Assembly (NCBI GenBank): GCA_964016885.1
Contig: OZ024742.1
Location: forward strand, 79,670,001 to 79,734,000
Reading direction: 5' to 3'
DNA from: Eledone cirrhosa
Lineage: Eukaryota
Length of the DNA stretch: 64,000 nt
A program made the position numbers and the translations under genes. The notes beneath the pieces are model-generated. The model did no database searches. It was not told the DNA's origin and saw only the letters and a list, made by a program, of their open reading frames with translations. Shown here one piece after another: positions 1-64,000 of the stretch. How positions within the stretch are numbered: position 1 is the first letter of the stretch; every line of letters starts with the position of its first letter.

Positions 1-1321
<1,321 letters not shown>

Positions 1322-1397
1322 TTTATGAAACGTACGTAGGTGATATTTTCAATAAACATGTTTTAACCGTCTATTCTCCGATTTTTCACTTTTCCAC

Positions 1398-1484
<87 letters not shown>

Positions 1485-2114
1485 TAAAGAGAGAGAGAAA
1501 TTGTTTTTGGCCACCGCCGAAATACGATCTCGCTGTATTAATCTCTCGGCCCTAGCAATTAATTAGTTAATTCTATTAGACAATTCTATTGACTGATTAA
1601 TTGCTTAAGTTTATTTAAATCAACCTGGTCTTGAGCTTACTTCGATTTGTGCAGTTTCTTGCAATTCTTGCAATAATTTTACACATTTTGAATGCATCCG
1701 CCAAAAATCGGGGTTACCTCAATCGCAGGGTAAACACGTGGGTAGTCACTTCACCATTACTACTGCATTGGAACCCGCTGGCCGGCTGAGAACAAAGTAT
1801 CTGTTGGCAAAATGGCAGCCTTGTTCGATCGTTATACCAAAAGCTTACAATGAAACCTCCCACTGGATTCAACCATCAATTTCCAGGATGTCCAGGATAT
1901 TCTTTTGTTAACCTGTTTAGCTTGCTTCGTTTTTTTGGCTCTGGGAGCTGATAGCTTCATGACCACCGTTTTCATTTTGTCTGGCCTCTAAAACGTATGC
2001 TAATTGCTCTGGTCTTCTTTTAGTCCATTGAGCGCTTACCGCATATCTCGAAAATTGCGTTTCGCTTTGCTTTTGCCCCCGCCGAAATACGATCTCGCTG
2101 AAATCATATTTGTT

Positions 2115-2136
<22 letters not shown>

Positions 2137-2163
<27 letters not shown>

Positions 2164-2700
2164 TGATATGTACGTATGGGTCACATCGAATATCAATAAT
2201 GCTCGATTCGTTTGTGAACAAACAGCCCGATTTGAAGGTGGGCCGTGTCGGTAACCGATCGTAACCTGTTTCATGAACACTGGCTTTGAGAAACAATCAA
2301 CATGTTTCTGGGCCATTACCCTTCATCAGGACTTTATACCTCAGCCAGTCTGTTGAAGGATTGAAAATATATATTGTATTTTCTTTAGTACAGATCGACT
2401 GAGTAGCCTCATTTGCATACCGAGCGAGCTACGGTTGGTCTTGCCGAATATTAAAAATATAATTAGAATTTCATTATTAGGTACACTGTCCAGATAAAGG
2501 GTAATGGCGCAGAAACATGTTGATTGCTCCTCAAAGCCAGTGTTGAACAAACAGGTGACGATCGGCCACCAGTACGGCACAGCTTCACACCGGGCCGTTT
2601 GTTTACAAACGAATGGAGCCTTATTATAGATGTTCGATGTGACCCATACGTACATATGTATATGTGTGTATATATATGTATATATATATATATATATATG
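2137..2700. mobile_element. Inverted pair of pLTR-like units (PLE-derived, non-coding)
   Basis: ~2150-2333 is a diverged reverse complement of ~2488-2670. Both arms end in (TA)n. The left arm carries an HHR and the right arm a decayed copy (gtc CAGATAA agggtaatggcgca GAAAC at GTT). Confidence 0.75.
2295..2333 (-). ncRNA. Minimal type-I hammerhead ribozyme
   Basis: Reverse complement reads agtc CTGATGA aggg-taatgg-ccca GAAAC at GTT gatt, with palindromic stem III AACATGTT. Confidence 0.8.
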
Positions 2701-3363
<663 letters not shown>

Positions 3364-3365
3364 GT

Positions 3366-3948
3366 ATCAGATATTGAGTTAGAATCTCAAAATAGTTTCA
3401 TACAATTAAATAGCTCCAAGAAAGAAGTTTTTCTGAGCCGTGTAATATAATTGAATATACAAGAGAGATGAACACAAATATAAACATACATGTGTTCGAA
3501 TTGTAAAGGACCAGGTTCACTAGAGTGAAAAAAATACTAACTATAACAATATGGTTTGCCAGACTTAATTTAAAGTAATAATCCAAGAAAAAGAAGAACA
3601 CACCTATATTGGGCAAGTGCCTGAAAAACCTTGACGGTTATAGGAACTGTTTCGCAAATTATTAAGCGAAGGAATCACCAACTCTCTGCTCTGTAGGTGT
3701 AAGAATTAGCAATCCTTCCACTTCTAAATATACCAGAAGACTGAATAGTGTGCGAATATGAAATAACGCACATGTCTTCAGAGCCTAGCGTGTCTCATAA
3801 ACCTATGCTGCAAAAAATAGCAGCCGGGTTTACACGACATTTAAATTCGCTCAACGAGTCGGAGCCGACAATATCAGATATTGAGTTAGAAACTCAAAAT
3901 AGTTTCTTACAATTAAATAGCTCCAAGAAAGAAGTTTTTATGAGCCGT
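3366..3948. repeat. ~507-bp unit with terminal direct repeat
   Basis: atcagatattgagttagaa...gagccgtg occurs at ~3366 and ~3873. Confidence 0.65.
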
Positions 3949-4005
3949 GACCCTGTTCTTTTACAATTCTTACACATGTATGTTTATATTTGTGTTTATC
4001 CCTCT

Positions 4006-4100
<95 letters not shown>

Positions 4101-4133
4101 CCACGAATCGCCTGGTCACTTAGCTGAGAACAG

Positions 4134-4215
4134 ACTTCCTGATGACGAAAGGTTTCTCCATGCTTTCCATTCGGAAACGATGTTTATTCCCTTTCAGAGA
4201 CTAATTAGTTGGAGT
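4134..4215 (+). ncRNA. Hammerhead ribozyme variant (GAGAC in place of GAAAC), related to the 27.4-28.9 kb family
   Basis: acttc CTGATGA c gaaagg...cctttc a GAGAC taatta GTT ggagt; the flanks resemble 28647-28780. Confidence 0.65.
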
Positions 4216-4266
4216 GAAATTTTAGTAAGTAAGTTAATTTTTATAATTTTCTTATTTTTTTACGTC

Positions 4267-4332
<66 letters not shown>

Positions 4333-4799
4333 TACTAATAAATGGAAAATAACATATTTATTTTATTATACGTATTACAAGGATACCAAATTATGTTATG
4401 CTTTCATCAGATAATATATATAATATTTGATGTATAAGATAGTAACATACCCAAAGTATAAATTTCCAACGACAGCTTACAGTGGGCCACTGTAAGCTGT
4501 CGTTGGAAATATATACTGATGAAAGAATACCATAATTTAGTATCCTTGAAAAATGTATAATAAAATAAATGTGATGCTATAGTGATATTTTCCATTTATT
4601 ACTATGATTAATATTATAATATTCCAGATAAAACTTATTTGTAGAGTGCTTCATATCTGTTAAGGACATAACTGTGTATAATGAGAAAAACTCCGTTTTT
4701 CCTATGTGGAAAAAATGCGCCGAGTGCTTGATTGAATTGCATCAATGTTTACCGTAAGATATAAATATATATATATATATATAAATTTATATATATATA

Positions 4800-4920
4800 T
4801 AAATGTGGAGAAGGAGCACACGAGTCGGAATATATATATAAAATGTGGAGAAGGAGCACACGAGTCGGAATATATATATAAAATGTGGAGAAGGAGCACA
4901 CGAGTAGGAATATATATATA
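4800..4920 (+). repeat. ~39-bp tandem repeat x3, with an inverted copy near 5105-5190
   Basis: aaatgtggagaaggagcacacgagtcggaatatatatat is repeated; ctcgtgtgctccttctccaca lies at ~5167. Confidence 0.85.
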
Positions 4921-5189
4921 TATATATAGGGAGAAAACAACGATTATTAGGAAGAAAATTATATATTTTTCCTAAGCTTTTTCTCTGGGTTAGAAAGTGT
5001 TTAAAATATAATATTTTACTTTGTGTTAAGTGTTAAGGTATTGGTTAACTTATTTATTAATTAACAATAGCGTCGATTTATTTATTTATTGATAAAAATA
5101 AGGAAAACAAAATATTTTTCTTCCTAATAATCGTTTTTTCTCCCTATATATGAATATATATTCAAACTCGTGTGCTCCTTCTCCACAAT

Positions 5190-9375
<4,186 letters not shown>

Positions 9376-9379
<4 letters not shown>

Positions 9380-10519
9380 AGTTAACTTCCTGGATGTCAC
9401 ACTCAATTTAAACTCTGGTTTGATTAAACCGTCTCATAAATTGAATGAAAATCTCAAATACGTAAATGTTGGGTCTAACCACCCCATCTCTATAATTAAA
9501 TCTATCCCTAAAAATATTTCCCTTAGAATCTCGGGTCTATCTTCTAACATACAAGTATTTAAGGAACACGCCGAGTACTACGATAACGCCCTTAGTAAAG
9601 CAGGCTACCTCAACAAAATAGAGTACATAGATGGGAACAATCAAAACACCCAAAATAAATCCCACATAGGTAGATATAATAACACAACACCAAACCACAC
9701 TTACTACCATAGTATGCACACCAGTAAACCAACAAACAAAACTAATAGAAAGCGATGCAAAGAGTACTTATGGTATAACCCCGAATACAATAGTTCCATT
9801 AGTACAAATTTACCAGTACTCTTCTTTAAAATAATTAAAAGACATTTTCCTACATCACACAAATACCACAAAATCCTAAACCCTACCACTATAAGACTGT
9901 CATACTCTACAGCGTTAAACCTTGAACAACACATAAAAAAGATCAATACTAGAAGGTTAAACGAAAACACTAAAAACTTAAGTACAAAGAACACAAAAAA
10001 ACAGTAGACAATACACTACAGAACATAAATAAACCACACCTAAGTTCGTCCGCAATACTACTCCAGAGAAAACCCAACGTACACAACTGTAACTGCACCT
10101 ATCCTGACAACTGCCCCCTCGGCAATAACTGCCTGGAAAAAAATATTATTTATAAGTGTACCATTAAATCCGGAGGCAACGAGTGGTATTACGTGGGATC
10201 AACGGCAACATCGTTTAAATCTCGATTGTATAGGCATTCTTACTCAATAAAACACCAGAGCCAAAGAAATGTAACAACTTTAGCAGAAAAAGCTTGGACG
10301 CTCAGGGATAGCGATCAAAAGTTTACCCTAAAATGGGAGAAATTAGCTAAAACCCAAAGCTTTTCCAGGAGCCAAAATTTCTGCAAATTGTGTAATCTTG
10401 AGATTTATTACATAATCACACACAAGAAGAAACTGCTGAATAACAGAATTGAACGAACATTATTCTGCCGTCACAGAACTAAAACCCTTTTTTCCCACTA
10501 CAAGCCGAATATTACATAA
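9376..10519 (+). pseudogene. 5'-truncated Penelope-like (Naiad-type) retroelement ORF: RT C-terminus/thumb, Cys linker, GIY-YIG endonuclease
   Basis: NFLDVTL...[15 protein letters not shown] (PLE RT end), WYNP, CNCTYPDNCPLGNNC linker, IIYKC...YVGST..FKSR..H (GIY-YIG), CKLC..E, CRH. There is a stop/frameshift near 10005-10080. The ORF starts abruptly at (TA)n. Confidence 0.92.
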
Positions 10520-10631
10520 AAGAGGGACATCCCCCAACTATATAAACTTTAATCTAGTTAGAAAAATATAAAAACAATCTCTTCTCAACATATATTAATA
10601 ACCTTAAATTACCACACTAATAATGGAAAGA

Positions 10632-10689
10632 TATGCTGATGAGAATAGGTGCAAATATGCGATAATGAATGTGTCTAAAAACGTCCATA
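10632..10689 (+). ncRNA. Degenerate hammerhead in the PLE 3' pLTR
   Basis: tatg CTGATGA ga...tct AAAAAC GTC cata. The GAAA motif is mutated, but the position just downstream of the GIY-YIG ORF fits a PLE HHR. Confidence 0.45.
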
Positions 10690-10801
10690 AGTATGTATAT
10701 ATATGTGAAAATGTATATAAATAAGTAAATATATATATATATGTTTGATGTGAAATAAAGTTAAATAAAAGTCAAATGATTAAAATTTAGCTTCGTTTAT
10801 T

Positions 10802-10856
10802 ACTGCTATATATATTTCCGTGACAGCCATCTTTGGCTGTGACCTCTTCAGGCAGT
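10802..10856 (-). ncRNA. Type-I hammerhead ribozyme
   Basis: Reverse complement reads actgc CTGAAGA ggtcacagcc-aaagat-ggctgtcacg GAAA tatata TA gcagt. Confidence 0.85.
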
Positions 10857-11113
10857 TTGAATTAGTATGGTATAGACAAGTACATATGTTGTTTAGGTGT
10901 ATGATATTGTCAATACTCTGATATGCCCAGTTCCTTGTTGGGTTGTTAATTCACTGGGGAACTGGAGTCACTCCGGAGTAACCAAACCAACCTGCGCACT
11001 TCGTCGAGTGCTCCAGCCTGCATACTGAGGTGTTGGTATACAACCAACATAAACTCAAAATCTATATGTTTGATGTGTATAGTTTGATGTAAGTGTATTC
11101 ATGTATTAAAGTG

Positions 11114-11182
<69 letters not shown>

Positions 11183-11765
11183 TGTATATATATATATATA
11201 TGTATGTATATATGTGTATATAGATGTGTATGTATGTGTATGTGTGTACACATGGACTAGAGTATGTATGTATATATGTGTGTGTCTATACGTGTGTATA
11301 TAAAGATAAGTTGAGTATGAAAATGTATACACATGAGCGCGTATGTATGTACATGAATACATGTGTGTATATATATGTGTATGCATGTGTATATATATGT
11401 AAGTATGAATATGTGAATTGTGAGTATATGTATTTTGTAGAGGTGTGCAAATATATTTGTGTGTGAATGCGTGGGTGAAAGGATACGTACACTTGAAAGA
11501 AAAATTTAAGTCTGAATGTTAATTAAGTGCAAACACAAAACAAACCACGCATATCTTTACTATCTCTAATCCTTCTATAGATTTAGAAAAATAACCAATA
11601 ATATATTCTATAAAAAATGTCAAAACAACAGATGGGAATCTAATTACTCACTGCCACCAAGAATTCTCACTGCTATCGAAAAACCACTCCTTCAACTATT
11701 CTTCTAACAACTTCACCCCTCCCTCCTAATATTCTCTATAAAAACTAAATAGGTCCTCAGTAATA

Positions 11766-11885
11766 TTATTCTGATGAAATGACAGTAAATAATAACATTG
11801 AAATATTGAATGTCTGCATAACTAAAAGTTTGTAGATAGCAGCTGTTTTAGGTTATGTAACTGTTATAGAAACACGTGTCAATAA
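11766..11885 (+). ncRNA. Type-I hammerhead ribozyme with a long stem-II insertion
   Basis: ttatt CTGATGA a atgacagt [~70 nt] actgttat a GAAAC acgt GTC aataa, with palindrome ACACGTGT. Confidence 0.85.
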
Positions 11886-11919
11886 ATTCCTTTCAACTAA
11901 ACTGTATCCATTCAAATCT

Positions 11920-12043
<124 letters not shown>

Positions 12044-12227
12044 TATATATATATATTTTAAATATATATATATATATTTTAAATATATATATATATATTT
12101 TATATGTATATATATATATATATTTTATATATATATATATATATATTTTATATGTATATATATATATATATATTTTATATATATATATATATATTTTATA
12201 TATATATATATATATTTTATATATATA

Positions 12228-12318
<91 letters not shown>

Positions 12319-12449
12319 GATATAGATATATATATATATAGATATAGATATATATATATATGTATATATACATATACATATACATATATATTTATATATA
12401 TGCGCGCAGAGACACAAATTTACCAGTTACATTAATTTCTGTGTATCAT

Positions 12450-13044
12450 GCTCACCGCATCGGCGTTTCCTTGAGGATCGTCTTCCGGATATGCGAGCCA
12501 CACCAATGTCGCTGCGGATCAACCGTGGACGCTTTCGGCCTCTACCCGCTTTCCTGTCACCACAGTGCCAGCCGCCTTCCACGCCATGCTGCCCTCAAGG
12601 AGGTCATAAACCATGGCGTGGACGCTGCAGGCTTCCCTTCCCAGCACGAGCCGGTGGCGCTAGACCGAGGAGACGGCAAAAGGCCAGATGGCATGGCCAT
12701 CTTCCCGTTCCGCGGTGGCAAACCCATCGTCTGGGATGCTAGTTGCACCGACACTTTCTGCAGCCGTAACCTGGTACAGTCTGCCACTAACCCAGGTTCT
12801 GCTGCACGTCGGGCTGAGGAGGCCAAACTCCTCAAATACCGGTCGTTCTCCGACAGGTTTGCGGTTGTACCCCTGGCACAGGAGACTTCTTGTGACCTCT
12901 GCCGCAGGGCTACCTCCATACTCACCATCGTAGGCGCTGAGCTGGCCAGTCGCAGGTGTGAGCCCCGCGAGTTGTAGTGGCTTTTCCAGCGCGACTCCCT
13001 TGCTGTCCTGCGCGGGAACGTCTTCTCCATCCTGTGCGCCGGAG

Positions 13045-13046
<2 letters not shown>
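12450..13046 (+). pseudogene. CRE-clade-like non-LTR retrotransposon 3' fragment (Zn knuckle + restriction-like endonuclease)
   Basis: CRCG..VD..G....SC......RH, RPDG, WDASC.DT, AEEAKLLKY and PLAQET motifs. GC-rich island between microsatellites; stop codon at 12975. Confidence 0.8.
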
Positions 13047-13080
<34 letters not shown>

Positions 13081-13509
13081 GGGGGGGGGGGTCTCCATCC
13101 CGTAACATTCCATATTTAGGCATGCGAAACACAAAACCTGTCCGTTTACATTCATATACATATAAACGCATATATAAATATACATATATAAACATTTTTA
13201 CATATAGAATGTTATTTCCATGTGTCATGCTTATCTCTTCTAGAGTTAAAGATTTCTTTCCTGATTTTAAGTATTATGCTGATATACTCATATTGTAATA
13301 GGTTTCTCTATGCTCCTGATATTATTTATTGAATTCTCTAATCTATATACAAAAGTATTTCATTGCAATTTAGATAGCATCAACTAGGTATATACTTACG
13401 TATGTTGGTATGTATGTATGTATTTATGTTCTGGTTTTATAATTTCACAAATTTTTGCCAATAAATATATATAAGTATGTATGTATGTGTCCTTGTATTA
13501 AGTATGTAC

Positions 13510-14355
13510 GCATGTATTTGTTGCAGGAATGCATGAATGTATATAGATGTGTGCGTATGGATGTATGTTATCTCATTCTCTTAATTTCGAGTATATTTTT
13601 TTGACCGGCCATCTTCCTGATGGCAAGGTTGTAAAATAAAAGAAATTGTCATCCCTTGAATCGCAAGAATGTTTTGCAAATTTTGAAGGTGCCAGCTATC
13701 GCAGCCATTTGTAGACTATGAATTAGGGAGCTGCGCTCTTTGTCCGCAAATCCAAGTTCAGTCATACTTTGGTCCAAAAGCGGGTTGGTATATAACCCGT
13801 AGCTCCAATAATGATGGGTGTGAAGCTAAAGGTGTATCTTGGATACTGGATTTGTAAACTCCTCATCAAAGGACCGTAGATGTCCTCCTTCTCCTGTATT
13901 TTCTGACAACGTTTACATCAGATGGGCAGCTGATCTCCACAACAGAACACGTTTTCAATGTGTGGTCCCAAACAACAATATCAGGCCGGTTGTGATTTAA
14001 TTTGGTGGCAGTTTTTATTTTCAGGTCCCACCAGTATTCCTTAGTGCCATCTGTCTCAATATATTCTTCCTCGTTTGTTATTAATTTTGTTTTCCGAACT
14101 GCGTTTCAGATAGTTCTAGCTATCCCATCGTGTCTCATGGGGCGGTAGTAGCGAGATGACATTCTGCAACAATGTGGCTTACATCCTCGATCTTTGTTGT
14201 ACATAGCCTACATTTATTGTCAGCTGATGGCCCTCCCTTTTTGTGCAGCAGAAATTTGGTAGGGAGTTCTTGTTCCTGTATTGCATAGAGATATCCCTGA
14301 AGGTGTGATGTCATAAACTTGTCGGAACTCTATGCCAGGCTTTTTGAGTGGTTTT
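13510..14355 (-). pseudogene. R4/Dong-like RLE retrotransposon 3' fragment
   Basis: Near-duplicate of ~21570-22360 (AIQEQE, CRLC, RHD, RPDIVVWD), with frameshifts. Confidence 0.85.
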
Positions 14356-14383
14356 GTATGTATGTATGTATGTATGTATGTAT

Positions 14384-15032
14384 GTCAGGTCACCAGTTGG
14401 TGCTACTGGTAACATGTATCCCAGTACAACCTGTCTCATGGTCGGGTCGTTGGCGACTAAACTGGCAACCCCACCAAGGTTTCTTGGTGAGGAGGGTGAC
14501 TTTGGACATCCTGCAGGACTAAAAACAAAACCTGTCAAAGAGTCAATGGCCATCCAAAATCACCGGGAGAGATGACCCCTTAGCCTTTGTAAAGGCAGAA
14601 TTCTAGGAGAAGGAAAACTCTGATATAACACCTGCAACCCTGATGGTATCCAATGATGTTGACTTGTTCTTCTTTTTGGTAAATATCATCTTGGTTAAGA
14701 GAGTGGGACTGGCTTTGTGCAGTGCCTTTGCTCACTATAAAAGCTTCACGGCACAGGCATTGCTTTATATCTGGAGATCTCTCTGCACTTGTCGTCACAT
14801 GGAACCATGGGCCCAGCACTATGTGTCAATAATTGTCACAGGTGTAGTGTTTGTACCAGAGTTTTCAAGTAGCTAGCTGGACTAAAATGTCACACTCGTT
14901 CAGCGCATCGGTAGGAGTTCTCCTACATGGATATAAAGTAGTGGCCGTACTCGAAAACGAGTTGGCAGCCACTATGTATGTATGTATGTATGTATGTATG
15001 TATGTATGTATGTATGTATGTATGTATGTATG

Positions 15033-15063
<31 letters not shown>

Positions 15064-16355
15064 CTATGTTTGTGTCAGGTCACCAGTTGGTGCTACTGGT
15101 AACATGTATCCCAGTACAACCTGTCTCATGGTCGAGTCGTTGGCGACTAAACTGGCAACCCCACCAAGATTTCTTGGTGAGGAGGGTGACTTTGGACATC
15201 CTGCAGGACTAAAAACAAAACCTGTCAAAGGGCAAAGGAGCTCTTAAGAGTCAATGGCCATCCAAAATCACCGGGAGAGATGACCCCTTAGCCTTTGTCA
15301 AGGCAGAATTCTAGGAGAAGGAAAACTCTGATATAACACCTGCAACCCTGATGGTATCCAATGATGTTGAAGTGTTCTTCTTTTTGGTAAATATCATCTT
15401 GGTTAAGAGAGTGGGACTGGCTTTGTGCAGTGCCTTTGCTCACTATAAAAGCTTCACGGCACAGGCATTGCTTTATATCTGGAGATCTCTCTGCACTTGT
15501 CGTCACATGGTACCATGGGCCCAGCACTATGTGTCAATAATTGTCACAAGTGTAGTGTTTGTACCAGAATTTTCAAGTCGCTGGCTGGACTAAAAAGTCA
15601 CACTCGTTCAGCGCATCGGTAGGGGTTCTCCTACATGGATATAAAGTAGTGGCCGTACTCGAAAACGAGTTGGCAGCCACCATGTATGTATGTATGTATC
15701 TATGTAGGTATGTTTGTATGTATGCATGTATATATGTACGTATGTATGTCAGGTCACCAGTTGGTGCTACTGGTAACATGTATCCCAGTACAACCTGTCT
15801 CATGGTCGGGTCGTTGGCGACTAAACTGGCAACCCCACCAAGGTTTCTTGGTGAGGAGAGTGACTTTGGACATCCTGCAGGACTAAAAACAAAACCTGTC
15901 AAAGGGCAAAGGAGCTCTTAAGAGTCAATGGCCATCCGAAACAACCGGGAGAGATGACCCCATAGCCTTTGTCAAGGCAGAATTCTAGGAGAAGGAAAAC
16001 TCTGATATAACACCTGCAACCGTGATGGTATCCTATGATGTTGACTTGTTCTTCTTTTTGGTAAATATCATCTTGGTTAAGAGAGTGGGACTGGCTTTGT
16101 GCAGTGCCTTTGCTCACTATAAAAGCTTCACGGCTCAGGCATTGCTTTATATCTGGAGATCTCTCTGCACTTGTCATCACATGGTACCATGGGCCCAGCA
16201 CTATGTGTCAATAATTGTCACAAGTGTAGTGTTTGTACCCGAGTTTTCAAGTCACTGTCTGGACTAAAAAGTCACACTCGTTCAGCGCATCGATAGGGCC
16301 TCTCCTACATGGATATAAAATAGTGGCCGTACTCGAAAACGAGTTGCCAGCCACC
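14384..16355 (+). mobile_element. Three head-to-tail copies of a ~600-bp non-autonomous RTE-derived element (14384-14973, 15074-15681, 15748-16355)
   Basis: Each starts gtcaggtcaccagttgg and ends ctcgaaaacgagtt..cagccac, followed by (ATGT)n. Confidence 0.9.
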
Positions 16356-16426
16356 ATGTATGTATGTATGTATGTATGTATGTATGTATGTATGTATGTA
16401 TGTATGTATGTATGTATGTATGTATG

Positions 16427-18407
16427 TCAATCTGGCTTTCGTGCTGGACGCGGCACTACTGATATGATCTTCTCAGCTAGACAGCTCCAGGAGAAGTGCA
16501 TGGAACAAGGCTTGGATCTGTATAGGTTTTTGTCGATCTGACAAAAGCTTTCGATACTGTTAACAGAGATGCATTATGGAAGGTTCTCCAGAAACTCGGT
16601 TGCCCTGATAAGTTCCTTGCTTTAGTTAGGTCTTTCCATGACGACATGAAGGCTTGGGTTAATGTCGGGGGTAACATGTCGGATCATATCTCAGTAAAAC
16701 ATGGAGTGAAACAGGGGGAAATTCCAGCACCGACCCAGTTTGCCATATACTTTGCAATGGTTTTCTGTATTGCATTCAGGAATTGCGAGCATGGTGTTTA
16801 CATCCGATATCGAACCTCAGGCAGCATATTTAACATCAGGCGCTTTGCTGCAAAGACAAAAATATTTACATCAATCATAAGAGACCTCTTGTATGCAGAT
16901 GATTGCGATCTTGTAGCGCACACAGAGAGTGATATGCAGCACATTTTGAATGCATTTTATGACGCTTGCACTGCCCTAGGTCTGACTGTCAGTCTCAAGA
17001 AAGCCGTCGTCATGTACCAACCTGCCCCTGATAAGGAGTACACTGAACCATACATCTATGTGTATTGCAAACGACTTGGAGTGGTTGATCAGTTTGTCTA
17101 CCTGGGAAGCACTGTCAATCGATACAACAACTTTGACAGTGAAATCTCACTTATGTTTAGGAAAGCAAGTGATGCTTTCGGAAAGCTCGAAAGGTGACTC
17201 TGGGGTCGGCGAGACATATGCAGGAGGACAAAGGTAAAGGTGTACAGGGCATGTGTGTTCTCTTGTCTTCTTTATGCCTGCGAGACCTGGGTCACATATC
17301 GACACCACCTTAAGCAATTGGAGCGTTTCCATCAGATGTGTCTCAGACAGATCCATGGCGTTCAATGGAGGGACCACATTAGTGATGTCGAGATTTTGGA
17401 AAGCTCTGTGTGTGTGACAGTATAGAAGCTTTTGCGCTTAAACAACGACTCCGTTGGAGTGGTCACCTTGCCAGGATGAAGGATTCTAGAATACCAAAAC
17501 AACTCTTTTATGGAGAGTTGGTTAAAGGAAAACGACCGCCACATAAACCAAAAAAGAGGTATAAGGATTCCTTGAAAGCCTCTTTGAAAGACGCTAACAT
17601 CTCTGGTGATACATGGGAGAATATTGCTGCTCATCGTAATAAATGGAGAAAGACTGTATATGAGGGAAAAGTTGTCTTTGAGGCATCTCGAATCGCATAC
17701 GAGAAAGTAAAGCGGGATGTGGGAAGAGCATTGCTGTTGCACTCCCATACGGCGAGGGTCCTCCTATGGTGCTGACATGCAGCGTCTATGCGAGACTCTG
17801 CCTAAGCAAAGCTGGACTCGAAAGTCATCTTCCCAGTCATAAAGTAAGGCCAGTGGTTGACTACCAGGCTGCTGTTGGAGATGCTACTCATCATGCTTGC
17901 CAAACATGTGGTAGAGAATGTAAATCAGCAGGAGGGCTCAAGCGACATGCAAGAGTACAAGAACTCCAACCACAGCCGACTATTCCCAGTAAATGTTTTG
18001 GTTGCTGACTCTGTGCAAGACATTTTAGATCATTGGCTGGGCTAAAAAGCCACATTCGATCGCAGCGCTGTTAGTTGCTATCGTGTGTGTGTGTAGATAT
18101 GCTTATGTGGGTGCGTGTGTGTGTATATATATATGTATATGTATATTATTATTGTTATTGTCGTTATTATTATTGTTGTTATTATTATTATTACTATTAT
18201 TATTGTTATTAATGTATGTATGTGTGTATATGTGTGTGTATGTGTGTGTGTGTGTATATATATGTATGTATATGTATATATATATATATTTTTTAATTTT
18301 TAATTTTTTTTTTTAATTTTTTTTTATTTTTATTTATTTATTATTATTATTTTTATTTTCTTTCTCCTCGTGCAATGGCCATACTCGATAACGAGGGGGC
18401 AGCCATC
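16427..18407 (+). pseudogene. 5'-truncated RTE-clade LINE: RT domain, C-terminal C2H2 fingers and 3' tail
   Basis: QSGFRAGRGTTDMIFSARQLQEKC, FVDLTKAFDTV, GVKQG, LLYADD, YLGS, LLYACETW, RLRWSGH..RM...RIPKQLFYGEL. Fingers include CQTCGRECKSAGGLKRH. The 3' end is ggccatactcgataacgagggggcagccatc(ATGT)n. Several stops and frameshifts. Confidence 0.93.
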
Positions 18408-18485
18408 ATGTATGTATGTATGTATGTATGTATGTATGTATGTATGTATGTATGTATGTATGTATGTTTGTACGTAAGTATGTAT

Positions 18486-19073
18486 GTCAGGTCACCAGTT
18501 GGTGCTACTGGTAACATGTATCCCAGTACAACCTGTCCCATGGTCGGGTCGTTGGCGACTAAACTGGCAACCCCACCAAGGTTTCTTGGACATCCTGCAG
18601 GACTAAAAACAAAACCTGTCAAAGGGCAAAGGAGCTCTTAAGAGTCGATGGCCATCCAAATCACCGGGAGAGATGACCGCTTAGCCTTTGTCAAGGCAGA
18701 ATTCTAGGACAAGGAAAACTCTGATATAACACCTGCAACTCTGTGGTATCCAATGATGTTAACTTGTTCTTCTTTTTGGTAAATATCATCTTGGTTAAGA
18801 GAGTGGGACTGGCTTTGTGCAGTGCCTTTGCTCACTATAAAAGCTTCACGGCTCAGGGATTGCTTTATATCTGGAGATCTCTCTGCACTTGTCGTCACAT
18901 GGTACCATGGGCCCAGCACTATGTGTCAATAGTTGTCACAAGTGTAGTGTTTGTACCAGAGTTTTGAAGTCACTGTCTGGACTAAAAAGTCACACTCGTT
19001 CAGCGTATCGGTAGGGCCTCTCCTACATGGATATAAAATAGTGGCCGTACTCGAAAACGAGTTGGCAGCCACC
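18486..19073 (+). mobile_element. ~600-bp RTE-derived element copy
   Basis: Same termini as 15074-15681. Confidence 0.9.
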
Positions 19074-19384
19074 ATGTATGTATGTATGCATGCATGTATA
19101 TAGGAATATATATATTTATGTATGCTTGTGTGTATATATGTACGTATGTATGTATGTTCTTCATGTTTTATAATTTCACAAAGTTTTACCAATAGAGAGA
19201 GAGTCGGTTTCTAACATAGACGCAAGACTCTCTCATTGGAATTTACACAACATCAACTAGGTAGATATGTATGTATGCATGCATGTGTAGATATGGATGT
19301 TATTGTACGTGTGGATGTGGATGTTTTGAGTTATATGTGTGCATGTGTATATGCTTTGTATCTGTACATGTGTATATGCAGTTA

Positions 19385-20712
19385 TTAGATGCAACATTTT
19401 TGGAATGTTTTACATATTTTTACTGTTCCATTAATGGATTGTACTTGTAATTTCCTAACTAGTTGTGTTCTTTCTGTTCCTGTGAAGCCTAGCTTCTCAA
19501 GATTTGTATTGGGGCAGTTACTAACATATCCCAGTGCCCCAATAATCACAGGCATAAATCTGAAGGTGTAATCAGGGTGGAGTATCTGCAGATTTCTCAT
19601 CAGTTCTGCATAAATATTCTCCTTTTCACTAATCTTTGATATTATATTGGCATCTGCTGGGCAGCTAATTTCCACTACTGTGCATGTTTTCTTCTCCCTG
19701 TCCCATATCATAATATCTGGTCTGTTATGCCTGCATTTTATTGGGGTTTTTACTGGAACATTCCACCAGTACTCTTTCATATTATGTACATGGATGTCTT
19801 CCACATTATTGTAGCTTTTAATGTGTTTATTATCGGGGCTATCTTTTTTACGAACTGCATTGTACAGTGTTTTGGCCACTACATCATGCCTCATAGGTAG
19901 ATAGTACCGCGATGACATCTTTGGGCAGCTGCTGATGACATGGGTGATATTCTCGATGTTAGTTCTGCAGAGTCTGCACTTGTTATCACATCTAGGTGTT
20001 TTGCCTGCATCCCTAACTGTTTTGTGAATCAGGTATTTCGTGCTAATCTCCTGTTCTTGGATTGCAAAAGCGTATCCTTCAAAGTGGGAGCCAATATAGC
20101 GGTTGTTGGTCCAAGATAGACTAATTTCCTTATCTGTATTACTCTCACTTAGGAGCTTCCTGGCAACATATCCATGCATGATTTTTTGCTGATAGGTATG
20201 CAGTTTTTCATCCATGGATTCACTGCGATACTGCTGAGCGACATCCTTGGGTGTGATTTTTTGATTATCACACAGGGAATATGTCTCAAGGAGTTCCTTC
20301 CCAACTCTCATGATCTTATCTGTTTCATGCAGATAGACTTGCTCGAGAAGCGGACTCCTACGCTTCGAGGTTCGTAGATGTTGTCGGAGAGATATGATGC
20401 GACATTCAAATGTTGTCTGGACTGATGTTAGGCCTCTGCCTCCCTGCTTACGTTTCAAGTAAAGGCCGTCTATGTCACTGTTGATGTGGAAGTTTCCGGT
20501 GTTGTTCAGTATTTTTCGAGTTCCAACATCAACGGCTCGGATTTTATCTATCGTCCAATTGAGTATTCCAAACGTTGGTGTTAGGGCAGGCACAGAAAAC
20601 ATATTGTGAGCCACTGTTTTGTTTTGCGCAGTGAGTTCCGATGAACAGATCTTTCTTAATTGGGTGTAGTATTCCCTGATTACGCGTTCTTTATTACAGA
20701 TACCATTATAGG

Positions 20713-20715
<3 letters not shown>
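19385..20715 (-). mobile_element. 5'-truncated R4/Dong-like non-LTR retrotransposon (thumb, CCHC knuckle, RLE); open ORF at 19385-20614
   Basis: LYLKRKQGGRGL, AIQEQEI, CRLC...E...HVISSC, RHD, HNRPDIMIWD, VVEISCP, K...Y and PVIIGALG motifs. Abuts (ATGT)n. Confidence 0.9.
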
Positions 20716-20743
<28 letters not shown>

Positions 20744-20775
20744 TGTATGTATGTATGTATGTATGTATGTACGTA

Positions 20776-20806
<31 letters not shown>

Positions 20807-20837
20807 TGTATGTATGTATGTATATAAGTAAGTAACT

Positions 20838-21047
20838 ACTGATTCAGTTGTGACCGATGATGTTGATCATTTATTCTTTTCGTGTTATAGCTACTGTAGC
20901 TCGGAGAGTGGGATTGGCTTAGTGCACAGTCTTTCCTCACTTTAAAAAATATCTTCACGCACAGGCATTGCTCGATAGAATTAATTAAAAATTAATAATA
21001 ATGGTATATCGTGCAATGGCCATACTCGATAACGAGGGTGCAGCCAT
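20838..21047 (+). mobile_element. Truncated copy of a second RTE-derived subfamily
   Basis: Matches ~25250-25455 and ends ggccatactcgataacgagggtgcagccatc. Confidence 0.75.
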
Positions 21048-21569
21048 CATCATATAAGTAAGTATGTATGAATGTATGCATATAAGTAAGTATGTATGAA
21101 TGTATGTATATAAGTAAGTATGTATGAATGTTTGTATAAGGAATGCTTATATTGGCCCAGGTATGTTTGTGATATTTATTTGCCTGAAAGCCATTACGTC
21201 CCTTTCAATCTATTTTAATGTATATCTATACACATGCTTCTAGCTACGCGTACATGCCGCTGGTGACATCTTCTAGAATGTGTTATATATTACATATTAC
21301 TATAGTACTATGAGAGATTTGAAATCGTAATATCCTAAATTGCCGCCGGTTTTCTGCATTTTCGGTGAAACACAGTTACTCAAGATTTAACTAAAAGCAT
21401 TTAGTTCACAACGAAATATAAGCAAGGCTATCAGTCATTCATATATATGTTTATGTAAGCAGGGTTTGATGGGTGACAAAAGGGGCCCCCAAAAACTACA
21501 TTACCCGGTTCTCCCAGGGTCTAACTCCAGCCATGTATGTACGCATATGTCAATGTAAGTATGTGTGTT

Positions 21570-23490
21570 ATCTCTTTCTCTTAATTTCGAGTATATTTTT
21601 TGACCGGCCACCTTCCTGGTGGCAAGGTTGTAAAAGAAAAGAAATTGTCATCCCTTGAATCGCAAGAATGTTTTGCAAATTTTGAAGGTGCCAGCTATCG
21701 CAGCCATTTGTAGACTATGAATTAGGGAGCTGCGCTCTTTGTCCGCAAATCCAAGTTCAGTCATACTTTGGTCTAAGCGGGTTGGTATATAACCCGTAGC
21801 TCCAATAATGATGGGTATGAAGCTAAAGGTGTATCTTGGATACTGGATTTGTAAACTCCTCATCAATGGACCGTAGATGTCCTCCTTCTCCTGTATTTTC
21901 TGACAACGTTTACATCAAGTGGGCAGCTGATCTCCACAACAGAACACGTTTTCAATGTGTGGTCCCAAACAACAATATCAGGCCGGTTGTGCTTTAATTT
22001 GGTGGCAGTTTCTATTTTCAGGTCCCACCAGTATTCCTTAGTGCCATCTGTCTCAATATATTCTTCCTCGTTTGTTATTAATTTTGTTTTCCGAACTGCG
22101 TTTCAGATAGTTCTAGCTATCCCATCGTGTCTCATGGGGCGGTAGTAGCGAGATGACATTCTTTCGCAGCTGGCAACAATGTGGCTTACATCTTCGATCT
22201 TTGTTGTACATAGCCTACATTTATTGTCAGCTGATGGCTCTCCTCTTTTTTGCAGCAGATATTTGGTAGGGAGTTCTTGTTCCTGTATTGCATAGAGATA
22301 TCCCTCATGGTTTGATGTCATAAACTTGTCGGAACTCCATGCCAGGCTTTTTGAGTGGTTTATCCCGTCTATGGTCTGTGCTTTACATCTCAAGTATCCA
22401 TGCACAACTTTTTCTGTAAATAGGTCACTTCTTTCATCTTGTTTGAACATTGAATAGGATCTTCCGATTTCTCTGGGTGAGAGATTTATATCAGTCTTTA
22501 TTCCATATCTCTCCTCCAGATCAGTGGCTATCCTAATGATATTTTTTTTTCATGCTCATAAACCTGGGCAAGATGGTTGCCAACCTTTTCCCTCTGTTGA
22601 AGATGTTGCTTCAGTGTTACTATCCGGGTCTCATATGATGTTAATATGGATTTTAGACCACGGCCACCCTCCTTGCTTGAGAAGTATAGCCTATCCACAT
22701 CACCATTGATGTTAAAGTTCCCAGTAACACTGAGAAGTTTGCGAGTTCTAACATCCATCTCACTTAGTTCTTGCAATCACCAGTTTAGAAGGCCAAATGT
22801 AGGCCTTAGAATTGGCACCGCATAAGTATTGTGGGCAATGTATTTGTTGTACGCTGACAATTCTGATGACCATATTTTCTTTACTCCTCTGAGGTATTCA
22901 TTTCTGGTTCTCTCCTTATTTATGGGTCCATCATATCTGACATGCTCATCCTGTCCAAGATATCTGTAGTTGTCACCTGACTGTAGAGGTTGTATTGTCA
23001 GGCCGTTCATCTCTAGATTTCTATAGGAGGCCACAGCTCGTCCACGTTTTTCTGCCAAATATTTACACTTGGACTCACCAAATTTCATTTTGATGGCTGT
23101 TGAAAATTGTGTAATGAGATCCAATTGTTTCTTGATGTTATTGATATTTGGCCCATACAACTTCAGGTCATCAACAAAGAAAAGATGGGAGATACTTCTG
23201 GACCCACTTATTTGTCCACCTTGTTTCCTGAGTAGGTAAGATAGTGGATTTAGTGAGAGATTGAATAGTAGCACTGACAAGCTTTCACCCTGAAAGATGC
23301 CGTGCTGGTAATGTATCTTATCAGTCTTGACTTGCTCCTTCTCACCTATAAGGATCACATTGGTGTACCAGTTCTTGGTCAGACGTTCAACAGCAGCTAC
23401 CAGTGGTTGTGGGACTTTGGCTAACTGTAAAGCCTTAACAATTCATCCATGAGGTACACTATCAAATGCTTTTTGATAGTCCAGCCATGT
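21570..23490 (-). pseudogene. R4/Dong-like RLE retrotransposon with RT core, disrupted
   Basis: HGIFQGESLSVLLF, SHLFFVDDLKLY, YRYLG, EGGRGL, AIQEQE, CRLC and RPD motifs, with multiple stops and frameshifts. Confidence 0.9.
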
Positions 23491-23595
23491 ATGTATGTAT
23501 GTATGTCCAGCGTATGTATGTGTGTATGTATGTATGTATGTATGTATGTATGTATGTATGTATGTATGTATGTATGTATGTATGTATGTATGTAT

Positions 23596-25030
23596 GTCAG
23601 GTCACCAGTTGGTGCCACTGGTAACATGTATTCCAGTACAACCTGTCCCATGGTCGGGTCGTTGGCGACTAAACTGGCAACCCCACCAAGGTTTCTTGGT
23701 GAGGAGGGTGACTTTGGACATCCTGCAGGACTAAAAACAAAACCTGTCAAAGGGAAAAGGAGCTCTTAAGAGTCAATGGCCATCCGAAACAACCGGGAGA
23801 GATGACCCCTTAGCCTTTGTCAAGGCAGAATTATAGAATGAAAACTCTGATATAACACCTGCAACCCTGATGGTATCCAATAATATTGACTTGTTCTTCT
23901 TTTTGGTAAATATCATCTTGGTTAAGAGAGTGGGACTGGCTTTGTGCAATGCATTTGCTCACTATAAAAGCTTCACGGCACAGGCATTGCTTTATATATG
24001 GAGATCTCTCTGCACTTGTCGTCACATGGTACCAAAGGCCCAGTGACTGTGTGTCAATAATTGTCACAAGTGTAGTGTTTGTACCAGAGTTTTCATGTCG
24101 CTGGCTGGACTAAAAAGTCACACTCGTTCAGCGCATCGGTAGGGGTTCTCCTACATGGATATAAAGTAGTGGCCGTACTCGAAAACGAGTTGGCAGCCAC
24201 CATGTATATATATACGTCGGATCACTCTTGAGTGTTACTGGTAACATGTAACTCAGTACAATCTGTCGCATGGTTGGATCGTCGGCGACTAAACTGGCAA
24301 CCACGTGAAGTTTACTTGGTGAGGAGGGTGATTTTGGACACCCTGCAGGACGAAAAACAAAACCTGTCAAAGGGTAAAGGAGCTCTTTAGAGTCAATGCC
24401 CATCCGAAACAACCGGGAGGGATGACCCCTTAGCCTTTGTCAAGGCAGAATTCTAGGAGAAGGAAAACTCTGATATAACACCTGCAACCCTGATGGTATC
24501 CAATAATGTTGACTCGTTCTTCTTTTTGGTAAATATCATCTTGGTTAAGAGAGTGGGACTGGCTTTGTGCAGTGCATTTGCTCACTATAAAAGCTTCGCG
24601 GCACAGGCATTGCTTTATATATGGAGATCTCTCTGCACTTGTCGTCACATGGTACCATGGGCCCAGTGACTATGTGTCAATAATTGTCACAAGTGTAGTG
24701 TTTGTACCAGAGTTTTCAAGTTGCTGGCTGGACTAAAAAGTCACACTCGTTCAGCGTATCGGTAGGGGTTCTCCTACATGGATATAAAGTAGTGGCCGTA
24801 CTCGAAAACGAGTTGGCAGCCACCATGTATATATATACGTCGGATCACTCTTGAGTGTTACTGGTAACATGTAACTCAGTACAATCTGTCGCATGGTTGG
24901 ATCGTCGGCAACTAAACCGGCAACCACGTGAAGTTTACTTGGTGAGGAGGGTGATTTTGGACACCCTGCAGGACGAAAAACAAAACCTGACAAAGGACAG
25001 AAGAACTCACAAGAGTCAACGGCCATCCAA
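23596..25030 (+). mobile_element. Tandem ~600-bp RTE-derived elements (23596-24201, 24216-24824, partial 24839-25030)
   Basis: Same family; the last two copies have a variant 5' end (gtcggatcactcttgagtg). Confidence 0.88.
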
Positions 25031-25106
25031 AAGTGTGTAAATATGTATATATACATGTACATATGTATGTATATGTATATTCATGGGTGCATGTGTGTGT
25101 ATATGC

Positions 25107-25455
25107 GCGAGGACATAGAAATGGTCGGGCTGGACACCCGATCGTGCGGTTAAACCAGTGGGAGTGAAGGACCCCTAGCCTTTGTCAGGGTATTCTTCTA
25201 GGAGAAGGCAACTCAGGAAACTCGGATATCTCCAATATAAATCCTGCGGCTCAGTAGTTACCGATGATGTTGATCTTTTCTTCTTTTCAGGTTATAGCTA
25301 CTGTCGCTCAGAGAGTGGGATTGGCTCAGTGCACAGTCTTTCCTCACTTTAAAAAATATCTTCACGCACAGGCATTGCACGATGGAATTAATTAATAATT
25401 ATTAATAATGGTATATCGTGCAATAGCCATACTCGATAACCGCAAGGCAGCCATC
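25107..25455 (+). mobile_element. Second, shorter RTE-derived subfamily
   Basis: Shares gacccc-tagcctttgtca, gatgatgttga, gagagtggga, cacaggcattgc and the RTE 3' hairpin with the ~600-bp family. Confidence 0.7.
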
Positions 25456-26970
25456 ATGCATGTATGTATGGATGGATGAATGCATGGGAAGATGTACGTA
25501 TGTAGGTATTTATGTATGTTGTATATATGTATGTATTTATGTATGTGTGTATGTATTTATGTATGTGTGTATGTATTTATGTATGTGTGTATATATGTAT
25601 ATATGTATCTATGTGTGTATATATGTACGTGTGTATGTATATATGTACGTATGTATGTACGCACGTACTTACGTTTTGTGATAAAATTAACAATTTTGAC
25701 TCACATACAGAAGTGTAACAAGAGCATATTGGAAAGTATATCATCCCTAACATACGTGTGTTACGTATTGTAGAGCGCCGCGCTAAGTCGCCAGGAGTGG
25801 ATATATAGGGCTTTACCAAAAATTAAATGACAAGAGAAAAGAACTTCAAGTTAATATATATGTGCAAATTTCATTTAAGATAAAGTAATCCCCACGACGA
25901 AAATAATACTATAAAGACTGTCAATGACCTAAGATATTTATATTCTCAAATACAATTGAGTATTCCCATGCAACAATTAATCCTATAGTATGTTCTCCTG
26001 CAGAGTAGAAATATTGTAATAGTAAATGTAAGCATATAGATCTGACAGTATTTCAACTACTGCTGCAGTCTTCTAATAACGGTGCCAAACAACCTATACA
26101 CATCACAAATCTCCTTTATTTTATTAAAGTGATATCGCTAACACAAACCCCAGTATTTCTAGATACGATACAATATCATATGCTGTGAGACGGCGCCTGA
26201 GTTTTAAATAACGATCCAGTCTCATTCATTCTTAGTGAATAAATCACCTTTTAAAAGATATCTCTGGGAGACTTGCTTTTAAAACTAGTTATATACATGT
26301 TGACAATAATTCGTAATAACTTAAATTTCTAGACGCAATACTCTTGTAATTTAAACTTCCCCTGAAAGATTATTTAAAGAACGAATACCTAATGAATTCG
26401 CTATTATTCAATTGTGCGAAGGTTTATATTGAGATGAAACGAAATTTGAATTCAAACAAATTTGGAAATTCCAACAGTGACGAACTGTAACTTTAAATTC
26501 ATATAATTGAATTGAATAGTGTATAAGTGCACACTTTCTTTTCTTTGTACATCATAACGCATCTATTACACATACATACACATACACACGCATGATTTTC
26601 CACATAGGCTTACATACATACACACACATACAGACACAAATAGAGACATACACAAATACACATACACACACACACCAATATACATATATATCTTTGTGTG
26701 TATTTATCTATGTCTGAATATATGTATGCATACACGCATGTATGTGTATTTTCTTGTATGCATATTTACATTTTAACGATAAATTATTCTTTTCCTACTA
26801 AGTTGTTATCGAGTACTCGGCTAAACTTAGTCTTTGCTTTTCAACGAAGGATATCTAAAATGTAATCTAATCAATCTCCCTTAGTGTGTCTGGCATTTTT
26901 CTCGCACCCTCGCCCAACACGTATACTTGTAACTGGACGTTAAAGTCCCTAACTCTCCCTCCTCTCTCTA

Positions 26971-27015
<45 letters not shown>

Positions 27016-27109
27016 ATAATTATATATATATATATATTTTTTTTTCCCCTGGAAAAGGTAAAGGAACGAAGAGTGCTCTATATATATTACATAGCTAGAA
27101 ATGAAAGAT

Positions 27110-27178
27110 TTCTATCTGATGAACGGCTTCAGACGCTTGTTAGAATCATCTGACTTTGTGAAACCTTGGGTAATGGAA
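27110..27178 (+). ncRNA. Type-I hammerhead ribozyme
   Basis: ttctat CTGATGA acgg..tcaga...tctga..ttgt GAAACC ttg GGTA atggaa. Confidence 0.75.
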
Positions 27179-27233
27179 TAATTATATTATATTGTTCATT
27201 ACATATATATATATATATATATGTGTATATATA

Positions 27234-27392
<159 letters not shown>

Positions 27393-27437
27393 CGTAAAAT
27401 AAGAAAATTATAAAATTAACTTACTTACTAAAAAATC

Positions 27438-27520
27438 ACTTCCAACTAATTAGTTTCTGGAATGGAGTAAATATATTTTCCGAAGAAACATATAAAAAAT
27501 CATTCCGTCATCAGGAAAGT
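27438..27520 (-). ncRNA. Type-I hammerhead ribozyme
   Basis: Exact reverse complement of the motif at 28647-28729. Confidence 0.85.
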
Positions 27521-28120
27521 CTTTTTCCGTATAGGTCTCCAGGCATAGCGAGGAAACTGGAAACTTATTAAAAAAAATAATTCAGTGGAATGGAAATAGC
27601 AAAGCGTGGACTGGATTCCAACCCATTGAGAAAATCACTGCCTCCTCGTCTGTGGCAAATTCAAAAAGAATCAATCACGTGACATCGAGGTCAATCAGTG
27701 GAAAGCGAGTGGTTATTAAGACAGCGGCCAGCTTACTACCATAGTAGCAGTCATGGCCAAATATTGCTCGACAAATGAATTGGAGGTAATTATAAGGAAT
27801 TTATATCTAGTAGCATTTATATACACACAGATGCACATCAATGCTAGCAAATATATAGGTTTTGTCTTATTAACAATGTGGTTCAATGCATGGGGTTGCA
27901 GAACAATAATATGAGAGACATAAAATAAGAAAATTATAAAATTAACTTACTTACTAAAAAATCACTTCCAACTAATTTTGAATTTTCCACAGACGAAGAG
28001 GCAGTGATTTTCTCAATGGCTTGGAATCCAGTCCACGCTTTGCTATTTCCATTCCACTGAATTATTTTTTTAATAAGCTTCCAGTGTCCTCGCTCTGCCT
28101 GGAGACCTATACGGAAAAAG

Positions 28121-28203
28121 ACTTTCCTGATGACGGAATGATTTTTTATATGTTTCTTCGGAAAATATATTTACTCCATTCCAGAAACTAATGAGTTGGA
28201 AGT
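28121..28203 (+). ncRNA. Type-I hammerhead ribozyme (loop-III palindrome broken)
   Basis: actttc CTGATGA ... GAAAC taatga GTT ggaagt. Confidence 0.75.
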
Positions 28204-28646
28204 GATTTTTTAGTAAGTAAGTTAATTTTATAATTTTCTTATTTTACGTCTCTCATAGTATTGTTCTGCAACCCCATGCATTGAACCACATTGTTAATAA
28301 AACAAAACCTATATATTTGCTAGCATTGATGTGCATCTGTGTGTATATAAATGCTACTAGATATAAATTCCTTATAATTACCTCCAATTCATTTGTCGAG
28401 CAATATTTGGCCATGACTGCTACTATGGTAGTAAGCTGGCCGCTGTCTTAATAACCACTCGCTTTCCACTGATTGACCTCGATGTCACGTGATTGATTCT
28501 TTTTGAATTTGCCACAGACGAGGAGGCAGTGATTTTCTCAATGGGTTGGAATCCAGTCCACGCTTTGCTATTTCCATTCCACTGAATTATTTTTTTTAAT
28601 AAGTTTCCAGTTTCCTCGCTATGCCTGGAGACCTATACGGAAAAAG

Positions 28647-28729
28647 ACTTTCCTGATGACGGAATGATTTTTTATATGTTTCTTCGGAAAATATATTTAC
28701 TCCATTCCAGAAACTAATTAGTTGGAAGT
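28647..28729 (+). ncRNA. Type-I hammerhead ribozyme
   Basis: actttc CTGATGA c ggaatg...cattcc a GAAAC taatta GTT ggaagt, with palindrome AACTAATTAGTT. Confidence 0.85.
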
Positions 28730-31379
28730 GATTTTTTAGTAAGTAAGTTAAGTTTATAATTTTCTTAATTTACGTCTCTCATATTATTGTTCTGCAACCC
28801 CATGCATTGAACCACATTGTTAATAAGACAAAACCTATATATTTGCTAGCATTGATGTGCATCTGTGTGTATATAAATGTTACTAGATATAAATTCCTTA
28901 TATATATATATATATATATATATTATTTACGTAGACACTTGAGGGTATGTGTATAAACGCGTTTGCACCGTGTCGTATTAGTGACAGTATTGTATTAGCT
29001 CAACGTCCAAGAACATAGCCGTTATATGTAAAAGAAATCAAAGAACGCCTACATACACATACATTTTTTATTTACTGACAATGTTTCATCCATACCATTG
29101 GGCAGGAATCACCAGAGCTTTATAAACAAAAATACAGTACTGAGTATAAGCTCTACCATGCTTAGTCACATGAACATTATATATACAGTACAGGATAATA
29201 AGAGGGAGATCGGAAATGGAAAGGATGGAGAGAATGCGTAATGGGGTTGTTATTCAACATGAGGATATAGGCAGATTTTCTCACAAGAGGCGGAAGCACG
29301 TGAGGTCACACAGAAACAAATAAAGCATTTAACGATAGTAAAAAATATAATGATAATAAAGGAAAAGAAAAATAATAATATAAAAAGCCAGAGGAAGTTA
29401 TGCATTGGTCACTATATAGAGCAGGTGATTTAGTGTTCCATGACTTACAGTAATAGAAATACTAAGAGGCCCCTAAGGTACGTTCAGGATGTCCAAAGGG
29501 GATTGTGTTCCTCCCCATAGTATACATAATCAGGGTATACTAGTAGGTTACGGAATTACGTTCACCAGGGATGCTAAACCTGCACATAGACAGTCACCAC
29601 ATCAATACAAAGCGGGGTTAATGCATGATAAAGCTGAAGCAAATAATTCACAACACATATGGTTTAGTCCCTGTAAAAGACACATCTGGCGAGGAGTCAC
29701 AACATATGTAATTCCCCGTAAAAGTCAATCGATTCGATTTCATATGCCCCGATTAGCGAGGAGTTATAATATAAGTAGATCGTCCGTAGATGGTAATCCA
29801 GTCTAGAACTTACAACATATGTAGATCATCCGTAAAGTGTAATCCAGTCGCATTCATATGCTCACCAAAACATATCATCACATATAGTAACATGTGTTAC
29901 AGGCTGATGTTACACATCAAAAATCCTCACATGTTTAAAATCCCAGACCGCGATGTGCTATATGTCCAAGATGCAGCACCAAATTCCGTATAGCCAAATT
30001 CGTCACACCCAATCCAGCCGCGAGTGCGTCCAAATAATGCCAGGTTAAATGCAGCAGTGGTTCCCCGTTGACCAAACGTAGATTATCAATCAATACAACA
30101 CAGAAAATAACACAAAGTGCTCAAATCAGTAAATCCACCAGGCACCTCAGTATGTCCATTAGGTGAGGTCACACCCATACAGGCATACAATAATCATATA
30201 AGATATTTCACGTACACCGCAATAATCCCGGAACTCAACTCCGCAAAATATAAACATAGTCGCTACACAGTTCGTTCCAACTGCGATAGGTATATATACA
30301 CCAATTCATGACGTAGAAGGCACATACGGGTGTTACTCTATTCAGTCACCAAATAATGACGTTTCAATGGCAGAGAAAGGGGGACTACTTTGTCATGTCG
30401 TCTATGAGGCTATTTAATTCGAATTTAATTCAAATATAATCACCAACTGAATTATCACACTGAACCAATAAGATTCGTACAAATAAAGTCTATATTATTA
30501 TTATTGGACCTCCAGAGTTGTCAAGTGGGTCATACCAAAGACTATTAAATCGCGGTTAACGTAGGAAATGTCAATAAGCCGAAGATTAACTTTATTAATT
30601 CTATTATGGGGAAGTGTTTATACAGGGTCGGGTTCAAATAGATAGTATTATATATAGGTGCTACGGTAAAGGAAACTCTATTTAATCTCAAGCTCCAAGT
30701 ACGGTGTCCCTTACCCCGGCAGGAGTCGCATCTATTGACAAGTATGGGGAGCGGGAAGTGTACGCATGTCCCGCAGCAGGAACGGTCTATCAATGGAACC
30801 AGATACGCACATATGTGTCTGTGGGACCAAGCCATATGGGGCGAGTAGTTGAGTTACCTTCCGCATAATAGCTATGGGCTGTTATACTCGATATAGTACC
30901 ATCCGCCATCAAGGGGAGAACATTCTTGGGACGCTACGCTATCCATCATGGACCAAAAACTCAACAAATTAAATTTTGAATCCCTGACCCAAACGGGGGC
31001 AAGGCATACATACACTCACCAGTAACCCTCGAGTTGGGGGCTGATGGGTTGTGTTACTACCCAACCGCGGTGGCAATAGGGAAGCCACGAAGTGGAGGTC
31101 ACATGGGGGTCACCCCTGGGAACTTAGACGTCCGTACAGTAGGCTGGGTCACCGGAAACCAACCGATTGTTAAGAAACACACAAATGCAATGGAACAAAA
31201 TGCCCCATTGTCATTCAAAACTACATACTAAGGGTGGTCCACAGGAGGAAGCAAATTGGTTAAGGAAATAGGATTAAGGAGGCGGGAAGTTGAAAGAGTG
31301 CTACAGGGTTATTGAAGAGGGAGGAGTGATATCTCGGCGGATCTAGGTAATTGGCTTAAAGTGGTAAAAGGAACTAAGG

Positions 31380-31990
31380 TTCATGTGTATACAAGAAGAA
31401 AATATTTCTGATTTCCTATTGAGCAGGTTACATCTAGAGTATATTATGGCATGAGAGTCTAGAAGGCACATGTTACAAGTTTTGCTCGGGTGGCATTAGG
31501 GCGTAGATTTAGTCACCAATCTCTAATTAAGGGTATAATCAATACTACCATTTATAAAAAAATAAATATATTTAGCCAGGGAAGTGGTATTCCTGAGCCT
31601 ATCGTCTCTAAATGTATATTTGTGGTAGTTGTATCAAGTCTTAAATGAGGTAGAAGTAGATCCCACTTATGTTTTAGTGGAGGTTGCCGTTACAACATCA
31701 CATGCATAAACTATGTTTCTCATGAGGCAATTGCTCTTCAAAGGGCAATTTTCTCTCGGTCTACAATTACAATTTCGGTGTGAGTTGCTGTTCGTGTCTT
31801 GGGAGGGCTGGTTGGTAATACTTTCCCGATATGATATTTGTTCTTCCGAGGTTGTTGCTGCCACCATCAGGCAACTCATTTCCCAATGTGTTAGGTTGTT
31901 GGTGGTTATTTACAGATTTGATGGTGTCGAACCCTACTCTAATTTTCATATTATTAGTGCGTGTTAGGTGGTAGGCGAAGTTTTGGGTAG
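31380..31990 (-). pseudogene. PLE Cys linker + GIY-YIG endonuclease remnant
   Basis: CNCRPRENCPLKSNC..NIVYAC....*VGSTSTSFK, TSLAKY and KTCNMC motifs, with stops and frameshifts. Confidence 0.85.
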
Positions 31991-33091
31991 TCTGGTGGAA
32001 TTACTGATTTGAGCAATTTGTAAATTTTTTTTATTTTGTATTGATTGTTAATCCACGTGCTGTGCGCGTTTGGTCAACGGGGAACTACTGTTGCATTTAA
32101 CCTGGCATTATTTGGACGCACTCGCGGCTGGATTGGGTGTGACGAATTTGGCAATATGGAATTTGGAGCTGCAACATGGACATAAGGCACATCGCGGTCT
32201 GGGATTTTAAACATGTGCGGATTTTTGATGTGTAACATCAGCCTGTAACACATGTTACTATATGTGATGATATGTTTTGGTGAGCATATGAATGCGACTG
32301 GATTACACTTTACGGATGATCTACATATGTTGTAAGTTCTAGACCGGATTACCATCTACGGAGGATCTACTTATATTATAACTCCTCGCTAATCGGGGCA
32401 TATGAAATCGATTCGATTGACTTCTACGGTGGATTACATATGTTGTGACTCCTCGCCAGATGTGCCTTTTGCAGGGACTAAACCATATGTGTTGTGTTTT
32501 ATTTGCTTCAGCTTGATCATGCATTAACCTCGCTTTGTTTGTGTTTGGCTTGTATTGATGTGGTGACTGTCTATGTGCAGATTTAGCACCCCTGGTGCAC
32601 GTAATTCCGTAACCTACTAGTATACCCTGATTATGTATACTATGGGGAGGAATACAATCCTCTTTGTACTTGCTGAAAGTACCTTAGGGGCCTCTTAGTA
32701 TTTCTCTTACTGTAAGTCATGGAACACTAAATCACCTGCTCTATATAGTGACCAACGCATAACTTCCTCTGGTTTCTGTGTGCTTTAATGTTTTTAATTA
32801 TTTATTTATCTTTTTATATTATTATTTTTCTTTGGCTTTATTATCATTATATTTTTAACTATCGTTAAATGCTTTATTTCTTTCTCTGTGCCTTCACGTG
32901 CTTCCGCCTCTTGTGAGAAAATCTGCCTATATCCTCATATGTAGCTATAATGTTGAATAACAAGCCCATTACGCATTCTCTCCATCCTTTTAATTTCCGA
33001 TCTCCCTCTTATTATCCTGTACTGTATATCTAATGTTCATGTGACTAAGCTTGATAGACCTTATACTCAGCACTGTATTTTTGTTTATATA

Positions 33092-33136
33092 GCTCTGATG
33101 AATCCTGCCCCATGGTATGGATGAAACATTGTCAGC
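33092..33136 (+). ncRNA. Minimal type-I hammerhead ribozyme
   Basis: gct CTGATGA atcc...ggat GAAAC att GTC agc. The partner at 29074-29118(-) has a mutated CTGGTGA core. Confidence 0.85.
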
Positions 33137-33180
33137 AAATAAAAATTATATGAGTATGTAGGCGTACTTTGATTTCTTTT

Positions 33181-33229
<49 letters not shown>

Positions 33230-33234
<5 letters not shown>

Positions 33235-33893
33235 ATGTATATATAATGTATTTTGCAATACACTTTATGCTTAATTAAAAGCATTTTGAAGACCGTATGC
33301 TATTGTTTTAGAGTAGTGACAAATTCACTTACTTTAATCTCAGCAAACAGAGGAGATAAGCCAACAAGGCCTTGTTTCGCTTTTGTTGGAGCTTATCAAG
33401 GCTAACTACCCCTCCTGTCTACTGAGATTACTGATGTTATATTCTTATAGAATTCTAGTAAATAATCAGGAACTGATTATATAGACCGATTGTTGGTCAG
33501 GCAGAAATTAAAAATTAGAATTGGATCTCTGAAATAGCAATATATATATGGATGTATATATAGTGTATTTTGCAATACACTTTATGCTTAATATGCCTGA
33601 CCAACAATCGCTCTGTATAATCAGTTCCTGATTATTTACTAGAATTCTATAAGAATATAACATCAGTAATCTCAGTAGACAGGAGGGGTAGTTAGCCTTG
33701 ATAAGCTTCAACAAAAGCAAAACAAGGCCTTATTGGCTTATCTCCTCTGTTTGCTGAGATTAAAGTAAGTGAATTTGTCACTACTCTAAAACAATAGCAT
33801 ACGGTCTTCAAAATGCTTTTAATTAAGCATAAAGTGTATTGCAAAATACATTATATATACATCCATATATATATTGCTATTTCAGAGCTCCAA

Positions 33894-33900
<7 letters not shown>
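33230..33900. mobile_element. Inverted pLTR-like pair carrying U3-A8 variant hammerheads
   Basis: ~33230-33503 is inverted relative to ~33595-33870. HHRs lie at 33359-33403(-) and, mutated, at 33694-33738(+). Confidence 0.8.
33359..33403 (-). ncRNA. Hammerhead ribozyme with U3-A8 core variant
   Basis: Reverse complement reads agcc TTGATAA gct-ccaacaaa-agc GAAAC aaggcctt GTT ggct, with a 14-nt palindrome. Confidence 0.8.
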
Positions 33901-33953
<53 letters not shown>

Positions 33954-34135
33954 GGTATTGTAACGTCCAGTTACTGTAAGTTCACCAGAGTGAGCACTTG
34001 ATGTGTAATTTCTGTTCAGTAAGTATATTGGTGTTGTACTAAGATGCGTGTAATATGAATGGACTTGTTATATTTCTCTAAGAATATTTTTTCCAATTAC
34101 GACCCACCCGACCCTTCTATCTAAATTCTCATTCT

Positions 34136-34173
34136 TTCTTCTGATGAAGGAGTAGCGTCTGAAACGTTAAGGA
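34136..34173 (+). ncRNA. Minimal hammerhead ribozyme with no loop III
   Basis: ttctt CTGATGA agg-agtagcg-tct GAAAC GTT aagga. Confidence 0.75.
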
Positions 34174-34966
34174 CCTCTTCTGCTATTTCAAGCGTTAACC
34201 TAATATGCTCTTTCCATATCCTGTATCGATTGTGTTATTATTTCTGTTTGCATTTTATATACACCACCATTTTCTGTGTACATGTGTGTCTGTGTGTGTG
34301 TATGCTTTAATTCCTTTAAATCTTCATCAACATTCCTTCACTCCCAAACTCATTAACACCACACCCCTCCCCCAGACACATCCATATCTCCCTTATATAT
34401 AGAGTCACACATCACAACACAACCAAATCTCAGTTTGACAATCGCCGCCGCCACGGATTAATGCGTGAAAGTTCTCCAAGATAGTTAACCAGAAATCTTT
34501 AAAATTCTTCCCACCGAAGTTAACAAAGAACTTACTAGATCTAGCAACTCCTCATATCATAATATTATAAAATTAAATTAAAATTAAATCAAATTATTTA
34601 GAACTACAAGTGAAGTAATTCTTTTCCGTTTTTTCAAATATATATATATATATATATATATTACTGCATAATATATGTGTGTATCTTAATTGTGTTAAAG
34701 GATTGGTAAAGACTTCAGATGGGGGTGGTGAAAAGGGAAATGTAAGCTAGAGACAATTGCTCTAGGGGAGAGAGGTACATAAGATTTTCAAAACAAATTC
34801 TATTTTCGGAATAGGGTTTCAGATAGTATGAGCGTGTATGTGTGAGTGTGTATATAAACATAAATATATATATATATATTTTTTCTTTTACACACAACAA
34901 TATACATAAACAAATTTATTTTCGTTTATCCCCAAAAATATTTCTCTAGGTTTTGATCCCATCAAA

Positions 34967-35003
<37 letters not shown>

Positions 35004-35009
<6 letters not shown>

Positions 35010-36432
35010 CTTAGAGTTTAGACTCAGCGAGGTCATTTACACTCATTTCAGCTCTAAGAATCGCTTCTGAGCAGTATAAATTAATATTTGATGAACATTT
35101 ACATGTTATAGTTGCAATTGACTAATAAGATCGCTAGAGTGAAAAATCTTAATTCAACAACATAAGGTCTGCCTGTACGATCTAGAAAATAATAAATCAA
35201 TACTCACAGACTCATATGGGCAAAAAACCTTGGTACCTAGACACGTTTAAAATTCAAAATACAAACTTTTTCCGCAGATCGGTCAGAATTTCAAACTTCA
35301 AACATGTTTCACAAAGGATGGTATAATAGTAAAATAATTAACTAATTAGCAGTGAGTTAATCAACTTTTTCTGTGTTTATCAATAGGTACCCAGATAAAA
35401 ATAAAATAACTCAACCTCAGAAAAATATCTAAGGTCTGGTTAGCGTAGCGAAAATACACGAGGTTTTGCACACAGCTTATTCCAGTCCTCTAACGTCCCA
35501 CACATAGTGCTAGAAATAACAGCCGTTTGTATGGGATTACAAAATTCAGCTCACCTTGGGGAGCAGTGATAAATAGCTTAGAGTTTAGACTCAGAGAGGT
35601 CATTTACAATCATTTCAGCTCTAGGAATCGCTTCTGAGCAGTATAAATTAATATTTGATGAACATTTACATGTTATAGTTGCAATTGACTAATACGATCG
35701 CTAGAGTGAAAAATCTTAATTCAACAATACTCTGTGAGTATTGATTTATTATTTTCTAGATCGTACAGGCAGACCTTATGTTGTTGAATTAAGATTTTTC
35801 ACTCTAGCGATCTTATTAGTCAATTGCATCTATAACATGTAAATGTTCATCAAATATTAATTTATTCTGCTCAGAAGCGATTCCTAGAGCTGAAATGATT
35901 GTAAATGACCTCTCTGAGTCTAAACTCTAAGCTATTCATCACTGCTCCCCAAGGTGAGCTGAATTTTGTAATCCCATACAAACGGCTGTTATTTCTTGCA
36001 CTATGTGTGTGACGTTAGAGGACTGGAATAAGCCGTGTGCAAAACCTCGTGTATTTTCGCTACGCTAACCAGACCTTAGATATTTTTCTGAGGTTGAGTT
36101 ATTTTATTTTTATCCGGGTGCCTATTGATAAACACAGAAAAAGTTGATTAACTCACTGCTAATTAGTTAATTATCTTACTATTATACCATCCTTTGTGAA
36201 ACATGTTTGAAGTTTGAAGTTCTGACCGATCTGCGGAAAAAGTTTGTATTTTGAATTTTAAACGTGTCTAGGTACATAGGCTTTTTGCCCATATGAGTCT
36301 GTGAGTATTGATTTATTATTTTCTAGATCGTACAGGCAGACCTTATGTTGTTGAATTAAGATTTTTCACTCTAGCGATCTTATTAGTCAATTGCAACTAT
36401 AACATGTAAATGTTCATCAAATATTAATTTAT
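35004..36432. mobile_element. ~570-bp unit in tandem and inverted arrangement (pLTR-like foldback)
   Basis: aaatagcttagagtttagactcag occurs at ~35004 and ~35571; 35730-36432 is the reverse complement of this region. Flanked by (TA)n. Confidence 0.8.
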
Positions 36433-36855
36433 ATAAATATATATATATATTCGCGCACACTTGACCAGGTTGGTTGTTCCTTTTTTTTCTCTTGTCTACG
36501 ATTTCACAGAAGTTATGTTCACCGAATTCAGGGACTAGACTCCTTCTTCCTCCCGTTTGACCTGTGCGAAATTCTTTCCTTGCTCACATTTCGACTAGGT
36601 TTGATGGTCTTTATGCTCTCTCGTCCACGATTTCACAGAACTTATATTCATAGAATTCTGGGACTTGTCTCCTTCTTCCTCACTTTTCGTTGCATTAACA
36701 TCTCTGATTGTTTACAGTCTCGCTCGTTCCCCTTATTTACGTGTCCAAACGACTTTCTTTAGCCGTTGCTCGCACCAACCGGAGGTATATGGTCTTTAAA
36801 GCGATGAAATACCAATGAAGGGTGGAAGATCACTGATGAAGGACTAACTTTATTC

Positions 36856-36887
<32 letters not shown>

Positions 36888-37675
36888 GTGTGCGTGTTTG
36901 TGTGTGTGTTTGTGTCTGATTTGAAGTTTGATGGGATCAAAACCTAGAGAAATATTTTGTGTGATAAAAGAAAAAAAAAAAAATTATGTTTATATACACA
37001 CTCACACATACACACTCATACTCTCTGAAACCCTATTCCGAAAATAGAATTTGTTTTGAAAATCCCATTTACCTCTCTCCCCTATAGCACTTGTCTCTAG
37101 CTTACATTTCCCTTTTCACCACCCCCATCTGAACTCTTTACCAATCCTTTAACACAATTGAGATACACACATATTATGCAGTAAAATTATATGCAGACAT
37201 ATATTATACAGTAAAATACATTTACTTCCTAAAAATAATTTTCTTCTGTGAAAAGACACAACTAACACCACCATCACTACTACTACCCCTACTATTACTA
37301 CCTCTCTCTATATATATATAAGATTCCATTTTAGACCCAGTCTCCTCTACTAGAAAGATGAACAGACCTTCTACAACACTTAATTTTCAATTTTTAATTT
37401 TTAATTAGATTTAATTCTCTTTAATTGTAATATTCAACATTTAATAAGATGGATTACACTGATACATCGAAACCGGTTATATTTTATATATCTATATACA
37501 TTATAAAAATCTTTCTTTTTACAAAGACATTCTTCCTCCCATTATTTCAATTGACGAATCAAAGAAGAAAAATGAAAAACATATCCTTAAATCTGTTTTT
37601 CGTGCTATTTCCAATTCCACTTTTTCTCTATAACCTCTGTGTAGAACCTTACTTCCTTTTCAATATATATATATA

Positions 37676-37829
37676 GGAACGAGTAGGACCCCGACGGCTG
37701 AGCTCAAGCCGTTTCGACGGCTAATTCTGGACTAAATGATTTTCATTTAGTCCAGAATTAGCCGTCGAAACGGCTTGAGCTCAGCCGTCGAAACGGCTTG
37801 AGCTCAGCCGTCGAGGTCCTACTCGTTCC
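37676..37829. mobile_element. Foldback MITE flanked by TA
   Basis: ta|ggaacgagtaggacc...ggtcctactcgttcc|ta. Near-perfect palindrome centred at ~37740, with internal 24-bp subrepeats. Confidence 0.8.
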
Positions 37830-37908
37830 TATTACCCACTCTACTACCCTAAGTATTGAGTACTTTGGTGCATTATGGTCCCCGTGGTTCCTTAACACAT
37901 TTCCTTCG

Positions 37909-37941
<33 letters not shown>

Positions 37942-38062
37942 AAGTGTTCAAACGATTACATTTTAGTTTAGAACATTTATTTGATGACAATTATTTCTTC
38001 CAGAGGGAAGTCTGGATTCATCGGAGCTTAGGGAATGTCGAAACATGTGACTAAAATCCTAG

Positions 38063-38109
<47 letters not shown>

Positions 38110-38117
<8 letters not shown>

Positions 38118-38980
38118 CATAATCGGAGAAAGCTAATAGCGATACTCCGGCCAAATTCCAACTCACTCAACAAACATTAGGAAATACCTGAGTAATTCTA
38201 ATTAAGCGTTCGGGGAGCTACCTAATTGTATTTTGTGGCAAATTGGCTGTATCATTTCATATGAGTTATATCAAATATATCACCTCCTAGACGACTCGTT
38301 TCACTATAAGATTTCTACAAGCTGGGTGAAATTATACTAATTTATGTAGAAGCTTGTATAAGATCAACAGATACTTATTCAAGTGGGCTCTTATAATTCT
38401 TCAGTGGGTGCCCAATAATATTAATATTGATAACCAAATCAACATCTATATTTAGCGATAATCACCATCAGTGCTTGAGGGAGCTGCTAGGTTGTCAGTC
38501 CAGCAGTTCTAAAGAAAATCTCACACTGTCTCGAAAATAGGAGGAAGGAGACTACCGCCAAAAAACAATACATGCGCAGGTCAATGAATTCTGAAAAGAA
38601 TTCAAGATACGTGCTAGAACTCAATTGGATCTGAAAAAATAACCAAATGTGCGCATCGCTTGATGACACACATAGATATTTTCTCGGGCAAATTAACAAA
38701 TTGAGATACAAGAACCAACAATCAATATTCATATAAAAAATAAACAAAGAGAGTCATACCTTATATCGGGAAAGTTCATATCTGTTGCTCAAAGAGTAAA
38801 TATATAAATACATAATCGGAGAAAGCTAATAGCGATACTCCAGCCAAATTCCAACTCACTCAACAAACATTAGGAAATACCTGAGTATATTCCTAATTAA
38901 ACGTTCGGGATGCTAACTAATTGTATTGTTTGGAAAATTGGCTGTATCATTTCATATTAGATATATCAAATATATCACTA
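38110..38980 (-). mobile_element. pLTR-like unit (~690 bp) with terminal redundancy
   Basis: aaatacataatcggagaaagc... occurs at ~38113 and ~38806; an HHR lies inside. Confidence 0.7.
38286..38408 (-). ncRNA. Type-I hammerhead with a long stem II
   Basis: Reverse complement reads ccca CTGAAGA attataag...cttatagt GAAAC gagtc GTC tagg, with one stem-I mismatch. Confidence 0.7.
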
Positions 38981-38992
38981 TATGTATACATG

Positions 38993-39028
<36 letters not shown>

Positions 39029-39238
39029 GGTTCTACTTTCATTCATGTTTTAATACATGTGTAACTGTTGTCGCTGCTGTCACATACATATACGCCTACA
39101 TACATTCAAACATACATCCATACAATAACATGAATGTATACAACTCAATATCTATGTATGTATATACGTAAATAAATACATGTTTGTATACACATACACA
39201 CACGTGTACATATATATATAAATGTACGTGTATATATG

Positions 39239-39526
<288 letters not shown>

Positions 39527-41650
39527 CATGTGTTTGTGTGTGTGTGTAATAATGAGTAAAAGAGAAAAACAGAGAAATAGATTTGGTATAATTTTTGCAA
39601 ATAGTTATCTATTTCATCTGAATCAAACTGTTTCTAATGTTTGTTAGTTTGAAATTTGATTATTTATATTTTAAATTTACTTAATAATATTAAAATGTAA
39701 TAAATTGATTTTTGACTCTTTATCTGAGTTAATCAAGTCCATACGCAACATAAAATATCTAGCGAAATTATTTATTTAAGCAAATAACTAAATAAATGTA
39801 TATATATATATATATGTGTGTGTGTGTTAGTGTGTGTTTGTGTGTGTGTGATTTCTTTATTCAAAACTGATTTTGTGTAAATCAGAAAACCGTGTTTGAC
39901 GAATATCACAGTCTGCAAGTATGTGGGAAAATAATTATATATAAAATACATAAAATATTTAAAGTGTAAAAATTGTGCATATGAAGTAAAAGTATAGAGA
40001 ACGTTCTAGAAGGATTTATTGTGACACATTCTTTGAACATTTATGAGTACTCCTTTTGTGAATCTATACATGCACATCTATGTGAAAACTAATGATAATA
40101 AAAAAAAAAGATGCTTTGCCAGACTTCTTCATAAGCATAATCTTTCATAGGTTATTTTGAAAGCACTATGTCTAACCCTAGGTGTGGTATAAAATTGCCT
40201 GTAATAATACATTCATAATTGTACACGTTCTCTATTACCTATGTCTTTAGGTATTTCATTATTGTTATGTGTATAAATTTATGAGTTATGTTTTTTTTTT
40301 ATTTATGAGTATGAAGTTATTTTTTTACTAAAACGTGAAAGGTTTTGTTTTTATGATTTTTTTTATTTAAAGGAAATGTCGACTGTAAGGGAAATTATGT
40401 TGAAAAATAAAATAAAATAGAATATTTATATATACCATCGTTTCTTGGAGGCTCAATAAAGACTTTTCTGTCGCCCTTGGCAAAGCTAAAACATGCGGCT
40501 TTAAAGTAGAGTAACAAAAATGAAAAATGTAAAAAGAAGAGACATGTTTGTCACACCCACCTACACCCACGAGAACCCCCCCCCCCCACATACACACATA
40601 TATGGAGTTCAAAACATTTTCCATTCTGCTTAGTTTCTCGTATATTGTATGCTTTACAATGCCTTAACAATATGAGGCAACCATACTCATCATAGTTATA
40701 TATGCCAGTTACATGTTTTCTATTTTGACACAAACGGATCTATATATCAAGTATGGGGATAGCTTTTGGAATTGTAGCTAGTCCGATATACCATGATATC
40801 AGAAGACAGCGAGTCTTCTGGAGAGTATAAGTTCCCTAAAACAATATTCGATTATTTGGTGCCGTGATAATCACCAGTTTTTCATTTCAGCTATTTTTAT
40901 GAAAGTATTTTCAAGAAAATAATTGCTATAAATTTCAGTGGGTAGAGGTTTGTAATAACCATTCTGCAGCTCCCTCTGCCACACTACGATACTCTTCTCT
41001 TGGTAAGGTTTGTCACACCAGTAGAAATTATATCAGATTTTCAGATTTTATCGCAAACAACCACTCACAATAGTTAAATGTTAGTACTTTTGTAGGTCAC
41101 AGGCTGTGGATTTGATGTAAACGTATAGACTTTAGCACACGGTACTGGTAATTTTCGTCTGAAACTTTATTTACTACATGCTATTACTAGTTTTATTTGA
41201 GGACAAATATGTTACACCTATCTATCTTTATTCGACAGTTCCTGTCCATTTCTATATCTATGTTATTATGCCACATCTGGTATTTGTTAAATGCAATGCT
41301 CACTTTACATCTAATAATACTATTCACTCGTCCGATATACTGTATTACTTAGGTTTTCTTTTGTTGAAATGTAATCCATTTTGGCTATAACTTTCTATAT
41401 TTTCTATCTTTCACAATTGATCACATTTATTGTAGAATAATAATTGCTTTATAATGCAATTTATATTTGGATATATGTAAATATATATGTATACGCCGAA
41501 TGATTCTATAGCTGCTTGTTGAAAGTTATGTGTACGAAAGAATTAGATTTCGATTTGAAGTCTTTCCATTTCTATTGCAACTGAGAAATCGGAGATGAAT
41601 ATATGTGAAAAGAATTATACACACATGTATGTACACAAAAGTACATGCCT

Positions 41651-41705
<55 letters not shown>

Positions 41706-42446
41706 CGTGTGCGCATGCATATATATTTGTAAGTTTCGATTCATAGATATATATGTTAGTTGATAAATAGAAATATAGAATTGTTATAATTAGGTTTAGA
41801 ATACTAAACTTGAATTACCACTTCTGGTTTATAAAGTTTACTTAATACGATCAATAACTGATTTACAGAGCTAGTCCCGAAGGGTATTGTTCTGAAAGCA
41901 TTGTCTTGTATACGTTTAACAACACTCAAGACAGATCTCATTGGTAAATATTGCCTTAATCGACGCCTTAGAAATGGAAGCTTCGAAATAATTTCCAATA
42001 CGTAATTGAAGTTGAACGAGGTTATTTACAGTGGTGTGTTTCAATTAAGGTATTTTGGCACCTTTGTTGAGCAAACAAACAAGGGAAGTGAAAATAAGTA
42101 ACCTAGAACAATCAAAAGAAAAACAACTAAACATTTATTATATTCTAAATGCTAAAATGTTAAAAGGAAAATTACTATTAAAGAAACGAAAAATACACGT
42201 ACGTACTCATACTTCCAAGGAGGCTCATATTCTACAAATTAATAATTATATATATCTGTATTGTCGACATGTATGGAACAATAAGTTTAATATGTATAAC
42301 ACTATCTATCTGTCTGTACCCATCTCTGGTTCTCTTTCTCTCTTATCTCTTCTCTCTCCCTCTCTTCTCTCTCTCAATCTCTCTTTCTTTTTCAACCTCT
42401 CTCTCTATATATATGAGCACACCCTTATGCATGCGCGCACACATAC

Positions 42447-42479
<33 letters not shown>

Positions 42480-42506
42480 CCCATACACACACACACACAC
42501 ACACAT

Positions 42507-42544
<38 letters not shown>

Positions 42545-42986
42545 GTATATATAAACACTTGTAGAATTTCTTGAAATTAACTTTATTTAGCTTATATATA
42601 GGAATGCTATATATATGTTTACAAGTTTTGTATTCCATACAATTTCCCCTAATTTTTGTTTATAGCTATACAATTAGAAATTGGTTGAAAATCTATGAGA
42701 AGAATGACAATATATAGTATATTGGGAACTAAATACAAGCAGTTGTGTGTGTAGATATTGATGTGTTTAATGTAAAACGCCAGAGTATCTTACGTATTTT
42801 TAAAAATATTGTATTCCTACTCAACAATTTGGCTAGTATTAAATTATAGTTTCAAATATGAGTCAATGATCTGTATACATGAAAAGGTGTTATTTGTTTT
42901 CTTTTCATTTTGTCTTCGTATGCAAACAATTAATCTGACGCAGAGAAAGAAGAAACATTATCACATAGTATATATAAAGGGTAAAG

Positions 42987-43292
42987 ACACCCTTCGGTCA
43001 CGATGCACCTAGAAAGTTTTCCTCCGAGGCACAAGTCAAGGCAAGGTTGTATGTGGAAGACCAATAGTCGCCCATGCATACCAGTCTCCCCTCTCCACGC
43101 CACCGATGAGGTCCAAGGCCGATACAGCTAGGCACCAGTGACGTCGCAACTCATTTCTACAGTTGAGTAAACTGGAGCAACGTGAAATAAAGTGTCTTGC
43201 TCAAGGACACAACGCATCATCCGATCCGAGAATCGAACTCACAACCTTCCGATTGCAAGTTCAATGCTCTAACCACTAAGCCATGCACCTTC
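42987..43292 (-). mobile_element. tRNA-derived SINE
   Basis: Reverse complement begins tgaaggtgcaTGGCTTAGTGGttagagc (A box)...GTTCGATTC (B box), followed by tgtgtccttgagcaagacact (CORE-like). Confidence 0.85.
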
Positions 43293-43299
43293 ACAACAT

Positions 43300-44240
<941 letters not shown>

Positions 44241-44909
44241 GAACTAAATAAACTTTAACATACGTTAATATTTTAACACCTTATACATGCTAACCATACC
44301 CCTCCACACACACCCTTCTCCATTTCTATTATTGGAATCCTTTCCCTACACAAACACATACTACCCTGCCGCCGCCGCCACCACCACCACCACCAGCACT
44401 ATTTCATTGCTTGCACTAGGCTCAGTGTTTTGATATGAAGTATATTCTTGATACCCTGTGAACTTCGTAAAACTTTGTTCTTTCTCACATTTTCCTGAAA
44501 ATATGCAGTTATATGTATCATGTATAGTGTTAATAATTAATTATTTCCAGTTGTTTATATACGTATGTACCATTGTAACAGTATTGAAACGGATGTAGAA
44601 ATTAAAGTATGAATTTAAATGGTTAGCCTTGGTCTTTTGTCATATTGAATATTAACGCTCTGCTAACTGAACTGTGCTCAACCAGAAGAACTTTAACTTT
44701 CGATGACTTAACCATCTATTTTAACTCCTGATGAACTGAGGATTTTTCTATGCATAAAACTTATCTTACCGTACCAAAGATAAAAGCGAAGTACTCTACT
44801 ATTGTCACCTATATTATATATATCGACAGTCGATCAAATTTCGTCAAATTGGACAGACGAAACAATGTTTCCGTTGGTCTTTCCAATTGCTAACACTCTC
44901 TATCGGTCG

Positions 44910-45044
44910 CAACTCCAGGTAGAAGGAGCAAGGTGCAATAATGTGTCTTGCTCAAGTACCTAACGCATCGCCCGGTCCGGGAATCGAACTCAAAAATTCA
45001 CGATTGCGAATCCAATTCTCCAATCACTCAGCCACGCGCCTTCA
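44910..45044 (-). mobile_element. tRNA-derived SINE 5' part
   Basis: Reverse complement reads tgaaggcgcgTGGCTGAGTGA...gaGTTCGATTCcc...cttgagcaagacac. Confidence 0.8.
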
Positions 45045-45047
45045 CCA

Positions 45048-45101
<54 letters not shown>

Positions 45102-45647
45102 TGTGTGTGTATATGTATATGGCTGTGTATATGTACATATGTGTGTGTACATATGTGTATGCTTATATATGTATGTGTGCACGTGTGTGTGTATGTGTAT
45201 GTGTATATATGAGTGTGTGTATGTGTGGGTATATATGTATGTGTGAGCGGACTTGTGAAATACCAAATCCAGCATGAGTTCATTGAAGTGTGTCGGACGG
45301 AGAGTAGCTGATGGCCAGTATGGCAGCAAATATTGACCAGAATTTCTGATTACGTAGAAAAACAACAGCCAATAGGAAGACAAGAGAGGAAGATGATTTT
45401 TTGAAGCTAACACCCCAGTGAGAAAATTTGTTCCGAAAGAATGTGTCCGAAGAACCTGCAGATCTAGAATCAGACAGATCCATACAATGATCGTGTCTCG
45501 AGCTATCTGCCGGTAAACAATTGTAACACACAAACTGAGTCCAGATGCATCACTGATATTTCGTATTATATTATATCACACTCTGCTCTCTAAGAACATA
45601 GAGTGCTCAACTGGCATACCGCCCATGGAAGCATCATAGCTACCATT

Positions 45648-45733
<86 letters not shown>

Positions 45734-45808
45734 GTATGTGTGTATGTATGTATGTGTGTGTATGTGTGTGTGTGTGTGTCTGTCTGCCTGTGTGTATATA
45801 TATATGTT

Positions 45809-45867
<59 letters not shown>

Positions 45868-45892
45868 TGTAATAAACAACATAAGGCAATTA

Positions 45893-45952
45893 TTCCATTT
45901 ACCAGTGGTTTCTTAAAAGCAAAAGATTTTGCTTTCAATCCTCAGAATGAAA
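45893..45952 (-). ncRNA. Type-I hammerhead ribozyme
   Basis: Reverse complement reads tttcatt CTGAGGA ttgaaagcaaaa-tc-ttttgcttttaa GAAACC act GGTA aatggaa. Confidence 0.88.
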
Positions 45953-46123
45953 AAATCCTGGTCTGTTTATTGAATTTGGATTTTAAATAAAAAATGCAAT
46001 CTATATGAATGTGAGGCTGGAGTAGGAAGAAGGAAAGGAAAAATAAAATAAAACTACACATGCAAACACACACACAAAAACACGCACACTCACGCACAAA
46101 AGCATACATACACACACACACAC

Positions 46124-46154
<31 letters not shown>

Positions 46155-46383
46155 CATATACATATACATACACTCATACATACACACACACACATATATA
46201 CACACATATATGTGTATATAAATACACACAAACGCATACATATACACATATATACACACGCACATAAATATCAACACATCCATACATACACATACATATA
46301 TACAACCAGACACACATATATACACAAATACATACACATAGAAATAGTAATATAAATACATATACATACACACATATACATAC

Positions 46384-46417
<34 letters not shown>

Positions 46418-47150
46418 ATATGTGTACAAGCATACACATACACAAACATAGCCATACACACATATATATACATATATACATACATGCACTCAATCATACA
46501 CATATACACACGTACATACATACACATACATAAATGCACTCCTCTACATATTCACACACGCAAATAAATATAAGAAACAATATAAGAAAAAATATATATT
46601 AAAAAAAAAAATTTTGACAGCATTACAAACGGCAGGTAACTGGACAGACACGCGTGGTAAGTAATACACACAAATGCACGTATACATACGTACGAAATAG
46701 TAAATACATACACACACTCTCACACATAAATATACATATACGAATACATAAACACATACATACACATACACAAATACATGCACAAACACGCACACGTATA
46801 CAATTATACACACACATATACACACACATATGTATATGTAATTATATACACATAGATACATATATATATATACATAAATATAAAAATACACACACACACA
46901 TATATGTATACATACACACACACATATACATACATAGCTATACAATTATGCACATACAAATACGTACATATCATAAACACGCACAACCAAATACAAACAC
47001 ACACACACATACATATATATATACATACACATACATACACATATACATGTGTGTGTGCGTAAAACTCAGTCTTAGATAATTCATATGAACCTTACATATA
47101 CATATATATAGTAGTAAAGTAATAAAGTAATAAGCAACATAAGGCAATTA

Positions 47151-47210
47151 TTCCATTCACCAGTGGTTTCTTAAAAGCAAAACATGTTTCCTTCAATCTT
47201 CAGAATGAAA
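47151..47210 (-). ncRNA. Hammerhead copy with a GUG triplet (probably inactive)
   Basis: Reverse complement reads CTGAAGA...GAAACC act GGTG aatggaa, which violates the NUH rule. Confidence 0.7.
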
Positions 47211-47252
47211 AAAACCTGGTCTATCTACATATACATACATATACACACACAA

Positions 47253-47371
<119 letters not shown>

Positions 47372-47536
47372 AATATACATACACATACACACAGGTATGT
47401 GAAGGGCAAGGCAAAAAGAATATATGGGGGTGGGGGGTGGGGACATAGGAAAAGGTGAAATATATATATACAAGAGTACAGAACGTAGATTCAGCAAAAT
47501 AAAAACCGTAGCAGAAGTAAAGAGCAGAGGAGGAGT

Positions 47537-48340
47537 TCAAGGCGGTTGATTTATCATAGCAGTGTCAATCCAGTTACAGATCAGATGCGATTTCAGATGA
47601 GGACAGCATCTGAAGATCTCAGTCTTTGAGTTAAGGCAAGCGGAAGTGGCTCTCAAGTTTAGCAAAATCCTATACTTTTCTGTGGTACACAAAGAACAAT
47701 TCTTCGTGCCCCTTTGGTACTCCCTCGAATGGTCTAATATAGACCAATCAATAGAGTACGGGATGTTACTATCCTTGAGTTCCCACACCTTACTTGCGAG
47801 GGCCGTTGATGTTCGTTTATCGGAGTGCTTAAAAGAAGCGACATGTGAGTAAAATCTGGTTTTAAACCTGTACTGGGTCATACCGACATATCGCTCACTC
47901 CTGGCTGGCTGGTTGTTGATTACCGGTGTTATCTTAGCCTCATATACAACAGATTTGGTGTTACATATACCCTGCAATGGGCATTCATCTGGCTTCCTGC
48001 AACTGCATCCTGGATTTATTCTCGTATGGTTTGAACTGGTGATTTTGGACTTCATAGATGGGCAACAAGAGTAGCTGATCTTAACTACGTTCCTATTAAA
48101 TATCTTATAATATCTATAATTAGGAGAAATAAGGGTCTAAGAGTTCAAGAAATTTCCTTCCTACATTAGTTTTGACAGTTAGAGAGAAGGGGGTGTGAAC
48201 CAAATAATCTTCCTTTTCCTGTTATTGTGGTTAGTTTTAGGGGGGGGGGAGTAGGTAAATAAGAATTTTTTTCTGTAAAACCGCTGTTCTTAAGGGCTTT
48301 ATTAAAAATGTCTATAGACGAAGATAAGGTAGAAATCCTA
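47537..48340 (-). pseudogene. PLE (Naiad-type) thumb end, Cys linker and GIY-YIG endonuclease; open ORF at 47537-48055
   Basis: CSCRKPDECPLQGIC..SVVYEA...YVGMT..FKTRFYSH, STALASKVW, CSLCTTEK and CCPH motifs. Upstream frameshifted IIWFTPP and KISYSCCP. Confidence 0.92.
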
Positions 48341-48514
48341 CGGTGTGTGTGTGTGTATGTATGCTTTTGTGTGTGAGTGTGCGTGTTTTAGTGTGTGTGT
48401 TTGCATATGTAGTTTTATTTTATTTTTCCTTTCCTTCTTCCTTCTCCAGCCTCCATTTCATATAGATTGCATTTTTGTTTTTAAAATCCAAATTCAATAA
48501 ACAGACCAGGATTT

Positions 48515-48574
48515 TTTCATTCTGAGGATTGAAAGCAAAATCATTTGCTTTTAAGAAACCACTGGTAAATGGAA
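48515..48574 (+). ncRNA. Type-I hammerhead ribozyme (inverted pLTR)
   Basis: tttcatt CTGAGGA ttgaaagcaaa...tttgcttttaa GAAACC act GGTA aatggaa. Confidence 0.88.
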
Positions 48575-48666
48575 TAATTGCCTTATGTTGTTTATTACAT
48601 AACTATTAAGCTCTGTTACCTACATAGAGCACTCTTTTTTCCTGGACTTTTCCGACGGAATTACTT

Positions 48667-48723
<57 letters not shown>

Positions 48724-51165
48724 GGAGAGAGAGAGAGTGGGTATCACATCGAAGCTGACGCTGCAATAGGGCATATATATGCGTATGTAGTATAAAGGTT
48801 GTGCATGGATATTTTTCACATAAACTTGAGGATGATACTAACATTCATTTGAAGTGTACACACATTTGGACTGGTGACTGCAATCCAAATGTAGGAAATA
48901 GTTTTAAAATACATAATGAATAAAAGAAACATCAAAAAACGTTAAGCAGCAACCAATCTTGAACAAAATGTCATCAAATTAATATCACGTTTTGTAGCCA
49001 CATCAATCTACAATGCCATCTATAAGGAAAACTGTTCTGGGCTAAATACAGCGAATGAATGTACACATTCATTTCAACTCAAGGAATATATGTGCTACAC
49101 GCCCATCAAATCTACTATCAAGTACGAAATTACTAGGTTTTCTATCGCTTTTTGGGGACAAACAAGAAAACCTATAAGCCCTCTTAGAGGTCTGTTGCCC
49201 AAATCATGTGAACATTTCTTCCGAAATCAGCGAGGAAATGAACAATTACTGACAGCTGCTACGAGCCCTTCAGTTATTCTGTCTTAATTGTATGTTACAT
49301 AGATACTAATAATTCTTTTTGCAATTCTCTCGGGTAGACAATGTCTGAGAGACAATCTGCAAACACCAAGCTTTTCCTGAGAATCAATGAATGTGTTAAC
49401 ACGCGCATCCAAATAAAACTTGTGAGTGACATATTAAAAATATTCTAGAGTTTCCTAAATTTTGATATGTGTCATTCACTATAATCTTATACACATTTCA
49501 ACTATGAACTGTGATTCTTTGAATGAACTACAATATTTCTTGCAGGAAAATATCAAATAAAAAAATAAAAAAATGAAGTTATACATTTATAAATTTTTTT
49601 TATGTTTTCACATGCATTGGGAAGGGTGCTGTATCTCTTACGAGGACAGCATTTTTTAATCACGAGTGAGTTAAGGTGCAAACACTAAATAGAGCAACAT
49701 TTGTTCTTGATATGCTATTTGCTGGTGATGCAATACATGTGGCAATGTCTTTTCAAGAAGTTCAATTAATTGTTGAACGTTCCTCACAGGCTTCCAATAC
49801 TGTCGATACCATCTGAAACTTACAGAAAACACTTAATTCATCATACGTATTTGATACCTAAGCAATGCAAAAGCATACAACTCCCCCTGACTGAAAATAT
49901 TCCTCCAATAAATCACATTAAATTCGAGTGCCATGAATTAAATAAACCTGTAAAATCTTTTTCCAATTTCGACTGTAGAATTAATGCAAATGTTTCTCTC
50001 GATGAGATTATAAATAGCATATCTAAAGCAACAGATTTTTGGTAAGAAACAGCACCATTTCTTACACAAGAGAAAACTATAATCCTTTTTATCTTATGGA
50101 TTTGTGGCGTAGAATCTTTGAAGGGTCCATATATAGCAATTCCACATTGTCCCCCCAGTACTGCTTATCGAGAACGGTTGATTCTGGAATATTAATCTTT
50201 GATGAAACTGGGTGTTTTATGTAGCGAAGCTTTATCGATCAGCTTTGAATGTAGATGAACTGGTCATGTAATTGGCATGTGTAATGACCACCTACGCCAG
50301 TTTATCCTGTCCAGCCAAATTTGTGTTGGTACATGAAGTGTTTGGGTCACTCTCTTAAGATACAAACATACTTTCAAATCTAATTCATCTAATTGAAACA
50401 TCTGAATAACATCTTCTGAAAAATATCGCAGATTCGTAATTTATGGATAAGCTGTTGTAAGAAAAAAAAAGGGGGGGGGGGGGCAAAGCAATAATTCGGA
50501 TCCAACTTGTCTCCAGTTTGCTTCGGTCGTGTTTGTTTCGTAATTATTGCTGCACTGTTCATAAAAGTTAAGCTGTTTTGATATCTCATCGTAGATGCAA
50601 GCATTGCGTAAATGGCGTAAATTGCGCATTTGGACACTTGTATATCTAAATCGAAGAGAGGGGATATTATGTATATATTATAGAATTTCCCATCGATATA
50701 AGCGTTCTAGTATGGTCGCTGGCTAATTACTGAAACCGTTAAATAAATTGCTATCTAACAAAATAACACGATACAGAACTAGTTTTGTACTCATGATTAT
50801 CTACAAATGCATAAAAACGAAATCAATTTAAATGGGTACAGAATTTCAGAAGAGAGATGAATAAGAAGAGTAGAAGCGAATGAAATTAACAAAAAGAAAG
50901 AGATTTAAAAAAATCCAAAACTACAGCTATGCAGAATAGAAGATTAAATGCCAACAATGCAAAAGAACACAAGAACAAGAGTAAGAATAACATCATATCC
51001 TACATAACTAGTTTGAGAGTGCGCTTTTGTCAGAAGATGTTTCTCGTTAAGGTATTTGGTGAAATAACGTTTTATGTTGTTTTTCTTGTCATTCATAGCA
51101 AGAAAATAACAAGCAGTGTGTCGTACTTCCTTTGCCAACAGCCCATATAGGGAGATCTAGGATAC

Positions 51166-51285
<120 letters not shown>

Positions 51286-51326
51286 CTATATCTATCTATA
51301 TATATATATGTATGTATATATATATG

Positions 51327-51357
<31 letters not shown>

Positions 51358-51592
51358 GTGTGTGTATATGTGTGTGTGTGTGTGAGAGAGAGTGTAGCTA
51401 TCATAAATTACTCATTATGCATTCGTTATTTGTCTGTAATTACTGGAATGTTACACACAATTTTTGGCTGCACATTTTTATTCGGTCAAGTAGTCATAAA
51501 CATTTTCTGTTTATTACATCGTAAATCAGAAATAACACACAGATCTATGAGCAGATAATTATTCCCACTAACCTTACAGCTACCCCTTCTCC

Positions 51593-52620
51593 TACTACTA
51601 CTTATACCAACACCACCAACACCACCACAATCAACCACACTACTACTACTATTACTACTACTAATAATATACTACTACTACTACTGCTACTACTGCTGTT
51701 GCTACTACTACTACTACTACTACTACTACTGCTACTACTGCTGCTACTACTACTACTACTACTACTACTAATGGTGCTGTTGCTGCTGCTGCTGCTACTA
51801 CTACTACTACTACTCTGTTTGTTATATAGCTTTCTATTATTTTCATTTTATTTTTTCTGTATGTTGATTTATACATGATGGTGATGATAATGGTGATAAG
51901 AAGGAGGAGGTGGGTGATGGAGATGACGATGATGCTGCTGATATTGATGATGAGAATGAGGAGGAGGGTGATGAAAATGACATTGATGATGATGATGCTG
52001 ATGATGATGATGATGATGGTGATGGTGAGAATGATGATGATGATGATGATGATGATGGTGATGGTGAGAATGATAATGATGATGATGAAGGTGATGATGA
52101 TGATGATGATGATGGTGAGAATGATGATGGTGATGATGATGGTGATGATGGTGATGTATACGGTGATGGTGATGACGGTGATGATGGTGATGATGATGCT
52201 GATGGTGACGATGTGATGATGATGATGATGATGGTGATGGTGGTGATTGTGATGATCATGATGGTGATGTATTCCGTGATGGTGATGATGGTGATGATGG
52301 TGATGATGGTGATGATGGTGATGATGATGGTGATGCTGATGGTGATGATGTGATGGTGATGATGGTGATGGTGATGGTGATGATGGTGATGATGATGTGA
52401 TGGTGATGATGGTGATGGTGATGGTGGTGATGATGATGGTGATGATGGTGATGATGATGAGGATAATGATGATTATGGTGATGATGATGATGAGAATGAT
52501 GATGGTGGTGAGAATAATGATGATGACGTTGATTATGATGACGCTGATGATGATGATGATGATGATGGTGTAGGTAATATTTACTATGGTTATGTTGGTG
52601 ATGGAAATGATGTTGGTGTA
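51593..52620. repeat. (CTA/CTG)n followed by a (GAT/GGT)n trinucleotide tract
   Basis: Seen directly. Confidence 0.93.
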
Positions 52621-52699
52621 GTATGCACATACACATAATATATTTAGTTGCATTTCTCTGAATGACATTTGAAACATCAGAGAATAGAAACAAAAATTA

Positions 52700-52805
52700 A
52701 AAGAAATTTGGTAAAACTCTTGATATCATGTGTCATAATAACTCCTAAATATCTTTCTCTATATATATATGCATATGCATATATACATGCAAGCATGCCA
52801 ATACA

Positions 52806-52843
<38 letters not shown>

Positions 52844-52950
52844 TACACACACACACACTCACACAGACATGTATATAATAACTCCTAAACATATTTCTCT
52901 ATATATATATGCATATGCATATATACATGCAAGCATGCCAATACACACAC

Positions 52951-53000
<50 letters not shown>

Positions 53001-53188
53001 ACACACACACACAGAGACATGTATATAATAACTCCTAAACATATTTCTCTATATATATATATATGCATATGCATATATACATCCAAGTATGCCGATACAC
53101 ACACACAAAGACACATACATATATATAATAACTCCTAAACATCTTTCTCTATATATAAGCATATGCATATATACATGCACGCATGCCA

Positions 53189-53258
<70 letters not shown>

Positions 53259-53370
53259 GTATTGGCATACGTGCATATATATATATATACATATGCATAT
53301 ATATAGAGAGAAAGATGTTTAGGATTGATTATGATAGATGATATCAAGTGTTTTACCAAATTTCTTTTTT
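52700..53370. repeat. ~100-150-bp composite tandem repeat x4 with an inverted terminal copy
   Basis: ataataactcctaaa(c/t)at..ttctctatatat occurs at ~52735, 52875, 53025 and 53125; an inverted copy lies at ~53250-53370. Confidence 0.75.
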
Positions 53371-54012
53371 AAGGTATTTTGAGGGTGTATTTTTCTGAAA
53401 CGTTCTGTTAAATGTTTTTCCATTAAAAAATTTTTTTTTTCTAAGTATTCGCTGCACATTCTACTGCACCTTCTACAATCTACTGTGATTGTCGCATATA
53501 ATACAGTTGCGGGTGTGTACGTGATCGCTGTGGGTGTATAAGTGTATCATGTGTATCATGCCCGCGCGAAACATGGGTGAAGGCGCCTACAGGTTGAGAG
53601 GGCGGCGACAGAGCACGAGTGGTTCAATCATACAACCCCTTACCCCCTACAGCAGTATTTCCGATTTAAGAAACAACTTTGAATGACAGATGGAAAATGA
53701 AAGGAACCAAATATAGGACGGCCACCAAAATTACCGATGACGTGTACAATTCTTGACCACTCATAGAATGACAACAACAGGATCTAAGCTGCCGAGTGAG
53801 GTCCGCGGGTGTAACTGGACATTTGGGAAGTCTGCTTCGTAGAATCGAGATTTATCTGAGGAACTTGCCATTTCAGAGTCAGGTTCGATCATTACAACGA
53901 TCGTGCCTCGAGCTGGTGGCCAGAGAAACGATAGTATTATGTCTAATAAATTTTATTCGTCGCAAAACTGATTCTCCGTTTCTTATCTGTATATATATAT
54001 AAATATATATAT

Positions 54013-54402
54013 ATCACCTTGACCAACCAGTCTGTCGGGCGCCATTCGCCGCCGCTGGTCACAGCACGTGCTGTTTTAGGCATACGATGACACCATCCCA
54101 CTGGCTGGGTGGGCAGGCCGTAAGTCTAAAGTCTGTCTTAAGCCAGAAGGCTCATTTGGCCGGTGCTTATTCCGGTTTCATGGCGTGAAGCGCCTGAGAG
54201 TACACAACCCCCCCCCCTGGAAAGGACGCCAGTCCATCGCAGGGTTAAACCTCCAGGTAATGCAGGTACTCATTTTCAGCTGCGTAAACTGTAGCAACGT
54301 GAAATAAAGTCTCTTGCTCAAGGAAACAACACATCACTGTCCGAGAATTGAACTCACAACCTTTTGATTGCAAGCCTACTGCACTAAGCCATGGGTTTTC
54401 AC
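54013..54402 (-). mobile_element. tRNA-derived SINE with a conserved central domain (Nin/Deu-like)
   Basis: Reverse complement reads TGGCTTAGTG...gaGTTCAATTC...ccttgagcaagaga...aaccctgcgatggactggcgtcc. Confidence 0.7.
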
Positions 54403-54451
54403 TTATACATATATATAAAAATATATACACACACACTATATATATATATAT

Positions 54452-57632
<3,181 letters not shown>

Positions 57633-57849
57633 ATTAAGTTAAAGTGTACATCTACATATGTATACGGAAGTATTAGTATGCATATAAATACACACATGTA
57701 TACATATGTACATGTACTGAACCTTTCACTAGACACTTTACAGTGAGTGTCAGCTAGTCTGTATGTAACCACACAGACGGACCGGGTTTTAGAGTCATAC
57801 GAGTTTTCAAGGAAACACATTTCCTCTATTCTCCAGAGAGCCAGACAGG

Positions 57850-57894
57850 AATATTGGACTAGTTTCGATGTTATTACATCTCATCAGCAATATT
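57850..57894 (-). ncRNA. Canonical minimal type-I hammerhead ribozyme
   Basis: Reverse complement reads aatattg CTGATGA gatgt-aata-acatc GAAAC ta GTC caatatt. Confidence 0.93.
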
Positions 57895-58318
57895 TACCCA
57901 TCTTCCGGCTTCTCTGGAGAATTGTAAAAGCACATATCGTTATATGCTTTTTCTATGAAAATTAGTAGTGGGTAGACTAATTTGCATAGAACGTGAGTCA
58001 TTGTACGCACCGGTTCAGCGGAAACGATAAAAACAAATAACGAAACGAAATTAAATTTCGTTTCGTTTCTAACTCACTTTTGTATGACTGACGCTTAAAC
58101 AATTAAGTTAAAGTGTACATCTACATATGTATACGGAAGTATTAGTATGCATATAAATACACACATGTATACATATGTACATGTACTGAGCCTTTCACTA
58201 GACACTTTACAGCGAGTGTCAGCTAGTCTGTATGTAACCACACAGACGGACCGGGTTTTAGAGTCATACGAGTTTTCAAGGAAACACATTTCCTCTATTC
58301 TCCAGAGGGCCAGACAGG

Positions 58319-58363
58319 AATATTGGACTAGTTTCGATGTTATTACATCTCATCAGCAATATT
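58319..58363 (-). ncRNA. Canonical minimal type-I hammerhead ribozyme
   Basis: Identical to 57850-57894. Confidence 0.93.
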
Positions 58364-59055
58364 TACCCATCTTCCGGCTTCTCTGGAGAATTGTAAAAGC
58401 ACATATCGTTATATGCTTTTTCTATGAAAATTAGTAGTGGGTAGACTAATTTGCATAGAACGTGAGTCATTGTACGCACCGGTTCAGCGGAAACGATAAA
58501 AACAAATAACGAAACGAAATTAAATTTCGTTTCGCTTCTAACTCACTTTTGTATGACTGACGCTTAAACAATTAAGTTAAAGTGTACATCTACATATGTA
58601 TACGGAAGTATTAGTATGCATATAAATACACACATGTATACATATGTACATGTACTGAGCCTTTCACTAGACACTTTACAGTGAGTGTCAGCTAGTCTGT
58701 ATGTAACCACACAGACGGACCGGGTTTTAGAGTCATACGAGTTTTCAAGGAAACACATTTCCTCTATTCTCCAGAGGGCCAGACAGGAATATTGGACTAG
58801 TTTCGATGTTATTACATCCAATCAGCAATATTTACCCATATTCCGGCTTCTCTGGAGAATTGTAAAAGCACATATCGTTATATGCTTTTTCTATGAAAAT
58901 TAGTAGTGGGTAGACTAATTTGCATAGAACGTGAGTCATTGTACGCACCGGTTCAGCGGTTATTTGTTTTTATCGTTTCCACTACTAATTTTCATAGAAA
59001 AAGCATATAACGATATGTGCTTTTACAATTCCCCAGAGAAGCCGGAAGATGGGTA

Positions 59056-59100
59056 AATATTGCTGATGAGATGTAATAACATCGAAACTAGTCCAATATT
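59056..59100 (+). ncRNA. Canonical minimal type-I hammerhead ribozyme
   Basis: aatattg CTGATGA gatgtaataacatc GAAAC ta GTC caatatt. Confidence 0.93.
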
Positions 59101-59416
59101 CCTGTCTGGCCCTCTGGAGAATAGAGGAAATGTGTTTCCTTGAAAACTCGTATGACTCTAAAACCCGGTTCGTGTGTGTGGTTACATACAAACTAGCTGA
59201 CACTCACTGTAAAGTGTCTAGTGAAAGGCTCAGTACATGTACATATGTATACATGTGTGTATTTATATGCATACTAATACTTCCGTATACATATGTAGAT
59301 GTACACTTTAACTTAATTGTTTAAGCGTCAGTCATACAAAAGTGAGTTAGAAGCGAAACGAAATTTAATTTCGTTTCGTTATTTGTTTTTATATATATAT
59401 ATATATATATATATAG

Positions 59417-60021
59417 GTCAGGTCACCAGTTGGTGCTACTGGTAACATGTATCCCAGTACAACCTGCCTCATGGTCGGGTCGTTGGCGACTAAACTGGCA
59501 ACCCCACCAAGGTTTCTTGGTGAGGAGGGTGACTTTGGACATCCTGAGGGCTAAAAACAAAACCTGTCAAAGGGCAAAGGAGCTCTTAAGAGTCAATGGC
59601 CATCCAAAATCAGCGGGAGAGATGACCCCTTAGCCTTTGTCAAGGCAGAATTCTAGGAGAAGGAAAACTCTGATATAACACCTGCAACCCTGATGGTATC
59701 CAATGATGTTGACTTTTTCTTCTTTTTGGTAAATATCATCTTGGTTAAGAGAGTGGGACTGGTTTTGTGCAGTGCCTTTGCTCACTATAAAAGCTTCACG
59801 GCACAGGCATTGCTTTATATCTGTAGATCTCTCTGCACTTGTCGTCACATGGTACCATGGGCCCAGCACTATGCGTCAATAATTGTCACAAGTGTAGTAT
59901 TTGTACGATAGTTTTCAAGTCGCTGGCTGGACTAAAAAGTCACTCGTTCAGCGCATCGGTAGGGGTTCTCTTACATGGATATAAAGTAGTGGCCATACTC
60001 GAAAACGAGTTGGCAGCCACC
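59417..60021 (+). mobile_element. ~600-bp RTE-derived element, solo copy in (TA)n
   Basis: Same termini as the 14-25 kb copies. Confidence 0.9.
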
Positions 60022-61030
<1,009 letters not shown>

Positions 61031-62398
61031 AAAGAGTTAAACAAGATTCAATGAGTATATCAAAGAATGAGTTTTACAGTAGGTTGGAAGCACTCTACAG
61101 TTAAAAAAAATGTTTTTCCAGAGTAATTAATATTAAAATACAAATATTAATAAACTAGATGTTCTTTTGATCAATTAAATTTTATTATACATATTTCCGA
61201 GGTAAAACAGTACGTCCTCATCAGACACAATATAATGATACATGACATACCCTGAGATGTTAAATGGTTAAGATTTAATCAAGGTAGTGATTAACCTAAG
61301 AGAAATTCAACATTTATACCCTAATAATGAGAAAATGCGAAACGTAATAAATTCATTAGACAATGTGTGAGTAAGAAAAACGTTGGTTAATGTGACAGCT
61401 ATAGAGATTTTAAAATGTAGGATACTATAAGTTATGGTTATCTAGGAAAATATCTCATGAATTATAACAGTCCATGAGGGCCGCTGAAAGAGGATTTAAA
61501 GAGACCGAAAGATAAAGGGGAGTAATATATGCACAAAGAGATTTTTTCCAAAAGCTAAACGGTTAAGTTTCAAAATATTTAATTTATGTTATTTTAGGGT
61601 GAAGAATCAAGATTTTAGGTTTTTTTAAACGTTGCTGGTTATTTATATTTATTAATTTTATAATTTCTATAAGTGTGTTAACATTTCTAAACTTCTGAAT
61701 TTTATGAGGATAAAATTTACAGGATTTACCTGGCCAACGAAAGGAAAATTTACATTGTTGAATATTTTCCTAAATGTAAACTTTAACGAAGATTACCTAT
61801 AAAAATGTCAACATTTTCGGTATGTAAAGCTTATGAAGTCCTTATTGTTAGAAATATTTAAATAACGATTATGTATATAGATATATATTAATGAGCCAGT
61901 ATATTTTAGGTAAATGATAACGAATATAAAATAATAGATTGAAGCATGCTAAAGTTAAATAGATACCTATATATAAAAGGATGTAAATGCATGAATTATT
62001 CACAGTTCAAAATAAATAATAATCTAAACATTTAGAAGTTATCTAAAAATGATGTATAGAGAGATACAGGGAGGTATATATAAATATATATTAAGTATTA
62101 GTGATACAGTATTCTTTAGGTAAATGATAACGATTATAATCTTATATAATAGATTTCAACGTGTTACAGTTAAATACATACTAATATATAAGAAAAACAA
62201 TAAAAAATGCATGGATAATTCAGAGTTCAAAATAAGGTCCGTAATAATTTATAGTTTGGATATTTGCTCTATATTTGAATCATGGATATAAAAATACGGT
62301 AGGTATATTTAAAAACTTACAAAAGATAATTACATACATATTATAAATAAATAAAAAAAAAAATACATATATATTTATATATATACTATATATATATA

Positions 62399-62438
<40 letters not shown>

Positions 62439-62454
62439 TAGCGAAGTCAATGAT

Positions 62455-62765
62455 TTCATAATGTCATAATTGTTTCTACTTTTGGCACAAGGCCATCAAT
62501 TCTCAGTGCATTACTGGTACTTTATTTTATCGACGCCGTAAGGATTAAAGGCAAAGTTAACCTCGGCGGGATGTCATAATTGTTTCTACTTTAGGCACAA
62601 GGCCAGCAATTACCCAGTGCGTTACTGGTACTTTATTTTATCGACCCCGTAAGGATGAAAGGCAAAGTCAACCTCGGCGGGATTTGAACACAGATCGTAA
62701 AGGGACGTAACTATGCTGGAAAGCATGGCGTCCGACCCTCCACCGCCCTATCCTCGGCGGGATGT
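62455..62765 (-). mobile_element. Octopus-like tRNA-derived SINE with an internal ~111-bp duplication
   Basis: ctggtactttattttatcgac(g/c)ccgtaaggat.aaaggcaaagt.aacctcggcggga occurs twice; the reverse complement has the B box GTTCAAATC. The family assignment is from recall of octopus SINE sequences, not from a search. Confidence 0.7.
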
Positions 62766-63042
62766 CATAATGCAGATAGATACATAGCTATAACGTCGCG
62801 CCCCGGTTAAGACGGCACTCATTGCTTAGGTATTACATAGTCAATGGTTCGGTAATCACATGCATCACTTCGTCCTGCTTTTAGGTCATGCCTCGAAGGA
62901 TGAGATACTCCATTGGCCGAAATACTGCGAAAGCGGCAAGAAAAAGAACAAGGCGGGCAAACGGTCGCAAGGCCGAGGTATTCCGTACTTCTCTGTACTG
63001 TTTCAGAAAGGAGGGATAAACATGCCAATCTATGTTTAGAAT

Positions 63043-63070
63043 CCCGAGCAACGCTGGGCTATTCTGCTAG
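63043..63070 (+). mobile_element. Helitron-type 3' terminus
   Basis: GC hairpin cccgagc-aac-gctggg, then 8 nt, then CTAG|T. Confidence 0.55.
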
Positions 63071-63645
63071 TATACTCTAAACCAAAGGTTCTCAATCCAT
63101 TTCGGCCAAACTCCACCTTTTGCCCCTCGAAATCATGAAACGCCCCCCTACCCTATTTTTCCATATTTCAATATACTACTGATTTTGATATCAGTAGGTT
63201 ACTGGGCTAAATTAAGTTATGTTAGAATCTTTAAAAAAAACTAGTACGAGTTAAATACAAAAAAGTTTCAGTCCAGAACAAAAGCAAGGTATTTCAAATT
63301 ATATATTTTTGAAAATTAGACGTGAATGTTCTCAAAGATTTGATCTCAGTCGAAAAAGATTTTTTTTTTTAAATTCTATATTTCACTGTTAGCTGTTGTA
63401 ATATTTTGAGTGGATAGACAATTCTACAATTCAAACTGAAAAGTCAAAATGCAAAAGATGCAAAATATGAAGAATTTCTTACCTTTCTCTGAAATCACAA
63501 TCTCAGGGGAAAAATAGTACCTTGCAAAATAACATACCTCGTAGCAAAATAAAATACTTAGTAGCAACGAATGAATTGAGAATCATGGTGACAGTGAGAA
63601 AGCGATATCTGTATCCCTTATATATATATATATATACATAGATAG

Positions 63646-63678
<33 letters not shown>

Positions 63679-63823
63679 AACGGGCACGCACACACACACA
63701 CACACATACATACATACCAACTTGTGTGTGTGTGACTTGGTTTTGGTACAGAAAGAATTTTGTCTCCAGTTTTTATTGCCAGGTCAAAGGCCACTGCTCT
63801 TTTCAACAACGCCAAATAACAAC

Positions 63824-63904
<81 letters not shown>

Positions 63905-64000
63905 CAAAAGTGAAAGAGGGAGAGACAGAGAGAGTAAGAAATGTGTGTGTGTGTGTTTGGTACACGTATATCTGTCTATCTATCTATCTTCAAGTTCCTC

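Follow-up and report, generated by a model that had tools for sequence, protein, structure and literature searches.

A tandem hammerhead repeat of Eledone cirrhosa with the insertion footprint of Penelope-like elements

A 64,000-nt stretch of Eledone cirrhosa DNA (assembly GCA_964016885.1, contig OZ024742.1, positions 79,670,001 to 79,734,000 of the forward strand; hereafter the window) contains a short array of 469-bp units with hammerhead ribozyme motifs, set between (TA)n tracts. The question raised by this locus is what kind of element the array represents, which enzyme placed it there and which form of RNA served as the template. The explanation that we prefer, with some reserve, is a young insertion of a non-coding hammerhead repeat (an animal non-LTR retrozyme) copied by the RT-endonuclease of a Penelope-like element (PLE), probably from a circular monomer. 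That a PLE mobilised this retrozyme we regard as very likely, and that most insertions had a circular template as moderately likely.

Anatomy of the element and its ribozymes

The element occupies positions 57632-59392 of the window and has (TA)n microsatellites as its left (55945..57631) and right (59393..59415) target flanks, as identified by TRF and from the sequence. An earlier note on this DNA had placed it at 57633..59392, of which the right edge stands and the left edge is corrected to 57632. It is made up of two arms whose ribozyme sense points outward and whose truncated 5' ends are joined centrally. Arm A (57632..58959, minus strand) holds 2.83 tandem units (TRF: period 469, 2.8 copies, 99% matches at 57632-58959) and bears out the near-identical 469-bp tandem of the earlier note; units 1 and 2 differ at 4/469 positions, and the units of the array are set apart from one another by private changes. 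Arm B (58979..59392, plus strand) runs through unit positions 130-469 (0.73 unit) and then into a 74-nt tail (59319..59392, plus strand) with a 13-bp perfect hairpin inside. The outer end of arm A, 57632, is one fixed end of the family (end A, unit position 469), and that of arm B, 59392, is the other (end B). The arms are joined by a 19-nt templated filler (58960..58978, plus strand), a short inverted piece of the unit's tail region. By analogy with the in vitro work on PLE RNA (Frangieh et al. 2024, PMC11167929, as far as the accessible text describes it), the 74-nt tail may be a binding or priming region. No credible protein coding and no RT or GIY-YIG ORF was found within the element: ATG ORFs are only 64-95 aa long, as expected from the earlier statement that there is no real ORF, and a 284-aa frame was rejected as a gene because it is mere read-through into (TA)n.

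The type I hammerhead of this element reads AATATTG CTGATGA GATGT-aata-ACATC GAAA CTAG TC/CAATATT. By motif scan, two intact copies with a GUC site were located on the minus strand, at 57850..57894 (core start 57887, predicted cut after 57857) and 58319..58363 (core start 58356, predicted cut after 58326), just as the earlier note had them. A third minus-strand copy, at 58788..58832, has the core CTGATTG that had also been reported; its changes sit at 58819-58820 and are private to this third unit. The intact GUC copy on the plus strand (59056..59100, core start 59063, predicted cut after 59093) is inverted relative to the minus-strand ones. It had been recorded simply as an inverted copy and proves to belong to the second arm of the same insertion. 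At gathering score, Rfam gave zero matches in the 64-kb window. Below gathering, Hammerhead_HH9 matched exactly the three intact copies (31.8-32.4 bits with a cut-off of 52, E about 1e-5), and the mutated hammerhead had no such match even at this level. Rfam miRNA matches, also below cut-off, were rejected as inverted arms and TA-rich hairpins.

The scissile C17 of the intact minus-strand ribozymes is predicted from the motif to lie at 58326 and 57857. Positions 58319 and 57850, between which the earlier note had predicted release of a monomer, are the 3' ends of stem I; its length of exactly 469 nt still follows arithmetically from two intact minus-strand ribozymes (58325 to 57857). This cut-to-cut monomer (57857..58325, minus strand) is predicted to adopt a branched fold closed by an extended stem I, with an MFE of -161.9 kcal/mol (z -10.8 vs shuffles). 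Stem III consists of 2 bp round a 2-nt loop, and its ACUAGU is self-complementary, forming a 6-bp duplex of -6.2 kcal/mol. Because of this palindrome, cleavage would likely require two ribozymes acting as a dimer. According to the available text of PMC6765202, PLE hammerheads of this shape cut as dimers, slowly, and the dimeric minimal hammerheads of PLEs and newt satellite 2 are likewise of type I with a very short palindromic stem III; like them, the retrozyme is predicted to cut as a dimer. Release and circularisation of a 469-nt monomer are predictions only. The loci that we fetched from the assembly also contain numerous unrelated hammerheads of type I whose stem III loops are palindromes (TATATA, TGCGCA, CCACTGG, CTAG), and the Eledone cirrhosa genome is dense in PLE-type ribozymes.

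An older-subfamily relative lies inside (TA)n at 6069..6859 (previously given as 6071-6861). It is 87% identical and has a GUU site, in agreement with the diverged GUU copy described before, and comprises a minus arm with a tail ending at B (6069) and a short plus arm ending near A (6859). Its single hammerhead is at 6366-6410 on the minus strand (core start 6403, motif scan). The stem II covariation that had been claimed from this relative comes down to one pair (A-U to U-A; GATGT/ACATC vs GTTGT/ACAAC), and stronger stem covariation comes from sister families. Elsewhere in the window, non-LTR retrotransposon ORF fragments are found at 16526-17775 (plus strand), 19385-20866 (minus strand) and 22103-23442 (minus strand), with RVT_1 matches in two of them, and a short interspersed repeat that was seen in other loci too is present at 62461-62683 as a tandem pair of 111-bp copies.

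Family ends and the link to Penelope-like elements

The assembly searched comprises 3.0 Gb in many contigs. The exact ribozyme pattern had 8,758 matches in it, while reversed-pattern controls had 0, so that the genome copy number, which the earlier note had proposed as a check, is that of a dispersed repeat and not of a lone satellite. A further search of the assembly gave 386 matches in the 39 places scored of 603 candidates. Loci were taken from the best matches of that search (37 loci, from the 39/603 scored) and from the first ribozyme-pattern matches (20 loci); the best-match loci are biased towards young copies with at least one full unit each. This gave 43 young-family elements, the window copy included and two matches left out (L062, a stray 49-nt match, and L063, a palindromic self-match). 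None of the 43 has an LTR layout.

Two arms are present in 30/43 elements, and a second arm was undetected in 13/43. The ends are highly regular: 28/30 two-armed elements end at A and B, that is, at unit position 469 (plus 0-4 shared bases) and at position 74, and these two fixed ends are 74 nt apart. The exceptions are one element with two B ends and mirrored flanks and one ending at 123. Older subfamilies (85-90% identity, including the copy at 6069-6859) keep both ends, and arms reach 14 units and more. The 31 arm junctions, counting the L063 artefact, comprise 19 with an overlap of 1-4 nt, one blunt junction and 11 with short inserts. Most flanks are (TA)n, in which a target duplication is unreadable, but duplications of 11-14 bp can be made out at L047 and L031. 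At L044, paralogous PLE copies supply the empty site and reveal a clean single-arm insertion with no target duplication. Mirror-image flanks round a centre were observed at L036 (3246-4348, two B ends), L043 and L133, possibly as a result of fold-back rearrangement or as an assembly artefact.

Animal non-LTR retrozymes are recognised by dispersal, mobility and a target duplication of more than 4 bp, all of which were found here where visible, and by at least two consecutive intact type I hammerheads in tandem units, which the family also has. By this sequence-level definition the family is an animal non-LTR retrozyme, and both the kind and its link to PLEs have already been published. Under L1-style twin priming, the stop of one arm should coincide with the start of the other. 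This mechanism was rejected as the origin of the two arms, the inner ends being uniformly distributed (KS p 0.61; six of the ends, assigned to position 1, reflect segmentation artefacts in part).

Craig et al. 2021 (PMC8557442, available text) list as PLE traits partial tandems, truncated copies in inverted orientation and a tail on one side. The family shows this footprint, with a partial tandem, an inverted truncated arm, a one-sided tail and an AT-rich target. The earlier note had overlooked both the palindromic stem III and this standard PLE insertion footprint with its two fixed ends. In the in vitro experiments described in the accessible part of PMC11167929, PLE protein cuts and extends both strands, and priming at two adjacent internal sites defines the tail. 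A young coding PLE of the same genome (2,051 candidates, of which 40 were scored and are about 100% identical) has RT and C-terminal GIY-YIG motifs in its P0001, by reading of the sequence; Pfam gave no match for PLE fragments or P0001. At L246 and L247 this coding PLE has two arms in (TA)n, one with a short end and one about 90 nt longer, and both of its ends lie downstream of its own hammerhead. Because of the in vitro data and the same layout in the coding PLE, ends A and B are best read as two putative RT start sites.

An autonomous PLE sharing the pLTR, which the earlier note had suggested looking for, did not turn up among the fetched loci: no coding PLE in them, a sample of the PLE families of this genome, shares the unit sequence. 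Comparison of the unit with 30 loci of one coding PLE family by blastn gave only short TA-rich matches, and ORF scans round 20, 60 and 20 ribozyme loci gave only nested, unrelated elements. Among the matches listed, 3' UTRs behind endonuclease matches lead into the unit at L044 alone, and L044 was rejected as a PLE/retrozyme fusion, because the retrozyme has inserted there into a coding PLE's 3' UTR. At L243:6499-9950 (G000:C1510), a single chimeric insertion has one arm ending in the coding PLE short end and another in which PLE body runs into a 420-nt stretch of retrozyme that ends at A. This junction occurs once in the genome, and a chimeric family was therefore rejected; template switch and target-site deletion explain the locus equally well.

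Coding PLE fragments are also seen in the window itself. One, at 45860-48690, is two-armed, with a GIY-YIG ORF at 47537-48136 (minus strand) and hammerheads at 45945 (minus strand) and 48522 (plus strand); its endonuclease has 63,791 first-look candidates genome-wide. Further 5'-truncated fragments (RT C-terminus, GIY-YIG-like) are located at 9376-10519 (plus strand), beginning inside a (TA)n tract, and at 31352-31774 (minus strand).

Ribozyme conservation and the template question

The ribozyme core is intact in 8,628/8,733 units genome-wide, and core change (0.17% per site) is close to within-locus decay (0.26%). In the fetched loci, 5/177 units have a core change and 0/32 multi-ribozyme loci are wholly dead, a count of low power in a family so young. 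Sister retrozyme families (L134:1135-2080, L222, L163, L216, L221) are about 60-70% like the 469-bp family. They share its ribozyme palindrome, their fixed ends match, and an internal (TA)n makes their units differ in length (427-548 bp); one of these families has 13,718 pattern matches. Since the search pattern that yielded most of them demands the core, part of their core conservation follows from how they were gathered. Double-sided changes were found in 7/16 ribozyme pairs over 11 sequences (which are related, so that no probability is given) and in 21/81 consensus fold pairs, and in three families the predicted fold of the monomer has a z between -8.8 and -10.8. Selection on hammerhead structure is supported, and the pattern matches, covariation and kept core together uphold this part of the earlier note along with the retrozyme-like identity that it proposed; its interpretation as a whole is partly supported.

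Variants shared between arms bear most directly on the template. The same 5-site haplotype is present in both arms at 26/26 loci (chance 0.20 each), and only 3/975 unit-site cells disagree with their own locus. L039 has 11 identical segments, L142 has 20 segments across both arms with one stray difference, and single-locus variants are fixed in both arms at L059, L147, L128b and L034a. The template was not linear cut RNA, because inner arm ends are unenriched at the cut (2/73 within 5 nt vs 1.7 expected) and 0/180 units have an indel there. Non-fixed variants common to both arms of one locus number 5, vs 0.54 expected from cross-locus recurrence, and 21/179 non-fixed variants recur within an arm. 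At L049, one variant occupies units two and three, counted from the outside, in both arms, and at L222:2040-7065, in a sister family, two unit types alternate in both arms, possibly from a dimer template or as a higher-order repeat. A pure monomer circle cannot produce the patterns at L049 and L222, and the inter-arm shared variants require multi-unit templates (linear or dimer circles) or post-insertion conversion. Periodic variant patterns at L040, L141 and L143-L144 represent local duplication, so array length alone is no proof of rolling-circle copying. In published experiments, as given in the accessible texts, ribozyme-dead PLE RNA equalled the wild type in insertion in vitro, with no read ends at the cut (PMC11167929), and 8/9 Xenopus dimers remained uncleaved in vitro (Li, Clavereau and Pollet 2026, bioRxiv 10.64898/2026.07.22.740005). 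Our haplotype, inner-end, core and covariation data favour cleavage, circularisation and rolling-circle reverse transcription.

In the sequence of events that we propose, a tandem would be transcribed, neighbouring ribozymes would pair via the ACUAGU palindrome and then cut, and the 469-nt monomer would be closed by a host ligase. PLE protein would nick both target strands and prime at two internal sites, corresponding to ends A and B. Each cDNA would then travel round the template for a variable length, the cDNA ends would be joined through 1-4 nt microhomology or short filler, and long arrays would be reshuffled afterwards by local duplication and conversion.

The same element and PLE enzyme might instead have used an uncut linear multimer from a source array, with both arms primed near one unit junction, long arrays arising by local tandem expansion and the ribozyme serving RNA ends, expression or export. 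We consider this rather unlikely. The variant order that matches between the L049 arms, the alternation in both L222 arms, the excess of inter-arm shared variants (5 vs 0.54) and the local duplication seen in the periodic patterns of L040, L141 and L143-L144 speak for an uncut multimer, as does the dominance of unprocessed RNA as substrate in vitro (PMC11167929, accessible text). However, the 9-19 near-identical units over both arms of L039 and L142 demand equally long homogeneous sources, against which stands the 5' truncation that shortens every copy, and the locus-private variants fixed in both arms demand a one-unit bottleneck. Cleavage would also destroy such a template and an uncut-template model would reward ribozyme loss, yet no spread of a core-dead subfamily was seen.

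Work on R2 and L1 leads one to expect that template jumps leave scars or stops. Tandem formation from a cut linear monomer, by repeated RT jumps from 5' end to 3' end of the template, might account for one haplotype per locus and for the need of a ribozyme without ligation, but both the 0/180 units with an indel at the cut and the arm starts, unenriched there, run against it, and we regard it as improbable. Still lower do we rate a passive satellite or orphan pLTR shaped by unequal crossing-over only, or an assembly artefact, a reading that is largely refuted: local duplications in long arms and the mirrored flanks at one locus (L036) would fit it, whereas the loci are dispersed over many contigs, share their fixed ends and have locus-specific haplotypes, target duplications and an empty site are on record, and the units of the window array differ by private changes. 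Returning to a circular template, we put forward tentatively, at somewhat less than even confidence, a reading that joins these observations. A PLE dimer, acting at both nicked target strands, would prime one ribozyme-made circle at two points 74 nt apart, giving rolling-circle arms of independent length; occasional dimer circles would yield alternating arrays, selection would act on the whole 469-nt fold beyond the ribozyme, no helper homology would be needed and L243 would name a candidate helper.

Comparison with known elements and significance

Like animal non-LTR retrozymes (Cervera and de la Pena 2020, PMC7229834; bioRxiv 10.64898/2026.07.22.740005), the family is built of non-coding tandem repeats, each a few hundred bp long and with its own type I hammerhead. 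According to the available texts of these two sources, tandem type I hammerhead repeats are expressed as circles, and PLEs as helpers and rolling copies as the mechanism have been proposed. The unit of 469 nt is slightly above the 150-450 bp of the retrozymes in PMC7229834 and within the 51-972 bp of those in the preprint. The words 'inverted' and 'Octopus' are absent from the accessible text of PMC7229834, and two-armed insertions with two fixed ends are not described in that of the preprint. In Xenopus, 24/57 retrozyme families match known repeats, nearly all of them PLEs (preprint, available text), whereas no related coding PLE was found here among the fetched loci. Searches of an open-access library turned up no paper on hammerhead retrozymes of the host group.

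PLEs with a pLTR (PMC8557442, PMC11167929, both as represented in their accessible parts) are alike in their partial tandems, inverted arm, one-ended tail and AT-rich or (TA)n targets, and in a ribozyme that lies upstream of both internal RT start sites, which are putative in the retrozyme; the same sources report non-autonomous Chlamys elements inserted as several copies head to tail. The retrozyme differs from these PLEs in that it is without an ORF and has arms of up to 14 units and more. Its tail measures 74 nt; tails of 30-40 nt are quoted for published PLEs, and that of the coding PLE found here is about 90 nt long.

The function of the PLE hammerhead has been called unclear (PMC8557442), and the ribozyme was dispensable in vitro (PMC11167929; both statements from the available text). 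Thousands of very young copies are present in the Eledone cirrhosa genome, and their ends, junctions and haplotypes bear on circle copying and on the purpose of the PLE hammerhead. The statistics on haplotypes and junctions open the circle question to direct test, and since the genome offers a young coding PLE alongside a compact 469-nt template whose putative priming sites have been mapped, direct reconstitution would be possible.
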